Sequence record: PQ493298 | DNA: 64,000 nt | Origin: Escherichia phage EPIMAM01 | Strand: one strand, 5' to 3' | Shown here: positions 1 through 64,000 of the stretch, in pieces | How the letters are laid out: the number at the start of each line of letters is the position of its first letter | How positions within the stretch are numbered: the stretch's first letter is position 1 | Program-made: the position numbers and the translations under genes | Notes under the pieces: model-generated | What the model saw: only the letters and a program-made list of their open reading frames with translations | The model's database searches: none | Told to the model about the DNA's origin: nothing

Positions 1-2
1 GT

Positions 3-449
<447 letters not shown>

Positions 450-477
450 TATTAAAGCATATTAAAGAGGATTAAAA

Positions 478-2457
478 ATGACTTTATTATCTCCGGGCAT
501 TGAGCTCAAAGAAACTACGGTTCAAAGCACCGTGGTTAATAACTCTACTGGTACAGCAGCTTTGGCCGGTAAATTCCAGTGGGGTCCTGCTTTTCAAATT
601 AAACAGGTTACAAATGAAGTAGATTTAGTTAATACTTTTGGTCAACCTACAGCTGAAACTGCTGACTATTTTATGTCTGCAATGAATTTCTTACAATACG
701 GAAATGATTTGCGAGTTGTGCGTGCTGTCGATAGAGATACCGCTAAAAACTCATCTCCGATTGCCGGTAATATTGAATACACTATTTCTACCCCAGGTAG
801 TAACTACGCGGTTGGAGATAAAATCACGGTTAAGTATGTTTCAGAAGATGTTGAAACAGAATGTAAAGTTACCGAAGTAGATGCTGATGGAAAAATTAAG
901 AAAATTAATATTCCTACCGCAAAAATTATCGCTAAAGCGAAAGAAGTCGGTGAATACCCAGCATTAGGTTCTAACTGGACCGCGGAAATTTCTTCGTCTT
1001 CCTCTGGTTTAGCTGCAGTAATAACTCTTGGAAAAATTATTACTGATTCTGGTATTTTATTAGCTGAAATTGAAAATGCCGAAGCTGCTATGACAGCTGT
1101 TGACTTTCAGGCAAATCTCGAAAAATATGGAATTCCTGGAATAGTAGCTCTTTATCCAGGCGAGTTGGGCGATAAAATCGAAATTGAAATCGTATCTAAA
1201 GCTGACTACGCAAAAGGTGCTTCTGCATTACTTCCAATTTATCCAGGTGGCGGAACACGCGCATCTACTGCTAAAGCGGTGTTTGGATATGGACCGCAAA
1301 CTGATTCACAATACGCTATCATAGTTCGTCGCAATGATGCTATTGTTCAAAGCGTTGTTCTTTCAACGAAGCGTGGTGAAAAAGATATTTACGATAGTAA
1401 CATCTATATTGATGACTTTTTCGCAAAAGGTGGTTCAGAATATATTTTCGCAACTGCGCAAAACTGGCCAGAAGGCTTCTCTGGAATTTTAACTCTGTCT
1501 GGTGGATTATCATCAAATGCTGAAGTAACAGCAGGAGATTTGATGGAAGCTTGGGACTTCTTTGCTGACCGCGAATCTGTTGACGTTCAGTTGTTTATTG
1601 CGGGTTCTTGTGCCGGTGAATCTTTAGAAACAGCATCTACTGTCCAAAAACACGTCGTTTCAATTGGAGATGCTCGCCAAGATTGCTTAGTATTGTGCTC
1701 ACCACCGCGTGAAACTGTTGTTGGAATTCCTGTAACTCGTGCTGTTGATAACTTAGTCAATTGGAGAACCGCATCAGGTTCATACACTGATAATAACTTT
1801 AATATCAGTTCAACCTACGCAGCAATTGATGGTAACTACAAGTATCAGTATGACAAATATAATGATGTAAATCGTTGGGTTCCATTAGCAGCTGACATTG
1901 CTGGTTTATGCGCGAGAACTGATAACGTTTCTCAGACTTGGATGTCTCCAGCTGGTTATAATCGTGGCCAGATTCTTAACGTTATTAAACTTGCTATTGA
2001 AACTCGCCAAGCTCAGCGCGACCGTTTATATCAAGAAGCTATCAACCCAGTAACTGGTACAGGTGGTGATGGTTACGTATTATATGGTGATAAAACAGCT
2101 ACTTCTGTTCCTTCTCCATTTGATCGTATTAACGTTCGTCGTCTGTTTAATATGTTGAAAACGAATATCGGACGTAGTTCAAAATATCGTTTGTTCGAAT
2201 TAAACAACGCGTTTACTCGTTCATCATTCCGCACAGAAACTGCCCAATACTTACAGGGAATTAAAGCTCTCGGTGGAATTTATGAATATCGTGTAGTTTG
2301 CGATACAACAAATAACACTCCGTCAGTAATTGATAGAAATGAGTTTGTTGCAACATTCTACATTCAACCGGCTAGAAGCATTAACTACATTACCTTGAAC
2401 TTCGTAGCAACTGCTACTGGTGCAGATTTCGATGAGTTAACTGGTCTTGCAGGTTAA
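478..2457 (+). CDS. 18: tail sheath protein gp18
   Basis: 659 aa, same length as T4 gp18; position between 17 and 19; ATG start with AGAGGA-like SD. Confidence 0.95.
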   Translation: MTLLSPGIELKETTVQSTVVNNSTGTAALAGKFQWGPAFQIKQVTNEVDLVNTFGQPTAETADYFMSAMNFLQYGNDLRVVRAVDRDTAKNSSPIAGNIEYTISTPGSNYAVGDKITVKYVSEDVETECKVTEVDADGKIKKINIPTAKIIAKAKEVGEYPALGSNWTAEISSSSSGLAAVITLGKIITDSGILLAEIENAEAAMTAVDFQANLEKYGIPGIVALYPGELGDKIEIEIVSKADYAKGASALLPIYPGGGTRASTAKAVFGYGPQTDSQYAIIVRRNDAIVQSVVLSTKRGEKDIYDSNIYIDDFFAKGGSEYIFATAQNWPEGFSGILTLSGGLSSNAEVTAGDLMEAWDFFADRESVDVQLFIAGSCAGESLETASTVQKHVVSIGDARQDCLVLCSPPRETVVGIPVTRAVDNLVNWRTASGSYTDNNFNISSTYAAIDGNYKYQYDKYNDVNRWVPLAADIAGLCARTDNVSQTWMSPAGYNRGQILNVIKLAIETRQAQRDRLYQEAINPVTGTGGDGYVLYGDKTATSVPSPFDRINVRRLFNMLKTNIGRSSKYRLFELNNAFTRSSFRTETAQYLQGIKALGGIYEYRVVCDTTNNTPSVIDRNEFVATFYIQPARSINYITLNFVATATGADFDELTGLAG

Positions 2458-2473
2458 TACGGTGCATTCTAAA

Positions 2474-2491
2474 GGCCTGTTTCGGCAGGCC
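2474..2491 (+). terminator. stem-loop GGCCTG-TTTCGG-CAGGCC after gene 18
   Basis: Inverted repeat read directly in sequence just downstream of gene 18 stop. Confidence 0.5.
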
Positions 2492-2551
2492 ATATAAATA
2501 CACTATATCCTTAATTCTTTAATTCTATATGCCCTAGGTTAAACATAGGGA

Positions 2552-2559
2552 TATAAATA
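2552..2559 (+). promoter_or_regulatory. late promoter box TATAAATA upstream of gene 19 (second copy at 2493-2500)
   Basis: Exact TATAAATA motifs in the 18-19 intergenic region. Confidence 0.65.
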
Positions 2560-2573
2560 CTACAGAGGCTAAT

Positions 2574-3065
2574 ATGTTTGTAGATGATGTAACACGAGCG
2601 TTTGAATCTGGTGATTTTGCTCGACCTAACTTATTCCAAGTAGAAATTTCTTATCTTGGACAAAATTTTACGTTTCAATGTAAAGCCACTGCTTTACCAG
2701 CTGGTATTGTAGAAAAAATTCCAGTCGGATTCATGAACCGTAAAATTAACGTAGCAGGCGATCGTACATTCGATGACTGGACTGTTACAGTAATGAACGA
2801 TGAGGCACATGATGCTCGCCAGAAGTTTGTTGATTGGCAAAGCATTGCTGCTGGGCAAGGGAACGAAATTACTGGTGGAAAACCAGCAGAGTATAAAAAG
2901 AGTGCTGTTGTTCGCCAATATGCTCGTGACGCTAAAACTGTAACAAAAGAAGTCGAAATTAAAGGCCTGTGGCCTACTAACGTGGGTGAACTTCAATTAG
3001 ATTGGGATTCAAACAATGAAATCCAAACCTTTGAAGTAACTCTTGCTCTCGATTATTGGGAATAA
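2574..3065 (+). CDS. 19: tail tube protein gp19
   Basis: 163 aa, matches T4 gp19 length and position. Confidence 0.95.
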   Translation: MFVDDVTRAFESGDFARPNLFQVEISYLGQNFTFQCKATALPAGIVEKIPVGFMNRKINVAGDRTFDDWTVTVMNDEAHDARQKFVDWQSIAAGQGNEITGGKPAEYKKSAVVRQYARDAKTVTKEVEIKGLWPTNVGELQLDWDSNNEIQTFEVTLALDYWE

Positions 3066-3097
3066 AATGAATGGGGAGAAATCCCCATCCTGCTTAA

Positions 3098-4722
<1,625 letters not shown>

Positions 4723-4723
<1 letters not shown>

Positions 4724-4962
4724 TGGAAGGTTTAATTGAAGCTATTAAATCAAACGACCTCGTAGCCGCTCGTAAATTATTTGCTGAAGCCATGGCTGCA
4801 AGAACGATTGATTTAATTAAAGAAGAAAAAATCGCTATCGCTCGTAATTTCTTAATCGAAGGTGAAGAACCTGACGATGAAGATGACGAAGATAGCGATG
4901 ATAAAGACGACAAAAAAGACAAAGACTCTGATGAAGATGACGAAGACGAGGATGATGAATAA
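4723..4962 (+). CDS. 67: prohead core protein gp67 with poly-acidic C-terminal tail
   Basis: 79 aa, ATGA-coupled to gene 20 stop; T4 gene order 20-67-68-21. Confidence 0.85.
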
Positions 4963-5387
4963 TGCTTCTGATCCCTGAAACTCATGAATTAGTTCTCGAG
5001 AATGTCGAAGCACTTATTCCTGAAGCACAGGGTCGCTTTGACGAATTGTCTTCTGCTTTAAATAAAGACGATATAAATACAATTGTCGAGAATATGCTTG
5101 ATGATGAAACTGATTTAGCGGTTGCATTAGCTTCTATTAATGAAGATATGCCGCTAAATGAATTCATCGTTAAACATGTTTCTGCTCGTGGTGAAATTAC
5201 ACGTACCAAAGACCGCAAAACGCGTGAACGTAATGCATTTCAAACCACCGGGCTGTCTAAAGCAAAACGTAGACAAATTGCTCGCAAAGCTACCAAAACG
5301 AAGATTGCCAATCCAGCAGGTCAATCTCGTGCTCAGCGTAAGCGTAAAAAAGCTCTTAAACGCCGTAAAGCATTAGGATTAAGCTAA
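4962..5387 (+). CDS. 68: prohead core protein gp68
   Basis: 141 aa, basic C-terminus; synteny. Confidence 0.85.
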
Positions 5388-6025
5388 TGAATGAACCCCA
5401 ATTACTAATTGAAACTTGGGGTCAACCTGGCGAAATTATTGATGGCGTGCCAATGCTTGAATCTCATGATGGAAAAGACCTAGGTTTAAAACCCGGTTTA
5501 TACATCGAAGGAATATTCATGCAAGCGGAAGTCGTCAATAGAAATAAACGTCTTTATCCAAAACGCATATTAGAAAAAGCGGTAAAAGACTATATCAATG
5601 AGCAAGTTTTAACTAAACAAGCTCTCGGAGAATTAAATCATCCTCCACGCGCTAATGTTGACCCGATGCAAGCCGCTATCATTATAGAAGATATGTGGTG
5701 GAAAGGAAATGACGTATACGGACGAGCTCGTGTTATTGAAGGTGACCATGGTCCTGGAGATAAATTAGCAGCTAATATTCGTGCCGGATGGATTCCAGGA
5801 GTTTCTTCTCGTGGATTAGGTTCATTGACTGACACAAATAAAGGTTATCGTATCGTAAACGAAGGATTCAAATTAACTGTAGGTGTTGATGCAGTATGGG
5901 GTCCAAGTGCTCCAGATGCATGGGTAACTCCTAAGGAAATTACCGAATCACAGACGGCGGAAGCCGATACAAGTGCCGATGACGCCTATATGGCTCTCGC
6001 AGAGGCCATGAAAAAAGCGTTATAA
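5387..6025 (+). CDS. 21: prohead core scaffold protease gp21
   Basis: 212 aa, length and position as T4 gp21. Confidence 0.9.
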   Translation: MNEPQLLIETWGQPGEIIDGVPMLESHDGKDLGLKPGLYIEGIFMQAEVVNRNKRLYPKRILEKAVKDYINEQVLTKQALGELNHPPRANVDPMQAAIIIEDMWWKGNDVYGRARVIEGDHGPGDKLAANIRAGWIPGVSSRGLGSLTDTNKGYRIVNEGFKLTVGVDAVWGPSAPDAWVTPKEITESQTAEADTSADDAYMALAEAMKKAL

Positions 6026-6028
6026 ATA
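6021..6028 (+). promoter_or_regulatory. late promoter box TATAAATA upstream of gene 22
   Basis: Exact TATAAATA overlapping gene 21 stop. Confidence 0.6.
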
Positions 6029-6055
6029 TTATTATCTAAACAACAGGACTACAAA

Positions 6056-6865
6056 ATGCTTAAAGAACAACTGATTGCTGAAGCGCAAAAAATTGATGCT
6101 TCCGTTGCTCTTGATAGTATTTTCGAATCAGTTAATATTTCTCCGGAAGCAAAAGAAACTTTCGGCACTGTATTCGAAGCTACCGTCAAGCAGCACGCCG
6201 TTAAATTAGCTGAATCTCATATCGCTAAAATTGCTGAAAAAGCAGAAGAAGAAGTAGAAAAGAATAAAGAAGAAGCCGAAGAAAAAGCTGAGAAGAAAAT
6301 CGCTGAGCAAGCTTCTAAATTCATCGACCATCTTGCGAAAGAATGGCTCGCTGAAAATAAATTAGCAGTTGATAAAGGCATCAAAGCCGAACTGTTTGAA
6401 TCCATGCTTGGTGGATTAAAAGAGCTCTTTGTTGAACACAACGTTGTTGTTCCAGAAGAATCAGTTGATGTTGTAGCTGAAATGGAAGAAGAGCTGCAAG
6501 AACATAAAGAAGAATCAGCTCGTCTGTTCGAAGAACTCAATAAGCGTGACGCATATATCAATTATGTGCAGCGTGAAGTGGCATTGAGCGAAAGTACTAA
6601 AGATCTGACTGAGTCTCAAAAAGAAAAAGTCTCTGCTCTGGTCGAAGGTATGGATTATTCAGATGCATTCTCAAGTAAATTGAGTGCCATCGTAGAAATG
6701 GTGAAGAAGTCTAATAAAGATGAAAGCACTATTACTGAGGGTATAAATACTCCTGATACTGAAGCAGCCGGACTGAATTTCGTCACTGAAGCTGTAGAAG
6801 ATAAAGCTGCACCTGGTGCAGAAGATATTGTAAGTGTATATGCGAAAGTCGCATCTCGTTTCTAA
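6056..6865 (+). CDS. 22: prohead core scaffold protein gp22
   Basis: 269 aa, acidic coiled-coil-like composition; synteny. Confidence 0.9.
   Translation: MLKEQLIAEAQKIDASVALDSIFESVNISPEAKETFGTVFEATVKQHAVKLAESHIAKIAEKAEEEVEKNKEEAEEKAEKKIAEQASKFIDHLAKEWLAENKLAVDKGIKAELFESMLGGLKELFVEHNVVVPEESVDVVAEMEEELQEHKEESARLFEELNKRDAYINYVQREVALSESTKDLTESQKEKVSALVEGMDYSDAFSSKLSAIVEMVKKSNKDESTITEGINTPDTEAAGLNFVTEAVEDKAAPGAEDIVSVYAKVASRF
6742..6749 (+). promoter_or_regulatory. late promoter box TATAAATA inside 3' end of gene 22, about 135 nt upstream of gene 23
   Basis: Exact TATAAATA within gene 22 coding sequence. Confidence 0.5.
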
Positions 6866-6883
6866 TTTTAAAGGTTAACACAA

Positions 6884-8449
6884 ATGACTATCAAAACTAA
6901 AGCTGAACTTTTGAACAAATGGAAGCCATTACTGGAAGGTGAAGGTTTACCGGAAATTGCTAATAGCAAACAAGCGATTATCGCTAAAATCTTTGAAAAC
7001 CAGGAAAAAGATTTCCAGACAGCTCCAGAATACAAAGACGAAAAAATCGCTCAGGCGTTTGGTTCTTTCTTAACAGAAGCTGAAATCGGTGGTGACCACG
7101 GTTACAACGCTACTAACATCGCTGCTGGTCAGACTTCTGGCGCAGTAACTCAGATTGGCCCAGCTGTTATGGGTATGGTACGTCGTGCTATTCCTAACCT
7201 GATTGCTTTCGATATTTGCGGTGTTCAGCCGATGAACAGCCCGACTGGCCAGGTATTCGCACTGCGTGCAGTATATGGTAAAGACCCAATCGCTTCCGGT
7301 GCTAAAGAAGCATTCCACCCAATGTATGGTCCAGATGCAATGTTCTCTGGTCAGGGTGCTGCTAAGAAATTCGCTGCTTTGAAAGCAAGTGATACTCTTG
7401 AAGTTGGAACTATTTACACCCACTTCTTCCAGGAAACTGGTACTGTATATCTGCAAGCTACAGAAGTTAAGCAAATTGATACTAGTGCATCTGACGCAGC
7501 TAAATTAGATGCTGAAATTAAGAAACAAATGGAAGCTGGTGTACTGGTAGAAATCGCTGAAGGTATGGCTACTTCTATCGCTGAACTCCAGGAAGGTTTC
7601 AACGGTTCTACCGATAACCCATGGAATGAAATGGGCTTCCGTATCGATAAACAAGTTATCGAAGCTAAATCTCGTCAGCTGAAAGCTGCTTACTCTATCG
7701 AATTAGCACAAGACCTCCGCGCTGTTCACGGTATGGATGCTGATGCTGAACTGTCTGGTATTCTGGCTACCGAAATCATGTTGGAAATCAACCGTGAAGT
7801 TGTTGATTGGATTAACTACTCAGCTCAGGTTGGTAAATCTGGTATGACCCTGACTCCGGGTTCTAAAGCTGGTGTATTTGACTTCCAGGATCCGATTGAT
7901 ATTCGTGGTGCTCGCTGGGCGGGTGAATCCTTTAAAGCTCTGTTGTTCCAGATTGACAAAGAAGCAGTTGAAATTGCTCGTCAGACCGGTCGTGGTGAAG
8001 GTAACTTCATTATCGCTTCCCGTAACGTAGTTAACGTTCTGGCTTCAGTTGATACCGGCATTTCTTATGCTGCACAGGGTCTGGCTACCGGCTTTAACAC
8101 TGATACTACCAAGTCAGTATTTGCTGGTGTTCTGGGTGGTAAATACCGTGTATATATCGACCAGTATGCTAAACAGGATTATTTCACTGTAGGTTATAAA
8201 GGTCCGAACGAAATGGATGCTGGTATTTACTACGCTCCATATGTAGCTCTGACTCCGCTGCGTGGTTCCGATCCGAAGAACTTCCAACCAGTAATGGGAT
8301 TCAAAACTCGTTACGGTATCGGTATCAACCCATTTGCAGAATCCGCTGCTCAGGCTCCGGCTTCTCGCATCCAGAGCGGTATGCCTTCTATTCTGAATAG
8401 CCTTGGTAAAAACGCTTACTTCCGCCGTGTATATGTTAAAGGTATCTAA
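6884..8449 (+). CDS. 23: major capsid protein gp23
   Basis: 521 aa; near-identical to remembered T4 gp23 except a variable patch around residues 165-200. Confidence 0.97.
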   Translation: MTIKTKAELLNKWKPLLEGEGLPEIANSKQAIIAKIFENQEKDFQTAPEYKDEKIAQAFGSFLTEAEIGGDHGYNATNIAAGQTSGAVTQIGPAVMGMVRRAIPNLIAFDICGVQPMNSPTGQVFALRAVYGKDPIASGAKEAFHPMYGPDAMFSGQGAAKKFAALKASDTLEVGTIYTHFFQETGTVYLQATEVKQIDTSASDAAKLDAEIKKQMEAGVLVEIAEGMATSIAELQEGFNGSTDNPWNEMGFRIDKQVIEAKSRQLKAAYSIELAQDLRAVHGMDADAELSGILATEIMLEINREVVDWINYSAQVGKSGMTLTPGSKAGVFDFQDPIDIRGARWAGESFKALLFQIDKEAVEIARQTGRGEGNFIIASRNVVNVLASVDTGISYAAQGLATGFNTDTTKSVFAGVLGGKYRVYIDQYAKQDYFTVGYKGPNEMDAGIYYAPYVALTPLRGSDPKNFQPVMGFKTRYGIGINPFAESAAQAPASRIQSGMPSILNSLGKNAYFRRVYVKGI

Positions 8450-8464
8450 TCTTTGACGATTTAA

Positions 8465-8480
8465 GGGACCTTCGGGTCCC
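8465..8480 (+). terminator. stem-loop GGGACC-TTCG-GGTCCC after gene 23
   Basis: Perfect inverted repeat with TTCG loop followed by T-rich run. Confidence 0.7.
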
Positions 8481-8497
8481 TTTAGTTGTTTTTATGG

Positions 8498-8505
8498 TAT
8501 AAATA
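8498..8505 (+). promoter_or_regulatory. late promoter box TATAAATA upstream of gene 24
   Basis: Exact TATAAATA 28 nt upstream of ATG 8533. Confidence 0.7.
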
Positions 8506-8532
8506 AATCATATAAACCAAAAGGAAAGCGCA

Positions 8533-9816
8533 ATGGCTAAAATCAACGAACTTCTGCGCGAATCAACCACAACGAATAGCAACTCAATCGGTCGCCCAAA
8601 TCTCGTTGCTTTGACTCGCGCTACCACTAAATTAATATATTCTGACATTGTAGCAACGCAAAGAACTAATCAACCTGTTGCTGCTTTTTATGGTATCAAA
8701 TACCTTAACCCGGATAACGAATTTACATTTAAAACTGGTGCTACTTATGCTGGCGAAGCTGGGTATGTAGACCGAGAACAAATCACAGAATTAACAGAAG
8801 AGTCTAAATTAACTCTCAATAAAGGCGATTTATTCAAATATAATAATATCGTTTATAAAGTATTAGAAGATACACCATTTGCTGATATTGAAGAAAGTGA
8901 TTTAGAATTAGCTCTTCAGATTGCAATTGTTCTTTTAAAGGTTCGTCTATTTTCTGATGCTGCAGTAACAAGCAAATTTGAAAGCTCTGATAGTGAAATT
9001 GCGGATGCTAGATTCCAGATTAATAAATGGCAAACCGCAGTTAAATCTCGTAAACTTAAAACTGGCATCACAGTCGAATTAGCACAAGATTTAGAAGCAA
9101 ATGGATTCGATGCTCCTAATTTCTTGGAAGATTTGCTTGCAACTGAAATGGCGGATGAAATCAATAAAGATATTCTACAGTCTTTGATTACAGTATCAAA
9201 ACGCTATAAAGTTACAGGAATTACTGATACTGGATTCATTGATTTGAGTTATGCATCTGCACCTGAAGCTGGTCGTTCATTATACCGAATGGTGTGTGAA
9301 ATGGTTTCACATATCCAGAAAGAATCAACTTATACAGCAACGTTCTGTGTTGCTTCAGCTCGCGCCGCTGCGATTCTTGCTGCATCAGGTTGGTTAAAAC
9401 ATAAACCAGAAGATGACAAATATCTTTCACAAAATGCCTACGGGTTCTTAGCTAATGGTTTACCGCTTTATTGCGATACCAACAGTCCATTAGATTATGT
9501 AATCGTTGGCGTAGTAGAAAATATTGGTGAAAAAGAAATTGTTGGATCAATTTTCTATGCTCCGTATACAGAAGGTCTTGACTTAGATGACCCTGAACAT
9601 GTAGGTGCATTTAAAGTTGTAGTTGATCCAGAAAGTTTGCAGCCATCTATCGGTTTATTAGTTAGATATGCTTTATCTGCAAATCCTTACACTGTAGCAA
9701 AAGATGAAAAAGAAGCAAGAGTAATTGATGGTGGAGACATGGATAAAATGGCGGGTCGTTCAGATTTGTCTGTTTTATTAGGTGTTAAGCTACCAAAAAT
9801 TATCATTGATGAATAA
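8533..9816 (+). CDS. 24: capsid vertex protein gp24
   Basis: 427 aa, same as T4 gp24; paralogous to gp23. Confidence 0.95.
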   Translation: MAKINELLRESTTTNSNSIGRPNLVALTRATTKLIYSDIVATQRTNQPVAAFYGIKYLNPDNEFTFKTGATYAGEAGYVDREQITELTEESKLTLNKGDLFKYNNIVYKVLEDTPFADIEESDLELALQIAIVLLKVRLFSDAAVTSKFESSDSEIADARFQINKWQTAVKSRKLKTGITVELAQDLEANGFDAPNFLEDLLATEMADEINKDILQSLITVSKRYKVTGITDTGFIDLSYASAPEAGRSLYRMVCEMVSHIQKESTYTATFCVASARAAAILAASGWLKHKPEDDKYLSQNAYGFLANGLPLYCDTNSPLDYVIVGVVENIGEKEIVGSIFYAPYTEGLDLDDPEHVGAFKVVVDPESLQPSIGLLVRYALSANPYTVAKDEKEARVIDGGDMDKMAGRSDLSVLLGVKLPKIIIDE

Positions 9817-9820
9817 AACA

Positions 9821-9845
9821 AAGGGACCTTTCGGTCCCTTTTTAT
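9821..9845. terminator. bidirectional stem-loop (AAGGGACC-TTTC-GGTCCCTT) between convergent genes 24 and rnlB
   Basis: Inverted repeat flanked by A-run and T-run. Confidence 0.7.
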
Positions 9846-10850
9846 TTAACTTACCAATTCAATCCAAGCCGGACGAAGTACATCTTGTACCATTTTAACT
9901 AATTCCTTCTTAATCAAAGAAGGATTATCCGCTTGAGTTAGAGTAATACCTTCACGAGAAGTTTCTTCCAAAATATCTTGAACCGTTAGTCCCATCACCT
10001 TTCCAAAATCTTTTGGACCGATTTCGCCAATTTTAGAAATAACGTTATTTACTCGGTTCAGTGTAACGTAACAAGCTAAAATTCCAACCAATTTGTTATC
10101 AGCTTCTGACAGTTCAACTTTAGCTTTAATAGGCTTATCAGACTTTTTCTTTTCACTAAATTTAGAGTTCTTGCATTTGATAGCTACGCGATTGCCATTA
10201 GGCATCCAAGAAGGATAACAAGGTTTCAATACATATCCTTCAGCGGTAAATACTTCGCCTTTTACTTCAGCATTCCAAACGCATTTATTCGCATCAACTA
10301 ATCCAGCATGGTCTACTGTAAAATTATAATCTTGGACGACAGAATCTAAATCATTTGGCAATTTAATAAGCTCTTCAAATTTACCGCGACCTAAAAGTGG
10401 AGCCATTTTAAATTTAAATGTATTACAGAATGATTCCATCATATAATCATCGACATAAGTCACATCACCACTTTCTGTAGTAACAATAATGTCAAATACA
10501 TAAAAATCTTTATCGCCATAATCGACATTCTTCTGAATGCCAGGTCCGGCAAATTCACCGAAGACTTGATAAGATACAACCGCTGAAGTTTCCATAATAT
10601 CTTGTACTGCTTTAATGGAATCAGCGTAATTCTTCAAAATAATTTCATACCCAAAGAAATCTTCAGCAGGAAGAATAGGACCAGTGCGTTTAGCACAAGT
10701 TACTTTATCACGCTCAATAATTAATGAGAAATTTGTGCCATGAATCTTTTCACGAGCTACCCAATCGCCGCCAGTCAATCCTAAACTATAAAGTTTTTCA
10801 ATGAATTTAGAATTGTAATGATTTTCAAGACTGCTATACTTTTTAAACAT
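9846..10850 (-). CDS. rnlB: RNA ligase 2
   Basis: 334 aa; contains ligase KxHG motif (EKIHGTN); matches remembered T4 Rnl2. Confidence 0.9.
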
Positions 10851-10859
10851 AATTAATCC

Positions 10860-11138
10860 TCAAAATGTAATTTCTAACCAATCACCATCACGCTGATCAC
10901 TATTGACTTTAAAGCTAAATCCTTCTTTTCTCAGCCAATCACCAATTTCTTCAGTAATCAATTTATCGCGAGCAGTACAATAATAACTAAAATATGTTTT
11001 ACCTTGTTCAGCTGCTTTATTAGCAAGTTCCGAAAAATCTTTAATAAAACACTCTAGCTTAAACTGTTTACTTTTAAGTGCTTTTTCGCGTAATCGATTA
11101 GCAAAAGATTCATTTTCATAAAGATCATACTGTTCCAT
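10860..11138 (-). CDS. hypothetical protein (T4 24.2-like position)
   Basis: 92 aa ORF, tight spacing with rnlB. Confidence 0.6.
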   Translation of the reverse strand: MEQYDLYENESFANRLREKALKSKQFKLECFIKDFSELANKAAEQGKTYFSYYCTARDKLITEEIGDWLRKEGFSFKVNSDQRDGDWLEITF

Positions 11139-11141
11139 TTT

Positions 11142-11339
11142 TCACCTTTTATTAATATGTCTTTTTCTATAGACAACTTTTTCTCGAGTTTCAAATTTAT
11201 TCTTAGCAGTCATAGCTCGAGCCCATAATACAGCCACTTCTTTCACCTGTAAGTTTAATTCACGAGCAATTTCAATGAATGACTTTCCAGACTCATGAAG
11301 AGTAAACACCACAACCTCAGTTCTCATAATCAATCTCAT
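11142..11339 (-). CDS. hypothetical small protein (24.3-like position)
   Basis: 65 aa ORF; start codon uncertain. Confidence 0.45.
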   Translation of the reverse strand: MRLIMRTEVVVFTLHESGKSFIEIARELNLQVKEVAVLWARAMTAKNKFETREKVVYRKRHINKR

Positions 11340-11408
11340 GTTATCGAGTTGATGCCATTATATACATCATTTTCTGAGTATGTTTTGTGTGCTTTCAAAA
11401 TGAAGAAA

Positions 11409-11422
11409 GGGGCCGAAGCCCC
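11409..11422. terminator. stem-loop GGGGCC-GAAG-CCCC
   Basis: Perfect inverted repeat between hoc stop and upstream ORF start. Confidence 0.6.
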
Positions 11423-11434
11423 TTATGATTATGA

Positions 11435-12859
11435 TTATGGATAGGTATAGATGATACCAGTTTCTAAAGCAGTTTTATGAATGATGTATCCATTGCGTGA
11501 TTCTTGAACATCAACTTCTGGATAGTCTTTCATCATCTTCTGAAGAGTGTAACGATGCAGGTAGTATTTACTGTCTGGATCTTCAGTTTTCCAATCTTTA
11601 CCTTCTTCGGTCATTTTTTGGATTTCATCCATAACCCACCAACCGCACCAGATATAAGCAGAAGTACGATGTGGAAGAGGATGAACATAAGGCAATTCAC
11701 CTTCTGGTTCCGGAGCAACTTTATCAGTTACCTGAACTTGGCCTGTTGCTTTAACTGTTTTACTATCATAGTCGGTTGCTGTAACGACAGCAGTAACTTC
11801 AATAGTTTGACTTCCAATAGATGAGGTGTCAACGGTGTATACGTTAGTTGACCCTTCTACAGGAGAAGAATCTTTCTTCCATGAATAAGTAATTTGTGCT
11901 GCTTCAGGTGCTCCAGTAACATTAGCCGTAAATGTAGCCGAAGCATCTTGCTGAACGTTAATAGAAGGAGGAGTCAATGTAACCTGTGGATTCATTGTCT
12001 TCTTATTAACTGTCAATGATACTTCATTAGAAGTAACTTCCTTTTCATTGTAATTTTCTGCAGTTACTTGCGCTACACATTTAATTCTTTTTACTCCACT
12101 TGTAGTTGGAGTATAGTTAAATGTAGAGTTAGTTTCTCCACCAATTTGAGAATCATCTACATACCACTTATATGTAGCAGACGCTCCATCAGGTTGAGAA
12201 GCTAAGGCAGCAGTAAATTGAACTGGAGTTCCAATTACTCCAGCTGAAGGACTATTAGGAGTTACAACTAAAGTAGTCGCTTGGGTTTTCTTGTTAACAG
12301 TCAGCGACACTTCGTCAGAAGTAACGGTCTTTGTATCATAATCTGTCGCAGTTACTTGAGCTACACACTTAATTTTTTTAACTCCGCTTGTGGCAGGAGT
12401 ATAGTTAAATGTAGCGTCAGTTGCTTCTCCCACAGGAGAACCGTCGACGTGCCATTGATACGTAGCAGATGCACCTGGCGGCTGTGAATCTAAGGCAGCG
12501 GTAAATTGAACAGCTGTTCCGATTACTCCTTCCGAAGGACTATCAGGAGTTACTGTTATTGTAGTAGTCTGTGTCTTATTTTGAACTGTGATAGTTGTCG
12601 TAGTTTCTGCTGTTTCAGGTTCAGCTTCAGATTCTGGAACTGTATTTGTTGCAACTACTTTAATAGTCTTTTGACCTGCAGGTCCTTTTAGTACATAGCT
12701 AAAAGTTGCTTCAGCTCCATCCTGTGGAACATTATCTACACTCCAAGCATAGGTAATAGTTCCACCTTCAGTTTGACCACTGGGTGTAGCAGTAAACTGC
12801 TTGGTTTCATCAATAACTCCTGTTGGGGTTTTAGGAGTTATATCAACTGTAAAAGTCAT
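11435..12859 (-). CDS. hoc: Hoc outer capsid decoration protein with four Ig-like domains
   Basis: 474 aa; N- and C-terminal segments match remembered T4 Hoc; internal Ig-like repeat units ending in SLTVNKKT. Confidence 0.9.
   Translation of the reverse strand: MTFTVDITPKTPTGVIDETKQFTATPSGQTEGGTITYAWSVDNVPQDGAEATFSYVLKGPAGQKTIKVVATNTVPESEAEPETAETTTTITVQNKTQTTTITVTPDSPSEGVIGTAVQFTAALDSQPPGASATYQWHVDGSPVGEATDATFNYTPATSGVKKIKCVAQVTATDYDTKTVTSDEVSLTVNKKTQATTLVVTPNSPSAGVIGTPVQFTAALASQPDGASATYKWYVDDSQIGGETNSTFNYTPTTSGVKRIKCVAQVTAENYNEKEVTSNEVSLTVNKKTMNPQVTLTPPSINVQQDASATFTANVTGAPEAAQITYSWKKDSSPVEGSTNVYTVDTSSIGSQTIEVTAVVTATDYDSKTVKATGQVQVTDKVAPEPEGELPYVHPLPHRTSAYIWCGWWVMDEIQKMTEEGKDWKTEDPDSKYYLHRYTLQKMMKDYPEVDVQESRNGYIIHKTALETGIIYTYP
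11987..12574 (-). repeat. diverged tandem duplication (two ~294-bp units) encoding Ig-like domains 2 and 3 of Hoc
   Basis: Protein residues ~96-193 and ~194-291 are about three-quarters identical; DNA similarity visible. Confidence 0.7.
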
Positions 12860-12868
12860 AAGTTATCC

Positions 12869-13549
12869 TTATTTTAATGTTACGAAAGAAGAATTACGTG
12901 TTTCACGAATTAGAACTGATCCGTCGCGATTAATGTAATAAATTAAGCTAAATAAAGTTTGGTGCGCCGACGCGTGTTCAAAACTAGTTGGGTGAGATTT
13001 CCAATCCGGAGTTTCAGCAATCCATTGGTAAATCCACCAAGGAACAGTGCAGAATCCTGGATTTTTTCCAATCAGCTGAAGATTTGGGCTAAAGTTTTCC
13101 GGAAGAGTAAATACAGACGGCTTTTCAGATTCAATAATCTCAGCTACAGCCTGTTCGAATTTTTCTTCAACAAAAGGAGTATCTTCAATCAAAACATCGG
13201 TATTTTCAGGAATTTTATCCGTTTCTACTACTTTAATTTTAATGTCAGATTTAACCGGAGAATCAATCAGAAGTGCTGCCTCTGGATTGACTTCTTCATC
13301 GTCATATTTTAATCCGTCTGCGGCATCAGCAGCATCGATTAAGTCTTTAATAGATAACCCATCAGTCTCTGGCATAGGTTCACTAGCGAGCTTCTGGAGG
13401 GCTTCTTCAATATCATTAACGATATTATCAAAAGATTTATTCTTTTTGACCTTTATACCAAACTGTTCAGCATATTCAGCTAATTTAGCTTTAGCTTCTT
13501 TATTATCATCAAGAGCCTTCAGCTCTGCAATATAATCTTTATCTATCAT
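12869..13549 (-). CDS. inh: Inh, inhibitor of prohead protease (by synteny)
   Basis: 226 aa ORF directly upstream of hoc as in T4. Confidence 0.7.
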   Translation of the reverse strand: MIDKDYIAELKALDDNKEAKAKLAEYAEQFGIKVKKNKSFDNIVNDIEEALQKLASEPMPETDGLSIKDLIDAADAADGLKYDDEEVNPEAALLIDSPVKSDIKIKVVETDKIPENTDVLIEDTPFVEEKFEQAVAEIIESEKPSVFTLPENFSPNLQLIGKNPGFCTVPWWIYQWIAETPDWKSHPTSFEHASAHQTLFSLIYYINRDGSVLIRETRNSSFVTLK

Positions 13550-13562
13550 AATATTTCCTCAG

Positions 13563-13570
13563 TATAAATA
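13563..13570 (+). promoter_or_regulatory. late promoter box TATAAATA upstream of uvsW
   Basis: Exact TATAAATA 30 nt upstream of ATG 13600. Confidence 0.65.
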
Positions 13571-13599
13571 TAGATATATTTATTACATGGTATTTAGAC

Positions 13600-15111
13600 A
13601 TGACTGACATTAAAGTACATTTTTATGATTTTAGTCACGTGAGAATTGATTGCGAAGAAAGTACATTTCATGAACTCCGTGATTTCTTTAGCTTTGAAGC
13701 TGATGGGTATCGTTTTAATCCGAAATACAAATATGGCCACTGGGATGGACGAATCCGTCTTTTAGATTATAATCGTCTTCTTCCATTCGGCTTAGTCGGG
13801 CAAATTAAAAAGTTCTGCGATAACTTTGGCTATAAAGCCTGGATTGACCCACAGATTAACGAAAAAGAAGAATTATCAAGAAAAGATTTTGATGAATGGC
13901 TTTCTAAATTAGAAATCTATTCAGGAAATAAAAGAATTGAACCGCATTGGTATCAAAAAGATGCAGTGTTCGAAGGATTAGTTAATCGTCGTAGAATTCT
14001 TAATCTTCCAACATCCGCAGGTAAATCTTTAATTCAAGCTTTGCTTGCTCGGTATTATTTGGAAAATTATGAAGGCAAAATTCTTATCATTGTTCCAACA
14101 ACTGCTCTGACAACTCAGATGGCTGATGACTTTGTTGACTATCGTTTATTCAGTCATGCAATGATAAAGAAAATCGGCGGTGGAGCATCAAAAGATGATA
14201 AATATAAAAATGATGCACCAGTCGTTGTTGGTACATGGCAAACTGTAGTAAAACAACCAAAAGAATGGTTCTCACAGTTTGGAATGATGATGAATGATGA
14301 ATGCCATCTTGCTACAGGAAAAAGTATTTCATCTATCATATCAGGTTTAAATAACTGTATGTTTAAATTTGGTTTGTCTGGTTCATTGCGCGATGGCAAA
14401 GCTAATATCATGCAGTATGTTGGAATGTTTGGTGAAATATTTAAGCCAGTAACGACTTCTAAATTAATGGAAGATGGACAAGTAACTGAGTTAAAAATTA
14501 ATAGCATTTTTCTTCGCTATCCCGATGAGTTCACTACTAAATTAAAGGGAAAAACTTACCAAGAAGAAATAAAAATTATTACTGGGCTCAGTAAAAGAAA
14601 TAAATGGATCGCTAAATTAGCTATTAAGCTTGCGCAAAAAGATGAAAACGCTTTTGTCATGTTTAAACACGTATCGCACGGTAAAGCTATTTTCGATTTA
14701 ATTAAAAATGAATACGATAAAGTTTATTACGTATCAGGGGAAGTTGATACCGAAACCCGCAATGTAATGAAAACCTTAGCTGAAAACGGTAAAGGAATAA
14801 TTATAGTAGCTAGTTATGGTGTATTTTCTACTGGTATTTCAGTTAAAAATCTGCATCACGTTGTTTTAGCACACGGTGTTAAATCTAAAATTATTGTATT
14901 GCAAACAATAGGTCGCGTATTACGTAAACATGGTTCTAAAACAATCGCAACAGTCTGGGACCTCATAGATGATTGCGGTGTTAAGCCAAAATCTGCTAAT
15001 ACGAAAAAGAAATACGTTCATTTGAACTATCTTTTAAAACACGGCATTGATCGTATTCAGCGCTACGCAGATGAAAAATTTAATTACGTAATGAAAACAG
15101 TTAATTTATAA
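13600..15111 (+). CDS. uvsW: UvsW DNA/RNA helicase
   Basis: 503 aa; Walker A-like PTSAGKS and DECH box; synteny. Confidence 0.92.
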   Translation: MTDIKVHFYDFSHVRIDCEESTFHELRDFFSFEADGYRFNPKYKYGHWDGRIRLLDYNRLLPFGLVGQIKKFCDNFGYKAWIDPQINEKEELSRKDFDEWLSKLEIYSGNKRIEPHWYQKDAVFEGLVNRRRILNLPTSAGKSLIQALLARYYLENYEGKILIIVPTTALTTQMADDFVDYRLFSHAMIKKIGGGASKDDKYKNDAPVVVGTWQTVVKQPKEWFSQFGMMMNDECHLATGKSISSIISGLNNCMFKFGLSGSLRDGKANIMQYVGMFGEIFKPVTTSKLMEDGQVTELKINSIFLRYPDEFTTKLKGKTYQEEIKIITGLSKRNKWIAKLAIKLAQKDENAFVMFKHVSHGKAIFDLIKNEYDKVYYVSGEVDTETRNVMKTLAENGKGIIIVASYGVFSTGISVKNLHHVVLAHGVKSKIIVLQTIGRVLRKHGSKTIATVWDLIDDCGVKPKSANTKKKYVHLNYLLKHGIDRIQRYADEKFNYVMKTVNL

Positions 15112-15123
15112 GGGCTTCGGCCC
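15112..15123 (+). terminator. stem-loop GGGC-TTCG-GCCC after uvsW
   Basis: Inverted repeat overlapping uvsW stop. Confidence 0.5.
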
Positions 15124-15124
15124 T

Positions 15125-15367
15125 TTGGAGAAAAAGATGTTACTAGAATTTAAACAATTTCTTTATGAAGCTTCTATTGATGAATTTATGGGTAAAATTG
15201 CCTCTTGTCAAACAATAGAAGGTCTAGAAGAACTTGAAGCTTATTATAAGAAAAGAGTTAAAGAAACTGAATTAAAAGATACTGATGACATCTCAGTCAG
15301 AGATGCTTTGGCAGGAAAAAGAGCTGAATTAGAAGATTCAGACGATGAAGTAGAAGAAAGCTTTTAA
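15125..15367 (+). CDS. uvsW.1: UvsW.1 small acidic protein
   Basis: 80 aa ORF immediately after uvsW. Confidence 0.7.
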   Translation: MEKKMLLEFKQFLYEASIDEFMGKIASCQTIEGLEELEAYYKKRVKETELKDTDDISVRDALAGKRAELEDSDDEVEESF

Positions 15368-15422
15368 ATTAAAAAAGGCCCAACCAAAAAGGAAGGGCCA
15401 AAACTATAGACTAAAGGTCACA

Positions 15423-15590
15423 CTATAGCAAAAGTTGTGTTTCATTTAATTGTTCTTCCGAACTTTCTGAAACTGGTAGTTCTTTAATGTAATTATAACA
15501 AGGCCCAGGATGTACAGGACCTTTGTCTGTTTCAACAACCAATGCAGAATCGATTGGAGTTTTACAGACAACACAAATCTTATCTGACAT
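15423..15590 (-). CDS. small Cys-containing protein (CxxC...PGPC), not in ORF track
   Basis: Hand-translated 55-codon ORF MSDKICVVCKTPIDS...; ATG at 15590. Confidence 0.4.
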   Translation of the reverse strand: MSDKICVVCKTPIDSALVVETDKGPVHPGPCYNYIKELPVSESSEEQLNETQLLL

Positions 15591-15618
15591 GATTGTCTCC
15601 TCTAAATTATATATCTAT

Positions 15619-15843
15619 TTATATAACTCTCATATGCATATCAATGCCCATATCTTTGGAATAAAAATATTCATCAAGATATCCAGCAAATTTTCCTTTA
15701 ACATAAAGTACATCTTCACCGCATGGATGGTCGGCCAGGATACGAATATCCTGACGCTTGAGATTATACTTTTTCATTAAGAATTGAATTTCCGTTTCGA
15801 ATTCTTCTTCATAATTAAAAGCATCATCAATGCTATATTTCAT
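15619..15843 (-). CDS. hypothetical protein upstream-coupled to uvsY (uvsY.-1 position)
   Basis: 74 aa ORF abutting uvsY stop. Confidence 0.6.
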   Translation of the reverse strand: MKYSIDDAFNYEEEFETEIQFLMKKYNLKRQDIRILADHPCGEDVLYVKGKFAGYLDEYFYSKDMGIDMHMRVI

Positions 15844-16256
15844 TATTTTCCAGCCTCAAATGCTCGCATGTCTTGAATATGCTTAATAGCAAATCCGCGT
15901 GATTTAATAGCATCAAGAGCTCCGCTACAGAAATCCAATAAAATTCCCCAATACTGCAATGAAGTATCAACTTTTAAAACATCCTTATCAGCTGATAGAA
16001 CTGTCTTCATTTCTGATTTCTCATAACGGTCCATACTAAATTCATCACCATCTCCTCGTCCCGAGTAGTAGTCTAATTTAGCTTTAAGAGCAACTTTTTT
16101 CTGTGCTTCAATTCTAAGCATTTCCTTTTTAATACTTGAATGCTTATTGAGCCATTTACTATATAACATCACATTATTAGCTGCTTCATACTGTAATTTA
16201 GTCGAATCTATAAACACATCTTTCTTCAATTCTTCTTGAAGATCTTCTAATTTCAT
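15843..16256 (-). CDS. uvsY: UvsY recombination mediator
   Basis: 137 aa; matches remembered T4 UvsY length and sequence. Confidence 0.92.
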   Translation of the reverse strand: MKLEDLQEELKKDVFIDSTKLQYEAANNVMLYSKWLNKHSSIKKEMLRIEAQKKVALKAKLDYYSGRGDGDEFSMDRYEKSEMKTVLSADKDVLKVDTSLQYWGILLDFCSGALDAIKSRGFAIKHIQDMRAFEAGK

Positions 16257-16322
16257 ATTGTTCTCTATTCAATTGTTATTGGATGGACTTAGATTCATTA
16301 TACCACGTTTATACGTGAAGCA

Positions 16323-16721
16323 TTATACTCTGTTACTGGAAGCCAGTTGTAGTTTTATCTGCTCAATATCATCAGGGTTATCGATGACTGAAAAGCGTAT
16401 TTCTACTATCAGAGTATAATCATCATAAACCGGTATTACATTAACTGCTAATTTATCAATACGTGGCTCGTAGTTTCTTACTGCGCTTTCAATGTTACGC
16501 TCAACAGTATCAGCAGTAAGAGGAGTCATATTCTCAAAAAGTTGATCAGATAAATCGCATCCAAATTCTGGGTCAAATGGCCTTGACCCTTTCCTGGTTG
16601 TAATAATTCCTAAAAGGCTATTTTTAATTGACCTTAATCCAAGAGATCTTGAAACATCTTTGTCCCAATCCATTTTCATTTCTGGGTCAATGTCAGAATA
16701 AAGCTTATTAATATTTGCCAT
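16323..16721 (-). CDS. 25: baseplate wedge protein gp25
   Basis: 132 aa; synteny with 26 and 51. Confidence 0.85.
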   Translation of the reverse strand: MANINKLYSDIDPEMKMDWDKDVSRSLGLRSIKNSLLGIITTRKGSRPFDPEFGCDLSDQLFENMTPLTADTVERNIESAVRNYEPRIDKLAVNVIPVYDDYTLIVEIRFSVIDNPDDIEQIKLQLASSNRV

Positions 16722-17347
16722 TACAATAGCTCAAAGAATTCTTTGAGTCCTCTTATTACATGAGCGTGAGTTTTTCCACACTCTGGACACTTAATTGGAA
16801 CAGCCAAATAAACAGTAGGCTTTAAAAGCATATCTTTTATAGCTACAATATCTGACTCTGTGATGATAGAATATAAATCTTCCAATTCTTTTTCATTTAA
16901 GTCTTCAACTGGAATGCTTTCACCATTAGCATGAATCGTTTCTATGCATGATACTATCATGTGGGCTATATTTTTATCATCAAAAATTTTAGGGTAATGG
17001 AACTTAATTTTAATGTCACCCAGTGTATACCAGAGGTCTTCTGGTGCATCTATTTGTGTATGTAATAGATTTATATGGGTTGGTATTTCAGTTCCACAGG
17101 TGCACTTCCAGGAGTTTTCATGATTAACTTCTCCAAGAGAATGCGCCCATAAATGAATCAGCAGTAGTTCTGATTCTTGACGGTTTAAATCTTTTGCATT
17201 TGTGCATTCTTTGATTAGCTTTTTAACGATCTCTTCTACTGAACCGTTCTTTTTAGCAGTAATAAGCTCTAGATATTCTTTAAGAGTAAATGCGCGACAG
17301 TTGATTATTTTAGAACCAACTCTCACATCAAATTTGTATTCATACAT
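16721..17347 (-). CDS. 26: baseplate hub protein gp26
   Basis: 208 aa; synteny. Confidence 0.8.
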
Positions 17348-17368
17348 ATTTAGCTCCTTTATTTATCA

Positions 17369-17380
17369 TATTTATAAATA
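17369..17380. promoter_or_regulatory. palindromic TATTTATAAATA giving overlapping divergent late promoter boxes for gene 26 (minus) and gene 51 (plus)
   Basis: TATAAATA on plus strand at 17373-17380 and on minus strand at 17369-17376. Confidence 0.6.
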
Positions 17381-17397
17381 GAATAAAAGGAGCATCT

Positions 17398-18150
17398 ATG
17401 GCAAACATTATTCGTTGTAAATTACCAGATGGTGTTCATCGTTTTAAACCATTTACGGTAGAAGATTATCGAGATTTTTTGTTAGTTCGAAACGATATAG
17501 AACATCGGTCACCACAAGAACAAAAAGAAATAATTGCTGATTTAATTGCCGATTATTTTGGAGACTATCCGAAGACTTGGCAACCATTTATATTTTTGCA
17601 GGTATTTGTAGGGTCAATAGGTAAAACTAAAGTACCGGTCACATTTGTATGTCCAAAATGCAAAAAAGAAAAGACAGTTCCATTTGAAATATATCAAAAA
17701 GAATTAAAGGAACCTGTTTTTGATGTAGCTAATGTTAAAATTAAATTAAAGTTTCCTTCTGAGTTTTATGAAAATAAAGCAAAGATGATTACTGAAAATA
17801 TTCATTCCGTTCAAGTAGATGAAATGTGGTATGATTGGAAGGAAATTAGCGAATCGAGTCAAATAGAACTTGTTGATGCCATCGAGATAGAAACATTAGA
17901 AAAAATTCTCGATGCAATGAATCCTATTAATTTAACACTGCATATGTCGTGTTGTAATAAGTATGTAAAAAAATACACTGATATAGTAGATGTGTTTAAG
18001 CTATTAGTTAATCCAGATGAGATATTTACTTTTTATCAAATTAATCACACACTTGTAAAAAGTAATTATAGCTTAAATTCAATAATGAAAATGATTCCTG
18101 CTGAGCGCGGATTCGTATTAAAACTGATTGAGAAGGATAAACAACAATGA
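17398..18150 (+). CDS. 51: baseplate hub assembly protein gp51
   Basis: 250 aa; synteny. Confidence 0.8.
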
Positions 18151-19322
18151 GTATGTTGCAACGCCCCGGATATCCAAATCTCAGCGTTAAATTATTTGAG
18201 AGTTATGACGCTTGGAGTAATAATAGATTTGTTGAATTAGCTGCTACTATTACCACATTAACTATGCGGGATTCTCTTTATGGTCGAAATGAAGGAATGC
18301 TGCAGTTTTATGATTCTAAAAACATCCATACAAAAATGGATGGAAATGAAATAATTCAGATTTCTGTAGCTAATGCAAACGATATTAATAATGTTAAAAC
18401 ACGAATTTATGGATGTAAGCACTTTTCCGTATCGGTAGATTCAAAGGGTGATAACATCATTGCTATTGAATTGGGAACTATTCATTCTATAGAAAATCTT
18501 AAATTTGGCAGACCGTTTTTCTCTGATGCAGGCGAATCTATAAAGGAAATGCTTGGTGTCATTTATCAGGATCGCACATTATTAACTCCAGCAATAAATG
18601 CTATAAATGCTTATGTTCCTGATATTCCATGGACTAGCACATTTGAAAACTATTTGTCGTATGTCAGAGAAGTTGCTCTAGCTGTAGGAAGTGACAAATT
18701 TGTATTTGTATGGCAAGACATCATGGGAGTTAACATGATGGACTATGATATGATGATAAATCAAGAACCATATCCAATGATTGTCGGTGAGCCATCTTTA
18801 ATAGGTCAATTCATCCAAGAATTAAAATATCCATTAGCATATGATTTCGTTTGGTTGACTAAATCGAATCCTCATAAACGCGACCCAATGAAAAATGCTA
18901 CTATTTATACTCATTCATTTTTAGATTCTTCATTGCCAATGATTACTACAGGAAAGGGCGAAAACTCTATTGTAGTGTCAAGGTCAGGTGCTTATTCTGA
19001 AATGACTTATAGGAATGGGTATGAAGAAGCTATTCGTCTTCAAACTATGGCGCAATACGATGGCTATGCTAAATGTTCTACTGTCGGTAATTTTAACTTG
19101 ACTCCTGGCGTTAAAATTATTTTTAATGATAGTAAAAACCAATTTAAAACAGAATTTTACGTTGATGAAGTTATCCATGAATTATCCAATAATAATTCAG
19201 TAACTCATCTATATATGTTCACTAATGCAACGAAACTGGAAACAATAGACCCAGTTAAGGTTAAAAATGAATTTAAATCTGATACTACCACTGAAGAAAG
19301 TAGTTCTTCCAATAAACAATAA
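18147..19322 (+). CDS. 27: baseplate hub protein gp27
   Basis: 391 aa, same length as T4 gp27. Confidence 0.9.
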
Positions 19323-19800
19323 AGAAGTTTCTATTCCTAAAATGGGTCTTAAACATTATAACATTTTAAAAGATGTTAAAGGTCCTGATGAAAATTTAAA
19401 ACTTCTTATTGATTCTATTTGTCCGAATTTATCACCAGCAGAAGTTGATTTCGTTTCCATTCATTTATTGGAATTTAATGGAAAGATTAAATCCCGTAAA
19501 GAAATAGATGGTTATACTTATGACATTAATGATGTTTATGTGTGCCAAAGATTAGAATTTCAATACCAAGGAAATACATTTTATTTTAGACCTCCTGGAA
19601 AATTTGAGCAATTTTTGACAGTAAGCGATATGTTATCTAAATGCTTGCTTAAGGTCAATGATGAAGTTAAAGAAATTAATTTTCTTGAGATGCCAGCATT
19701 TGTATTAAAATGGGCAAATGATATTTCTACAACTTTAGCAATTCCTGGCCCTAATGGTCCAATAACTGGAATTGGTAATATTATTGGATTATTTGAATGA
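19267..19800 (+). CDS. 28: baseplate hub distal subunit gp28
   Basis: 177 aa; overlaps 3' end of gene 27 in another frame. Confidence 0.8.
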
Positions 19801-21569
19801 AAAAGCCACAAGAAATGCAAACGATGCGTAGAAAAGTTATTTCAGATAATAAACCAGTTCAGGAAGCGGCTAAATCCGCTTCTAATACTTTATCTGGACT
19901 TAACGATATATCTACGAAATTGGATGATGCTCAAGCTGCTTCTGAATTAATTGCTCAAACTGTCGAAGAAAAATCGAATGAAATAATTGGAGCAATTGAC
20001 AATGTAGAAAGCGCAGTGAGTGATACTACTGCTGGTTCTGAGTTAATTGCTGAAACTGTTGAAATTGGCAATAATATTAATAAAGAAATCGGCGAATCGC
20101 TCGGGAGCAAATTAGATAAATTAACAAGTTTACTAGAGCAAAAAATTCAGACAGCTGGAATTCAACAGACTGGAACTAGTTTAGCCACGGTTGAAAGCGC
20201 TATTCCTGTTAAAGTTGTTGAGGACGATACAGCTGAATCTGTTGGTCCTTTATTACCGGCTCCTGAAGCGGTTAATAATGATCCTGATGCTGATTTTTTC
20301 CCTACCCCTCAGCCAGTTGAACCTAAACAAGAATCGCCAGAAGAAAAACAGAAAAAAGAAGCATTTAATTTAAAATTATCTCAAGCTTTAGATAAATTAA
20401 CAAAGACTGTTGATTTTGGATTTAAAAAATCCATTTCAATTACTGATAAAATATCAAGTATGCTATTTAAGTATACTGTCAGTGCTGCTATTGAAGCTGC
20501 TAAAATGGTTGCATTAATAATGGCTGTTGTTATTGGAATAGACCTACTGATGGTTCATTTTAAATATTGGTCAGATAAATTTTCAAAAGCCTGGGATTTG
20601 TTTAGCACTGATTTTAAAACTTTTTCAAGCGAAACCGGAACTTGGGGTCCTTTATTACAGAGCATCTTTGAATCTATTGATGAAATTAAAAAGTTCTGGG
20701 AAGCTGGAGACTGGGGTGGATTGACAGTAGCTATTGTGGAAGGACTTGGAAGTGTTCTTTATAATTTAGGAGAACTTATTCAACTTGGAATGGCTAAATT
20801 ATCAGCAGCAATTCTTCGAGTTATTCCTGGTATGAAGGATACCGCTGATGAAGTAGAAGGAAGAGCATTAGAAAATTTCCAAAATTCTACTGGAGCATCT
20901 CTCAATAAAGAAGACCAAGAAAAAGTAGCAAATTATCAAGATAAACGAATGAATGACGATCTTGGTCCAATAGCAAAAGGATTAGATAAAATTGCTAATT
21001 GGAAAACCCGTGCATCTAACTGGATTCGTGGTGTTGATAATAAAGAAGCATTGACAACCGATGAAGAACGCGCAGCAGAAGAAGAAAAATTAAAGCAACT
21101 TTCACCAGAAGAAAGAAAAAACGCTTTAATGAAGGCTAATGAAGCTCGTGCTGCGATGATTCGTTTTGAAAAATATGCCGATTCAGCTGATATGAGTAAA
21201 GACTCAACAGTTAAATCAATTGAAGCCGCTCATGAAGACCTTAAAAAACGGATGAATGACCCGGATTTAAATAATTCACCTGCAGTTAAAAAGGAGCTTG
21301 CTTCTAGATTTGCTAAAATTGATGCTACTTATCAAGAGCTTAAGAAAAATCAACCTGAGGCCAAACCTGAAACTTCTGCTAAATCGCCAGAAGCAAAACA
21401 AGTCCAGGTAATAGAAAAGAACAAAGCGCAACAAGCTCCTGTTCAACAAGCATCTCCTTCAATCAATAATACTAATAATGTTATTAAGAAAAATACTGTC
21501 GTTCATAATATGACACCCGTAACGAGCACAACTGCTCCTGGTGTATTTGGCGCGACTGGAGTTAATTAA
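19797..21569 (+). CDS. 29: tail tube length determinant / baseplate hub protein gp29
   Basis: 590 aa, same as T4 gp29. Confidence 0.85.
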   Translation: MKKPQEMQTMRRKVISDNKPVQEAAKSASNTLSGLNDISTKLDDAQAASELIAQTVEEKSNEIIGAIDNVESAVSDTTAGSELIAETVEIGNNINKEIGESLGSKLDKLTSLLEQKIQTAGIQQTGTSLATVESAIPVKVVEDDTAESVGPLLPAPEAVNNDPDADFFPTPQPVEPKQESPEEKQKKEAFNLKLSQALDKLTKTVDFGFKKSISITDKISSMLFKYTVSAAIEAAKMVALIMAVVIGIDLLMVHFKYWSDKFSKAWDLFSTDFKTFSSETGTWGPLLQSIFESIDEIKKFWEAGDWGGLTVAIVEGLGSVLYNLGELIQLGMAKLSAAILRVIPGMKDTADEVEGRALENFQNSTGASLNKEDQEKVANYQDKRMNDDLGPIAKGLDKIANWKTRASNWIRGVDNKEALTTDEERAAEEEKLKQLSPEERKNALMKANEARAAMIRFEKYADSADMSKDSTVKSIEAAHEDLKKRMNDPDLNNSPAVKKELASRFAKIDATYQELKKNQPEAKPETSAKSPEAKQVQVIEKNKAQQAPVQQASPSINNTNNVIKKNTVVHNMTPVTSTTAPGVFGATGVN

Positions 21570-21577
21570 GGAATAAT

Positions 21578-22672
21578 ATGGCAATTGTTAAAGAAATAAC
21601 TGCTGATTTAATCAAAAAGTCCGGTGAGAAAATTTCAGCCGGACAGAGTACTAAATCAGAAGTAGGAACTAAAACATACACAGCCCAGTTTCCAACTGGG
21701 CGTGCTAGTGGGAATGACACTACAGGGGACTTCCAGGTAACAGATCTATATAAGAATGGATTATTATTTACTGCATACAATATGTCATCTAGGGATTCTG
21801 GAAGTCTCAGAACGATGAGATCTAACTACTCTTCTTCATCTTCTAGTATTTTACGTACAGCCAGAAACACTATCAGTAATACAGTATCAAAGCTGTCAAA
21901 TGGATTAATATCAGATAATAATTCAGGAACAATAAGTAAAGTTCCTGTTGCAAATATTCTTTTACCGAGATCTAAATCCGATGTTGATACATCATCACAT
22001 AGATTTAACGATGTTCAAGATAGTCTTATTACAAAAGGTGGAGGTACTGCTACTGGCGTGTTAAGCAATATGGCTTCAACTGCAGTATTTGGAGCACTGG
22101 AAAGTATAACACAAGGTATAATGGCTGATAATAATGAACAGATTTATACGACAGCCAGAAGTATGTATGGTGGTGCCGAGAATAGAACTAAAGTGTTCAC
22201 TTGGGATTTGACTCCGCGTTCCACAGAAGATTTAATGGCTATTATTAATATCTATCAATATTTTAACTATTTTTCTTATGGTGAAACGGGTAAATCTCAA
22301 TATGCTGCTGAAATAAAAGGATATCTAGATGAGTGGTATCGCTCTACTTTTATTGAGCCATTAACTCCAGAAGATGCAGTTAAAAATAAGACGTTATTTG
22401 AGAAAATGACATCGAGTTTAACTAACGTTCTTGTAGTTTCAAACCCGACAATTTGGATGGTTAAAAACTTTGGCGCAACTTCTAAATTTGACGGAAAAAC
22501 AGAAGTGTTTGGACCGTGTCAAATTCAAAGTATTAGATTTGATAAAACTCCGAATGGTAATTTTAACGGATTAGCTATTGCTCCAAACCTCCCTAGTACA
22601 TTTACTCTTGAGATTACTATGAGAGAAATTATCACGTTAAATCGTGCTTCTTTATATGCGGGGACCTTTTAA
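21578..22672 (+). CDS. 48: baseplate-tail tube junction protein gp48
   Basis: 364 aa; synteny. Confidence 0.85.
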   Translation: MAIVKEITADLIKKSGEKISAGQSTKSEVGTKTYTAQFPTGRASGNDTTGDFQVTDLYKNGLLFTAYNMSSRDSGSLRTMRSNYSSSSSSILRTARNTISNTVSKLSNGLISDNNSGTISKVPVANILLPRSKSDVDTSSHRFNDVQDSLITKGGGTATGVLSNMASTAVFGALESITQGIMADNNEQIYTTARSMYGGAENRTKVFTWDLTPRSTEDLMAIINIYQYFNYFSYGETGKSQYAAEIKGYLDEWYRSTFIEPLTPEDAVKNKTLFEKMTSSLTNVLVVSNPTIWMVKNFGATSKFDGKTEVFGPCQIQSIRFDKTPNGNFNGLAIAPNLPSTFTLEITMREIITLNRASLYAGTF

Positions 22673-23637
22673 TGTATTCTTTAGAGGAATTTAATAATCA
22701 AGCAATAAACGCAGATTTCCAACGTAATAATATGTTTAGCTGCGTTTTTGCGACAACTCCATCAACTAAAAGCTCTTCGTTGATAAGTTCAATTAGCAAC
22801 TTTTCTTATAATAATTTGGGTCTAAATTCAGACTGGTTAGGATTGTCTCAAGGCGATATTAATCAGGGAATTACCACGCTAATTACTGCTGGCACACAAA
22901 AACTGATAAGAAAATCAGGGGTTAGTAAATATCTTATTGGTGCCATGAGTCAACGTACAGTTCAAAGTTTATTGGGCTCATTTACAGTTGGTACATATTT
23001 AATTGACTTCTTTAACATGGCATATAACTCATCTGGGTTGATGATATATTCTGTAAAAATGCCAGAGAATAGATTATCCTATGAAACTGACTGGAACTAT
23101 AATTCTCCTAATATTCGTATAACTGGGAGAGAATTAGACCCTTTGGTTATTTCATTTAGAATGGATTCAGAAGCTTGTAACTATCGTGCAATGCAAGACT
23201 GGGTTAACGCTGTTCAAGACCCAGTAACTGGACTGCGTGCTTTGCCACAAGATGTCGAGGCAGATATTCAGGTTAATCTTCATGCTCGTAATGGATTACC
23301 TCATACTGCGGTGATGTTCACCGGATGCATTCCAGTGTCAGTGAGCGCTCCTGAGTTATCATATGATGGAGATAACCAAATAACTACATTTGATGTTACT
23401 TTTGCATATAGAGTCATGCAGGCTGGAGCAGTTGATAGACAAGCTGCCCTTGAATGGCTTGAATCTGCTGCTATAAACGGTATTCAAAGCGTTCTCGGAA
23501 ATAGTGGAGGTGTCACTGGATTATCTAATTCGCTTTCACGACTTAGTAGATTAGGGGGAACTGCTGGAAGCATTTCAAACATTAATACTATGACGGGAAT
23601 TGTCAACTCGCAAAGTAAAATATTAGGAGCAATATAA
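22672..23637 (+). CDS. 54: baseplate-tail tube initiator gp54
   Basis: 321 aa; synteny. Confidence 0.85.
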   Translation: MYSLEEFNNQAINADFQRNNMFSCVFATTPSTKSSSLISSISNFSYNNLGLNSDWLGLSQGDINQGITTLITAGTQKLIRKSGVSKYLIGAMSQRTVQSLLGSFTVGTYLIDFFNMAYNSSGLMIYSVKMPENRLSYETDWNYNSPNIRITGRELDPLVISFRMDSEACNYRAMQDWVNAVQDPVTGLRALPQDVEADIQVNLHARNGLPHTAVMFTGCIPVSVSAPELSYDGDNQITTFDVTFAYRVMQAGAVDRQAALEWLESAAINGIQSVLGNSGGVTGLSNSLSRLSRLGGTAGSISNINTMTGIVNSQSKILGAI

Positions 23638-23641
23638 CAAT

Positions 23642-23659
23642 GGGGACCTTTTGGTCCCC
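23642..23659. terminator. stem-loop GGGGACC-TTTT-GGTCCCC between convergent gene 54 and alt.-3-like ORF
   Basis: Perfect 7-bp stem read in sequence. Confidence 0.65.
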
Positions 23660-23665
23660 ATATTT

Positions 23666-23956
23666 TTATTTACGGAATGAAATAAAAGCAGCAACTGAAG
23701 CAACTAAACTGTCTTCAATATAAACTTCAATTTTTACCGGAGCTTCTGACTCAAATTTACCTGTTACTACACCTTGGAAAATGCTTTCAGTCTGTTCTGG
23801 CTTTGAAAAATTTTCAGAAGGAAAAATTCCGAACTTTTTATCTGTTCCAAAAATTTTGATAAATTCATCATAAACTGCTTCATTAAAAGCGTTATCAGCA
23901 GGAATAACGCCTTCAACTACAAGTTCTTGACCTAAAAAGCGTAAAGAAGATTTCAT
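23666..23956 (-). CDS. hypothetical protein (alt.-3-like position)
   Basis: 96 aa ORF downstream of Alt-like genes. Confidence 0.55.
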   Translation of the reverse strand: MKSSLRFLGQELVVEGVIPADNAFNEAVYDEFIKIFGTDKKFGIFPSENFSKPEQTESIFQGVVTGKFESEAPVKIEVYIEDSLVASVAAFISFRK

Positions 23957-23974
23957 TTTGTGTTCCTCATGTTA

Positions 23975-24017
23975 TGTCAGTAAGATTATTATAACACAGC
24001 ACGAGGGACTTGTAAAC
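23975..24017 (-). promoter_or_regulatory. sigma70-like early promoter (GTTTAC -35, TATAAT -10) upstream of 96-aa ORF
   Basis: Minus strand reads GTTTAC...(18 nt)...TATAAT; about 50 nt nearly identical to region upstream of alc. Confidence 0.6.
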
Positions 24018-26074
24018 TACATCTTGAACTTTTTAGACATTCCGTTGATGTTAACCAAAGAAGCCAAGATTTGAGAAACTTCGTTTTCCTCTTCTTTTGA
24101 TTCTTCTACAAGGAATTGATTAAACCCAGCCATTGGACGAACTTCACCAGTTTCCATTAGATGATCGCCATCATATACCGATTCTTCTAATTGTTCAGAA
24201 GGAGGAACGATTGTGCCTTCAATTAGATACTTGTTATAAGCAGTTTCTTTCATCATGTACGTGCTCACTTTATTAATCTTCAGCAAAATTCCACGCGGTA
24301 GAATAACTTCAGCTTCTGATGGAAATCCTGATAAATGACCTGGAACGATAACTTTGATTCGCTCAGCCCCTTTAATTACCATACCTACGCTAGCTTCAGC
24401 ATCTTCATTAGCATATGCAGAATGACTACCCATATGCATTAAATCTTCAGCATCAACAGAACCTTCTCCTTCACCAGAAAATACTGCGCCGGAATCATCT
24501 AGAGCCATATAGTTTTTACCATGCTCACCGAAGATATTTGGTTTAAGCGATGTTGATACGAAGTTCTTGAAATAGAACATTTTATTTTCAATATTATGGC
24601 GTAAAGTTTTAAAAGTAACTTCTTGACCACGATAAAGCGTAGTTCCCGGAGGAAGAACTGATCCTTTGGCGAATGCAGAATCCATTGTCTCGATGTGTTT
24701 AATAGCTCGTTCCATGTATTCTTCACGGGTAGAATCCGGTTTACCTAAAAGGAACGAGTTCATTTCAACATATGAATCTGCACAATAATCTTCAATTACA
24801 TCAGACTCAGCCTGAGTTAATCCTTTTGGAGTTACTTCGGTGCTTGCGTATTCATATGCCTGAGCAGCAGATTCATTAATCAATTTATAAATGCCATTCA
24901 TGACAAATTGAATAATAGCTACCTTTTCGTCTGGTGCGGCTTTAGAACCTTTAACTAAATCATTGATAATTTTCTTAATAACATCAAAGCTATTAGAAAT
25001 ATTAATGTCAGCGAGATCGCTCAAAATTTTATCGGTTTTATAATCAAAGAATTCTTTATTCTTTAAATATTCTTGAGAACCTTGATGTGTTATATCGCTC
25101 TGCAGTCTGATAGACGGATCACGTAAACGTGCATGGGCCAATGCAATATGATTTCGGAAGCTTTCTAGTTCATAATCGTTAGATTTAAAACGAGAAGCAC
25201 TTCTCATACCACCGATAGCTCCTTTGCCGAAGTTTGAACCAATCTGAATAACGCCAGAGTTCATTGGTCCTTCTGCTTTATATACCGGAACTTTAGATTC
25301 AAACTCTTGATATTTCTTAGCGGCGAAGCTATCACCCTGAAGTGAAGCATCGACAGTAGAATATTGAGCTTGTGCTGCTAATCGACGACTAATTTTAGTT
25401 TTCTGAATAACAGCTTGATCCGTGCGCTTATCATTTTCTAAAGCAATAGAAGCAGCTACAGCAACAGCTTTAGGAACAGCATTACCTGTTTTAACATCTA
25501 CATAAACATCACCAACCTTTGATTCAACTTTTGTGAATAACTCAGTTGAAATAGGAGGTACACCTGGAATGTCTTCTAAATTGGCATTTTTACGGTAAAC
25601 CATAATATATGCATACTTTTTATCGTAATCCCAGATTTCCTTTAAAAGAACATATCGACCTGCTCCTTTAGTACGTACTAAACGGTCAGCAATAACTTGC
25701 ATTTGACGAGCTGCGCCATTTGTTTTACTTTTTAGTACGCGGAATAGGCATGCATCAATTTTATACTGTTTCATTGTTTGAAGAGCAGTATCAAAAACAG
25801 CATTAATGACACCAATTGGATTTCCACCCAAGTTTTTAAGTTTAACTAATGATAGTTTCTCATTAACACCTATCATTACGATATGCATCATTTTATCACC
25901 TGGCTTAACGTTTTTATTTGTATCACCGCCAGAGGTGTATGTACAAAATCTAAATCCAGGAAGCACGCTTTCTTCACCGGCTTGAATAGCAAAAATTTGA
26001 GGTATTTTATGCTTAGGATTTAAGTTAACAACCGGCGCCGAAGCGCCGTCAAATAATTCTGTAATAAGTTCCAT
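24017..26074 (-). CDS. Alt-like ADP-ribosyltransferase paralog (685 aa)
   Basis: N-terminal MELITELFD shared with neighbour; YRG, STS and EAE motifs consistent with R-S-EXE ADP-ribosyltransferase. Confidence 0.85.
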   Translation of the reverse strand: MELITELFDGASAPVVNLNPKHKIPQIFAIQAGEESVLPGFRFCTYTSGGDTNKNVKPGDKMMHIVMIGVNEKLSLVKLKNLGGNPIGVINAVFDTALQTMKQYKIDACLFRVLKSKTNGAARQMQVIADRLVRTKGAGRYVLLKEIWDYDKKYAYIMVYRKNANLEDIPGVPPISTELFTKVESKVGDVYVDVKTGNAVPKAVAVAASIALENDKRTDQAVIQKTKISRRLAAQAQYSTVDASLQGDSFAAKKYQEFESKVPVYKAEGPMNSGVIQIGSNFGKGAIGGMRSASRFKSNDYELESFRNHIALAHARLRDPSIRLQSDITHQGSQEYLKNKEFFDYKTDKILSDLADINISNSFDVIKKIINDLVKGSKAAPDEKVAIIQFVMNGIYKLINESAAQAYEYASTEVTPKGLTQAESDVIEDYCADSYVEMNSFLLGKPDSTREEYMERAIKHIETMDSAFAKGSVLPPGTTLYRGQEVTFKTLRHNIENKMFYFKNFVSTSLKPNIFGEHGKNYMALDDSGAVFSGEGEGSVDAEDLMHMGSHSAYANEDAEASVGMVIKGAERIKVIVPGHLSGFPSEAEVILPRGILLKINKVSTYMMKETAYNKYLIEGTIVPPSEQLEESVYDGDHLMETGEVRPMAGFNQFLVEESKEEENEVSQILASLVNINGMSKKFKM

Positions 26075-26077
26075 GAT

Positions 26078-28174
26078 TTATCCTTGAACGAACTTGTAAG
26101 GCATGTTTGTAATATCTATGCAAGACGCAATAATTCCAAGAGATGATTCGACTTTCTGTTTAACATTTGATGAAACAAATGATGCAAAATCAACTCTGTC
26201 TTCTATTTCAATATCACCTGTCATTGCAACTACTTCACCAGTTTCCATTAGACGGTCACCGTCATAAATTACTGATTCGGTGAGTTCTTCCGTAGTCATA
26301 ACTTCAGCTTGAATGAGTTTTGTATTATTAGATGTTGTTCCGTCATTATTAGAAGCATCAGTTATTTTATTAACTTTGACCATCAATCCGCGTGGTAGAA
26401 TAACTTCAGCTTCTGTTGCTATTCCGAGACTTCCTGGATATACAACATTAACTTTATGAGCTCCATCAATTGCCCATCCTATTTGAACTTTAACGTATTC
26501 AGGATTTTCTTTATACGCTCTTATTTCATTTGGATTAATAGTTATTCCTTCTTCATTTTTATCAACTGTCAATTCATTACGAGCTTCTGGTTCTAAAAGA
26601 CCAATACCAGCATGTGTAATTCCAAAACGTCCAAAAATGATAGGAGTTAAAGAAGTAGATACAAAATTTCTGAAATAGAACACTTTATTTTTAACTAGTG
26701 CTTCGTATATAGGAGCAGTCATGCTTTGAGCACGATAAACTGTAATGCCTTCTGGTATACGGTCACCATTTTCAAAAGCTGAATCTAAGTTATTTATAGC
26801 AGATTCAATTTCTTTTTCACTCATTACATCATATCGTTCTGGATTGTAGCGTCCTAAAAGAAGATTATTGATGTCAGTATATCCTGAACCACAATACTCT
26901 CTAATGCCGCGCTTTTGTGATGGAGTATATTTAGAACCATCACGGGCAATAGTAATATCAATCATTGGACCTGCACCAATTCCAGAAAAACTATAAATCA
27001 TTCTTTTGAGGAATTTAGTTTTTGCTGCGTTCCAGGAAGTTTTAGTTATTTCTTCCCAGACTTCATCTGGCTGTCCTTTACGTGTTTTATTATGTTTATC
27101 AAGCCAATTATCTTTATATTCTTCAAAGAGTTGATTAACGGCTGCTGCGTATTTCTCTAAACATTTTATTGAAGTAGTTGGTTCATTTTTAATCGCATTA
27201 AGAATTACATCTTTAATCTTTTCAGAAACTTCATCAACCTCACTTTTTGAAAAGAATTTATAATCATAATGAAGTTCATTTGCGGTTCCTTCGGCAATAA
27301 TTTTTGCTGCCTTGGTTTTAGAAGCTAATGAATTAATTCCAAGTTTCATTTCTTCCGCTTCGGGAATTAAAGGAGCGGTAGCAGGTTTATTGAAATTAGC
27401 TGCGGTAGATTCATACTTCTGGAATAATTCACTTTCAAATCTAGAAGATTCCAATGACTGACTTTGCGCAATTGCTCTACGGGAAATTTTAACTTTAACG
27501 ATTACGGCTTGATCAGAACGTTTATCGTTTTCTTGCGCAATAGATGCTGCAATTGCCTCATTTTTAGTTACTTGAGCTCCAGTATCTTTATTGATATAAA
27601 CATCACCGACCTTCGATTCAACTTTAGTAAAGAGCTCGGTACTAATTTCCGGAACTCCTGGAATGTCTTCTAGCGATACATTTTTGCGATGTATAAGAAT
27701 ATATGCGTACTTTTTATCGTAATCCCAGAGTTCCTTAAGAAGGACGTATCTGCCACCTGAACGACTGCGGATAAGTCTATCAGCAATAAGTTGAATTTGT
27801 CGAGCTTGACCAGCAGTTTTAGACTTAAGAATACGGAGCATACAGGCATCAATTTTATACTGACGCATCGTTTGCATTGCAACTGTAAAAACTGAATTGA
27901 TATAATTAATTGGGCTTGGACCGAGACCTTTTAATTTAGCAATTGAACCTTTAGCAGTTAATGTAAAAGGAACAATATGCATCATTTTATCGCCCATCTT
28001 TAAATCGCGATTAGTATCACCTCCAGATGTGTAGGTACATAAACGAAAGCCTGGTTGTTCAATTGCGTCATCAACATGAACTGAAAAAATTTGCGGTATT
28101 TTCTTCTTTGGATTTAAGTTTGTAATCGGAAGAGTAGTATCTTCGTCAAATAATTCTGTAATGAGTTCCATCAT
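26078..28174 (-). CDS. alt: Alt-like ADP-ribosyltransferase paralog (698 aa)
   Basis: N-terminal MMELITELFD; YRAQ, STS and EAEVILPRG motifs; adjacent to gene 30 side. Confidence 0.85.
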   Translation of the reverse strand: MMELITELFDEDTTLPITNLNPKKKIPQIFSVHVDDAIEQPGFRLCTYTSGGDTNRDLKMGDKMMHIVPFTLTAKGSIAKLKGLGPSPINYINSVFTVAMQTMRQYKIDACMLRILKSKTAGQARQIQLIADRLIRSRSGGRYVLLKELWDYDKKYAYILIHRKNVSLEDIPGVPEISTELFTKVESKVGDVYINKDTGAQVTKNEAIAASIAQENDKRSDQAVIVKVKISRRAIAQSQSLESSRFESELFQKYESTAANFNKPATAPLIPEAEEMKLGINSLASKTKAAKIIAEGTANELHYDYKFFSKSEVDEVSEKIKDVILNAIKNEPTTSIKCLEKYAAAVNQLFEEYKDNWLDKHNKTRKGQPDEVWEEITKTSWNAAKTKFLKRMIYSFSGIGAGPMIDITIARDGSKYTPSQKRGIREYCGSGYTDINNLLLGRYNPERYDVMSEKEIESAINNLDSAFENGDRIPEGITVYRAQSMTAPIYEALVKNKVFYFRNFVSTSLTPIIFGRFGITHAGIGLLEPEARNELTVDKNEEGITINPNEIRAYKENPEYVKVQIGWAIDGAHKVNVVYPGSLGIATEAEVILPRGLMVKVNKITDASNNDGTTSNNTKLIQAEVMTTEELTESVIYDGDRLMETGEVVAMTGDIEIEDRVDFASFVSSNVKQKVESSLGIIASCIDITNMPYKFVQG

Positions 28175-28209
28175 ATCCTCTCTAGTGTTTATTCTATTTA
28201 TAAAATTAA

Positions 28210-28223
28210 AGGCCCGAAGGCCT
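28210..28223. terminator. stem-loop AGGCC-CGAA-GGCCT
   Basis: Inverted repeat between alt-like gene start region and upstream small ORF. Confidence 0.5.
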
Positions 28224-28412
28224 TTAATAATCTATTGGTAAGAGAGTACGATATATTTCAAACTTTGGACCTTTTTCATAGGTATCAAATGTTTCTGTGA
28301 ATTTATTATAAGCATATGCATCTATAAATTCAATCATAATTTGTGATACAGAAGTAGAAACATCTCCACCTTCTTTTTGAGCCACGACAATTGTTTCTAA
28401 GTAAGCTTTCAT
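28224..28412 (-). CDS. hypothetical small protein
   Basis: 62 aa ORF overlapping ligase stop by 4 nt. Confidence 0.45.
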   Translation of the reverse strand: MKAYLETIVVAQKEGGDVSTSVSQIMIEFIDAYAYNKFTETFDTYEKGPKFEIYRTLLPIDY

Positions 28413-29869
28413 AGACCAGTTACCTCATGAAAATCACCAAATACATCCTCGAATGTATTAGCTTTAGTTTTATCTTCACGTAAACGAATCGCAATCGGAA
28501 GAAATAATTTAACGTAATCAGTGCGGCCATCAGATTTTAACCAACCATTGCATTCGCACTCTAGAATTTTTCCAATATAATAATTTTGGTTTTCCATAAT
28601 GCGAGTACGGTCAAGTTCATGCGATTTTACACCGGCTTTATCTTTTAAGCCTGAACCAGCATTTACTTTAATTTTTCCACACTCTGATTCAAGAATAAAT
28701 CCACCTGCTTTAGTAGGGTCTTTACGGTGAGGATAAATTCCTACAATTTTTAAATCAACATCAATTACTTCTTTAAATTTATATAGATTTTTTGAACGAG
28801 AATTTTCCCATAATCCATCAATATTTTTGAGAATAATACCTTCAAGACCTTGGTCAATATACTTTTTATAAATTACCTTAGCTTCATCTAGGTTATTTAC
28901 TATCTGGTTTTCAATTAAAATTACTTTATCATATCCTAATGTCATTTGTTCTAGTTTAGAAAAACGTACATCATATTTTAAACGAAACGCCGGAAGACCG
29001 TATATTTCTACCAACGGAACATAATCCCAGACCTGAAACTTCATGCATTTGGCTTCTTTTTCTGAAATAGTTCCCTTTAAAGATTTATTGGCGATTCCAT
29101 TAGAAGCAGTACGCGATTCAGCTACTTCGGAAAACTCTTTAGCTTTACTGATTTCAGGAGCATCAAAAAGAAAATCTAGGCCTTCTGGCTCCTTTTCAAC
29201 TTGCTCATGGTATACCAATTCGCCATCAATTAACACGCCTTCTGGATGAATCTGGCGAGCTTCAGCAGTCATTTTGATTAACTCTTCCTTAAGAAGATCT
29301 AATCCTAGATATTCATTACCAGCTCGTGATAAAAGACGAACATCATCTAATTCATCGCCTCGGACTTCAGCAAAACACCGAGCTCCATCTGCTTTTAACT
29401 GTGCAAAAGCTGGAAATTTGATATTCTTACTAATGCCTTTTTCATCATAAGAACTTGCCAGCATTTGAGGTTGTTCAGGAATTAAACCTGGCCAAACTTT
29501 ATTTGCGATAGATACTGAAGCACCGCATTCAAGATCTCGCATCATAACTCGACGCAAAACTTCAACATCATCCTTTTTACCATCAGTGATATATCCAGTT
29601 AATTCCTCAATTGCAGCATTTCCAGTCAATTTCCGAGTAGCTAACGTGAATTCAATGAAGTCAAGCATATCGGTAATAGTCAGCATTCCAAAACTCTGGG
29701 TAGCAATACCAGGTTTAGGCCATTTCTTGATATAATACTGTAACCCACGAGAATAAGTCAGACGATATACTCGTTTAAGCAATTCATTATCTTTATTCTT
29801 TTCAAGAATTGCTTGCTTCTGCTTAGTTGATCCAATAGATGCTATTTCATTCAGAATTTTAAGAATCAT
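28409..29869 (-). CDS. 30: ATP-dependent DNA ligase gp30
   Basis: 486 aa; adenylation motif KADG (AQLKADGARCF); matches remembered T4 ligase N-terminus. Confidence 0.93.
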   Translation of the reverse strand: MILKILNEIASIGSTKQKQAILEKNKDNELLKRVYRLTYSRGLQYYIKKWPKPGIATQSFGMLTITDMLDFIEFTLATRKLTGNAAIEELTGYITDGKKDDVEVLRRVMMRDLECGASVSIANKVWPGLIPEQPQMLASSYDEKGISKNIKFPAFAQLKADGARCFAEVRGDELDDVRLLSRAGNEYLGLDLLKEELIKMTAEARQIHPEGVLIDGELVYHEQVEKEPEGLDFLFDAPEISKAKEFSEVAESRTASNGIANKSLKGTISEKEAKCMKFQVWDYVPLVEIYGLPAFRLKYDVRFSKLEQMTLGYDKVILIENQIVNNLDEAKVIYKKYIDQGLEGIILKNIDGLWENSRSKNLYKFKEVIDVDLKIVGIYPHRKDPTKAGGFILESECGKIKVNAGSGLKDKAGVKSHELDRTRIMENQNYYIGKILECECNGWLKSDGRTDYVKLFLPIAIRLREDKTKANTFEDVFGDFHEVTGL

Positions 29870-30135
29870 TGTTCATCCTTCAGAGTTTGATTTACAGCTC
29901 TATTATAAATCAATTCATCATTAAGCTCAGTTAAAGACCTATGATATGTAGTTCTAACTTTATTTCCTTGCATCCAGTGCTTGACGTAAATGAAACCTTG
30001 CTCTACACATTTTTTAAAAATTCGTTCATCTTTTTGAGCTCGGAATTCTGGATTGCATCTAAAAAATTGATTTACGTGACCGTAATCACGTGTAGTATTA
30101 CCTTCATTTTCATAAATAGTGTGAACGACAAACAT
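29866..30135 (-). CDS. hypothetical protein (30.1 position)
   Basis: 89 aa ORF coupled to ligase start. Confidence 0.55.
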   Translation of the reverse strand: MFVVHTIYENEGNTTRDYGHVNQFFRCNPEFRAQKDERIFKKCVEQGFIYVKHWMQGNKVRTTYHRSLTELNDELIYNRAVNQTLKDEQ

Positions 30136-30998
30136 TAGAATGCTCCTTGGAAAATATTATCACCACTAGTAAATCTATTAAAATACCCTGCATCACCAGG
30201 CTTAGTATAACTCCACGTATGGAATGGATTCATATGATACGGGTGTGTATAATATGGATTATATGGATGTGTATAATATGGATTATACGGATTAAATCCA
30301 GGAGTTCTCCAGGTAGTGTTCCAAGGAAAAGAATCGTTTTTAACCATCTTCTCAATTAAATCTTTTATAGCTTTTTCACTATCAAAACTTTCTTTATTTT
30401 CCTTCGGCGAAAAAAGCTTATTTTCTACATCATTCCATGTATAAACTCGCTGGGCAGTTTTTGGAATATTGTCACGCTCTCCTCGAGCCATCCAATAAAC
30501 TGGAACATTTAATATTTCACTCGCATGATCGCAGTGGTGAGCGAGATCGTCAATATAACAAATTACGTTATATTTCTCTTTTGCCTTTTTGAATAACTCT
30601 TCTTTTGAAGAATCATGACCACACATCATTACTTCTGAGAAGGCACCAGGAAAAAGAGCATTCAAATTAAATTGACGATTCAACAGAGCGTCAATAGAAT
30701 CACCCAATGCTGTGACAGCTACAAAATTATAATCTTCTTTTAATTTGTTAATTACACACAGGGCATCTTTATATGGAGACAAGTAACGAATAAAATCTGA
30801 TCGATTGTATTTTTCAATTAGCTTGACACCAAGTTCTTCATCACAATTAAAGAGTTTACCTGGAGAAATAAATTTCTCATCTTGGATCATTTTTAAAATA
30901 TGTTCTAACGGAAGATTATATTTCTGAGCAAAATAAGGAAGACCTGATTGCCAGCTTAAACATACTCCATCAATATCAGTTAAAATAGTAGGCTTCAT
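30135..30998 (-). CDS. HAD-like hydrolase with Tyr/Pro-rich repetitive C-terminus (30.2 position)
   Basis: N-terminal ILTDIDGV resembles HAD motif I (DxDG); C-terminal NPYNPYYTHPY repeats. Confidence 0.65.
   Translation of the reverse strand: MKPTILTDIDGVCLSWQSGLPYFAQKYNLPLEHILKMIQDEKFISPGKLFNCDEELGVKLIEKYNRSDFIRYLSPYKDALCVINKLKEDYNFVAVTALGDSIDALLNRQFNLNALFPGAFSEVMMCGHDSSKEELFKKAKEKYNVICYIDDLAHHCDHASEILNVPVYWMARGERDNIPKTAQRVYTWNDVENKLFSPKENKESFDSEKAIKDLIEKMVKNDSFPWNTTWRTPGFNPYNPYYTHPYNPYYTHPYHMNPFHTWSYTKPGDAGYFNRFTSGDNIFQGAF
30244..30291 (-). repeat. two tandem 24-nt units (one mismatch) inside the HAD-like gene
   Basis: TGTGTATAATATGGATTATATGGA then TGTGTATAATATGGATTATACGGA on plus strand. 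Confidence 0.8.
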
Positions 30999-31459
30999 AG
31001 AGAGTCTCTTAATAGGTTTAACACATCAATAAATTCAGCTTCAGTTAGTATTGTATCATCTTTTGTTAGACCACTAGCCATGCTGTGCTTCAAAACTTTT
31101 CCTTTCGAGGCTTGTAATGCATCACGAAAGCCCCTGTTTTGGATCGCTGCTTCAAAATATGCATTTGTGTATAATTCTTTCCACGCTGAGGAGTATCTTG
31201 AAAACGGAACTCCAAGCCAGAAGAGGGTCCCACGGTCCTGAGCTCTAGCATAAGCTCGTCCAGCTTGTTGGGCGGCAAGCCCGGATAACCCAAATATACG
31301 ACGTTGCTGTTCAACATTTTTCACCTTACACCCTTGGAGGAATCCTTCGAGACCTCCAAATTGAATGCCATCCATAACGAAAGGCCATTGGGCGAAATTA
31401 CTTAATGCACATGATGGCCATTTAAAATTGCTTCTTATCTCTAGCTCAGACATTTTCAA
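30995..31459 (-). CDS. NADAR/YbiA-family (DUF1768-like) protein (30.3 position)
   Basis: LSNFAQWPF...DG...EGFLQGCK resembles remembered E. coli YbiA motif FSNFAAWPI...DG...EHYFQAQKF. Confidence 0.6.
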   Translation of the reverse strand: MKMSELEIRSNFKWPSCALSNFAQWPFVMDGIQFGGLEGFLQGCKVKNVEQQRRIFGLSGLAAQQAGRAYARAQDRGTLFWLGVPFSRYSSAWKELYTNAYFEAAIQNRGFRDALQASKGKVLKHSMASGLTKDDTILTEAEFIDVLNLLRDSL

Positions 31460-31652
31460 TACTTATAATTTCAACATCAGCCCAATGACCATAGCAAGGA
31501 AGACGAAATTCAACTGGCCAGTTAGGGTCCTTTTCTAATATAATAGACTGAACTTGTGGCTCTTCATATTCATCGGTATACGGACCTTTATACGTTACTT
31601 TATATGTGACCTTAATGTACTTAATTCCAAAAATCTTATTAATTATATTCAT
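31446..31652 (-). CDS. hypothetical protein
   Basis: 68 aa ORF in co-oriented early cluster. Confidence 0.45.
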   Translation of the reverse strand: MNIINKIFGIKYIKVTYKVTYKGPYTDEYEEPQVQSIILEKDPNWPVEFRLPCYGHWADVEIISIENV

Positions 31653-31846
31653 ACTAATTCCTTTAATCCGTAAATAGGAGATAATTCATCACCCATACGA
31701 AGGTCTTCATTTCCATCTACCCAGGAAACAATATAAGCCTCTTTTATTTGAATACCACTCCATTTAAATGGAGGTAGAACCTTAGAAATTAATCCAGGTA
31801 TACCAACTCCCTTTAATTCAACAGTTTGACCTAAAAAGAATTTCAT
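31649..31846 (-). CDS. hypothetical protein
   Basis: 65 aa ORF with 4-nt overlaps to neighbours. Confidence 0.45.
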   Translation of the reverse strand: MKFFLGQTVELKGVGIPGLISKVLPPFKWSGIQIKEAYIVSWVDGNEDLRMGDELSPIYGLKELV

Positions 31847-32133
31847 TAGAACCTCATCTGAAAGCCATGCGATTTAACATTACCGCCGCCAATATCAGAA
31901 ATATTAATTTCACGCGCAATTGAAGGGTCAATGTCAATTTCACGATTGAGTTTAGTGATAGCTAAAGTATCGCGCCCATTTACAGTACGGAACTCTAAAG
32001 GACATACTACATTAACGTAGTTTTTAATCGATTCACTGGTAGGTTGCAAATGAGCAGGAAGGTCTTTAGGTGCCTTTGAGAAAACCACTTCACAGAAATT
32101 TTTGCGGGTATCAAAATAAGTAGTCATAAACAT
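31846..32133 (-). CDS. hypothetical protein
   Basis: 95 aa ORF. Confidence 0.5.
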   Translation of the reverse strand: MFMTTYFDTRKNFCEVVFSKAPKDLPAHLQPTSESIKNYVNVVCPLEFRTVNGRDTLAITKLNREIDIDPSIAREINISDIGGGNVKSHGFQMRF

Positions 32134-32150
32134 AGTATTTTCCTCAGTAA

Positions 32151-32164
32151 GGGGCCGAAGCCCC
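32151..32164. terminator. stem-loop GGGGCC-GAAG-CCCC
   Basis: Perfect inverted repeat in intergenic gap. Confidence 0.55.
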
Positions 32165-32174
32165 TCATTTTATT

Positions 32175-32540
32175 TTAAATATCAAATTCGTTAAGAACTA
32201 CATCAAAGATTGCTTCAAGATGCTCAGGTTTAGCTCTGTTACTCAGAATATGACGAATCCAAGTTTTAACCAGAAGCTTGCGATTAACGCCATTCCAGCA
32301 AGGATGAGTCCCTAAATCGCGTTGACGAAAATCATCATCCAAAGCGATTTTGAAGTTGGAACCTTCCATTGTGATTGAAACCGTGATGCCATTTTCAAAT
32401 CGCATATAAACGTAGTTAGGAGTCATATACTGTTCAATTTCGCATACTGATCCATTTTGATGTTTCCAAAGGCAAATAGTATCAATAGAACCTGCAATAC
32501 CATTAGAAACATATTTACGTTCAAAGTTGATGTAGTTCAT
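32175..32540 (-). CDS. hypothetical protein
   Basis: 121 aa ORF. Confidence 0.55.
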   Translation of the reverse strand: MNYINFERKYVSNGIAGSIDTICLWKHQNGSVCEIEQYMTPNYVYMRFENGITVSITMEGSNFKIALDDDFRQRDLGTHPCWNGVNRKLLVKTWIRHILSNRAKPEHLEAIFDVVLNEFDI

Positions 32541-32608
32541 TTTTATTCTCCGAGATGTTTAATTGCGGTACAGGTATATAATATCATATCCTGTACCAAA
32601 GTAAACAA

Positions 32609-32941
32609 TTATTTTACTACTTTCCAGTGCTGCATGTCAAGTTTACCAACTTTTTTCATCTTCTCAATTAAGCGTTCGGCGCGTTGGCGAGCTGTAACAT
32701 AATACCATTCACCCAATTCATTTTGTTCAATTTTTCCAACGATTACTGTGTTCAATTCATAAATCCAACCAGTAAAGAAATTATGAACTTGAATTGTAAA
32801 GGTGAAATCTGTTCCCATACCTTCTGTTGTTTCTACTTCAATAATATTACCTTCAACTGCCATTAAGAACCACATAGTTTCATCATATTTACCATTGAAG
32901 CATTTAGTTTTAACTGTAGCGTTCAGATTAATCGTTTTCAT
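32609..32941 (-). CDS. hypothetical protein
   Basis: 110 aa ORF. Confidence 0.55.
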   Translation of the reverse strand: MKTINLNATVKTKCFNGKYDETMWFLMAVEGNIIEVETTEGMGTDFTFTIQVHNFFTGWIYELNTVIVGKIEQNELGEWYYVTARQRAERLIEKMKKVGKLDMQHWKVVK

Positions 32942-33028
32942 TTTATTCTCCTTTGTTTGTGTAAGATAATACTATCACAAAGGAACCATACTGTAAACAA
33001 CTTTGTGCAATCTTTGGAAAATAAAAAA

Positions 33029-33046
33029 GGACTCCCGAAGGAGTCC
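33029..33046. terminator. stem-loop GGACTCC-CGAA-GGAGTCC
   Basis: Perfect 7-bp stem preceded by A-run. Confidence 0.6.
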
Positions 33047-33051
33047 TCAAC

Positions 33052-33228
33052 TTATGCTTTCTGCTTACCAAAACGAGAAGCATCATCTCGAAGAACCGCA
33101 CGTGCTCGGCGCATGATCTTCTCAACAGTTTGATTGATACGAGAGTTCGACCCACGCTTGTAACCAGCGCGTTTAGAATCACCAACTTTCTTTTCAACTG
33201 CTTTCTTTGCTTTAGCTTGTTTTGCCAT
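33052..33228 (-). CDS. small lysine/arginine-rich protein
   Basis: 58 aa from internal ATG (MAKQAKAKK...); ORF-track start further upstream judged less likely. Confidence 0.45.
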   Translation of the reverse strand: MAKQAKAKKAVEKKVGDSKRAGYKRGSNSRINQTVEKIMRRARAVLRDDASRFGKQKA

Positions 33229-33347
33229 TATAAATTCTCTTTTAAATGAAAATGCAGGACTTATTGGCATTGCCTGCGAAAGCCCTCAAGGGGTACTTAG
33301 GTTTTGAATATTTACCGACAGGATAACCATAAACCTCGTCAACATAA

Positions 33348-33596
33348 TTACTTCAGTGTTACCACAAAGTGACGAACTGCTTTTCGTGCGGCAGAAGCCA
33401 GAGGCTTAGCATATTTAAGTTCATCTTTTTCCTGAAGCTCAGCAGCTAATGCAGTTTGAGCAGGATTCAGATGTTTGAAATAACGCAGGATTTCAAGAGC
33501 TTCGGCTTCAACATCAATAGATGCGCCATAGTTTTCGTGACCATTATTCCATGCGTTTCGTTGCAGTTCAAGAGCGTGTTGTAATTGTTTAATCAT
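33348..33596 (-). CDS. rIII: rIII lysis-inhibition accessory protein
   Basis: 82 aa, same as T4 rIII; position immediately downstream of gene 31. Confidence 0.8.
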   Translation of the reverse strand: MIKQLQHALELQRNAWNNGHENYGASIDVEAEALEILRYFKHLNPAQTALAAELQEKDELKYAKPLASAARKAVRHFVVTLK

Positions 33597-33743
33597 TTAA
33601 AAATTCTCGTTAGAGATTAAAACTCGGTAGTCACGTTCTTCTGAATTTCATCTTCTTTCGACAGATCTCTCAGTTGTAGACTACCACATAGAATTGTTCG
33701 GTTAACTTATTATTCCGACACCCAATTCATATTATTATTTATA

Positions 33744-34079
33744 TCACTTATAAAGACACGGAATAGCTTTATAGTGACAGGTAACGAATTTTTGTTTAAT
33801 TTCTTTTGGCTGCTTAAGACCCAGAGCTACAAAAGGATGCGGAACGTTTCGAATTTGACCAACTGGAAGAGAAGTCAAATCACCAACTTCACAGAAACCT
33901 TCAGGAACATCAGGACCAACAGAGTGAACTACACACAGTTCAGGAACTTCACCTTGAACACGTTTACCGATAATAAGTCCTGATTCTGTAACTTCTTCAT
34001 CACCGGCTTGTGCAGGTTCAGAAACTAAAATAACATATTCACCGACAGCACGAATTGGTAGCTGTTGTACTTCAGACAT
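33744..34079 (-). CDS. 31: co-chaperonin gp31 (GroES analogue)
   Basis: 111 aa; matches remembered T4 gp31. Confidence 0.92.
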
Positions 34080-34135
34080 CGTTTTTCCTTTTTGTTAACA
34101 GATGAATTAATAATAACAAATAATTCTTAAAGCAT

Positions 34136-34444
34136 TTATTTACCAATAAATTGAAGCAAATGCTCAGCTTTCATACCATTAACGGAAATCAATTTGTCAA
34201 TAGAAAAACCTCGCCATGCACCAAGCTCAACATCAAATACTGGAATCATATCAGTAGATTCTTTCCGAGCAGATTCAGTCAATTTACCAGTTTGCATGGT
34301 TGGCATAAAGTCCGCATCACGAGTGCATTTCATAGTACGAATAGTACCATCAGACTTTTCAAAAACTACGTTTGAAACCCCCATGGACAATTTAGTTTTC
34401 AAAATTTCACGAATTGCTACTTTCTGTTCAGTTGTCAGTTTCAC
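34136..34444 (-). CDS. hypothetical protein (31.1 position)
   Basis: 102 aa ORF. Confidence 0.6.
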   Translation of the reverse strand: MKLTTEQKVAIREILKTKLSMGVSNVVFEKSDGTIRTMKCTRDADFMPTMQTGKLTESARKESTDMIPVFDVELGAWRGFSIDKLISVNGMKAEHLLQFIGK

Positions 34445-34681
34445 TTATTTACCTATTACAGTTTTAATATGGGTTGTTCCACGTTCTTTAAGAGTGGAAA
34501 GCAATTTTTGGCATTTTTCTAAATCAGATTTCCAACTATACGGCCTATCAATACTAGTCCAATCAGTTTTATAATACTGTTTCCATTTAGAGAAAAAATA
34601 TTTCTTATACTCTACAGCAAATGAAATGTTCTCGTTGGAATAAGAACTAATTGCTGTGAGCTGTACCAAACGAAATTTCAT
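34445..34681 (-). CDS. hypothetical protein (31.2 position)
   Basis: 78 aa ORF coupled to cd. Confidence 0.5.
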   Translation of the reverse strand: MKFRLVQLTAISSYSNENISFAVEYKKYFFSKWKQYYKTDWTSIDRPYSWKSDLEKCQKLLSTLKERGTTHIKTVIGK

Positions 34682-35262
34682 TATTCACCACAGAATTCGT
34701 TGATATTTTCCCAGTTTAACTTATTCAAGTTTTTCTTAGGAACATTAAACACTTCAATACCTGCATTTCGCAGAATATCATCCCAGCCAGGTTTATTTTT
34801 ATCGTATGTTTCGCAATAAACCAGCTTTTTAATACCAGATTGAGCTATCGCTTTTGCGCAATCTGGGCAAGGAGAAAGTGTTACATACATAGTAGCACCT
34901 TCAATTGAAGAACCGTTTCGTGCAGCAAACAAAATCGCATTTAGTTCAGCATGAATTTCATTTTTAGACGACCATTCAGAGTGCGCGCTACGGTGTTCTT
35001 TCGCCAAGACAAAACGATCAGTTGAACCAAATGATACACATTCAGGCTTATGACCTTGAATGATAGTATGTTTAGGCTTATTCAACAACCAACCTTGCTC
35101 AGCAGCATAATCACAACAGTTCACACCCCCGGCAGGTGAACCATTATATCCGGTAGAAATAATACGTCCATTCTTTTCAATTACTGCTCCTACCTTCCAG
35201 GAGCAACATTTTGATTCTTGCGATACTAAATATGCAATTTGAAGTACTGTACTCGCTTTCAT
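34681..35262 (-). CDS. cd: dCMP deaminase
   Basis: 193 aa; zinc-binding HAELNAI and PCPDCAK motifs of cytidine/dCMP deaminases. Confidence 0.92.
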   Translation of the reverse strand: MKASTVLQIAYLVSQESKCCSWKVGAVIEKNGRIISTGYNGSPAGGVNCCDYAAEQGWLLNKPKHTIIQGHKPECVSFGSTDRFVLAKEHRSAHSEWSSKNEIHAELNAILFAARNGSSIEGATMYVTLSPCPDCAKAIAQSGIKKLVYCETYDKNKPGWDDILRNAGIEVFNVPKKNLNKLNWENINEFCGE

Positions 35263-35597
35263 TTCATAATCACCAGATAAGCAGATTTAGCAGTTTCAAC
35301 ACGATAAATTTCGTGACGAAGTTTAGTTATACTTTTAATAACAGAACTAATTATATTCTGCCCATCTTTAAAGCGGTTTTTCTTATCAATAAAAATTGCA
35401 CCAGCCATCTTTTTGTGAAGCTCAACTGGATACTTCGTCACAATAATAGCATCATACACAGAAGGATGAATACTGTTCACCAGAGTATCGTTCATTAAAG
35501 TTATTCTAATGAACTGTGCTGTTTCAGAATCAAGCGCTCTATGATCGCCAGTATCATTTTCAAGACAATTATCAATTATATCAGTTAAATTCATCAT
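35259..35597 (-). CDS. hypothetical protein
   Basis: 112 aa ORF, 4-nt overlap with cd. Confidence 0.55.
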   Translation of the reverse strand: MMNLTDIIDNCLENDTGDHRALDSETAQFIRITLMNDTLVNSIHPSVYDAIIVTKYPVELHKKMAGAIFIDKKNRFKDGQNIISSVIKSITKLRHEIYRVETAKSAYLVIMK

Positions 35598-35830
35598 AGT
35601 ACGCCATACACCCTTTGTGCTTCAACTAATCCATCAAAATCCAGTTTAAGATGTGTTATTTGGTCACCATCACCTGGATTCACAATTACTAATACTGAAC
35701 GAGGAGTTTCGGTAATAACGCGAACCGATGTTTCTGGAAATCGTTCAGAAACCTTATTTACCAATTCCTGAGCAAATAGTTTAACTTTTTCTTGGAATTC
35801 TTTGACAGTAATTGGTTTTTCACTTAGCAT
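35594..35830 (-). CDS. hypothetical protein
   Basis: 78 aa ORF. Confidence 0.5.
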   Translation of the reverse strand: MLSEKPITVKEFQEKVKLFAQELVNKVSERFPETSVRVITETPRSVLVIVNPGDGDQITHLKLDFDGLVEAQRVYGVL

Positions 35831-36354
35831 GTTGATCCCAGCTCCTTACTTTCAACGTTTTTGACTAATTTAACAGAAACTAATTCAGCATCTTGTGTAA
35901 TCATTACCGGGCCTTCTTCATACTCTTCAAGATATTCTAGAGCTTTCTTTTTAGCTTCTTCCTTCGTATCAGTTTGAGCATAGATATAAAACATGCAACC
36001 ACCAGTAATACCTACTACTTTCCACTTAATTTCTTTATCAGTTTTAATTTCAAATTTACTGACAGAATCATCTTTTTGAACTTCTTCGAAAAAAGAATAT
36101 TCTAACATATAAGCAATTGAAAATAGCGGGCTAACTTTATAGGATTCGCCCATTACATCAACAGCTTTATACCAGCGGTCATCAATTTCGCGTTTAATGC
36201 TAATAACATTTTTCGCAGGATCTATTTTTACTTTAAATGAATTTTCCCCAATAAACTGGGCAATTCGTTTATTAGCCCCGCAAGTTTCATTAAAAATATC
36301 TTTATATCCAGCTTTAAAGCGATAAACCTTATCTTCTTCAAACCATTCGCTCAT
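35824..36354 (-). CDS. hypothetical protein
   Basis: 176 aa ORF. Confidence 0.6.
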   Translation of the reverse strand: MSEWFEEDKVYRFKAGYKDIFNETCGANKRIAQFIGENSFKVKIDPAKNVISIKREIDDRWYKAVDVMGESYKVSPLFSIAYMLEYSFFEEVQKDDSVSKFEIKTDKEIKWKVVGITGGCMFYIYAQTDTKEEAKKKALEYLEEYEEGPVMITQDAELVSVKLVKNVESKELGSTC

Positions 36355-36416
36355 TTCAATTTCCTCATTTGTTTTGGTAGAGCTATAATATCACAACTCT
36401 ACCATAAAGTAAACTA

Positions 36417-36692
36417 TTAAATTGCTTTGAATTCTGATGTCTGCGATTCAAAACGAATATCACCTTTGATGACTAGCTCAGCGTCAAGACCGAATACGAC
36501 AATGATATGCGCGGAACCTGGATACAGCGTAATGGCAATAGAATCCACCTGGTCTGGAAGCAAAGTGTTCAATACATGAGTCACTTGAGCATGAATTCGA
36601 AGCTCGGCAGCGTTATCAAGCTTTTCAAACATATTATTAGCAATAATTTGGCTAAACACTACTTCTACGATTTTAGAATAAGTCGGAAACAT
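36417..36692 (-). CDS. hypothetical protein
   Basis: 91 aa ORF. Confidence 0.5.
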   Translation of the reverse strand: MFPTYSKIVEVVFSQIIANNMFEKLDNAAELRIHAQVTHVLNTLLPDQVDSIAITLYPGSAHIIVVFGLDAELVIKGDIRFESQTSEFKAI

Positions 36693-36694
36693 AT

Positions 36695-36887
36695 TTACCT
36701 CACATAATTTTCTTCAAGCCAATCAATAACATCCAACGCATTATCAAAAGTTGAACCATCTACTTTGTCTTCTGTTTCATAATCAAGAACATCTAAGCCT
36801 ACTCTTCCATCAACAATAGGCCATAAACAAAATAGATATTTCTTTTCTTTTTCAATTTTATCACAAAGCCGATAAATCTTTTCTATG

Positions 36888-36895
<8 letters not shown>
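36695..36895 (-). CDS. hypothetical protein
   Basis: 66 aa ORF. Confidence 0.45.
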
Positions 36896-38307
<1,412 letters not shown>

Positions 38308-38310
38308 TTA

Positions 38311-38535
38311 TTATTTCTCAACCAATGATTGAATATAATCATGTAAGTCTTTAGATGCTTTACCCCACTTATTTTGGTATTCATTTTTAAGATTAGCACG
38401 AGATTGAGCTAATAAAACATCATTAGTTGGAGGTAAAGATTCTAACCGCTGAATCTGGCGTCCGTAAATCATTGCAGCCATCTCGGATTCATAAATCAAT
38501 CCTTTGAGATGTTCAAATTGATGCCATGAAATCAT
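38311..38535 (-). CDS. hypothetical protein
   Basis: 74 aa ORF. Confidence 0.5.
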   Translation of the reverse strand: MISWHQFEHLKGLIYESEMAAMIYGRQIQRLESLPPTNDVLLAQSRANLKNEYQNKWGKASKDLHDYIQSLVEK

Positions 38536-38831
38536 TTACATTTATCCTCTTTTAACTCTTGACGATAATAACATATCATAGTTTTCTGATCATGTACATA
38601 TCGTTTTACATCATTAAGCCAAATACGAAATTCCTGGGAATCTTCGAATGGCATACCGACCCAAGCTTTACCATCAATAACTTTAACTTGCCAGGATAGT
38701 TTAGCTTCATCGTATGACTTTATTTGTACTGGCCAATTAGGATGAACTGTTTCTTTCTTTACTTCTAGAGGCTTTGTCGAACAACCAACTAGAAGACCAA
38801 TAGATAATATTACTGCTGATAGTTTAATCAT
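38532..38831 (-). CDS. outer-membrane spanin lipoprotein (o-spanin)
   Basis: 99 aa; signal peptide with lipobox LLVGC; 4-nt overlap with upstream i-spanin-like gene. Confidence 0.7.
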   Translation of the reverse strand: MIKLSAVILSIGLLVGCSTKPLEVKKETVHPNWPVQIKSYDEAKLSWQVKVIDGKAWVGMPFEDSQEFRIWLNDVKRYVHDQKTMICYYRQELKEDKCK

Positions 38832-39181
38832 TTAGAAAGGTCCTGGATGTCTTCTGCGAACTTGTTGAAGGAGTTGTTGATTTGTTTTTCAACCAATCCT
38901 GGCTTATGAGCCACCACATCCGCCTTCTTTGCGTCTTTGCGCAGTTTTTCATTTTCACGCTCAATAGCAGCAATTGCCTCACGATTTTTATTATTCATCG
39001 CATCAATATAATTATACTGAATTCGCAAATTATTTAATGCTAAAGCGTTTTCATTGGCCGTTTTTGTAATTTCTACAACAGACGTTTCTAATCTTTCAAT
39101 TTTATTTTTTAAAATTAAAGAAGTTCCGCCCAATGCAATTACAATTAATAGCAAACCTGTTGTCGTATTACTTAATTGCAT
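38828..39181 (-). CDS. inner-membrane spanin (i-spanin)
   Basis: 117 aa; N-terminal transmembrane helix then coiled-coil-like periplasmic region; immediately upstream of lipoprotein gene. Confidence 0.7.
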   Translation of the reverse strand: MQLSNTTTGLLLIVIALGGTSLILKNKIERLETSVVEITKTANENALALNNLRIQYNYIDAMNNKNREAIAAIERENEKLRKDAKKADVVAHKPGLVEKQINNSFNKFAEDIQDLSK

Positions 39182-39678
39182 AAAGTTTTAATAACCTCTA
39201 TAATATCGTCTTGAGAAAGACCGTTAATTAAAATATGATGTTCAGCCGGAGATTTAGAAATTTTAAAGCATGCCTCAACATCTTCTGCCATATCTGATGC
39301 GCTACGATTTGGATTACTAATTCCAAGACGATGTTTTCCCGTTAAAGGATTAACGATGATATAGCATTTACAGTTGTTAATATGAACATTAGGTTGAGTC
39401 TGATTAATGAATACATCACAATCATATTTCGCAAGCTGATTTTCTAAAAAGACTTTCATCTCCTCAACCGCATCAGGAAGCATATCACGAGCTTGCTCAA
39501 GACGACGATTTCGATATTCTTTAATGGTCGTTTTCCGCTTGACTTGTTTAGCTAAATCTTTCTTAAGATCGGTGATATATCCAACTCGACGATTTCCTTT
39601 AAATACAGAAATCCCATCTGTAGTATCACCGTATGCTTCAACGACCATCTCAGTAGTAATAAGCTGCAAATCCATCAT
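39172..39678 (-). CDS. alc: Alc, inhibitor of host transcription (by synteny)
   Basis: 167-168 aa depending on which of two adjacent Met codons is used; located between spanins and rnlA as in T4. Confidence 0.7.
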   Translation of the reverse strand: MMDLQLITTEMVVEAYGDTTDGISVFKGNRRVGYITDLKKDLAKQVKRKTTIKEYRNRRLEQARDMLPDAVEEMKVFLENQLAKYDCDVFINQTQPNVHINNCKCYIIVNPLTGKHRLGISNPNRSASDMAEDVEACFKISKSPAEHHILINGLSQDDIIEVIKTLCN

Positions 39679-39694
39679 AAAGTCCTCATGTTAT

Positions 39695-39736
39695 GTCAGT
39701 AAGACTACTGTAACACAACACGAGGGACTTGTAAAC
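39695..39736 (-). promoter_or_regulatory. early promoter module (GTTTAC -35) upstream of alc, near-identical to the one at 23975-24017
   Basis: About 50 nt shared almost exactly between the two sites. Confidence 0.55.
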
Positions 39737-39739
39737 AGC

Positions 39740-41327
<1,588 letters not shown>

Positions 41328-41335
41328 AATAAAAT

Positions 41336-41349
41336 GGGCCTTGCGGCCC
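41336..41349. terminator. stem-loop GGGCC-TTGC-GGCCC
   Basis: Perfect inverted repeat between nrdB stop and denA start. Confidence 0.5.
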
Positions 41350-41354
41350 ACTCC

Positions 41355-42533
41355 TTAAAAATATTTTTTAAAACTCATCATAACTTTATCATCAACATCA
41401 TTATCAATCTGTGCTACAAGATAAGATGAAAGTTCTACTTCTTGTGGCGCGGATTGAACATTATCAGAATTAAGGTATTCACGAATCCAAGGATACGGAT
41501 GTTTAACCGGAGCATCGGTAATTGGGCATGGAAGACCACACTGTTTCATACGAGATACAGTCAAGTAATCAATAAAGTTCCACATGCTATTTGTATTTAA
41601 TCCAGGAACATCGCCATCTTTAAATAAATGAACTGCCCAGTCTTTTTCTTGACGGTTAACTTCCATGAAAATATCAACTGCTTCTTGTTCACACTCTTGG
41701 GCGATTTTAACCCATTCATCACCATCAGTGCCAAGTTGAAGTTGACGAATAATATATTGGGTGCCTTTAAGGTGAAGCTGCTCATCACGTGCAATGAACT
41801 TCATAATCTTGGCATTACCTTCCATGATTTCCATGTTCTTATGGAAGTTAAAGGTACATGCAAAAGATACATAAAAACGAATAGCTTCCAATGCGTTGAT
41901 TACATGCAGACAAAGGTAAAGAGAACGCATTAGTTCGTATTTGCATTCTTCTACATGCATAAGGCTATTTGAATATGCGTCCAAATCATATTCATTCTCT
42001 GAAAAACACCTAAAAATTTCTTTTGCGTTTTCCCATTCACGAGTTTTCTCAATAACATCATCATAATAACGACCAATAGATTCAGCACGTTTCATGATAG
42101 CTTTATCTAATACAATCTCATCAAATACCTTTGACGGATCAGTATAAAGATTTCGCATGATATGAGTATATGAACGACTGTGAATAGTTTCGCTAAAAGT
42201 CCATGTAGCAACCCATGTATCAAGGCTTGGATCTGAAATTAATGACATAAGTACAGCAGACGGTGCACGACCCTGAATGCTATCCAAAAGTGATTGATAC
42301 TTCAGGTTATTAGTAAAAATATCTTGCTGATACTGGGGAAGCTTGTTAAATTGTGCAGCATCCATCATCAAGTTTACTTCTTCAGGACGCCAGAAAAATG
42401 ACAACTGCTTTTCGGTTAAATCTTCAAAAACTTTATGACGTTGAATATCATAACGCGCAATACCAAGACCTGAACCGAAGAACATAGGTTCTTTTAAAAC
42501 ATCAACTGGATTTGTATTAAAAACTGTGCTCAT
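41355..42533 (-). CDS. nrdB: ribonucleotide reductase beta subunit, intronless
   Basis: 392 aa uninterrupted ORF; di-iron ligand-type EExxH segments; synteny. Confidence 0.93.
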   Translation of the reverse strand: MSTVFNTNPVDVLKEPMFFGSGLGIARYDIQRHKVFEDLTEKQLSFFWRPEEVNLMMDAAQFNKLPQYQQDIFTNNLKYQSLLDSIQGRAPSAVLMSLISDPSLDTWVATWTFSETIHSRSYTHIMRNLYTDPSKVFDEIVLDKAIMKRAESIGRYYDDVIEKTREWENAKEIFRCFSENEYDLDAYSNSLMHVEECKYELMRSLYLCLHVINALEAIRFYVSFACTFNFHKNMEIMEGNAKIMKFIARDEQLHLKGTQYIIRQLQLGTDGDEWVKIAQECEQEAVDIFMEVNRQEKDWAVHLFKDGDVPGLNTNSMWNFIDYLTVSRMKQCGLPCPITDAPVKHPYPWIREYLNSDNVQSAPQEVELSSYLVAQIDNDVDDKVMMSFKKYF

Positions 42534-42584
42534 AAATTTTCCGCTTAGTTAATAGATAGTGACTCGTCCGTGAGTCAAATTATA

Positions 42585-44849
42585 TCATAATTTACAGGAT
42601 GAACAATCTTCAGCTTTTGGAGTTTCTATTTCATAATCATCAGTACCAGAACCGTCACGGGTATTATGATAATAGAAATTTTTTCCGCCAAAATACCAAA
42701 AATACAAAAGGTCATCAATCATTATTGACATTGGAACCTTTCCTTTTGGAAAAATCTGCGGGTCATAATATGTATTCGCTGAAGCTGATTGACACACCCA
42801 TTTCAGCATAATAGCTACTTGCGTAAGATAAGGTTTATTGCCTTTCTTAGCTAATTTCCATGTATAATCATAGAGGTCTATGTTGTGCTCAATATTGGGC
42901 ACGACTTGATTAAAGGAGCCCTCTTTTGATTCTTTAACAGAGACTGGTCCACGTGGAGGCTCGATACCGTTTGTACTGTTAGAAACTTGGGAAGATGACT
43001 CACATGGCATAAGTGCTGATAATGTGCTATTACGGATGCCAAAGAGCTTAAGGTCTTCCCGCAGCGACGACCAGTCACAAACGTATTTTGGAGCTGCGAT
43101 TTGGTCAATCTTTTTATTGTACCAGTCGATAGGTAATTCGCCTCGAGACCAACGAGTGTCTGAATAATATTCGCAAGGTCCTTTTTCTTTGGCGAGCTTA
43201 ATGGATGCTTTAATGAGTCCATACTGTAGTCTCTCAAATAGTTCATGTGTTAAATCGTTAGCATCTTCATAAGAAGCAAAATTACTTGCCAGCCAAGCTG
43301 CATAGTTAGTAACACCTACGCCAAGGTTTCGACGTTTTTTAGCTTTTTCTGCTTCAGGAACTGGATATCCTTGGTAATCCAAAAGATTATCAAGAGCACG
43401 AACTTGGACTTCTGCCAATTCATTAATTTTATCTTGGTCTTGCCAATCGAAGTTATCTAACACAAATGCAGATAACGTACACAATCCAATTTCAGCATCA
43501 GGACTATTCACATCATTTGTTGGAATAGCAATTTCACAACACAAGTTGCTCTGACGAATAGGTGCCTTTTCACGAATAAACGGAGTATAGTTATTCGTAT
43601 TATCAATGAACTGTACATAAATCCTTGCTGTTCCTGAGCGTTCAGTCATGAGCAATTCAAACAGTTCACGGGCTTTAATACGCTTTTTACGAATATTAGG
43701 GTCTTTTTCTGCAGCTTCGTATAATTCACGGAAACGGTCTTGGTCTTTAAAATAAGAATAGTAAAGTTCGCCACCCATTTCATGCGGACTGAACAAAGTA
43801 ATGTAATCATTCTTTCCAAATCGTTCCATCATCAAATCATTCAGCTGGACGCCATAATCCATATGACGGATACGGTTTTCTTCTACACCTTTGTTATTTT
43901 TCAAAACGAGAAGATTTTCAACTTCCAAATGCCAAATAGGATAATAAGCAGTAGCAGCGCCGCCACGAATTCCACCCTGTGAGCATGATTTAACAGCAGT
44001 TTGAAAATGTTTCCAAAAAGGAATAACACCAGTATGACGCACTTCACCCATTCCAATCTTAGAACCTTCGGCACGAATCATACCAACGTTAATACCAATT
44101 CCAGCGCGTTTGGAGATATATTCAACAATTGAAGCGGAAGCCTTATTGATAGACTTTAATGAATCACCTGCCTCAATAACAACGCATGAACTAAACTGCC
44201 GAGTTGGAGTACGGCAACCAGCCATAATAGGAGTTGGCAGTGAAATCTGTCGAGTAGATACTGCTTCATAAAAACGAATAACATGTTTTAATCTATCAAC
44301 AGGTTCATCTTGATGCAATGCCATTCCAATAGTCATAAATGCAAACTGTGGAGTTTCATAAATTTGACCAGTGGTTTTATCTTTAACTAGATATTTTTCT
44401 TTTAATTGCATCGCCCCGGAATAAGTAAATTCCATATCCCGTTCGTGCTTAATTTTTGATTCTAAAAATGTAATTTCTTCTGCTGAATATTTTGACAACA
44501 ATTCAGGGTCGTATTTACCTTCATTTACACAGTAAGAAATATGGTCAATAAATGAACGTGGTTCATACTGCCCGTAAACATGCTTACGAAGAGCGAACAT
44601 TAAGCAGCGTGCAGCTACATATTGATAATCAGGCTCTTCAACTGAAATAGAATTCGCAGCAGCCTTAATTACAATGGTTTGAATGTCATCAGTTGTCATT
44701 CCATCACGGAGATATGATTTAATATTTTCATATAATTCATAAGGATCTACAGATGTTCCTTCAGCTGCCCAAGATAAAACTTTAATAATTTTTTGTGGGT
44801 CAAAGCTCTGAGAAACACCACTACTTTTGATAACATTAATTAATTGCAT
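42585..44849 (-). CDS. nrdA: ribonucleotide reductase alpha subunit
   Basis: 754 aa; ends in CSSCKL-type C-terminal tail; class I RNR features. Confidence 0.95.
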   Translation of the reverse strand: MQLINVIKSSGVSQSFDPQKIIKVLSWAAEGTSVDPYELYENIKSYLRDGMTTDDIQTIVIKAAANSISVEEPDYQYVAARCLMFALRKHVYGQYEPRSFIDHISYCVNEGKYDPELLSKYSAEEITFLESKIKHERDMEFTYSGAMQLKEKYLVKDKTTGQIYETPQFAFMTIGMALHQDEPVDRLKHVIRFYEAVSTRQISLPTPIMAGCRTPTRQFSSCVVIEAGDSLKSINKASASIVEYISKRAGIGINVGMIRAEGSKIGMGEVRHTGVIPFWKHFQTAVKSCSQGGIRGGAATAYYPIWHLEVENLLVLKNNKGVEENRIRHMDYGVQLNDLMMERFGKNDYITLFSPHEMGGELYYSYFKDQDRFRELYEAAEKDPNIRKKRIKARELFELLMTERSGTARIYVQFIDNTNNYTPFIREKAPIRQSNLCCEIAIPTNDVNSPDAEIGLCTLSAFVLDNFDWQDQDKINELAEVQVRALDNLLDYQGYPVPEAEKAKKRRNLGVGVTNYAAWLASNFASYEDANDLTHELFERLQYGLIKASIKLAKEKGPCEYYSDTRWSRGELPIDWYNKKIDQIAAPKYVCDWSSLREDLKLFGIRNSTLSALMPCESSSQVSNSTNGIEPPRGPVSVKESKEGSFNQVVPNIEHNIDLYDYTWKLAKKGNKPYLTQVAIMLKWVCQSASANTYYDPQIFPKGKVPMSIMIDDLLYFWYFGGKNFYYHNTRDGSGTDDYEIETPKAEDCSSCKL

Positions 44850-45166
44850 AAGTCCTCAACTTGAAAATCGTCTTTAAACAATCGGTTAACTATATGAGCT
44901 ATTATATCACCATGACACGGCTTTGGTTTACATGTGCATCCTAGCCTCATTCCACGTAAAGGCTCTAAATGTGCTTTAGTTATTTCTCCGGATTTAATTC
45001 GACGTATAAAATCTTTTTTGAATAATTCAATGGCAGCCTCCCGGCTGCCAGCATCTTTACCGACGTAATTTCCCCAAAATGTACCACGGTGAATATTAAC
45101 ATCAAAGTCGGATTTATATTTATTCACTACCTGACATAGACGGCCCGCGCGGTGATAATTCGTCAT
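44840..45166 (-). CDS. hypothetical protein with C-T-C...P-C-H-G-D cysteine cluster (possibly DUF4326-like)
   Basis: 108 aa; motif [14 protein letters not shown]. Confidence 0.5.
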
Positions 45167-45395
45167 ATTGTTTTTCCGTTAAAACAGTAATATCATAATA
45201 ACAATCAGAAGAAGTTTTAACTGTAGAAATTTTATTATCAAAATACTCACGAGTCATTTTATGAGTATAATATTTTTTGCCATAAATGATAATAGGCTGA
45301 TTTGGTCCTGGAACTTCTAACTCGCTTGGATTAGGAAGTGTAAAAAGAACTACACCAGAAGTATCCTTAAATCGTAAAATCATATATCCTCTCAA
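45120..45395 (-). CDS. hypothetical protein
   Basis: 91 aa ORF. Confidence 0.45.
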
Positions 45396-45406
45396 TTAAA
45401 TTAAAA

Positions 45407-46266
45407 TTACACCGCCATCTTTCCTTTAATTGGCGGGTGAGATACATAGTTGTTAAGAACAAAATTATGCGGCTTTGCGAATTGACTCAACCAAAATACC
45501 TGCGATTCTGTGTCCCATTCATCAAATTCATCTGGAAATTTTAATTGTAATTCGCATAAATCCATAGGTTCACGACGCAAAATTTCTTTACATTGTTCTA
45601 CGTGATTCATATAGATATGAGTATTACCACCAGAAAATATCAAATCTCCTGGAATAAGATTACACATCTTAGCTACAATATGAACTAACGTAGCATATGA
45701 TGCAATATTAAATGGAAGACCGAGGAAAACATCTACCGAACGTTGATACCACTGCAAATCCAAATAACCATTACGCACATTAAATTGATAGAACATATGA
45801 CAAGGTGGTAATGCCATTTGCTTGAGTTCAGCTGGATTCCATGCTGAAACAATTTGACGTCTATCATTTGGCAGTTTTTTAATACGATCAACAACTTCTA
45901 TAATTTGGTCTACACCACCAAAATCACGCCACTGTTTTCCATAAATTGGACCAAGTTCACCACTATGGTATCCTAAATCTTTTGCTTGATTTTCGTAATT
46001 TTCATCCCAGACTGTTTTGCCTTGAATTAATGAATCATGTTGAATTAATCGCAAATCATTGACATTTGTGCTTCCCGATAAAAACCATATTAGCTCAGCA
46101 ATGCAAGCTTTCCAGGCAAGCTTCTTAGTCGTTACTGCAGGAAAACCTTTAGTTAAATCCCAGCGTAATTTAGTACCGAACAAAGCAATTGTTCCTGTGC
46201 CTGTTCGGTCATCGGTTTCATAACCGTTTTCCAGGATATCTTTAATTAAAAATTGGTATTGTTTCA

Positions 46267-46267
<1 letters not shown>
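45407..46267 (-). CDS. td: thymidylate synthase, intronless
   Basis: 286 aa from ATG at 46267 (ORF-track start 46279 is a TTG extension); MKQYQ... and PPCHMFYQF active-site region. Confidence 0.93.
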
Positions 46268-47296
<1,029 letters not shown>

Positions 47297-47306
47297 GTTA
47301 TTTTCC

Positions 47307-47549
47307 TTAAACAGACTTTTTCACAATTTTCCAATCAGCTTTAAACTGATCGACGTCAGAATGGTAAATCCAGAATCCTGCGCTTTCTCCATCTTCATAA
47401 AGAGGACATCCATCACATTCATCTTCCCATCCCATATCACGCAAAAGACGTTCAGCTTTTTCAATGAGTTCAGAATCTTTACCGATGATATTAAAATACC
47501 ATTTACCTCTAACTTCTGAATCTTTAATGCTCTGACGTTGTAATCTCAT
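47307..47549 (-). CDS. hypothetical protein
   Basis: 80 aa ORF. Confidence 0.5.
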   Translation of the reverse strand: MRLQRQSIKDSEVRGKWYFNIIGKDSELIEKAERLLRDMGWEDECDGCPLYEDGESAGFWIYHSDVDQFKADWKIVKKSV

Positions 47550-47603
47550 TTTATTCTCCTTAGTTGATAGGGTAATAGTATCACACTACTACCCTACTGT
47601 AAA

Positions 47604-47984
47604 CTACTTTTTGAATGTTTTTCGCAAAAGTTCAATGATTTCGTCTACATTGTTTTCGTCAACAATGCAATGAATTTTTGTTACGCCAGAAACCTTGTCT
47701 TTGACTTCATCTTCTTCAGAAGTCGGTTCTTTATACTCACGAAAACAATGAAATTCATCTTCGCAAATTTCTAAAAGTCTATCTTTAAGGTAAAAATGCT
47801 TTCCATTTGCGCATTCAATGTGTTTTACTGCTTTATATCCATTAGCGACGGAAACTTCTTTAACTTCAAACCATCCGCCATTATCTCGAATAGCTTTAAC
47901 TATTGATGAATTGGAACGTGGGCTATAATTAATAAATGTATCAATAAGTCTTGGAACAAGTTCATACTTTCGACCAGTATACAT
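47604..47984 (-). CDS. hypothetical protein
   Basis: 126 aa ORF. Confidence 0.55.
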   Translation of the reverse strand: MYTGRKYELVPRLIDTFINYSPRSNSSIVKAIRDNGGWFEVKEVSVANGYKAVKHIECANGKHFYLKDRLLEICEDEFHCFREYKEPTSEEDEVKDKVSGVTKIHCIVDENNVDEIIELLRKTFKK

Positions 47985-48005
47985 TGTGTTTTCCTCATTT
48001 TAATA

Positions 48006-48021
48006 GGGGCTTTATAACCCC
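48006..48021. terminator. stem-loop GGGGC-TTTATAA-CCCC
   Basis: Inverted repeat in intergenic gap. Confidence 0.45.
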
Positions 48022-48028
48022 TTGATAA

Positions 48029-48277
48029 TTATTGTTCAATCAATCCCATGTAAAATTCTGTGTCTTCAGAATCCATACCATCACAATATTCATTAGCCAT
48101 AAAGCGGGTGAGGTCTTCAAGAGGACCTTCAATAACGATTTGAATACTCCAAAACTTAGAATCTTGTACGCTTATGATATTAAGTTCAGGATAACGATTA
48201 CGAATAATTTCTTCAAAATATTCGTAATCAATAACATCAATATCAACTTTAGCCATATTGTTTTCCTCTTTAATCAT
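48029..48277 (-). CDS. hypothetical protein
   Basis: 82 aa ORF downstream of gene 32. Confidence 0.5.
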
Positions 48278-48360
48278 CAGCAGTATTGCCGATAGTTGTA
48301 TAGTACCATAGTTCTTGTGGCATGTAAACCGTTTTGTGAAAAAATTTTTGAAATAAAAAA

Positions 48361-48379
48361 GGGGACCTCTAGGGTCCCC
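48361..48379. terminator. stem-loop GGGGACC-TCTAG-GGTCCCC downstream of gene 32
   Basis: Perfect 7-bp stem. Confidence 0.65.
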
Positions 48380-48401
48380 AATTAATTAGTAATATAATTT
48401 A

Positions 48402-49310
48402 TTAAAGGTCATTCAAAAGGTCATCCAGGTCCGTGTCATCAGCACTAGATGAACTGCCAGAGCTTGAGCTCATAAAATCATCTTCAGTTTTTGTATTGAA
48501 GTCATCAACATTGAATGCATCCAAATCATCAGCAACTTTATCAGCTTTCTTAGCGGCAGTCGCTGCGGCACCACCCATAGCAGAAGTTCCCATAACTTGA
48601 CTGAACTTAGTGCTCAGTTCTTCAAACGATTTGAATTTATCTTTAGAAGTCATTTCAGAAAGGTCAACCATTTGTTCAAACAGTTCTTTCTGGAAAGATT
48701 CATCATCAATGTTTGGAATCGCAGATTGATTCAGGAATTTAGATTCGTCGTAGTTACTAAAACCAGAAACTTGTTTAACTTTCAGTACAAAGTTAGCACC
48801 TTCCCACGGACAAGTTACATCAACCGGAGTTTCACCCATTTCAACATCAACTGCAATCATTGCATTGATTTTATCCCAGATTTTCTTACCGAAACGGTAT
48901 TTAAATACTTTACCTTCATTTTCTGGAGCAGCTGGGTCTTTTACTACAAGAATGTTAGCCCAGTAAGAAGTTTTACGTTTAACAAGACCGTACTCTTTAT
49001 TGTCAGTGTTGTACAAATCATTTTTACTGATGTACTGACATACTGGACAAGAATCGTAATCACCGTGGGTAGATGAACAGTTTTCAATATACCATTTACC
49101 ATTTTTCTTGAAACCGTGATTTACAAGAATTGCGAATGGTGCTTGTTCATCATTTTTAGACGGAAGAAAACGAATTACTGCTTGACCGTTACCCGCATTA
49201 TCGAGTTTCAGTTTCCACTCGCCTTTATCTTCAGAAGAAAAACCACCTTTATTTCCAGCCAGTTTAGCCATTTGTGCAGCGAGTTCAGCAGTAGATTTAC
49301 GTTTAAACAT
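48402..49310 (-). CDS. 32: single-stranded DNA-binding protein gp32
   Basis: 302 aa; matches remembered T4 gp32 including acidic Ser-rich C-terminus. Confidence 0.95.
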
Positions 49311-49409
49311 TTTTATTTCCTTTTTAATTTAATTAACAGTTGGTGCTATGACGATGTATGACCTCATAGCTGGTCAGTGAGATAATTATAATCTATTTAT
49401 AATAAGCAA

Positions 49410-50063
49410 TTAATACTTGCAAGATTTCACAGTTTCAATGAAAACACTTTTAGCTTTCTGTGAATCAATATTTAAAATTTTTCTATAAGCCTTTAACTTT
49501 ATAGAATAATTATTCCAGACTAAATTATCAGTCTGTTCATCATGTTTATCGATTATATTTAAAAACGAATCAAGCAAGATAAACGTCTCAAACGAAATTA
49601 TATTCGATTGAAGTAGTTTAAAAATATAACTTGATTGAACTTTTGGATTATACTCAAAGATTTCTTTAAAAGCAGAAACTTCAACTTTTTTACTAAAATA
49701 ATAAATGTTGCGAATATCTTCTTCAAACTTAAATTTAATTTGCTTTAAGCGTCCGATATATTCACGATAAAACACAAGTGCATCAGCGTCAGAGATGTCA
49801 CCAATCCAAGCATCTTGGTTAGCAACCAGATTGCTTATAAAGATTAAAGCAAGTTCCTTTAATTTATATTTTTCTGATAACTTCTGGAAAAAATACTTAT
49901 CCCTTCGCTTTTGATAAGCGGCATCAGACACCCGCATGCACCAATTATACTTAATTACATCATACTTTCCATTCATATGTTGTTTTATCATTAAGTATAA
50001 TTTATAAACTGATTTACCATCAATGTATCTTTCACCACCAGCAGGCATGCGGAGTTTAATCAT
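49410..50063 (-). CDS. 59: helicase loader gp59
   Basis: 217 aa; matches T4 gp59 length and order 32-59-33. Confidence 0.9.
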   Translation of the reverse strand: MIKLRMPAGGERYIDGKSVYKLYLMIKQHMNGKYDVIKYNWCMRVSDAAYQKRRDKYFFQKLSEKYKLKELALIFISNLVANQDAWIGDISDADALVFYREYIGRLKQIKFKFEEDIRNIYYFSKKVEVSAFKEIFEYNPKVQSSYIFKLLQSNIISFETFILLDSFLNIIDKHDEQTDNLVWNNYSIKLKAYRKILNIDSQKAKSVFIETVKSCKY

Positions 50064-50398
50064 AGTAGAAAATCTAATGTATTAGTTTTTTCACAACGAA
50101 CAACAGAAGGACGTAAAAGATTTTCGTCAATAGCTTCTGACTGAATTTTTTCAATTATACCCGAAGGAATAAATTTAGCAAATTGAGTTTCAGGAATAGA
50201 ATTTTCTTCTAAGAATGCTGTTGTAGCTTCAAGATAACTCATTCCAAACTCTTCTACCATTTTTTCAATAATAAATCCATTTTCTTGGCGGTCAAGAAGC
50301 TTTGCAATTTCATCCTTTTCTTTCTTAATTGAAAGTTCTTTTTCTGAAAGACCGGTCTCATCGACCGGACGAATATCATTTAGAGAAAACTGTGTCAT
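50060..50398 (-). CDS. 33: late transcription co-activator gp33
   Basis: 112 aa from internal Met MTQFSLNDIRP...; synteny. Confidence 0.85.
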   Translation of the reverse strand: MTQFSLNDIRPVDETGLSEKELSIKKEKDEIAKLLDRQENGFIIEKMVEEFGMSYLEATTAFLEENSIPETQFAKFIPSGIIEKIQSEAIDENLLRPSVVRCEKTNTLDFLL

Positions 50399-50645
50399 AA
50401 AGTTCAACTACCTCTTCAGTTTCAGCTTCAAACACATCACGGTTATCTTTATGATACAAAGCTAACAGGCGATTAAACATCTTACCATCAACACCAAGTT
50501 CATCTTTGGCGCGAATTCGAATATCTTTAATCAATTCATTATAACCAGAAATTTTCAGTTTATGATCAGATGCTTCTTTAATAAATTTAGCCAAGTCTTC
50601 GCCATGAATAGCTTCATCAAATTCAACCATTTCTTTTTTAGCCAT
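50376..50645 (-). CDS. dsbA: double-stranded DNA-binding protein DsbA
   Basis: 89 aa; overlaps gp33 start; synteny. Confidence 0.8.
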   Translation of the reverse strand: MAKKEMVEFDEAIHGEDLAKFIKEASDHKLKISGYNELIKDIRIRAKDELGVDGKMFNRLLALYHKDNRDVFEAETEEVVELYDTVFSK

Positions 50646-50653
50646 TATTCACC

Positions 50654-51571
50654 TCAAAATTCATTAATGCTATTAGTTAATTTAGAAAGACCCGCTTTTA
50701 CAAAATATGAATAAATTTTGCCACGCGGTGGTAATTTATATGAATTATAGTAATTCACAATGTTTGAAGCAATATTATCAGGAATATAATCAAAATCAAT
50801 TAGAACTAAATTTTCTTTATATCGATTATATTCAGATTCAGTGAGAAGCACCTTAGCTTGCTCGCGGTCATTAGCAATAGCTTCAACAATAGAGGTTTTC
50901 ATTGAAGGAGTTCGTTCACCTTCAACTCTGGTAAACCAAAAGTCAGATCGTACTTTAACTGAAGCAACGTTATCCTTTTTGTCGCCTTTAAGGATTTTAG
51001 TCATACAGTCAATTTCAGCAGAACCGCTTTTAATTTTAACCCATTTCTTGTGCATCGGTGACCATTGCTTAACATTTGGGTATTTGTGAAGTTGAGTAAA
51101 GTCACCATCCGACGAAATGATTAAAATCTTGTGTCCTTCTAAAGAGAACTTTTTAACAAGAACAGCGATATGGTCATCTGCTTCATACTTATCAATATCC
51201 ATAACGATGTATGGCATATAAGCTTTCAATTCATCTATAACTTTATGACTGGATTCAAAATAACCTTCCCAGTCCCAAGTAGATTCTTCTCGTGCTTTTC
51301 CACGGTTTTTCTTATAATAATAAGCGAAATCACGACGCCAGTATCCAGATTTCGCGTTATCAATACACAATACAATTTTAGTGTATCCAAGAGTTTTTGC
51401 TTTTTTAACATTGAACTTAATTGAGTTCAATATCAAATGACGAACCATTGATAAATTAATTTTTTCTTTATCTGGGAAGTTTACCAGAGCAGTTGAAAGC
51501 GCAATCTGACTAAAGTCAATTAAGCAAATTCCTTCTTTGTAATCTTCATCCAGCATCATTTCTAAATCCAT
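50654..51571 (-). CDS. rnh: RNase H (5'-3' exonuclease, FEN-family)
   Basis: 305 aa from internal Met MDLEMM...; synteny. Confidence 0.9.
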   Translation of the reverse strand: MDLEMMLDEDYKEGICLIDFSQIALSTALVNFPDKEKINLSMVRHLILNSIKFNVKKAKTLGYTKIVLCIDNAKSGYWRRDFAYYYKKNRGKAREESTWDWEGYFESSHKVIDELKAYMPYIVMDIDKYEADDHIAVLVKKFSLEGHKILIISSDGDFTQLHKYPNVKQWSPMHKKWVKIKSGSAEIDCMTKILKGDKKDNVASVKVRSDFWFTRVEGERTPSMKTSIVEAIANDREQAKVLLTESEYNRYKENLVLIDFDYIPDNIASNIVNYYNSYKLPPRGKIYSYFVKAGLSKLTNSINEF

Positions 51572-51643
51572 ATGAACCTCGTTCAATTAGTGAGATTTCT
51601 ATTATATACTATCTAAATCTTAAAGTAAACAAGTATAAATACT

Positions 51644-51651
51644 TATTATTG
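51644..51651 (+). promoter_or_regulatory. late promoter box TATAAATA upstream of gene 34
   Basis: Exact TATAAATA 25 nt upstream of ATG 51676. Confidence 0.7.
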
Positions 51652-51675
51652 AAAACACAATAGGAGCCCGGGAGA

Positions 51676-54600
51676 ATGGCCGAGATTAAAAGAAAGTTCA
51701 GAGCAGAAGATGGTCTGGACGCAGGTGGCGATAAAATAATCAACGTAGCTTTAGCTGATCGTACCGTAGGAACTGACGGTGTTAACGTTGATTACTTAAT
51801 TCAAGAAAACACAGTTCAACAATATGATCCAACTCGTGGATATTTAAAAGATTTTGTAATCATTTATAATAATCGTTTTTGGGCAGCAACGGATAATATT
51901 CCAAAACCTGCTGGAAGTTTTAATAGAATTCGTTGGAAAGCATTACGTACTGATGCTGTATATACAACCGTATCATCTGGACCGTATCAATTAAAATCCG
52001 GAGAAGCAATTTCAGTAGATACATCAGTTGGTAATGACATTGAGTTTACTTTACCACCTTCTCCGCTCGATGGAGAAACAGTAATAATTCAAGATATCGG
52101 TGGAAAACCTGGTATAAATCAGGTTAAAATAAGTTCTTCAAATCAGAGCATTGTTAATTTTAGAGGTGAACAAGTACGTTCAGTTTTAATGACTCATCCA
52201 AAGTCACAGATGATATTCATTTTTAATAATCGTTTGTGGCAAATGTATGTTGCTGATTATAGCAGAGAAGCTGCAATTGTTACTCCATCGACTGCATATC
52301 AAGCACAATCTAATGATTTTATCGTGCGTAGATTTACTTCCGCAGCGCCGATTAATATTAAACTTCCGAGATTTGCTAATCATGGCGATATTATTAATTT
52401 CGTTGATTTAGATAAATTAAATCCACTTTATCATACAATTGTCACGACATATGATGAAACAACTTCAGTACAAGAAGTTGGAACTCATTCCATTGAAGGC
52501 CGTACATCGATTGACGGTTTCTTGATGTTTGATGATAGTGAAAAATTATGGAGATTGTTTGACGGGGATAGTAAAGCACGTTTACGCATTATAACGACTA
52601 ATTCAAACATTCGTCCAAATGAAGAAGTTATGGTATTTGGTGCGAATAATGGAACAACTCAAACAATTGAGCTTCAGCTTCCAACTAATATTTCTGTTGG
52701 TGATACTGTTAAAATTTCCATGAATTACATGAGAAAAGGACAAACAGTTAAAATCAAAGCTGCCGGTGAAGATAAAATTGCTTCTTCAGTTCAATTGCTG
52801 CAATTCCCAAAACGCTCAGAATATCCACCTGAAGCTGAATGGGTGACTGTTCAAGAATTAGTTTTTAACGGTGAAACTAATTATGTTCCAGTTTTACAGC
52901 TTGCTTATATTGAAGATTCTGACGGAAAATACTGGGTTGTACAGCAAAACGTTCCAACTGTTGAAAGAGTCGATTCTTTAAATAATTCTACTAGAGCAAG
53001 ATTAGGCGTAATTGCTTTAGCTACACAAGCCCAAGCTAACGTCGATTTAGAAAATTCTCCACAAAAAGAATTAGCAATTACTCCAGAAACATTAGCTAAC
53101 CGTACTGCTACAGAAACTCGTAGAGGTATCGCAAGAATAGCAACTACTGCTCAAGTAAATCAGAACACTACATTCTCTTTTGCTGATGACCTTATCATCA
53201 CTCCTAAAAAGCTGAATGAAAGAACTGCTACAGAAACTCGCAGAGGTGTTGCTGAAATTGCTACGCAGCAGGAAACTAATACAGGTACTGATGATACTAC
53301 AATCATCACTCCTAAAAAGCTTCAAGCTCGTCAAGGTTCTGAAACATTATCGGGTATTGTAACTTTTGTATCTACCGCAGGAGCTACTCCAGCCTCTAGT
53401 CGTGAATTAAATGGTACAAATGTTTATAATAAAAATACTAATAATTTAGTTGTTTCGCCTAAAGCACTGGATCAGTATAAAGCTACTCCAACGCAACAAG
53501 GTGCAGTAATTTTAGCAGTTGAAAGTGAAGTAATTGCTGGACAAAGCCAAGAAGGATGGGCAAATGCGGTTGTAACACCAGAAACGTTACATAAAAAGAC
53601 ATCAACTGATGGAAGAATTGGTTTAATTGAAATTGCTACGCAAAGCGAAGTTAATACAGGAACTGATTATACTCGCGCAGTCACTCCTAAAACTTTAAAT
53701 GACCGTAGAGCAACTGAAAGTTTAAGTGGTATAGCTGAAATTGCTACGCAAGTTGAATTCGACGCAGGCGTCGACGATACTCGTATCTCTACACCATTAA
53801 AAATTAAAACTAGATTTAATAGTACTGATCGTACTTCTGTTGTTGCTCTATCTGGATTAGTTGAATCAGGAACTCTCTGGGACCATTATACCCTTAATAT
53901 TCTTGAAGCAAATGAGACACAACGTGGTACACTTCGTGTAGCTACACAAGTTGAAGCTGCTGCAGGAAAATTAGATAATGTTTTAATAACTCCTAAAAAG
54001 CTTTTAGGTACTAAATCTACCGAATCGCAAGAAGGTGTTATTAAAGTTGCAACTCAGTCTGAAACCGTGACTGGAACGTCAGCAAATACTGCTGTATCTC
54101 CAAAAAATTTAAAATGGATTGTGCAGAGTGAACCTACTTGGGCAGCCACTCCAGCCATAAGAGGATTTGTTAAAACTTCATCCGGTTCAATTACATTCGT
54201 TGGTAATGATACAGCTGGTTCTACGCAGGACTTAGAGCTATACGAGAAAAATAGTTATGCAGTATCACCATATGAATTAAACCGTGTATTAGCAAATTAT
54301 TTGCCGTTAAAAGCAAAAGCTGCTGACGCAAATTTATTAGATGGTCTAGATTCATCTCAGTTCATTCGTAGGGATATTGCCCAGACAGTTAATGGTTCAC
54401 TAACCTTAACCAAACAAACGAACCTGAGTGCCCCTCTTGTATCATCTAGTACTGCTACGTTTGGTGGATCAGTTTCAGCAAATAGTACACTAACTATTTC
54501 TAATACTGGAACGGCAACTCAATTAATTTTTGAGAAAGGACCTCAAACTGGAACAAACCCGACTCAAACAATGACTGTAAAAGTGTGGGGAAATCAATTT

Positions 54601-55545
54601 AGCGGGGAGTCAGACACAACACGTTCTACTGTATTTGAAGTTAGTGATGAAACTTCTAGTCATTTTTATTCTCAGCGTAATAAAGCTGGTAATATAACAT
54701 TTAATATCAACGGTACAGTAACACCGATAAATGTGAATGCTTCAGGAACATTGAATGCGAATGGCGTTGCAACATTTGGTAATTCAGTCACTGCAACTGG
54801 TGAAATTATTTCTCGAAGCGCAAATGCTTTCCGTGCTATTAATGGAAATTACGGTTTCATTATTCGTAATGACGGGTCAGTAACGAATTTTATGCTTACT
54901 GCATCAGGCAATCAAACTGGTGGATTTAATGGATTGCGTCCATTGTCCATTAATAATCAATCTGGGCAGGTCACAATTGGTGAAAGCTTGATCATTGCTA
55001 AAGGTGCTACTATAAATTCAGGTGGTTTAACTGTTAACTCGAGAATTCGTTCTCAAGGTGTTAAAACATCTGATTTATATACCCGTGCGCCGACATCTGA
55101 TACTGTAGGATTCTGGTCAATCGATATTAATGATTCAGCCACTTATAACCAGTTCCCGGGTTATTTTAAAATGGTTGAAAAAACTAATGAAGTTACTGGA
55201 CTTCCATACTTAGAACGTGGCGAAGAAGTTAAATCTCCTGGTACATTGACTCAGTTTGGTAACACACTTGATTCACTTTACCAAGATTGGATTACTTATC
55301 CAACGACTCCAGAAGCACGTACCACTCGCTGGACACGTACATGGCAAAAAACTAAAAACTCTTGGTCAAGTTTTGTTCAGGTATTTGATGGAGGTAACCC
55401 TCCTCAACCTTCGGATATAGGAGCAATTCCATCTGATAATGGAATAATAGGTAATCTTACTATTCGTGATTTCTTACGAATTGGTAATGTTCGCATTATT
55501 CCTGACCCAGTGAATAAAACTGTTAAATTTGAATGGGTTGAATAA
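51676..55545 (+). CDS. 34: long tail fibre proximal subunit gp34
   Basis: 1289 aa, same length as T4 gp34; internal repeated ITPKKL...ATETRRG motifs. Confidence 0.95.
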   Translation: MAEIKRKFRAEDGLDAGGDKIINVALADRTVGTDGVNVDYLIQENTVQQYDPTRGYLKDFVIIYNNRFWAATDNIPKPAGSFNRIRWKALRTDAVYTTVSSGPYQLKSGEAISVDTSVGNDIEFTLPPSPLDGETVIIQDIGGKPGINQVKISSSNQSIVNFRGEQVRSVLMTHPKSQMIFIFNNRLWQMYVADYSREAAIVTPSTAYQAQSNDFIVRRFTSAAPINIKLPRFANHGDIINFVDLDKLNPLYHTIVTTYDETTSVQEVGTHSIEGRTSIDGFLMFDDSEKLWRLFDGDSKARLRIITTNSNIRPNEEVMVFGANNGTTQTIELQLPTNISVGDTVKISMNYMRKGQTVKIKAAGEDKIASSVQLLQFPKRSEYPPEAEWVTVQELVFNGETNYVPVLQLAYIEDSDGKYWVVQQNVPTVERVDSLNNSTRARLGVIALATQAQANVDLENSPQKELAITPETLANRTATETRRGIARIATTAQVNQNTTFSFADDLIITPKKLNERTATETRRGVAEIATQQETNTGTDDTTIITPKKLQARQGSETLSGIVTFVSTAGATPASSRELNGTNVYNKNTNNLVVSPKALDQYKATPTQQGAVILAVESEVIAGQSQEGWANAVVTPETLHKKTSTDGRIGLIEIATQSEVNTGTDYTRAVTPKTLNDRRATESLSGIAEIATQVEFDAGVDDTRISTPLKIKTRFNSTDRTSVVALSGLVESGTLWDHYTLNILEANETQRGTLRVATQVEAAAGKLDNVLITPKKLLGTKSTESQEGVIKVATQSETVTGTSANTAVSPKNLKWIVQSEPTWAATPAIRGFVKTSSGSITFVGNDTAGSTQDLELYEKNSYAVSPYELNRVLANYLPLKAKAADANLLDGLDSSQFIRRDIAQTVNGSLTLTKQTNLSAPLVSSSTATFGGSVSANSTLTISNTGTATQLIFEKGPQTGTNPTQTMTVKVWGNQFSGESDTTRSTVFEVSDETSSHFYSQRNKAGNITFNINGTVTPINVNASGTLNANGVATFGNSVTATGEIISRSANAFRAINGNYGFIIRNDGSVTNFMLTASGNQTGGFNGLRPLSINNQSGQVTIGESLIIAKGATINSGGLTVNSRIRSQGVKTSDLYTRAPTSDTVGFWSIDINDSATYNQFPGYFKMVEKTNEVTGLPYLERGEEVKSPGTLTQFGNTLDSLYQDWITYPTTPEARTTRWTRTWQKTKNSWSSFVQVFDGGNPPQPSDIGAIPSDNGIIGNLTIRDFLRIGNVRIIPDPVNKTVKFEWVE

Positions 55546-55553
55546 GAGGTATT

Positions 55554-56669
55554 ATGGAAAAATTTATGGCAGAGTTTGGACAAGGATATGTCCAAACGCC
55601 ATTTTTATCGGAAAGCAATTCAGTAAGATATAAAATAAGCATAGCGGGCTCTTGCCCGCTTTCTACTGCAGAGCCATATGTTAAATTTCAGGATAATCCC
55701 GTTGGAAATCAAACATTTAGTGCAGGTCTTCATTTAAGAGTTTTTGACCCTTCTACGGGAGCATTAGTTGATAGTAAGTCATATGCTTTTTCTGCTTCAA
55801 ACAATACAACATCTGCCGCTTTTGTCAGTTTTATGAATTCTTTGTCAAACAATAGACTTGTTGCTATATTAACTAGCGGAAAGGTTAATTTTCCTCCTGA
55901 AGTGGTATCTTGGTTAAGGGGAGCAGGAACTTCAGTTTTTCCATCAGATTCAGTATTGTCAAGATTTGACGTATCATATGCTGCTTTTTATACTTCTTCT
56001 AAAAGAGCTATTGCATTAGAGCATGTTAAACTAAGTAATAGAAAAAGCACAGATGATTATCAAACTATTTTAGATGTTGTATTTGATAGTTTAGAAGACG
56101 TCGGAGCTACGGGATTTCCTAAAAGAACATATGAAAGTGTCGAGCAATTTATGTCAGCGGTTGGTGGAACTAACAACGAAATTGCGCGATTGCCAACTTC
56201 AGCTGCTATAAGTAAACTATCTGATTATAATTTAATTCCTGGTGATGTTCTTTATCTTAAAGCACAGTTATATGCTGATGCTGATTTACTTGATCTTGGA
56301 ACTACAAATATATCTATCCGTTTTTATAATGCATCAAATGGATATATTTCTTCAACACAGGCTGAGTTTACTGGGCAAGCTGGGTCATGGGAATTAAAGG
56401 AAGATTATGTAGTTGTTCCTGAAAATGCAGTCGGATTTACTATATATGCGCAGAGAACTGCTCAAGCTGGTCAAGGCGGACTGAGGAATTTAAGCTTTTC
56501 TGAAGTATCAAGAAATGGCGGCATTTCAAAACCTGCCGAATTTGGCGTCAACGGTATTCGCGTTAATTATGTCTGTGAATCGGCTTCACCTCCAGATATA
56601 ATGGTACTTCCTACACAAGCCTCTTCTAAAACTGGCAAAGTGTTTGGGCAAGAATTTAGAGAAGTTTAA
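55554..56669 (+). CDS. 35: long tail fibre hinge connector gp35
   Basis: 371 aa; synteny. Confidence 0.9.
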   Translation: MEKFMAEFGQGYVQTPFLSESNSVRYKISIAGSCPLSTAEPYVKFQDNPVGNQTFSAGLHLRVFDPSTGALVDSKSYAFSASNNTTSAAFVSFMNSLSNNRLVAILTSGKVNFPPEVVSWLRGAGTSVFPSDSVLSRFDVSYAAFYTSSKRAIALEHVKLSNRKSTDDYQTILDVVFDSLEDVGATGFPKRTYESVEQFMSAVGGTNNEIARLPTSAAISKLSDYNLIPGDVLYLKAQLYADADLLDLGTTNISIRFYNASNGYISSTQAEFTGQAGSWELKEDYVVVPENAVGFTIYAQRTAQAGQGGLRNLSFSEVSRNGGISKPAEFGVNGIRVNYVCESASPPDIMVLPTQASSKTGKVFGQEFREV

Positions 56670-56675
56670 ACTGAG

Positions 56676-56693
56676 GGAGCCTTCGGGTTCCCT
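56676..56693 (+). terminator. stem-loop GGGAGCC-TTCG-GGTTCCC after gene 35
   Basis: Inverted repeat with one G-U pair, followed by T-run. Confidence 0.55.
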
Positions 56694-56700
56694 TTTTCTT

Positions 56701-56708
56701 TATAAATA
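56701..56708 (+). promoter_or_regulatory. late promoter box TATAAATA upstream of gene 36
   Basis: Exact TATAAATA 24 nt upstream of ATG 56732. Confidence 0.7.
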
Positions 56709-56731
56709 ATATTAAAATAAAGGGGCATATA

Positions 56732-57382
56732 ATGGCTGATTTAAAAGTAGGTTCAACTGTGGGTGGATCTGTCATTTGGCATCAAGGAAATTTTCCATTG
56801 AATTCAGCCGGTGACGATGTACTCTACAAATCATTTAAAATATATTCAGAATATAATAAACCACAGGCAGCTGATAACGATTTCGTTTCTAAAGCTAATG
56901 GTGGTACTTACACCGGTCCAATTACTATTAATTACGGGGTAAATAGTTATCTTCAATTAAGTAATAATGAAACCCCCATTCGAATTCGTTCTGGTGGCGG
57001 TACCGGCAATACTCTTGTAGTTGGCGGCTCTTCTGGCGGTATTAGTTTTAGACCTGCAGGTAGTGAAATCACTACTGGACAAATTACTATTACGCCAGAA
57101 GGTTTGACAACATTTACCAGGGCTGTAACGGCTCCATCTGTAACTGTTACATCTACTCCTTCAGCAGCATCTGATGTTACTCGTAAAGATTATGTCGATG
57201 GAGCAATAAATACTGTTACGGCAAATGCGAATTCTAGAGTTTTGCGTAAAGGTGACACCATGACAGGTAATTTAACAGCGCCAAACTTTTTCTCGCAGAA
57301 TCCTGCATCTCAACCCTCGCATGTTCCACGATTTGACCAAATCGTGATTAAGGATTCTGTTCAAGATTTCGGCTATTATTAA
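56732..57382 (+). CDS. 36: long tail fibre distal connector gp36
   Basis: 216 aa; synteny. Confidence 0.9.
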
Positions 57383-57390
57383 GAGGACTT

Positions 57391-60375
57391 ATGGCTACTT
57401 TAAAACAAATACAATTTAAAAGAAGCAAAACTGCAGGTCAACGTCCTGCTGCTTCAGTATTAGCCGAAGGTGAATTGGCTATTAATTTAAAAGATAAAAC
57501 AATTTTCACAAAAGATGACTCAGGCAGTGTTATAGAATTAGGTTTAAAATATGGAGGAACAATTGATGGTTCTTTAACTGTTAATGGAAGTATAATTGGA
57601 AATTTAACAGGTAACGCTGCAACTGCAACGAAATTGCAAACACCTAGGAAAATTAATGGTATATCTTTTGATGGGTCAAAGGACATTACCTTAACTCCAT
57701 CTGACATAAATGTCAATAGCACAACGTTTATAAAAAATAACGGCGAATTACCGGTTGATGCTAATTTAGATGAGTATGGGCCTGTTGAAGAATATCTTGG
57801 AGTTTGGTCGAAAGAAACTTCAACCAACGCTCAACCAGCAAATAAATTTCCAGAAGAAAATGCTGTAGGTGTGCTAGAAGTATTTGTGGCCGGTCAATTT
57901 GCTGGTACTCAGAGATATACAACCAGATACGGAAATGTTTATATTCGTTCCTTGACTGCTACATGGAACGGAGTAAATGGTCCGTGGAGTGTGTGGCGAA
58001 ATATTCAATCCGGTACTCGTCCACTGTCAACAACAATTGATCTTAATGATCTAGGAGGTGCTGAACACTTTGGCTTGTGGAGGAATAGTTCAAATTCCAT
58101 TGCTACCTTTGACAGAAATTTCCCAGAAGAGGGGTCGTCCGCTCAAGGTCTTTTGGAAGTATATGAAGGTGGAAACTATTCTCGTACGCAAAGATATACA
58201 ACCAGATTTGGTGTTGTTTATACTCGCTGTCTTACTGCTGCGTGGAATGCTTCTGCGCCTAAATGGGGACCGTGGCAACAAGTCGGTAATGTCACACCGG
58301 CGACTTTCTATGACGGAGACCTGAATGATTTTAAAACTCCTGGGTTATATAATATTTTAGGTACTGATGCCGTTATTAACTGTCCTACAGGTGAAGGTTT
58401 ACCAGCCGTTATTGTTGGTTTGCTGGAAGTTAAACAGCGTGCTTCTGGTGGTGCTATTTTCCAAAAATTTACTACTGCCGGAACAGGTACAACTACTCGC
58501 GGACGTATTTTTGAGCGTGCATACACTAATGGTGTTTGGGGTACATGGAACGAAGTATATACATCTTATTCTCTGCCAATTACTTTGGGTATGGGTGGTA
58601 TTAAAGCTCAATTAGCGGAGTTAGATTGGCAAGCCTTTGATTTTGTCCCTGGTAGTATGTTTAGCGTTCCTTTGAATAAAATAAAGAACATGCCAGCAAA
58701 TATGGATTGGGGGACGATTGATGGAAACTTGGTTATGTTTTCTGTCGGTCCTAGCGAACATACTAGCACAGGGCGTACTGTTCAGGTTTGGCGTGGTACT
58801 GTATCCCAGACAAACTACCGTTATTTTGTCGTTCGTGTATTCGGTAATTCAGGAAATAGAACTTGCACAGTTCGTCGTGTTGTTCTTGAAGATGGTCGCC
58901 ACAAATGGACAGCGCAGCAAGATTTTAATGGCGCAGTTAACTTCGGTGCTCCTACCAATTTTAACTCTACTGTTAACCTTAATAACACTACCACTTTTAA
59001 AACAGAAGTTAAATTCCGCTCATTGAATGCATTTAAAATGTACGGCGGTAAGTTTGGCGCAATTTTCCGTAATGATGGAGAGAGTCTTTATATTCTTTCC
59101 ACCGACGAAGATGATCAAGATGGAAACTTTAATACAAATAGACCTTTCCGTTATGAATTGAGAACTGGTGATGTTACTTTAGGTGGTACTAGTGGTGCTA
59201 ACGTTTTAAAATTAAAACGTGATTCTCTCACCGCATTTTTTGGTGGTGATATTAATATAAAAGGCTTGATGACTTTTGACGCTGGACGTTTAGGATCACG
59301 AGATTATTTTAAATTTAACCATTGGGGTGATAGTAATAATGCGCGTGATAACATTATTCAGTTAGAAGACAGCAAAGGAGTTCATTTTTCTACTGAACGT
59401 ACTTTAGCGACTGGTGCAATTAAAACTAAATTCTTTGGTGAAGTTGAATCCGATGGTAGATTGATTATTAAACGTCCGGGTGATTCTATTGTATTATCAG
59501 CACCTGCTAGTAATTCTTTGCATATTCGTGGTGACGTAGACGGGACTAATAACTGGTATATTGGTAAGGGTGGTGATGATAATGGATTAGCGTTCTATAG
59601 TTATGCTACTAATGCTGGTGTATACATTACAAACGCAGGAGATATCACGCTAAGTCCAAAAGGCGTCGAAATGGCTCATGTTAATAACGTTCGATTATAT
59701 GTTCATGGTGAACGTTGGACCGCTAGTCAACCAGGTGATTGGGGCAACCAATGGCGAGTAGAAGCGCCAATATTCGTCGATCATGGTTATGTTGGACCAG
59801 ATAGTTATTATCCAATTATTAAAGGAAGAAGTGTAGTCACCAATCAAGGGTTTGTAACTGCCGTCGATCTTGGTATTCGTCGTATCCCTAATAATTGGGG
59901 ACAAGCAATTATTCGTGTTGGATCTGCGGAGGCTTCTCCTGATGCTGGTCATCCTAACGCGATATTCGAGTTCCACTATGATGGGTTCTTTTATGCACCA
60001 GGAAATGGAAGTTTTAATGATGTGTATATTCGTTCCGATGGTCGTCTTAAGATTAATAAAAAAGAGCTAGAAAACGGAGCGGTTGAAAAAGTTTGCCGAC
60101 TGAAAGTTTATACTTACGATAAAGTTAAGTCTATTAAAGACCGTAGTGTTATTAAACATGAAGTTGGTATTATTGCGCAGGATCTTGAAAAGGAATTGCC
60201 AGAAGCTGTATCTAAAGTTGAAGTTGATGGATCTGATGTTCTGACAATTTCTAACTCTGCTGTGAATGCTCTTTTAATTAAGGCCATTCAGGAAATGAGC
60301 GAAGAAATTAAAGAATTGAAAACACCTTTCTTCACTAAAATTGCTCGTAAAATTAGCAATTATTTTAAATTCTAA
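57391..60375 (+). CDS. 37: long tail fibre distal subunit gp37 with C-terminal intramolecular chaperone domain
   Basis: 994 aa; synteny; C-terminal ~113 aa begin SDGRLKINK and contain [15 protein letters not shown] and [17 protein letters not shown]. Confidence 0.92.
60034..60372 (+). other. predicted auto-cleaving intramolecular chaperone (peptidase S74-like) domain of gp37
   Basis: Motifs [14 protein letters not shown] and LLIKAIQE read in translation. Confidence 0.7.
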
Positions 60376-60381
60376 CAACAA

Positions 60382-60394
60382 GGGGCTTTGCCCC
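60382..60394 (+). terminator. stem-loop GGGGC-TTTG-CCCC between genes 37 and 38
   Basis: Inverted repeat directly after gene 37 stop. Confidence 0.45.
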
Positions 60395-60407
60395 TTTGGA
60401 GAAAATT

Positions 60408-61335
60408 ATGGCAGTAGTTGGTGTTCCTGGTTGGATTGGAAGTTCATCCGTAAATGAAACAGGACAACGATGGATGAGTCAAGCGGCTGGTCAATTAAGA
60501 TTGGGTGTTCCTTGCTGGATGAGTCAATTTGCAGGTCGCTCAAGAGAAATTATTCACACACTTGGAGCAGACCATAACTTCAATGGTCAATGGTTCCGAG
60601 ATAGATGTTTTGAGGCAGGTAGTGCACCTATAGTGTTTAATATCACCGGAAATTTGGTATCATATTCTAGAGATGTTCCTTTATTCTTCATGTATGGAGA
60701 TACACCAAATGAATATGTTCAGTTGAATATTAGCGGTGGAGCTCATATGTGGGGCAGAGGTGGACAAGGTGGATGGACTCATTCTGGTGGGGATGGTAAT
60801 GGTCAACAGGGTGGGCATTGTATTCAAAATGACATTGGTGGTCGATTAAGAATTAATAATGGTGGAGTAATTTGTGGCGGTGGCGGCGGTGGCGGCGGTA
60901 TCGCTTCTCGTCCTCACTCTGGTGCAAACTGGAAAGATATTGGTGGCGGTGGAGGAAGACCATTTGGCCCAGGAGGTGGCGGTGGTTATTCAGGAGGCGC
61001 TGCTTCTTGGCGGCGGTGGCGGCGGTATCGCTTCTCGTCCTCACTCTGGTGCAAACTGGAAAGATATTGGTGGCGGTGGAGGAAGACCATTTGGCCCAGG
61101 AGGTGGCGGTGGTTATTCAGGAGGCGCTGCTTCTTACGATGGCCCAGGAGGTGGTTATAATTATGGTAATGCTCACTCCGGTCAGGGTGGTGATGCTGGT
61201 GCAAATGGACAAAATGCCTGGTATGATGGCGGTAAAGTACTAAAAGTCGGCGCTGGCGGCGCTGCTGGTTATGCCGTCATAGGATCAGCACCAACATGGC
61301 AAAATGTTGGAATAATATATGGTCCAAGAGTATAA
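60408..61335 (+). pseudogene. 38: T2-type gp38 receptor-binding adhesin, frame broken by 127-bp tandem duplication
   Basis: ATG at 60408 ([11 protein letters not shown]...) with GGAG SD; glycine-rich motifs; upstream frame stops at 61160, C-terminal part continues in +1 frame to 61335. Confidence 0.8.
60882..61135 (+). repeat. perfect direct tandem duplication, 2 x 127 bp
   Basis: Copy 1 60882-61008 and copy 2 61009-61135 identical at every position on manual comparison. Confidence 0.9.
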
Positions 61336-61366
61336 TTTTGAATAAATATCCTTAAAAGGAGGGTCT

Positions 61367-62023
61367 ATGGCAGCACCTAGAATATCATTTTCGCCCTCTG
61401 ATATTCTGTTTGGTGTTCTAGATCGCTTGTTCAAAGATAACGCTACCGGGAAAGTTCTTGCTTCCCGGGTAGCTGTCGTAATTCTTTTGTTTATAATGGC
61501 GATTGTTTGGTATAGGGGAGATAGTTTCTTTGAGTACTATAAGCAATCAAAGTATGAAACATACAGCGAAATTATTGAAAAGGAAAGAAATGCACGCTTT
61601 GAATCTGTCGCCCTGGAACAACTCCAGATAGTTCATATATCATCTGAGGCAGACTTTAGTGCGGTGTATTCTTTCCGCCCTAAAAACTTAAACTATTTTG
61701 TTGATATTATAGCATACGAAGGAAAACTACCTTCAACAATAAGTGAAAAATCACTTGGAGGATATCCTGTTGATAAAACTATGGATGAATATGCAGTTCA
61801 TTTAAATGGACGTCATTATTATTCAAACTCAAAATTTGCTTTTTTACCAACTAAAAAGCCTACTCCCGAAATAAATTACATGTACAGTTGTCCATATTTT
61901 AATTTGGATAATATCTATGCTGGAACAATAACCATGTACTGGTATAGAAATGATCATATAAGTAATGACCGCCTTGAATCAATATGTGCTCAGGCGGCCA
62001 GAATATTAGGAAGGGCTAAATAA
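61367..62023 (+). CDS. t: holin T
   Basis: 218 aa, one N-terminal transmembrane segment and large C-terminal domain; same length as T4 T. Confidence 0.92.
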   Translation: MAAPRISFSPSDILFGVLDRLFKDNATGKVLASRVAVVILLFIMAIVWYRGDSFFEYYKQSKYETYSEIIEKERNARFESVALEQLQIVHISSEADFSAVYSFRPKNLNYFVDIIAYEGKLPSTISEKSLGGYPVDKTMDEYAVHLNGRHYYSNSKFAFLPTKKPTPEINYMYSCPYFNLDNIYAGTITMYWYRNDHISNDRLESICAQAARILGRAK

Positions 62024-62296
62024 TTATTTGTTCGTATACATCTCTAGATATCGATATACACCCTCAAAACCCTCGTTGAATTCGTCGATGAGGGTTTTCT
62101 TATCTTCTTGAGTTAATTCAGAAACAATTTTACGGAATGAATTCTGATTTAACTTTCTACCTTCATGCGTTACTCCAATCTCATTCAGAAATGCAATAAA
62201 ATTAGCGCGATTCTCAACAATATCTTCTCTGGAAAATTTAATCAAAATAGACGCAACAGTAATAATTTCACGAACTGTATCAATATTTTTATTCAT
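62024..62296 (-). CDS. asiA: anti-sigma70 factor AsiA
   Basis: 90 aa; matches remembered T4 AsiA; convergent with t. Confidence 0.92.
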   Translation of the reverse strand: MNKNIDTVREIITVASILIKFSREDIVENRANFIAFLNEIGVTHEGRKLNQNSFRKIVSELTQEDKKTLIDEFNEGFEGVYRYLEMYTNK

Positions 62297-62308
62297 TAAC
62301 TATACCAC

Positions 62309-62461
62309 TCAATTAGTTGACTTTGTTATAATATCATCAGACGCTTGATTTGTAAACTGGTCTGTGGTATTTTCTTCAAAAATTTTTTCTACGAATTCCT
62401 TGAACGACTTACGTTCCTGAGCTACATTATGCTCGATTACTTTTTCAAGATTATGACTCAT
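62309..62461 (-). CDS. small acidic protein, not in ORF track
   Basis: Hand-translated 50 aa ORF (MSHNLEKVIEHN...); ATGA overlap with arn-like stop. Confidence 0.4.
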   Translation of the reverse strand: MSHNLEKVIEHNVAQERKSFKEFVEKIFEENTTDQFTNQASDDIITKSTN

Positions 62462-62736
62462 TCGAAATAATCTTCAATTTCATAATCAAGGACATAAATC
62501 ATTATAGTTTTTAATACATCATCAATACTTTTTCCTGGAGCTGGAATTACGTAAAAATATCCCGCCTTTGAGTTATCTTTATAAGTTCCAATCAAGAAAT
62601 CATTATTCCCAAGATGTAGTTCTTCAACTAATTCATTAACAATTGAGTGGTATAAATTTGGTAGAAACTTGTATAGCTTTTCTAGAATATCAATTTTGAT
62701 TGTGTATTGAACCACAGATTGAGAATCAATAATCAT
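62458..62736 (-). CDS. arn: Arn-like anti-restriction protein (by length and position)
   Basis: 92 aa acidic protein upstream of asiA, as in T4 order t-asiA-arn. Confidence 0.65.
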   Translation of the reverse strand: MIIDSQSVVQYTIKIDILEKLYKFLPNLYHSIVNELVEELHLGNNDFLIGTYKDNSKAGYFYVIPAPGKSIDDVLKTIMIYVLDYEIEDYFE

Positions 62737-62813
62737 AGACCTTCCCCTTATGTTTCTGTTTGCGATTAGATTCTTTAAACGCTTTCTTCTTATCCTTATG
62801 GACAGAAGCTTTA

Positions 62814-63038
62814 TTAAAATTGTGTTTTGCGACTAAATTGTTCATAGTGCTGAATTACCTCTCTCAAACACTTGCATGTGAATGAAAACTTTTTAGCTAC
62901 ACCACATTCAAATATATGTTCTCTTAAATCACGTGTGTCAGTATATCCCATCTCAACAATAAAATGTCTTATTAGATTTTTATCTTTATCATTGAGAGAA
63001 TTAAAATAATCGGATTTTGAATTAATTTCCCTGGCCAA
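62814..63038 (-). CDS. hypothetical protein
   Basis: 74 aa ORF. Confidence 0.45.
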   Translation of the reverse strand: MAREINSKSDYFNSLNDKDKNLIRHFIVEMGYTDTRDLREHIFECGVAKKFSFTCKCLREVIQHYEQFSRKTQF

Positions 63039-63318
63039 ATTGAATAACCTTTAGTTGACGTTTTAGTTCTTTTATCATTTCTTCGTTCATCGCAATATAA
63101 AGATCGCGTAAAGTAGGTTTTAGCATTCCATTTACTGGAGAACTAAATGGACATACATAATCTTTTCCTACGAGCTTTTTGGTGAATTCCATATCACAGA
63201 ACTGAAATGCCGGTTCATTGGCATAAATTCCCCAATTAGATGACATCATTTTATTGGCATATTCCAACGCCTGGATTTGATTCTTAATTCCATCAATTTG
63301 AAACTTTTTAATATTCAT
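63022..63318 (-). CDS. hypothetical protein
   Basis: 98 aa ORF. Confidence 0.5.
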   Translation of the reverse strand: MNIKKFQIDGIKNQIQALEYANKMMSSNWGIYANEPAFQFCDMEFTKKLVGKDYVCPFSSPVNGMLKPTLRDLYIAMNEEMIKELKRQLKVIQFGQGN

Positions 63319-63779
63319 TAGTAAAGGTCCTCAGAGTAAAGTTCTTTTTCACTACCACCGCGTTCAATACGTACTTGTCCGGCGTAAGTTGCAATAATCA
63401 TTGCTTCTTCACGTGTCCAGTAATTGCTATACTGATCAATAAACCCTTGGTCATCATCACAAACTTGCTGAGTAACTAATTGAGGTTTAACTACATCTAA
63501 AACTTCTGCCATATCTTTAGAATAATGACGAGCACCTGGAATAACAAGAGTTCGTCCATCTTTTAATTTAAAACGGTTGGCGGCACAAACAATTCGTCGT
63601 TGATACTTTTGGTTTTCATCCCAGTATGCGGTCTGCCAACAGATTTCAGGAACTTCTTTCAGAATATCTTCTTCTGTGCATTTATAACCATGTGCTTTAA
63701 ATTTTTCAACAAGACTTTCTGGAGTTTCACGAGATAAAGGAACATTCAGCATTTTTAAACGATTAATAAATGGGTTCAT
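63318..63779 (-). CDS. hypothetical protein
   Basis: 153 aa ORF, ATGA-coupled to downstream ORF. Confidence 0.55.
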
Positions 63780-63982
63780 TTAAACCATCCTTTAATACGC
63801 TGCCACAAAGTTTTCTGTTGAGCTTTGTTAACACCAATTGAGCGAATAACTGGTTGAGATTCCTGGAATTCTTTATAATCAGCAAGGTAAATTTCGTAAG
63901 CTGCATCCGTAAATGAACTTATCGCCGCCATAAAATTATTGCGAATACCTACTGGTGCATCTTTACTTTCACGAATAATCAT
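63776..63982 (-). CDS. hypothetical protein
   Basis: 68 aa ORF near window edge. Confidence 0.45.
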
Positions 63983-64000
63983 GTATTTACCAGTCTTAAT

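Follow-up and report, generated by a model that had tools for sequence, protein, structure and literature searches.

[quoted passage not shown] ModA and ModB are phage mono-ADP-ribosyltransferases of the same broad clade (PMC5512222), and according to the textbook view, which is based on T4, the T-even phages reprogram their hosts with three ADP-ribosyltransferases (PMC10468400). [quoted passage not shown] Here, we describe such a tandem pair in a 64,000-nucleotide stretch of Escherichia phage EPIMAM01 (record PQ493298; hereafter, the window), a Tequatrovirus of the T2/T6 type. By analogy with T4 Alt, on which expression, packaging, cleavage, injection, and activity of the downstream protein are modeled, we consider it rather probable that the pair encodes two late, packaged, gp21-trimmed, and injected Alt-family enzymes that most likely act on different host targets.

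Layout of the Locus

The two genes lie on the minus strand in the same direction and are separated by 3 nt (TAA atc ATG), and the ORF listing thereby bears out the original prediction of adjacent, co-oriented genes of 685 and 698 aa (Table 1). The common MELITELFD start that it had pointed out is likewise found, the 698-aa ORF itself opening with MMELITELFD. For this upstream gene, the second ATG (28171) is the likelier start compared to the first (28174), because the spacing to a GAGG ribosome-binding site is better, the protein then begins with MELITE as T4 Alt does, and the proteins of cluster P0103, T2, and T6 all comprise 697 aa.

The gene order is that of the T4 Alt family, with the locus placed between gene 30/alt.1 and alt.-3/gene 54. 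Among the T4-type late promoter boxes in the window (19 observed as compared to 8.5 expected), TATAAATA is the only one positioned to drive both alt genes from outside. The GC-rich hairpin AAAGGCCTTCGGGCCTTT sets the ligase/alt.1 unit apart from that of alt, and the records of Merlin and PhAPEC2 carry an annotated terminator at the equivalent place. Judged from these elements, both Alt-family genes appear to form one late transcription unit with a shared predicted late promoter.

Table 1. Features of the alt locus (positions in the window; all on the minus strand).
Feature	Position	Strand	Remarks
alt.-3 homolog	23666..23956	-	DUF5498, 96 aa; final gene ahead of bidirectional terminator 23640-23661
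Downstream paralog	24017..26074	-	685 aa; intact counterpart of T4 alt.-1/alt.-2
Downstream C-terminal propeptide	24020-24181	-	aa 632-685
Downstream ART domain	24200-24829	-	aa 416-625
Downstream divergent helical centre	24830-25354	-	aa 241-415
Downstream N-domain	25355-26056	-	aa 7-240
Downstream catalytic residues	R482 24629-24631; S507/S509 24548-24556; E587/E589 24308-24316	-	
Downstream gp21 motifs	ITE6, E6 at 26057-26059; LEE631 at 24182-24190	-	cleavage predicted
Segment absent from T4 and ~91 other phage records	24037..25726	-	between two CTAAAAAGT copies
alt ortholog (upstream gene)	26078..28171	-	697 aa; ORF reaches 28174 (698 aa)
Upstream catalytic residues	R480 26732-26734; S505/S507 26651-26659; E587/E589 26405-26413	-	
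Upstream gp21 motifs	ITE6, codon 6 at 28154-28156; LTE632 at 26276-26284	-	cleavage predicted
T4-type late promoter box TATAAATA	28195..28202	-	alt start 20 nt away; directly past alt.1 terminator hairpin
GC-rich hairpin AAAGGCCTTCGGGCCTTT	28208..28225	-	3' of alt.1; read from sequence
alt.1 homolog	28224..28412	-	Pfam 'Phage_blade', 62 aa; neighbour upstream of alt

Orthology to T4 alt, as judged by reciprocal similarity and adjacency to alt.1, applies to the upstream gene only, whose cleavage motifs, late promoter, and flanking genes are the same as those of T4 alt. It is the alt ortholog with a recombinant or swapped middle: compared to T4 Alt (NP_049811), the protein is 70 % identical overall, with 99 % in the N-domain and 94 % in the C-terminal tail, but only 32 % in the centre and 67–75 % in the ART domain, and thus represents a different allele, namely the 697-aa type of T2 and T6. 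The downstream protein shares its architecture and catalytic set with T4 Alt, yet its identity to T4 Alt is just 42 % over the whole length and drops to 11 % in the centre.

Two Complete Putative ADP-Ribosyltransferases

The R-S-ExE motifs on which the original prediction was built are present in both proteins (LYRGQ and VYRAQ, NFVSTSL twice, SEAEVILPRG and TEAEVILPRG); proper alignment yields the full catalytic set in either copy, and the catalytic Arg, S-T-S, and E-x-E are invariant among the 19 family members aligned. Pfam PF03496 (ADPrib_exo_Tox; curated cut-off 23.4) scores 72.3 bits for the downstream and 128.7 bits for the upstream protein, phrog_802 covers both end to end (E 2e-255 and 4e-272), and homologs carry the precomputed combination PF26846 plus PF03496, that is, the Tevenvirinae_ADPRT N-domain followed by the ART, while NCBIfam holds no family for either protein. 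When solved structures were searched by sequence, the upstream protein weakly matched CdtA/Iota (VYR aligning to VYR and EAEVIL to EYEVLL) and the downstream protein gave no match. At the level of structural models, both proteins show the ART fold of the R-S-E clade, and the Vis toxin is the top match for the downstream as well as for the Alt-ortholog model. Taken together, both are best described as putative full-length mono-ADP-ribosyltransferases of the R-S-E clade, for which transfer to arginine is predicted. That the downstream protein is a pseudo-enzyme or a purely structural core component is scarcely credible, given that all catalytic residues are invariant and that purifying selection on its ART domain is as strong as in the rest of the gene.

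The match to Vis, which was solved with agmatine and with NAD, could also hint at a non-canonical substrate, for example, a small molecule, a nucleic acid, NAD-capped RNA (RNAylation), or a host defence protein instead of the transcription or translation machinery; ModB, a T4-type ART, can indeed use NAD-RNA (PMC10468400), and a gene that is dispensable on laboratory strains would fit such a role. Since Vis also tops the Alt-ortholog model, this match does not discriminate between the two proteins, and the ExE together with the aromatic ARTT residue is typical of protein-arginine ARTs, which makes a non-canonical substrate quite improbable.

Divergence of the Two Paralogs

Aligned with each other by BLASTP, as the original prediction had proposed, the proteins share 292 of 718 positions (41 %, E 7e-161), a similarity far above chance that identifies them as diverged paralogs. 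Identity is distributed very unevenly, with 68 % in aa 1–240, 18 % in aa 241–410, 36 % in aa 411–520, 22 % in the 521–570 insert, 39 % in aa 571–625, and 46 % in the C-terminal tail, and the predicted substantial difference between the central regions is thus borne out. Recent gene conversion as the source of the high N-domain identity was ruled out: synonymous sites are saturated (dS ~1.4) and no exact repeat of at least 25 nt is shared, and the similarity therefore reflects constraint. In a neighbour-joining tree (without support values), the N-domains cluster by genome, a pattern more readily explained by co-evolution with the head core or by conversion long ago.

Strong purifying selection acts on the downstream gene, whose dN/dS is 0.05 against the JoYop ortholog and low in all four regions. 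In the ARTT loop, the residue three positions before ExE is F or Y in every downstream-type sequence and I, P, or Q in Alt-type sequences; the functional reading of this distinction relies on C3/iota-type toxins and might not hold for these enzymes. The divergent centre retrieved no phmmer matches among 1.84 billion cluster representatives and only a sub-threshold match to CesA in Pfam; it has no detectable relatives beyond its own gene lineage, whose members are probably hidden behind representatives with other centres. In an ART-domain tree (again neighbour-joining without support values), the downstream copies of three genera form one group, which bears on the age of the duplication. The downstream gene is orthologous to T4 alt.-1/alt.-2 and to the downstream copies of Dhakavirus-like and Moonvirus phages.

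These data also bear on one alternative, namely that the second protein is a redundant duplicate that is packaged and injected like Alt, modifies essentially the same targets, RNA polymerase alpha among them, and only raises dose or robustness. Both proteins do share the domain order, the N-domain, the cleavage motifs, and the arginine-type ExE signature, the downstream gene has repeatedly been lost without obvious cost, and T4 Alt is already promiscuous (PMC2988021). On the other hand, the low identity of the ART domain and centre, the class-specific ARTT difference, and a separate downstream ART clade that persists across three genera at such a low dN/dS are hard to reconcile with a purely redundant copy, and we regard this alternative as unlikely.

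Predicted Packaging, Processing, and Injection

Putative gp21 sites are present in both proteins, comprising ITE-6 and an L-x-E approximately 55–65 residues from the C-terminus, and align with each other (MELITE|LFD in both; EELTE|S in the upstream and EQLEE|S in the downstream protein); in the family alignment, E6 and E631-S632 show no or almost no variation. The proposal that both proteins may be packaged in the head, made in the original prediction, is strengthened by these motifs and the common late promoter. In the scenario that we favor, both proteins would be made late and would enter the prohead core via the basic N-terminal domain that they have in common, via the terminal propeptides, or via both, whereupon gp21 would trim them after ITE6 and after the L-x-E near residue 631, leaving predicted mature proteins of about 70 and 69 kDa. 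Both would then reach the host cell by injection together with the DNA and, within seconds of infection, modify arginines of host proteins by mono-ADP-ribosylation. Alt and the downstream enzyme would most likely modify different host targets, because they strongly differ in their substrate-facing parts, namely the helical centre, the insertion that follows S-T-S, and turn 1 in the ARTT loop, although "different" may mean overlapping sets, Alt being broad in vitro.

Alternatively, the downstream protein might be an active ART outside the virion that is made late and acts within the cell that produces it, where, for example, proteins of the host or the phage might be modified during assembly or lysis timing, much as ModA and ModB are T4 ARTs that act from within the infected cell. 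We see little likelihood in this, as the Alt N-domain is retained in full along with both gp21 motifs, including the conserved YDGD..ETGE tail that is cut off in T4 Alt, and the gene resides in the late unit of alt beside baseplate genes.

Distribution and Loss of the Downstream Gene

The gene pair is an ordinary and already annotated feature, and its presence in the sequence is no discovery. An intact downstream gene was found in ~401 phage records (counted by at least 95 % identity over the 442 aa specific to this paralog). T2 and T6 encode both genes at 98–99 % identity; the downstream gene (98 % identical) is represented by T2 BBF63359 and by T6 AXN58232, which is noted as "apparent insertion in alt.-2; also similar to alt". 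Other records list this gene or an ortholog as ime09 "alt.-2", Merlin gp219, a 707-aa protein of CUA3, and ORF187c of 44RR (Nolan 2006). JoYop combines a T4-type alt with an intact downstream paralog, and tandem pairs are also found in Moonvirus and in a Dhakavirus-like phage, the copies of these other genera being 36–51 % identical to the downstream protein in the paralog-specific part. The pair thus is standard in most close relatives, as the original prediction had considered might be the case, but a known function for the downstream copy, which it had coupled to this, was not found: a literature search retrieved no experiments or proteomics on the downstream protein, only annotation-level remarks for T4 and those of Nolan 2006.

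Whether T4 itself carries both genes, which the original prediction had left undecided, can be answered in the negative, as T4 alt.-1/alt.-2 are the wreck of the downstream gene. They, too, lie between alt and alt.-3, and alt.-1 (NP_049810) is 95 % identical to downstream aa 1–56 and alt.-2 (NP_049809) 98 % to aa 62–116. An A5 run has lost one nucleotide, which shifts the frame, and 1,690 bp have been deleted between 9-bp CTAAAAAGT repeats. In the T4 record, alt.-1/alt.-2 are described as an old duplication covering "the first part" of alt, whereas the comparison shows a full-length gene that was truncated. The T4-type deletion junction occurs in 91 of 499 records (~18 %), and a single gene is found at the locus in the T4 lineage, Mosigvirus, and Jiaodavirus. 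Because it has been lost from T4 and ~18 % of its sequenced relatives, the downstream enzyme can be dispensed with on laboratory E. coli, and a partial redundancy with Alt is conceivable. P0004, P0005, and P0007 are chimeras in which an Alt N-terminus is joined to the paralog body in a lone gene at the locus, an arrangement seen in no complete phage record, and may represent either rare natural unequal recombinants or assembly chimeras.

Implications and Comparison with Known Systems

With respect to the T4-based count of three enzymes, T4 is the exception, as ~80 % of sequenced Tequatrovirus records, T2 and T6 among them, retain a fourth, intact, constrained, and probably injected one that has specificity elements of its own. 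We tentatively suggest, as a possibility rather than an expectation, that most T-evens including T2 and T6 inject a fourth ART whose recognition parts are unrelated to those of Alt and whose targets lie outside the Alt/ModA set. If this holds true, the target might, for example, be a host defence or stress protein that is absent or irrelevant in laboratory E. coli, which would explain the loss in T4 and approximately one fifth of its relatives. Moreover, older "Alt" bands and activities of T2 and T6 may be mixtures of both enzymes, because the predicted products of 70.1 and 69.0 kDa would co-migrate.

Among the phage enzymes, T4 ModA and ModB differ from the proteins described here in being ~200 aa in size, early, and not packaged, whereas the window encodes proteins of 685 and 697 aa behind a late promoter. 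In the comparison with ModA and ModB advised in the original prediction, BLASTP found no similarity for either of the two proteins (E > 0.9), which places both outside the ModA/ModB group, and neither ModA nor ModB is encoded within the window. The toxins C3, Iota Ia, CDTa, VIP2, and Vis (PF03496) have the ART fold and the R, S-T-S, and E-x-E signature in common with both Alt-family proteins, and also an aromatic residue three positions before ExE, as in the downstream type. In contrast to these R-S-E toxins, the Alt-family proteins lack toxin delivery domains and instead add a Tevenvirinae-specific N-domain, a helical centre, an insert of ~50 aa after S-T-S, and a cleavable C-terminal tail.

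Organization of the alt locus

The two alt-family genes have a gap of 3 nt between them (TAA atc ATG). As in the T4 alt locus, they are flanked on one side by gene 30, encoding DNA ligase, and alt.1, and on the other by alt.-3, gene 54, and gene 48; the DNA is 98.5 % identical to that of sequenced Tequatrovirus isolates. The upstream ORF starts with MMELITE, and its second ATG (28171), yielding 697 aa, is the better start on account of the spacing of the GAGG ribosome-binding site, the MELITE start of T4 Alt, and the 697-aa proteins of the databases, T2, and T6. At the position of gene 30.2, a 287-aa protein combines a haloacid-dehalogenase-like N-terminal half with a C-terminal short tandem peptide repeat, NPYNPYYTHPYNPYYTHPYH.

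Coordinates of the genes and associated features (window unless a contig or locus is named)
Feature	Position	Strand	Source
Downstream gene ORF, 685 aa	24017..26074	-	ORF listing
Upstream gene ORF, 698 aa	26078..28174	-	ORF listing
Mosaic stretch of upstream alt (centre and ADP-ribosyltransferase domain)	26405-27433		
Internal late-promoter box	26791-26798	-	
Segment deleted in T4	24037..25726		DNA alignment
Early-like promoter	23988-24016	-	
Gene 30.2 position	30135-30998	-	
Chimeric single genes (Logan contigs)	L003:5001-7055, L004:5001-7061		
Krischvirus ECD7 short second gene	L009:4865-5689		

The two proteins share 41 % identity over their full length (E 7e-161), match the Pfam family ADPrib_exo_Tox well above threshold, and align end to end with phrog_802 ('Alt-like RNA polymerase ADP-ribosyltransferase'). 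Every motif quoted in the original prediction is present, and its expectation that both keep R, S-T-S, and E-x-E holds on proper alignment: in a family alignment of 19 sequences covering all types recovered, the Arg of the aromatic-Arg motif, both S-T-S serines, and both E-x-E glutamates are invariant. The catalytic VYR and EYEVLL of CdtA align with VYR and EAEVIL of the upstream protein. That the downstream protein is a pseudo-enzyme is very unlikely. AlphaFold models (pLDDT 75.9 and 74.3) have a common layout of an alpha/beta N-domain (about 1–225), a long helical centre, a beta-rich ADP-ribosyltransferase (ART) core, and a low-confidence tail.

An alt gene with an exchanged middle

The upstream gene is alt. 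Overall, its product and T4 Alt share 70 % identity, distributed as a mosaic: 99 % over the N-terminal 246 residues, 32 % (50 % nt) over the centre (the next ~170 residues), 67–75 % (69 % nt) over the ART domain, and 94 % over the C-terminal tail. The N-domain DNA is 97 % identical, and synonymous divergence jumps from 0.12 there to >1 in the middle, which is therefore a different, exchanged allele. This middle is the 697-aa type also found in T2 and T6 (99 % identical). The substrate-facing half of alt circulates in two or more alleles (a 682-aa T4 type and a 697-aa T2/T6 type), which have apparently been swapped by recombination within the gene.

The downstream gene, its wreck in T4, and its distribution

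The downstream protein shares only 42 % identity with T4 Alt. Its residues 1–56 and 62–116 are 95 % and 98 % identical to T4 alt.-1 (61 aa) and alt.-2 (67 aa), respectively; DNA alignment furthermore revealed that an A5 run near codon 55 is short by one A in T4 and that 1,690 bp are deleted between two copies of CTAAAAAGT. Whether T4 carries both genes had been left open; it therefore does not, and its second gene is a frameshifted and truncated wreck. The T4 record and Nolan et al. 2006 ascribe alt.-1/alt.-2 to an old duplication of alt, and the latter notes that phage 44RR has a duplicate of full length (PMC1524935). Judged by its divergence from the ortholog in the relative JoYop (dN 0.016, dS 0.31, ratio 0.05, equally low across all four regions), the downstream gene of the window is evidently a working gene. 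Between its stop codon and alt.-3 lies a strong sigma-70/T4-early-like promoter (TTTACA, 17 nt, TG-TATAAT; 11/12), so that early expression of alt.-3, uncoupled from the late alt unit, may occur as well.

The 442 paralog-specific residues occur at full length and ≥95 % identity in 401 phage records, the next match being 51 % identical, and a junction-crossing probe found the T4 deletion junction spanned in one piece in 91 of 499 records, including both T4 stocks and isolates from the field. T2 and T6 possess both genes (the second is labelled 'hypothetical protein ... apparent insertion in alt.-2; also similar to alt' in T6), and JoYop combines a T4-type alt with an intact paralog. Tandem full-length pairs are also present in the Dhakavirus-like CUA3 (694 and 707 aa) and Moonvirus Merlin (696 and 707 aa); one gene only occupies the locus in Mosigvirus PhAPEC2 and Jiaodavirus KpV477. 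Krischvirus ECD7 represents a third state, in which alt is followed by a 274-aa ART-only gene without the Tevenvirinae N-domain. Carrying the pair is thus the norm in Tequatrovirus, and copy number at the alt locus is evolutionarily labile.

Divergence of the catalytic halves

As the original prediction had it, the central regions differ: the two proteins are 68 % identical in their N-domains, and the figure drops to 18 % for the centre, 36–39 % for the ART core, and 22 % for the insert that follows S-T-S. In the ARTT loop, all downstream-type sequences have F or Y at position −3 from E-x-E (GFPS/EAE, EYPE/EAE, YYMG/EAE, NYPE/EAE), and Alt-type sequences have I, P, or Q there (GIAT/EAE, APSN/EME, PQSQ/EME). 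The aromatic ARTT residue of C3- and iota-type toxins contacts the substrate, a role that may by analogy extend to the downstream type. These sequence differences suggest that the two enzymes likely have different targets. Plain redundancy with Alt, in favor of which speak the repeated loss of the downstream gene and the promiscuity of Alt, appears rather improbable. It is also possible that the downstream enzyme acts late inside the cell without being packaged, or that its substrate is non-protein or RNA-linked; nothing specific favors either scenario, because Vis is the top structural match for the Alt ortholog as well.

In neighbor-joining trees (without support values), the ART domains of Tequatrovirus, CUA3/JS10, and Merlin/KM16 downstream copies cluster together, and those of Tequatrovirus Alt and the single Mosigvirus gene make up a second cluster; the N-domains, unlike the ART domains, group by genome or genus. 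This is consistent with an ancient duplication after which the catalytic half would have specialized, with the N-domain staying matched to the head core of each phage.

Three proteins from short-read assemblies (P0004, P0005, P0007) join an Alt N-terminus in register to the centre and ART domain of the paralog, with crossovers near aa 105, 195, and 225; in each case, no further gene lies between alt.1 and alt.-3. No such arrangement was seen among complete phage records, and the two window genes have no exact repeat of ≥25 nt in common. The chimeras arose either by natural unequal recombination, with loss of the catalytic half of Alt, or during assembly; they may be rare real recombinants.

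Predicted packaging and late expression

T4 Alt is a head protein present in about 40 copies (PMC9026906), and mass spectrometry located cleavage by the prohead protease gp21 after ITE-6 and LTE-619, with loss of 63 C-terminal residues (PMC5694885). Both window proteins begin with MELITE/LFD, matching the first site, and carry EELTE/SVIYDGD (upstream) and EQLEE/SVYDGD (downstream) at the second; across the family there is little or no variation at E6, at E631, and in the YDGD..ETGE block that comes next. By analogy, both proteins would be packaged, as predicted mature products of 626 aa/70.1 kDa and 625 aa/69.0 kDa, whose N-domains are both basic (pI about 9.6). A late-promoter box, TATAAATA, lies 20 nt upstream of alt, directly after the alt.1 hairpin, and on the coding strand a terminator-like hairpin was detected neither between the two genes nor further on until the one following alt.-3; late co-expression of both genes with head assembly therefore seems the simplest reading. 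A second exact TATAAATA box, at nt 1374 of upstream alt and about 715 nt before the downstream start, is kept in T2 and T6 alt but missing from T4 alt; either chance or a role as internal late promoter of the downstream gene could account for it.

Relation to known systems

The sequence feature is wholly contained in public records: both genes are annotated as Alt-like ADP-ribosyltransferases in hundreds of genomes and the duplication was recognized in the T4 record and by Nolan et al. 2006. Of the possibility that the pair is the standard complement with known functions, the first part applies within the genus; no experiment on the downstream enzyme was found in the literature searched. T2 and T6 offer a clear experimental opening for this enzyme, and current papers, based on T4, still state 'three ARTs' (PMC10468400).

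Follow-up and report, generated by a model that had tools for sequence, protein, structure and literature searches.

The minus-strand gene at positions 30995..31453 of the 64,000-nucleotide stretch analysed here (Escherichia phage EPIMAM01, record PQ493298; hereafter the window) most probably encodes an ortholog of AdfN, the product of phage T4 gene 30.3, that would reverse the DarT1-catalysed ADP-ribosylation of guanine in phage DNA and thereby counter the DarTG1 defence, a reading to which we assign a probability of about 93% from sequence comparison and analogy with the T4 protein. That function is already published for T4 gene 30.3, and the gene belongs to a known system, whose in vitro activity was described in 2024 (PMC11125620) and whose in vivo anti-DarTG1 role was described in 2025 (PMC11825919). 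Upon infection of a DarTG1-carrying host, DarT1 would ADP-ribosylate guanine at N2 in phage DNA, resulting in a block of replication. AdfN would bind the ADP-ribose, with Lys43 contacting the phosphates and Glu36 together with His123 of the last beta-strand contacting the distal ribose, and would hydrolyse the N-glycosidic bond with the release of unmodified guanine and free ADP-ribose, upon which replication would resume. These presumed residue roles are transferred from the crystal structure of a Phytophthora NADAR with ADP-ribose. AdfN would act as an orphan type-IV-like antitoxin without binding the toxin, and its specificity for guanine-ADP-ribose would leave it without action against DarTG2, which modifies thymidine.

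The chief value of the assignment lies in annotation, as the gene is called a hypothetical protein in nearly all T4-like records among the matches listed; one record starts adfN at an internal codon and another omits it, while the 152-aa ORF is intact in both. Practically, the intact adfN predicts resistance of this phage to DarTG1-carrying hosts, which is useful for estimating which hosts therapeutic T4-like phages can infect.

Gene boundaries and genomic neighbourhood

The ORF called mechanically on the minus strand at 30995..31459, whose translation holds ALSNFAQWPFVMDGIQFGGLEGFLQGCK, is a real gene far beyond chance, because it matches Pfam family PF08010 (Phage_30_3, 'Bacteriophage protein GP30.3') with an E-value of 6.4e-69 (230.5 bits, the gathering score being 36, with all 138 profile positions covered) and is present by blastn in 732 phage records. 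These records are almost all of T4-like phages of Escherichia, Shigella, Yersinia, Salmonella and Citrobacter, and the protein also matches PHROG 652. It is identical to T4 gp30.3 (NP_049816) at 147 of 152 residues (97%) with an equal length of 152 aa, and the gene is assigned as the ortholog of T4 30.3/adfN ('anti-DarT factor NADAR'). The five differences from T4, given with the window residue first, are K11R, A67S, S89P, R106K and M125I, the last located two residues past His123; all five are conservative or surface-type substitutions at non-catalytic positions. The gene and its neighbourhood comprise the following features:

24017..26074, same strand as adfN: Alt paralog 1
26078..28174, same strand as adfN: Alt paralog 2, in tandem with paralog 1
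28409..29869: DNA ligase, gene 30, with 97.7% protein identity to T4 gp30
30995..31453, minus strand: adfN (T4 gene 30.3 ortholog), 152 aa, stand-alone NADAR-core predicted DNA ADP-ribosylglycohydrolase, stop codon at 30995..30997
30995..30998, minus strand: ATGA overlap of the adfN stop codon with the start codon of gene 30.2
31446..31453, minus strand: 8-nt overlap of 30.4 and adfN, with the 30.4 stop codon TGA at 31446..31448 and the adfN start codon ATG
31454..31459, minus strand: TTG AAA codons of the mechanical ORF call, within the 3' end of gene 30.4

Translation of adfN almost certainly begins with the ATG at 31453 and yields 152 aa, not with the TTG at 31459, which would yield 154 aa. 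This ATG, two codons 3' of the TTG, is kept in all nine loci compared and is the annotated start of 30.3 in T4, whereas the TTG is replaced in Mosigvirus and Dhakavirus orthologs by TTA or TCA, neither of them a start codon. Because the ATG is invariant and T4-annotated and the TTG is not conserved, the gene is given here as 152 aa at 30995..31453, and the TTG AAA codons probably lie outside the translated AdfN. The earlier note had reported a 154-aa product at 30995-31459, of which the ORF itself stands, while its start and length need this six-base correction. Both overlaps, that of 30.4 with adfN and that of adfN with 30.2, are annotated likewise in the records of T4 and of the Tequatrovirus, Mosigvirus and Dhakavirus phages that were retrieved, and the 4-nt adfN/30.2 overlap recurs in other phage and metagenome loci with the exception of contig L012, in which a 136-aa gene separates adfN from 30.2.

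Collinearity with T4 extends from alt.1 to 30.8 at approximately 95% nucleotide identity, and the order of genes is that of T4, namely alt, alt.1, 30, 30.1, 30.2, 30.3, 30.4, 30.5, 30.6, 30.7 and 30.8. The genes flanking adfN are the orthologs of T4 30.4 and 30.2 and are 91% identical to their T4 counterparts. The placement of the gene in the gene 30 neighbourhood by the earlier note is borne out by the ligase at 28409..29869, and the Alt transferases it had located 3 kb away are indeed present as the two tandem paralogs, both full-length and at 2.8-7 kb from adfN. An out-of-frame ORF annotated in T4 as 30.3' (31090..31317, minus strand) was considered as a second product of the locus and rejected. 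It carries no sign of a conserved coding frame, because an in-frame stop interrupts it in three Mosigvirus loci and because the variability of adfN at third codon positions is equal within the 30.3' overlap (41 of 76) and outside it (41 of 77). A scan of 29800..33800 for promoters and terminators yielded 18 sites against 14.1 +/- 3.7 in shuffled sequence, a number not above expectation. This interval includes one near-consensus site on the minus strand (32640..32611) as well as a hairpin resembling a terminator (33048..33027); both are compatible with a transcription unit running from 30.7 to 30 and prove nothing.

NADAR membership and active-site residues

Searches with the single protein gave no link to NADARs: against Pfam at E<=1 only PF08010 was found and not the NADAR family PF08719, against NCBIfam at E<=10 no match was obtained, and phmmer against PDB sequences at E<=10 likewise returned none, so that the link had to be sought by profiles and structure. 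When 1.84 billion representatives were searched with a profile, 1450 clusters were obtained, from which a diverse alignment (A2) could be built, comprising 43 family sequences with 29-87% identity to the query. When the A2 profile was used in hmmsearch against PDB sequences, the top match was E. coli YbiA (2B3W, E 8.3e-4). Alignment by hhalign of the profile of these 43 members with E. coli YbiA gave a probability of 95.2% (E 2.5e-8), and alignment with a 31-member YbiA-family alignment gave 97.5% (E 7.8e-12) over 141 columns, nearly the whole domain; the latter alignment was seeded with the full-length ybiA of MG1655, a 56-aa YbiA fragment used as seed having recovered only short fragments. 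Individually, 19 of the 43 family members match PF08719, with a best E-value of 1.1e-4 and below the gathering score, and, in the reverse direction, precomputed PF08010 matches are on record for some YbiA relatives. The wider family includes fusions to LRR_5, Lgt, GDSL lipase and alpha/beta-hydrolase domains. These fusions were set aside as a functional clue, as they give no coherent signal and some may be gene-calling artefacts.

The AlphaFold model of the protein (pLDDT 82.6, pTM 0.81) has the YbiA-like alpha-helical core flanked by small beta-sheets that characterizes the NADAR fold, and Foldseek with this model retrieved 2B3W, 8BAU and 8BAT as its top three matches, with all others at E>3. 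Membership of the predicted protein in the NADAR superfamily is confirmed by these profile and model comparisons, in accordance with De Souza and Aravind, who, as cited in PMC11543638 and PMC11125620, placed gp30.3 proteins among NADARs. The designation as a NADAR/YbiA-like protein in the earlier note thus holds on the family profile, the fold and the retained catalytic Glu and Lys. The motif it quoted is present in the translation as ALSNFAQWPFVMDGIQFGGLEGFLQGCK, and the YbiA motif it gave for comparison agrees with the real E. coli protein, FSNFAAWPIKVDGKTWPTSEHYFQAQKF. It had further proposed a profile search against NADAR/DUF1768, with the lack of a significant match to be read as refutation. 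The outcome is divided, since the single protein does not match PF08719 while the family profile does match NADAR/YbiA; as PF08719 is not found at E<=1, such a reading of a plain Pfam scan would misfire.

The residues and the structural element that bear on activity are encoded as follows:

31346..31348, minus strand: Glu36 codon GAA, predicted catalytic Glu, equal to E36 of AdfN(T4) and aligned with YbiA E48 (SEHYFQAQK)
31325..31327, minus strand: Lys43 codon AAG, predicted phosphate-coordinating catalytic Lys, aligned with YbiA K55
31085..31087, minus strand: His123 codon CAC, in the last beta-strand (model strand 120-124)
30998..31042, minus strand: C-terminal alpha-helix, residues 138-152 (model helix 138-151), with the C-terminus identical to T4

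Glu36 and Lys43 sit in an E..FQ..K motif in the hhalign comparison with YbiA. Glu36 is invariant in alignments A1 and A2 (43 sequences), and Lys43 is invariant in A1 and occurs in 90% or more of the sequences of A2; a loss of these catalytic positions on alignment, named by the earlier note as a refutation of the assignment, is hence not what the alignments reveal. The equivalent residues are E88/K95 in the E. coli C7 NADAR and E43/K50 in the Phytophthora NADAR. In the T4 protein, the E36A exchange abolishes activity in vitro and impairs function in vivo, and K43A allows partial rescue only (PMC11825919). The third position of interest lies in the last strand, where the literature describes His in phage NADARs, Glu in the YbiA family and Asp in DarG1 (PMC11543638; PMC11125620; PMC12945103). 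His123 is invariant in all 43 aligned family members. On the strength of this literature it is taken as the counterpart of the YbiA Glu, with the register of the alignment uncertain by one position, as hhalign sets His123 opposite YbiA H126, one residue past E125 and beside a gap.

Function of the T4 ortholog and competing explanations

Gene 30.3 was renamed adfN by Johannesman, Awasthi, Carlson and LeRoux (Nat Commun 2025, PMC11825919), who traced resistance to DarTG1 to this gene by means of T2 x RB69 and T4 x RB69 chimeras. In the same study, ectopic AdfN(T4) fully rescued RB69 on DarTG1 hosts and Delta-adfN derivatives of T4 and T2 formed no plaques on such hosts, showing that T-even resistance to DarTG1 requires AdfN(T4) and that AdfN(T4) suffices for it. 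Purified AdfN(T4), and not its E36A variant, strips ADP-ribose from DarT1-modified DNA in dot-blot assays; the protein does not bind DarT1 and has no effect on DarTG2 (thymidine), being specific to DarTG1 (guanine) (PMC11825919). Hydrolysis of guanosine-ADPr by T4 gp30.3 was also measured in vitro (Toxins 2024, PMC11125620), the T4 NADAR was found inactive on cytidine-ADPr (Toxins 2026, PMC12945103), and on RNA G-ADPr it is weaker than the E. coli C7 NADAR (NAR 2025). The guanine N2 linkage of DarT1 ADP-ribosylation is tabulated in PMC12945103, where phage NADAR is described as 'solely this core domain'. A transposon screen of T4 (HIDEN-SEQ) scored 30.3/adfN as a conditionally essential gene in the presence of DarTG1 (10.1101/2025.11.20.689424); on plain K-12 the gene can be dispensed with (PMC11825919; 10.1101/2025.11.20.689424). 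Removal of ADP-ribose from guanine in DNA, as suggested in the earlier note, is thus demonstrated for a protein 97% identical to that of the window, to which the activity is carried over by identity. Its suggestion of a counter-defence against DarTG-like systems is likewise supported by the T4 and T2 knockouts and the rescue of RB69, in a narrower form that covers DarTG1 only and not DarTG2. Given 97% identity and intact key residues, we infer that the window allele behaves as T4 AdfN.

A different role was also raised by the earlier note, that of a regulator of ADP-ribosylation in view of the nearby Alt transferases. In such a role, AdfN would tune the ADP-ribosylation carried out by the phage itself, reversing protein (or RNA-linked) marks set by the two Alt enzymes or by ModA/ModB. 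The two full-length Alt paralogs on the same strand, 2.8-7 kb away, and the order Alt - ligase - 30.1 - 30.2 - 30.3 kept in distant T4-like contigs would suit such a regulator, but this order reflects general T4-like collinearity and not a specific linkage. Alt-type enzymes ADP-ribosylate arginine side chains of proteins. The assays of T4 NADAR in the cited literature were all carried out on nucleic-acid bases, with activity on G-ADPr and inactivity on C-ADPr, it is inactive in vivo against T-ADPr, and the Delta-adfN phenotype is seen on DarTG1 hosts only, with the gene dispensable on plain K-12. With the proximity of Alt accounted for by collinearity and the phenotype being DarTG1-specific, regulation of Alt ADP-ribosylation is unsupported and we regard it as extremely unlikely. 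The fact that E. coli YbiA is the best match in both structure and sequence would point to a metabolic N-glycosidase of the YbiA type, clearing intermediates of the riboflavin pathway or other small ribosylated molecules in the infected cell, all the more as bacterial and plant NADARs including YbiA have N-glycosidase activity on riboflavin intermediates (PMC11543638). However, the signature Glu of that group (VEHT, E125, invariant in alignment A3) is not conserved, Lys122 standing opposite to it and being variable across the phage family, the downstream D..YWG.GG motif is absent or gapped in the phage family, and the T4 ortholog combines DNA G-ADPr hydrolase activity with a defence-specific phenotype, so that a metabolic role receives hardly any credence. 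YbiA, too, hydrolyses G-ADPr in vitro (PMC11125620).

Another explanation concerns the allele rather than the family, since the gene could be decayed or inactive and confer no protection against DarTG1, as in RB69, where a frameshift removes the last 15 residues, the phage is DarTG1-sensitive and the truncation lowers activity (PMC11825919). Shortened versions are common among close relatives, with clusters of 89-126 aa, exemplified by SV76 (109 aa) and UGJNEcP4 (91 aa). Against this, the 152-aa frame of the window is intact, the C-terminus is as in T4, including the helix that is missing from the RB69 allele, and every invariant residue of the family is present, leaving a decayed allele with an almost negligible probability. 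The AdfN(T4)-like hydrolase active against DarTG1 is hence retained as the reading of the window gene.

A simple mechanism in which AdfN acts as a free enzyme is nevertheless incomplete. This follows from the inability of T4 gp30.3 to serve as an antitoxin or neutralise DarT1 in uninfected E. coli (PMC11125620), taken together with the finding that AdfN(T4) is fully active only in T-even infections and that non-T-even phages are weakly rescued (PMC11825919), and the authors of the latter study propose an additional T-even factor. A specificity for hmC or glucosyl-hmC DNA can be dismissed as this factor, as T4-GT7 with its unmodified DNA is still protected by adfN (PMC11825919). The product of gene 30.2, approximately 280 aa in length with an N-terminal HAD-type DxDGV motif and without any Pfam match, was considered as a candidate partner. 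Even in distant T4-like contigs, whose AdfN is 58-69% identical, the gene lies directly 3' of adfN and its start codon overlaps the adfN stop codon, but this adjacency may be part of the collinearity of T4-like genomes, in which ligase, 30.1 and Alt are equally syntenic. In contig L012, moreover, adfN and 30.2 are separated by another gene, and the HIDEN-SEQ text names adfN for DarTG1 with no mention of 30.2 (10.1101/2025.11.20.689424), so that the 30.2 product is very unlikely to be the T-even factor. Gene 30.4 was discarded as a conserved partner of adfN, since in distant T4-like contigs a 30.5-like gene sits upstream instead.

Comparison with known systems

E. coli YbiA (2B3W; PF08719) shares approximately 19% identity with the window AdfN and its family carries a D..YWG.GG..G.N motif after the last strand, which the phage family lacks. 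YbiA also functions in the clearance of riboflavin intermediates (PMC11543638) and in C-ADPr removal (PMC12945103), whereas the T4 NADAR does not remove C-ADPr. The DarG1/BC4488 NADAR antitoxins (E. coli C7; Geobacter lovleyi, 8BAT) differ by an N-terminal extension of beta-sheets and a helix that forms an electropositive ssDNA channel. This extension is absent from the window protein, which consists of the 152-aa core only, with the first strand of the model starting at residue 3; the alignment with 8BAT covers no more than 122 of its 219 residues. DarG1 has a catalytic Asp at the position of the AdfN His and is encoded beside the DarT1 toxin gene, whereas adfN of the window is flanked by the 30.4 and 30.2 orthologs and has no DarT neighbour. 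Unlike DarG1 antitoxins, AdfN(T4) cannot neutralise DarT1 in uninfected cells.

Several further phage proteins likewise serve as counter-defences against DarTG, namely AdfA (gp61.2), AdfN(Bas32), AdfN(Bas60) and AdfM (Tk.4 macrodomain). [quoted passage not shown] AdfA, unlike AdfN, is non-catalytic and binds DarT1, and AdfM is a macrodomain directed against DarTG2 (thymidine), whereas AdfN is directed against guanine modification. The closest likeness of the window gene is to adfN of T4 itself, to which it corresponds in 97% protein identity, the length of 152 aa, the position between 30.4 and 30.2 with identical overlaps, the E36/K43/H123 residues and the C-terminal helix. The two loci differ in the second full-length Alt paralog and in a 10-aa repeat expansion in gp30.2, both of which are features of the window.

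The NFKWPSCAL segment of AdfN

Within AdfN, the NADAR protein orthologous to the T4 gene 30.3 product, one short segment combines sequence conservation with low model confidence:
31403..31429, minus strand, AdfN residues 9-17 (NFKWPSCAL), directly N-terminal to the SNF motif

This segment is near-invariant in the family (W12, P13, S14, A16 and L17), and residues 9-17 are the only ones with pLDDT values below 50 in the AlphaFold model of AdfN. They may constitute a flexible substrate-binding loop, which would become ordered upon binding of DNA or ADP-ribose.

Annotation, truncation and relatives of adfN

Annotation of adfN is inconsistent across public records, as exemplified by two of the fetched phage loci, in both of which the complete 152-aa ORF is intact:
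PhAPEC2 (L004), 1207..1665 of the locus, annotated as a 126-aa product with an internal start
IME341 (L009), 1204..1662 of the locus, no gene annotated

Among the fetched records, the remark 'Member of NADAR and 30.3 superfamilies' is found solely in that of fFiEco06.

In sequenced T4-like phages, several genes closely related to adfN are shortened, such as those of SV76 (P0008, 109 aa), UGJNEcP4 (P0015, 91 aa) and NR1 (P0016, 107 aa), or are fused with pieces of adjacent genes, with co-matches to PF11097, PF06919 and PF06019 in such truncated or fused proteins. These forms suggest recurrent inactivation by frameshift, resembling that of the frameshifted RB69 allele. Some of them may also reflect sequencing errors.

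An additional out-of-frame ORF lies inside adfN and is the counterpart of T4 gene 30.3', annotated there as 'internal translation in a different reading frame':
31090..31317, minus strand, 30.3'-type ORF of 75 aa in the +1 frame of adfN

This frame runs uninterrupted in the window, in T4, in one Tequatrovirus locus and in three Dhakavirus loci, but three Mosigvirus loci have a stop codon within it. At third codon positions, adfN varies to an equal degree within the overlap (41/76) and beyond it (41/77), and 30.3' is unlikely to be a conserved coding frame.

The gp30.3-type NADAR family extends far beyond T4-like phages, comprising 1450 clusters (50% identity, E<=1e-3). In metagenome proteins, this domain occurs in tandem copies or fused to BspA-type LRR_5 repeats, prolipoprotein diacylglyceryl transferase (Lgt), GDSL lipase or alpha/beta-hydrolase (tandem or fused examples P0092, P0128, P0098, P0053, P0083 and P0024), and some of these fusions may be gene-calling artefacts.

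Gene 30.2 and the tandem Alt paralogs

Gene 30.2 is the downstream neighbor of adfN:
30135..30998, minus strand, gene 30.2, 287-aa product

The N-terminus of gp30.2 carries a HAD-phosphatase-type motif, MKPTILTDIDGV, and some public records label the gene as phosphatase or 5'-nucleotidase. No Pfam match was obtained at E<=1, and PHROG returned only a weak match to polynucleotide kinase (E 1.3e-3). Divergence within the protein is greatest in the Pro/Tyr/His-rich C-terminal tail, which contains one additional 10-aa NPYYTHPY-type repeat as compared to T4.

Two Alt-type ADP-ribosyltransferases are encoded in tandem:
24017..26074, minus strand, first copy, 685 aa, 43% identity to T4 Alt
26078..28174, minus strand, second copy, 698 aa, 70% identity to T4 Alt

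Both are full-length and share 41% identity with each other. T4 contains one alt gene with the short alt.-1 and alt.-2 as leftovers of an old duplication, and hence EPIMAM01, unlike T4, has retained both copies intact.

Follow-up and report, generated by a model that had tools for sequence, protein, structure and literature searches.

We identified a Peptidase S74-type intramolecular chaperone (IMC) domain in residues 882–994 of gp37, the distal subunit of the long tail fibre of Escherichia phage EPIMAM01 (PQ493298). The domain very probably takes part in the self-cleaving arrangement of T2, T6 and S16, in which the C-terminus of gp37 would be removed and gp38 would dock on the tip that this exposes. 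The window analyzed is a 64,000-nt stretch of this record, read on one strand. Within its family the domain is a textbook member, and the arrangement is an ordinary one for T2-type phages that has been the subject of earlier publications (Trojet et al.; Salem et al. 2021).

A T-even long-tail-fibre cluster lies on the plus strand of the window, in the order 34-35-36-37-38-t. Gene 38 is described below, and the other members found in the ORF list of the window are the following.

51676..55545, + strand: gp34
55554..56669, + strand: gp35
56732..57382, + strand: gp36
57391..60375, + strand: gene 37, long tail fibre distal subunit, stop codon included; 994 aa, predicted 109.2 kDa
61367..62023, + strand: holin t

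The order and annotations of the cluster agree with those of T4, T2 and Escherichia phage PBM-1. The gp37 protein matches PHROG 1699 ('long tail fiber protein distal subunit') over its full length (residues 1–989, E=8.5e-228), and its stop codon occupies positions 60373–60375. It is 99.7% identical to gp37 of PBM-1, from which it differs by 7 nt and three amino acids. Within the phage collection, the closest genomes share 97–98% identity with the window over its positions 30000–52000, a 22-kb stretch. Across the whole 64-kb window neither a tRNA scan nor an Rfam scan at the gathering score gave a match.

The domain is located at the extreme C-terminus of gp37, where it makes up the last 113 of 994 residues and opens with the predicted catalytic motif.

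60034..60372, + strand: IMC / Peptidase S74 domain, S882-F994, 113 aa, 12.8 kDa
60034..60051, + strand: predicted catalytic motif S882-D-G-R-L-K887, with Ser as nucleophile and Lys as base, spacing i,i+5

An earlier note on this DNA had described the last ~113 residues of gp37 as starting with SDGRLKINK and containing two further motifs, and all three are present in the translation of 60034–60372. The note had also read these residues as a domain of the self-cleaving-chaperone type and had named a profile-HMM search as a check. That search is positive, with a match of the segment to Pfam PF13884 (Peptidase_S74, 'chaperone of endosialidase') at E=4.7e-12 and 46.4 bits, the gathering score being 22. 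The alignment covers profile positions 1–57 of 58, and profile position 1 falls on S882. The predicted fold and the conservation of the Ser/Lys dyad agree with the same reading.

With the last 154 residues of gp37 as query, a search of a protein collection recovered 57 homologues, nearly all of which were already annotated with PF13884. In an alignment of 37 of these, with identities between 94% and 30%, S882, D883, L886 and K887 are invariant in every sequence, as is the motif GxIAQxL. In PHROG, 25 or more tail-fibre families match the IMC at E <= 4.7e-06, nearly all at or near their own C-terminal end, with residues 1–97 of the segment aligning to the C-termini of the families. With tblastn the IMC was found in 1342 phage records, of which nearly all carry a tail-fibre annotation; they include phages of Escherichia, Klebsiella, Salmonella, Vibrio, Aeromonas and Streptococcus (PblB). 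The IMC of the window is of a subtype with a 17-residue tail (60322–60372, gp37 residues 978–994) that extends past the end of most aligned homologues. This tail is common to close relatives, and in the model it prolongs the C-terminal helix.

The structure of the 154-aa query was predicted with AlphaFold2 as a monomer, using the alignment of homologues. The model has a mean pLDDT of 74, with values of 83–89 across most of the core. The modelled fold has a helix and then four strands, among which a short helix is inserted, and closes with a long C-terminal helix; in the numbering of the query the strands span residues 66–113 and the long helix residues 115–151.

60253..60363, + strand: long C-terminal helix of the IMC, gp37 residues ~955–991; pLDDT 62–89, dropping towards the C-terminus

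By analogy with the structures of T5 and endoNF, this helix presumably forms a trimeric coiled coil. In a Foldseek search of the PDB the best 12 matches are all S74-type (IMC or ICA) domains, and the matches below them are noise. The top match is the ICA domain of MyRF (7DC3, E=8e-6, TM ~0.6), and endoNF (3GW6), GA-1 (3GUD) and T5 pb1 (4UW8) are also among the 12. The cleavage junction (residues 37–42 of the model) has a pLDDT below 50, and given that the model is in addition a monomer, it supports the fold and not the geometry of the active site.

The solved protein nearest in sequence is the S16 gp37 construct 6F45_A (E=1.5e-5 with a single sequence, 3.8e-17 with a profile), in which SDRRIK aligns opposite SDGRLK. 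The MyRF ICA domain is also reached by a sequence profile (E=4.7e-4). When the 113 residues were compared as a single sequence with the whole PDB by phmmer (E<=10), endoNF and T5 were not reached, and the only matches were S16 6F45, 8JOV and one spurious kinase. The link to endoNF and T5 is thus provided by Pfam and the fold search.

Cleavage of gp37 in T2 and T6 has been known since 1986, and the C-terminal processing of T2 gp37, the classical case, was reportedly described by Drexler, Riede and Henning in that year. For S16 and T2-type phages, published work suggests that gp37 is also helped to fold by gp57A and, in some descriptions, by gp38, so that 'its own chaperone' may be necessary yet insufficient. 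In T5 pb1 the bond between Thr1263 and Ser1264 is cut through a Ser1264/Lys1269 mechanism, and the substitution S1264A blocks cleavage (PMC4690869). The spacing of S882 and K887 in the window is identical to that of Ser1264 and Lys1269. Salem et al. (2021; PMC7917993) describe the last 113 residues of S16 gp37 as an IMC that is autocleaved, exposing the docking surface for gp38. For the Yersinia phages fPS-2, -65 and -90 a cleavage site of DVYIR^SDGRLKI has been predicted (Salem et al. 2021; PMC7917993). The earlier note placed the cut in the window at the Ser-Asp junction. However, homology with S16 (DLNVS^SDRRIKK) and T5 puts it on the N-terminal side of the serine, between R881 and S882, so that mature gp37 should end in NDVYIR.

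60031..60036, + strand: predicted scissile bond R881 (cgt) / S882 (tcc), from homology to S16, fPS and T5
57391..60033, + strand: predicted mature gp37, residues 1–881, 96.4 kDa, from alignments of the S16, fPS and T2 junctions

In the mechanism we propose, the IMC would align three nascent gp37 chains in register, with the C-terminal helices forming a trimeric coiled coil beside the small alpha/beta unit, and would serve as the template on which the beta-structured tip at the fibre's C-terminus folds. After correct folding of the tip, Lys887 would activate Ser882 for an attack on the R881-S882 bond in each chain. This would release the trimer of the 12.8-kDa IMC and leave the 96.4-kDa, 881-residue mature protein with its NDVYIR terminus. 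The last beta-strand of mature gp37 would then act as the docking tip, and its DVYIR end would be presented to the N-terminal domain of gp38, which carries tryptophans. The docking of the gp38 N-terminal domain on the gp37 tip comes from work on S16, as quoted in PMC7917993 and PMC12032242.

A likeness to S74 domains that arises by chance or from composition, for example from a coiled-coil-like helix, might be suspected, as the C-terminal third of the segment is a Lys/Glu-rich helix and the single-sequence phmmer search of the PDB misses endoNF and T5. However, the Pfam match lies in the N-terminal alpha/beta part (segment residues 1–59), outside the helix, and exceeds the gathering score by 24 bits. 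Moreover, only IMC domains are found at the top of the fold search, and nearly all of the phage records found by tblastn are tail fibres. The chance explanation has next to no probability in our view, and it is refuted by the Pfam score, the invariance of the dyad, the fold search and the profile match to 6F45_A. The domain could instead be a true S74 homologue that has lost cleavage and is retained as a permanent C-terminal cap, with gp38 bound elsewhere or not at all. The low confidence of the junction in the model and the disruption of gp38 in the window are in favor of such a cap, as is the fact that cleavage of gp37 is here predicted from homology. In addition, when compared by eye along the linear sequence rather than by structural alignment, there is no Arg at the offset of the T5 folding-sensor Arg (14 residues before the Ser), and this position is occupied by Tyr868. 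Against a permanent cap, the Ser/Lys dyad and the SDxxLK motif are invariant, and the junction matches that of the fPS phages exactly and that of T2, whose gp37 is known to be processed, almost exactly. We therefore consider the loss of cleavage very unlikely and favor autoprocessing before S882.

The gene order 34-35-36-37-38-t is also that of T4, and it would be compatible with a T4-type locus in which gp38 is an assembly chaperone only and the tip of gp37 binds the receptor. The domain content of the two proteins speaks against this. T4 gp37 contains Collar and Phage_fiber domains (PF07484 and PF03335) and has no match to S74 (PF13884) in Pfam, and T4 gp38 is unrelated, with no match to PF05268. 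Neither of the two T4 tip domains was matched by gp37 of the window in the Pfam search. In contrast, T2 gp37 (1341 aa) has PF13884 at residues 1243–1300, and T2 gp38 consists of PF21721 and PF05268, the same two families that are found in gp38 of the window. The C-terminal regions of the T2 and window gp37 proteins are 42% identical over 125 aa, and the junction NVYIR^SDIRLK of T2 corresponds to DVYIR^SDGRLK in the window. Because the T2 pattern is shared in both gp37 and gp38 and the T4 pattern is absent, the locus is T2-type, as the earlier note had maintained. A T4-type tip is exceedingly improbable, and it is refuted by the Pfam comparison of gp37 and gp38 from the window, T4 and T2. The phage belongs to the adhesin-capped class of T2, T6 and S16, and its host range is thus expected to be determined by the loops of gp38 and not by gp37.

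Directly downstream of gp37, gene 38 encodes an adhesin of the T2 type whose reading frame is interrupted.

60408..61335, + strand: gene 38, T2-type tail-fibre adhesin (PF21721, PF05268), frame broken by a duplication
60408..60533, + strand: N-terminal attachment domain of gp38 (PF21721), intact
60881-61007 and 61008-61134, + strand: two perfect tandem 127-nt copies within gp38, from a repeat search, 100% identity

The match to PF21721 (Gp38_N) has E=1.4e-19 and covers residues 5–46 of the TTG-started ORF, and the match to PF05268 (GP38) has E=4.1e-52 and covers profile positions 1–152, with a second ORF accounting for profile positions 108–218. In the program-made ORF list gp38 starts at TTG 60396, whereas the annotation of PBM-1 and the Shine-Dalgarno spacing favor ATG 60408. 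The gap between the gp37 stop and the gp38 Shine-Dalgarno sequence GGAG contains, within 60380–60401, a GC-rich hairpin at 60380–60396, AAGGGGC-TTT-GCCCCTT. It folds at -13 kcal/mol, and its stability does not significantly exceed that of shuffles (z=-1.35).

The earlier note had referred to a duplicated gp38. A tandem duplication of 127 nt is indeed present, but the gene itself is not duplicated, and the repeat is internal to a single gp38. As 127 equals 3x42+1, the frame of gp38 shifts after residue 200. The frameshifted product is 250 aa in length and ends in a 50-aa Trp/Arg-rich out-of-frame tail, while the second ORF holds the remainder of the protein. The intact gp38 reading frame that a functional adhesin cap needs is therefore not found in the window. 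Removal of one copy of the repeat yields an intact 266-aa gp38 that differs from PBM-1 gp38 by 2 nt. Both of these differences are located in a loop between glycine-rich motifs, within the duplicated unit and in both copies, and they alter a 15-residue stretch of gp38 relative to PBM-1. The repeat boundaries have only 1 nt of microhomology. The duplication junction is spanned by none of 50,697 phage records, a set that includes PBM-1 and not the source genome.

The 127-nt duplication may be a sequence artefact. In the reading that it is real, which we consider unlikely, the processed DVYIR tip would be capped only by a truncated adhesin, or by nothing. Since the attachment domain is intact, the truncated gp38 could still be able to attach to the tip of gp37, with an incomplete polyglycine receptor-binding domain. 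Given the frameshift in gp38, a complete T2-type tip may not assemble from this exact sequence. A real duplication would combine an intact attachment domain with a scrambled receptor-binding domain. It would capture, in a natural genome, an adhesin in the course of remodelling by duplication, or else a T2-type phage that is able to adsorb although its gp38 does not work.

The site DVYIR^SDGRLKI has already been predicted (PMC7917993), and the domain in the window is thus a re-identification of a known feature. For annotation, the gain is that the predicted C-terminus of mature gp37 is fixed at R881. It has been described that the C-terminal subtype of gp37 and the N-terminal subtype of gp38 must match as a lock and key (PMC3157838), and the placement of the gp37 end at R881 is therefore useful for fibre engineering and for swaps of gp38 adhesins. 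Beyond correct annotation the finding carries little weight, and the frameshifting duplication in gp38 is a separate feature that deserves attention.

Among the known systems, the best structural match to the IMC of the window is its eukaryotic homologue, the ICA domain of MyRF (7DC3). MyRF is a membrane-bound transcription factor of animals, however, and its cleavage frees a nuclear fragment and has no role in fibre maturation. The domains of endoNF (3GW6), GA-1 gp12 (3GUD) and T5 pb1 (4UW8), of MEROPS S74 and PF13884, share with the window the Pfam family, the spacing of the dyad, the predicted fold, and a C-terminal location on a trimeric fibre or spike. They differ in their cargo, which consists of tailspikes and L-shaped fibres in these proteins and of a T-even long tail fibre in the window, and their sequence similarity to the domain of the window is below pairwise detection. 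Recruitment of a separate adhesin by the exposed end is not known from endoNF, GA-1 or T5.

S16 (PDB 6F45) has a C-terminal IMC of the same 113 residues in length, which is autocleaved before SDRRIK, and the N-terminal domain of its gp38 docks on the exposed end of the gp37 trimer. Even so, the match between the S16 and window IMCs is weak when a single sequence is used (28 bits), and the fibre upstream of the last ~5 residues before the cut is unrelated. T2 resembles the window in the location of PF13884 at the extreme C-terminus of gp37, in the VYIR^SD junction and in a gp38 composed of PF05268 and PF21721. Its gp37 is longer (1341 compared with 994 aa), and its IMC is shorter (99 compared with 113 aa). 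Close relatives of the domain are found in phage UGKSEcP1, where tblastn shows the IMC to be 100% identical, and in the gene 37 fragment of phage M1 (X05676), where it is 96.5% identical. The fPS phages have the window's own junction, DVYIR^SDGRLKI. In PBM-1 the IMC differs by one substitution, S989R, and a T2-type gp38 likewise follows gp37. Essentially nothing in the IMC separates these close relatives from the window, and the difference lies in the 127-nt duplication of the neighbouring gp38.

Follow-up and report, generated by a model that had tools for sequence, protein, structure and literature searches.

A perfect 127-bp tandem duplication in the gp38 adhesin gene of Escherichia phage EPIMAM01 is very probably an untrimmed assembly overlap

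In the genome record of Escherichia phage EPIMAM01 (PQ493298), the gene for the tail-fibre adhesin gp38 is broken by a frameshift at a perfect tandem duplication. The locus raises the question of whether the phage carries the duplication, or whether the second copy entered the sequence when the genome was assembled and finished. A preliminary description of the same DNA had offered both possibilities, namely a reversible adsorption-off variant and an assembly artefact of a low-complexity GGC/GGT region. We analysed a stretch of 64,000 nucleotides of the record, referred to as the window; all coordinates are positions in it, and the features of the locus are collected in Table 1.

Table 1. Features at and around the gp38 locus
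Feature	Position	Strand	Remarks
Gene 37, distal long-tail-fibre subunit, 994 aa, directly 5′ of gp38	57391..60375	+	Pfam Gp34_trimer and Peptidase_S74
gp38 as read in the window	60408..61160	+	200 native residues, 50 out-of-frame residues, stop
Copy 1 of the 127-bp unit	60881..61007	+	from the final base of codon 158 through codon 200; encodes residues 159-200
Copy 2 of the 127-bp unit (extra, frame-shifting)	61008..61134	+	100% identical to copy 1
Novel junction, unit end joined to unit start	60992..61024	+	...GCTGCTTCT/TGGCGGCGG...; microhomology 1 bp (T)
Copy-to-copy junction, longer context			...GGAGGCGCTGCTTCT/TGGCGGCGGTGGCGG...
Single-copy order if the extra copy is an artefact			TTTGTGGCGG, then one unit, then directly TACGATGGCCC
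True 3′ end of gp38 (...IIYGPRV)	61135..61335	+	+1 frame relative to the ATG, stop 61333-61335
Gene t (holin)	61367..62023	+	Pfam PF11031 Phage_holin_T, E = 2e-117; holin in the annotation of relatives

Over 19 kb the window is 98.7% identical to phage LF73P3, and its identity to several other phages is about 95%; judging from these matches it is from a Tequatrovirus, a T2/T6-like phage. Genes 37, 38 and t follow one another in the same order as in Escherichia phage PBM-1 and other records, and gene 37 is collinear with the coding sequence located 5′ of gp38 in PBM-1. Residues 882-940 of gp37 match the Peptidase_S74 'chaperone of endosialidase' domain (E = 1.7e-10), which suggests a self-cleaving intramolecular chaperone at the tip of the fibre, the place where gp38 docks.

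The duplication itself is not in doubt at the level of the deposited letters. A repeat search returned the two copies listed in Table 1, in direct orientation, without a spacer and at 100% identity, and Tandem Repeats Finder reported positions 60881-61135 with a period of 127, 2.0 copies, 100% matches and 0 indels. When the sequence was scanned directly, the run of matches at period 127 extended over 128 positions, which leaves a 1-bp ambiguity in the phase of the unit. The copy boundaries proposed previously, 60882-61008 and 61009-61135, are therefore an equally valid phasing, and the 127-bp perfect tandem duplication that they delimit is present according to both programs. A perfect repeat of 127 nucleotides cannot have arisen by chance. 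No other large perfect tandem repeat occurs in the 64-kb window, and this one is internal, with at least 2.9 kb of sequence downstream. The unit has a G+C content of 60%, against 36% for the window, and its start falls within a 9-bp-periodic GGCGGTGGC run; the GGN repeats here amount to 17-nt imperfect copies only. Elsewhere in the window, a minus-strand open reading frame of 287 aa (30135-30998) contains a tandem repeat of 24 bp at 30237-30292 (2.3 copies, 90% matches). With a period divisible by three, this repeat would encode eight repeated residues in frame.

Because 127 is not a multiple of three, the duplicated gp38 gene loses its frame. Translation from the ATG at 60408, the start annotated in PBM-1, gives WRRWRRYRF... 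for 50 codons after residue 200 and ends at the stop codon 61158-61160. The native C-terminus, YDGPGGG...IIYGPRV, runs on in the +1 frame to its own stop; it is identical to the C-terminus of PBM-1 gp38 and aligns to the C-termini of PDB entries 9v85 and 6f45. Our translation thus agrees with the preliminary description, which had recognised the frameshift, the stop at 61160 and the real C-terminus in the +1 frame to 61335. An exact-protein look-up found none of the gp37 (994 aa) and truncated gp38 sequences (250 aa from the ATG, 254 aa from a TTG) on record.

Deletion of one copy from the sequence yielded an intact gp38 of 266 aa. This protein matched the Pfam profile PF05268 (GP38) from position 1 to 218 of 218 (E = 1.4e-68) and PF21721 (Gp38_N) from position 1 to 40 of 40 (E = 3.2e-19), whereas gp38 as written in the window matched PF21721 at residues 1-42 and PF05268 only to profile position 152 of 218. 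The one-copy protein also matched the solved structures of a GFP-gp38 fusion (PDB 9v85, E = 3.4e-72) and of the S16 receptor recognition protein (PDB 6f45 chain D, E = 2.4e-49, residues 5-263). By these matches the one-copy gene is a typical member of the gp38 adhesin family (PF05268/PF21721). The assignment of the gene to gp38, which had been made from the letters alone, is therefore borne out by the profiles, the structures and the gene order, and removal of one copy does restore an uninterrupted adhesin that fits both profiles at full length. Its length had been put at about 305 aa; the actual figure of 266 aa is that of the product of the 801-nt PBM-1 gene, and it lies in the range of 256-270 aa that holds for almost all family members in a collection of 5.8 billion proteins.

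The one-copy gene shares with gp38 of the T2/T6/S16 type a length of 266 aa, an N-terminal attachment domain, glycine-rich motifs (GRM) alternating with hypervariable segments (HVS), a conserved C-terminal ...PTWQNVG.IYGPRV and the gene order 37-38-t. It differs from them in that the gene in the window is split by the extra 127 bp, and in carrying S167 and K176 in HVS2. When the unit was placed on the HVS ranges of a 266-aa reference gp38 (PMC12032242), it spanned GRM2, HVS2, GRM3 and the start of HVS3, so that its earlier assignment to the glycine-rich receptor-contact region was correct.

The duplicated gene might be functional as it stands. An open +1 frame extends over 60874-61335, and a +1 ribosomal frameshift in the second copy, before 61160, would reach the native C-terminus; alternatively, the two reading frames could be expressed separately. 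Either arrangement would give an adhesin with an extra GRM-HVS module. We regard this as exceedingly improbable. The relatives inspected are all single-copy, the family keeps to 256-270 aa with no conservation hinting at a programmed event, and there is no slippery-site support. Moreover, every GRM and HVS of T6 gp38 is required (PMC3157838), which suggests that the fold has little tolerance for alterations. Programmed frameshifting and a split gene were rejected, as the arrangement was found in none of the relatives inspected.

The gp38 locus was compared with a phage collection, in which 568 records matched and 117 covered most of the locus. The closest record at this locus, among the matches listed, was Escherichia phage PBM-1 (PV029540.1), at 99.6% identity. 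All 40 of the phage records among the matches listed aligned over about 892-894 nt of the 1021-nt query, corresponding to one copy, and the full-length relatives inspected each have one copy. Alignment of the window to PBM-1 fell into two blocks, 57382-61008 and 61008-64000, in which 128 PBM-1 bases were used twice and no other gaps occurred. A scan for other assembly damage around the site, covering 12.7 kb against PBM-1 and about 39 kb against LF73P3, found no further indels relative to PBM-1 in 51291-64000, the duplication being the sole one in that interval. On this alignment one additional unit has been inserted cleanly, and the lesion comprises no other change. Complete E. coli genomes gave only two partial matches of about 85%, both chromosomal and annotated as receptor-recognizing protein, and these were set aside as irrelevant.

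Two observations were made on the reference phages themselves. PV029540.1 is labelled 'complete genome' at only 121,301 bp and is without about 45 kb that are present in the window (5929-51290), from the prohead scaffold genes to gene 34, the flanks being joined directly at 36814/36815. The record looks incomplete or mis-joined, or the phage has a very large deletion. LF73P3 (OZ035756.1), otherwise 98.6% identical to the window, gave no megablast match to the 3′ end of gene 37 (59443-60243), and in the first 500 nt of gp38 its identity dropped to 88.6%. To judge from the alignment, its difference at 59443-60901 is the usual mosaic replacement of an adhesin module between close T-even phages.

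The restored 266-aa gp38 is 99% identical to that of PBM-1, from which it differs at two residues (S167Y and K176Q). The two genes have only two nucleotide differences over their whole length, both non-synonymous and both in the receptor-contact loop. The variant codons in HVS2 are located at 60906-60908 and 60933-60935, and are repeated in copy 2 at 61033-61035 and 61060-61062. The combination S167 and K176 sets the window apart from eight of eight aligned relatives; seven of these (PBM-1 and six others) have Y167 and Q176 (IAYR.HSGA.WQDI), and T6 is divergent there. From the position of these substitutions, the S167/K176 allele looks like a host-range variant. A 50-mer specific for the HVS2 allele of the window had 0 matches among the viral contigs of IMG/VR, and thus no single-copy twin was found there.

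We then considered the sequence at which the copies meet. The right endpoint, GCTTCT/TACGAT (AAS/YDG), sits outside the GGN repeats, and the microhomology is 1 bp. An arbitrary contig end therefore fits better than recombination between glycine-codon motifs, which was rejected on these two grounds. The junction 33-mer had 0 exact matches in IMG/VR viral contigs, JGI metagenome contigs and GTDB genome contigs. A 100-nt query centred on the junction was never contiguous in the ten phage records among the matches listed, in which it aligned as two pieces inside a single unit of 127-128 bp. A literature search for tandem duplications in gp38 found nothing relevant.

The length of the repeat is the decisive clue to its origin. 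SPAdes accepts 127 as its largest k-mer, and uses it as the final k for long paired reads. T4-like genomes are packaged by a headful mechanism, and their DNA is circularly permuted and terminally redundant. Short reads from such DNA would assemble as a closed cycle, which SPAdes would put out as a linear contig ending in the same k bases with which it starts, with k up to 127. If that contig were given a conventional start by rotation, or its ends were joined again or wrapped around, with the overlap left untrimmed, two identical 127-mers would come to lie next to each other inside the sequence. Should the old contig ends have met inside gene 38, a normal 266-aa adhesin would appear to be split by a frameshift. 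For T4-like genomes, re-orientation to the T4 convention is common practice. With its start in the region of the tail sheath gene and gp38 at about 60 kb, the window has what we take to be this orientation, which would suit a re-oriented record.

End repeats of this kind have been described. In SPAdes contigs of circular or permuted phages the ends overlap by 127 bp, the k-mer size, and this overlap is treated as an artefact that has to be cut off (PMC5923482, PMC7372960, PMC12007190); a Shigella phage with a circularly permuted genome, assembled with k = 127, is described in similar terms (PMC6853846). The gp38 repeat resembles these overlaps in its length of 127 bp, its 100% identity, its direct orientation and the type of phage, which would assemble as a circle; its period is exactly 127, and the copies are contiguous without an indel. 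It differs in location, the SPAdes overlap being found at the two ends of a contig whereas the gp38 copies are adjacent and internal, and this position requires an additional step of rotation or joining. The exact agreement with the SPAdes maximum k, the restoration of the gene on deletion of one copy and the single copy in relatives all argue for an artefact. We infer, with the choice of assembler and the rotation as part of the inference, that the duplication is very probably an untrimmed 127-bp SPAdes overlap left in place after rotation, a finishing artefact.

An artefact of a different kind could be a mis-assembly of the low-complexity GGC/GGT sequence, a bubble between two haplotypes, or a join or wrap-around unrelated to SPAdes. 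The start of the unit in the GGCGGTGGC run and its high G+C content are in keeping with the first of these, and a mixture of strains is conceivable, as the closest relatives differ at two positions in HVS2. The GGN repeats are imperfect and 17 nt long, however, far below typical read or k-mer lengths, and slippage in a GGC/GGT run was rejected as it does not account for a 127-bp unit. Two haplotypes placed in tandem were likewise rejected, the copies being identical, the S167 and K176 codons included. The exact length of 127 also goes unexplained unless the graph was built with k = 127. An artefact of this second kind is thus very unlikely. Of the two earlier proposals the artefact is thus favoured, but its cause is likely to be another than low complexity, as the unit is just as long as the SPAdes maximum k of 127.

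It remains to weigh the possibility that the phage really carries a very recent tandem duplication in gene 38, which would be an adsorption-defective null allele revertible by homologous recombination between the copies. The repeat is present in the sequence, its copies are identical, as a recent event predicts, and both carry the window-specific S167 and K176. Tandem duplications are known to arise and to be resolved in T-even phages, some of them in frame within the gp37 adhesin of T4, and a homology of 127 bp would permit reversion. A length of 127 bp could also, in principle, be a coincidence. On the other side, the length is precisely that of the SPAdes k and there is no reason for 127 otherwise; the duplication shifts the frame and costs the adhesin its last 66 residues; its junction has a 1-bp microhomology and a right endpoint outside the GRM; and this junction was not found in the listed phage records, IMG/VR, the JGI metagenomes or the GTDB genomes. 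We consider a real duplication very improbable.

A known parallel would be in T4. Tetart et al. reportedly described, in 1996, in-frame duplications of His boxes in the C-terminal part of gp37, formed between short repeated motifs, that extend the host range. Like the repeat in gp38, these are tandem duplications in the part of a T-even tail-fibre adhesin that recognises the receptor. The gp37 duplications are in frame and extend the host range, whereas that in gp38 is out of frame, has a microhomology of 1 bp and would destroy the adhesin.

The effect of such a truncation can be judged from T6. Gene 38 amber mutants of this phage constructed by Trojet et al., with the amber codon just upstream of GRM3 or GRM5, produce normal-looking virions that do not adsorb and form no plaques (PMC3157838). 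Truncation after residue 200 falls between these two positions. As comparable truncations of T6 gp38 abolish plaques, a stock grown by propagation could not have the duplicated allele as its consensus, and by analogy this allele should be lethal for plaque formation. A duplication that is real in a substantial fraction of the population could serve as a reversible off-switch of the adhesin, resembling phase variation in a lytic phage, in which the out-of-frame copy would silence adsorption and T4-type recombination between the copies would remove the duplicate at high frequency. We rate this as most improbable, and the reversible adsorption-off variant suggested previously is disfavoured both by the length, equal to the SPAdes k, and by the failure of comparable T6 gp38 truncations to form plaques.

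The agreement between a repeat length and k may also bear on other genomes. Identical 5′ and 3′ 'LTRs' of exactly 127 bp have been reported as the terminal redundancy of phage G in a preprint (bioRxiv 10.1101/2024.12.16.628780); having a length equal to the k-mer overlap, they may, by analogy with the gp38 repeat, be the same SPAdes artefact. A repeat of exactly 127 bp (or 55, 77 or 99) is a cheap flag for untrimmed SPAdes overlaps in re-oriented genomes of phages, plasmids and organelles.

If the duplication were real, it would constitute an unusual reversible adsorption switch, and the evidence is strongly against this. If it is an artefact, as is very probably the case, the matter is chiefly one of quality control: a gene on which host range depends has a false frameshift on record, automatic annotation would report the adhesin as truncated or split, and predictions of receptor or host range based on gp38 would misjudge this phage. 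The remedy would be to remove one 127-bp copy, which gives back the 266-aa gp38.
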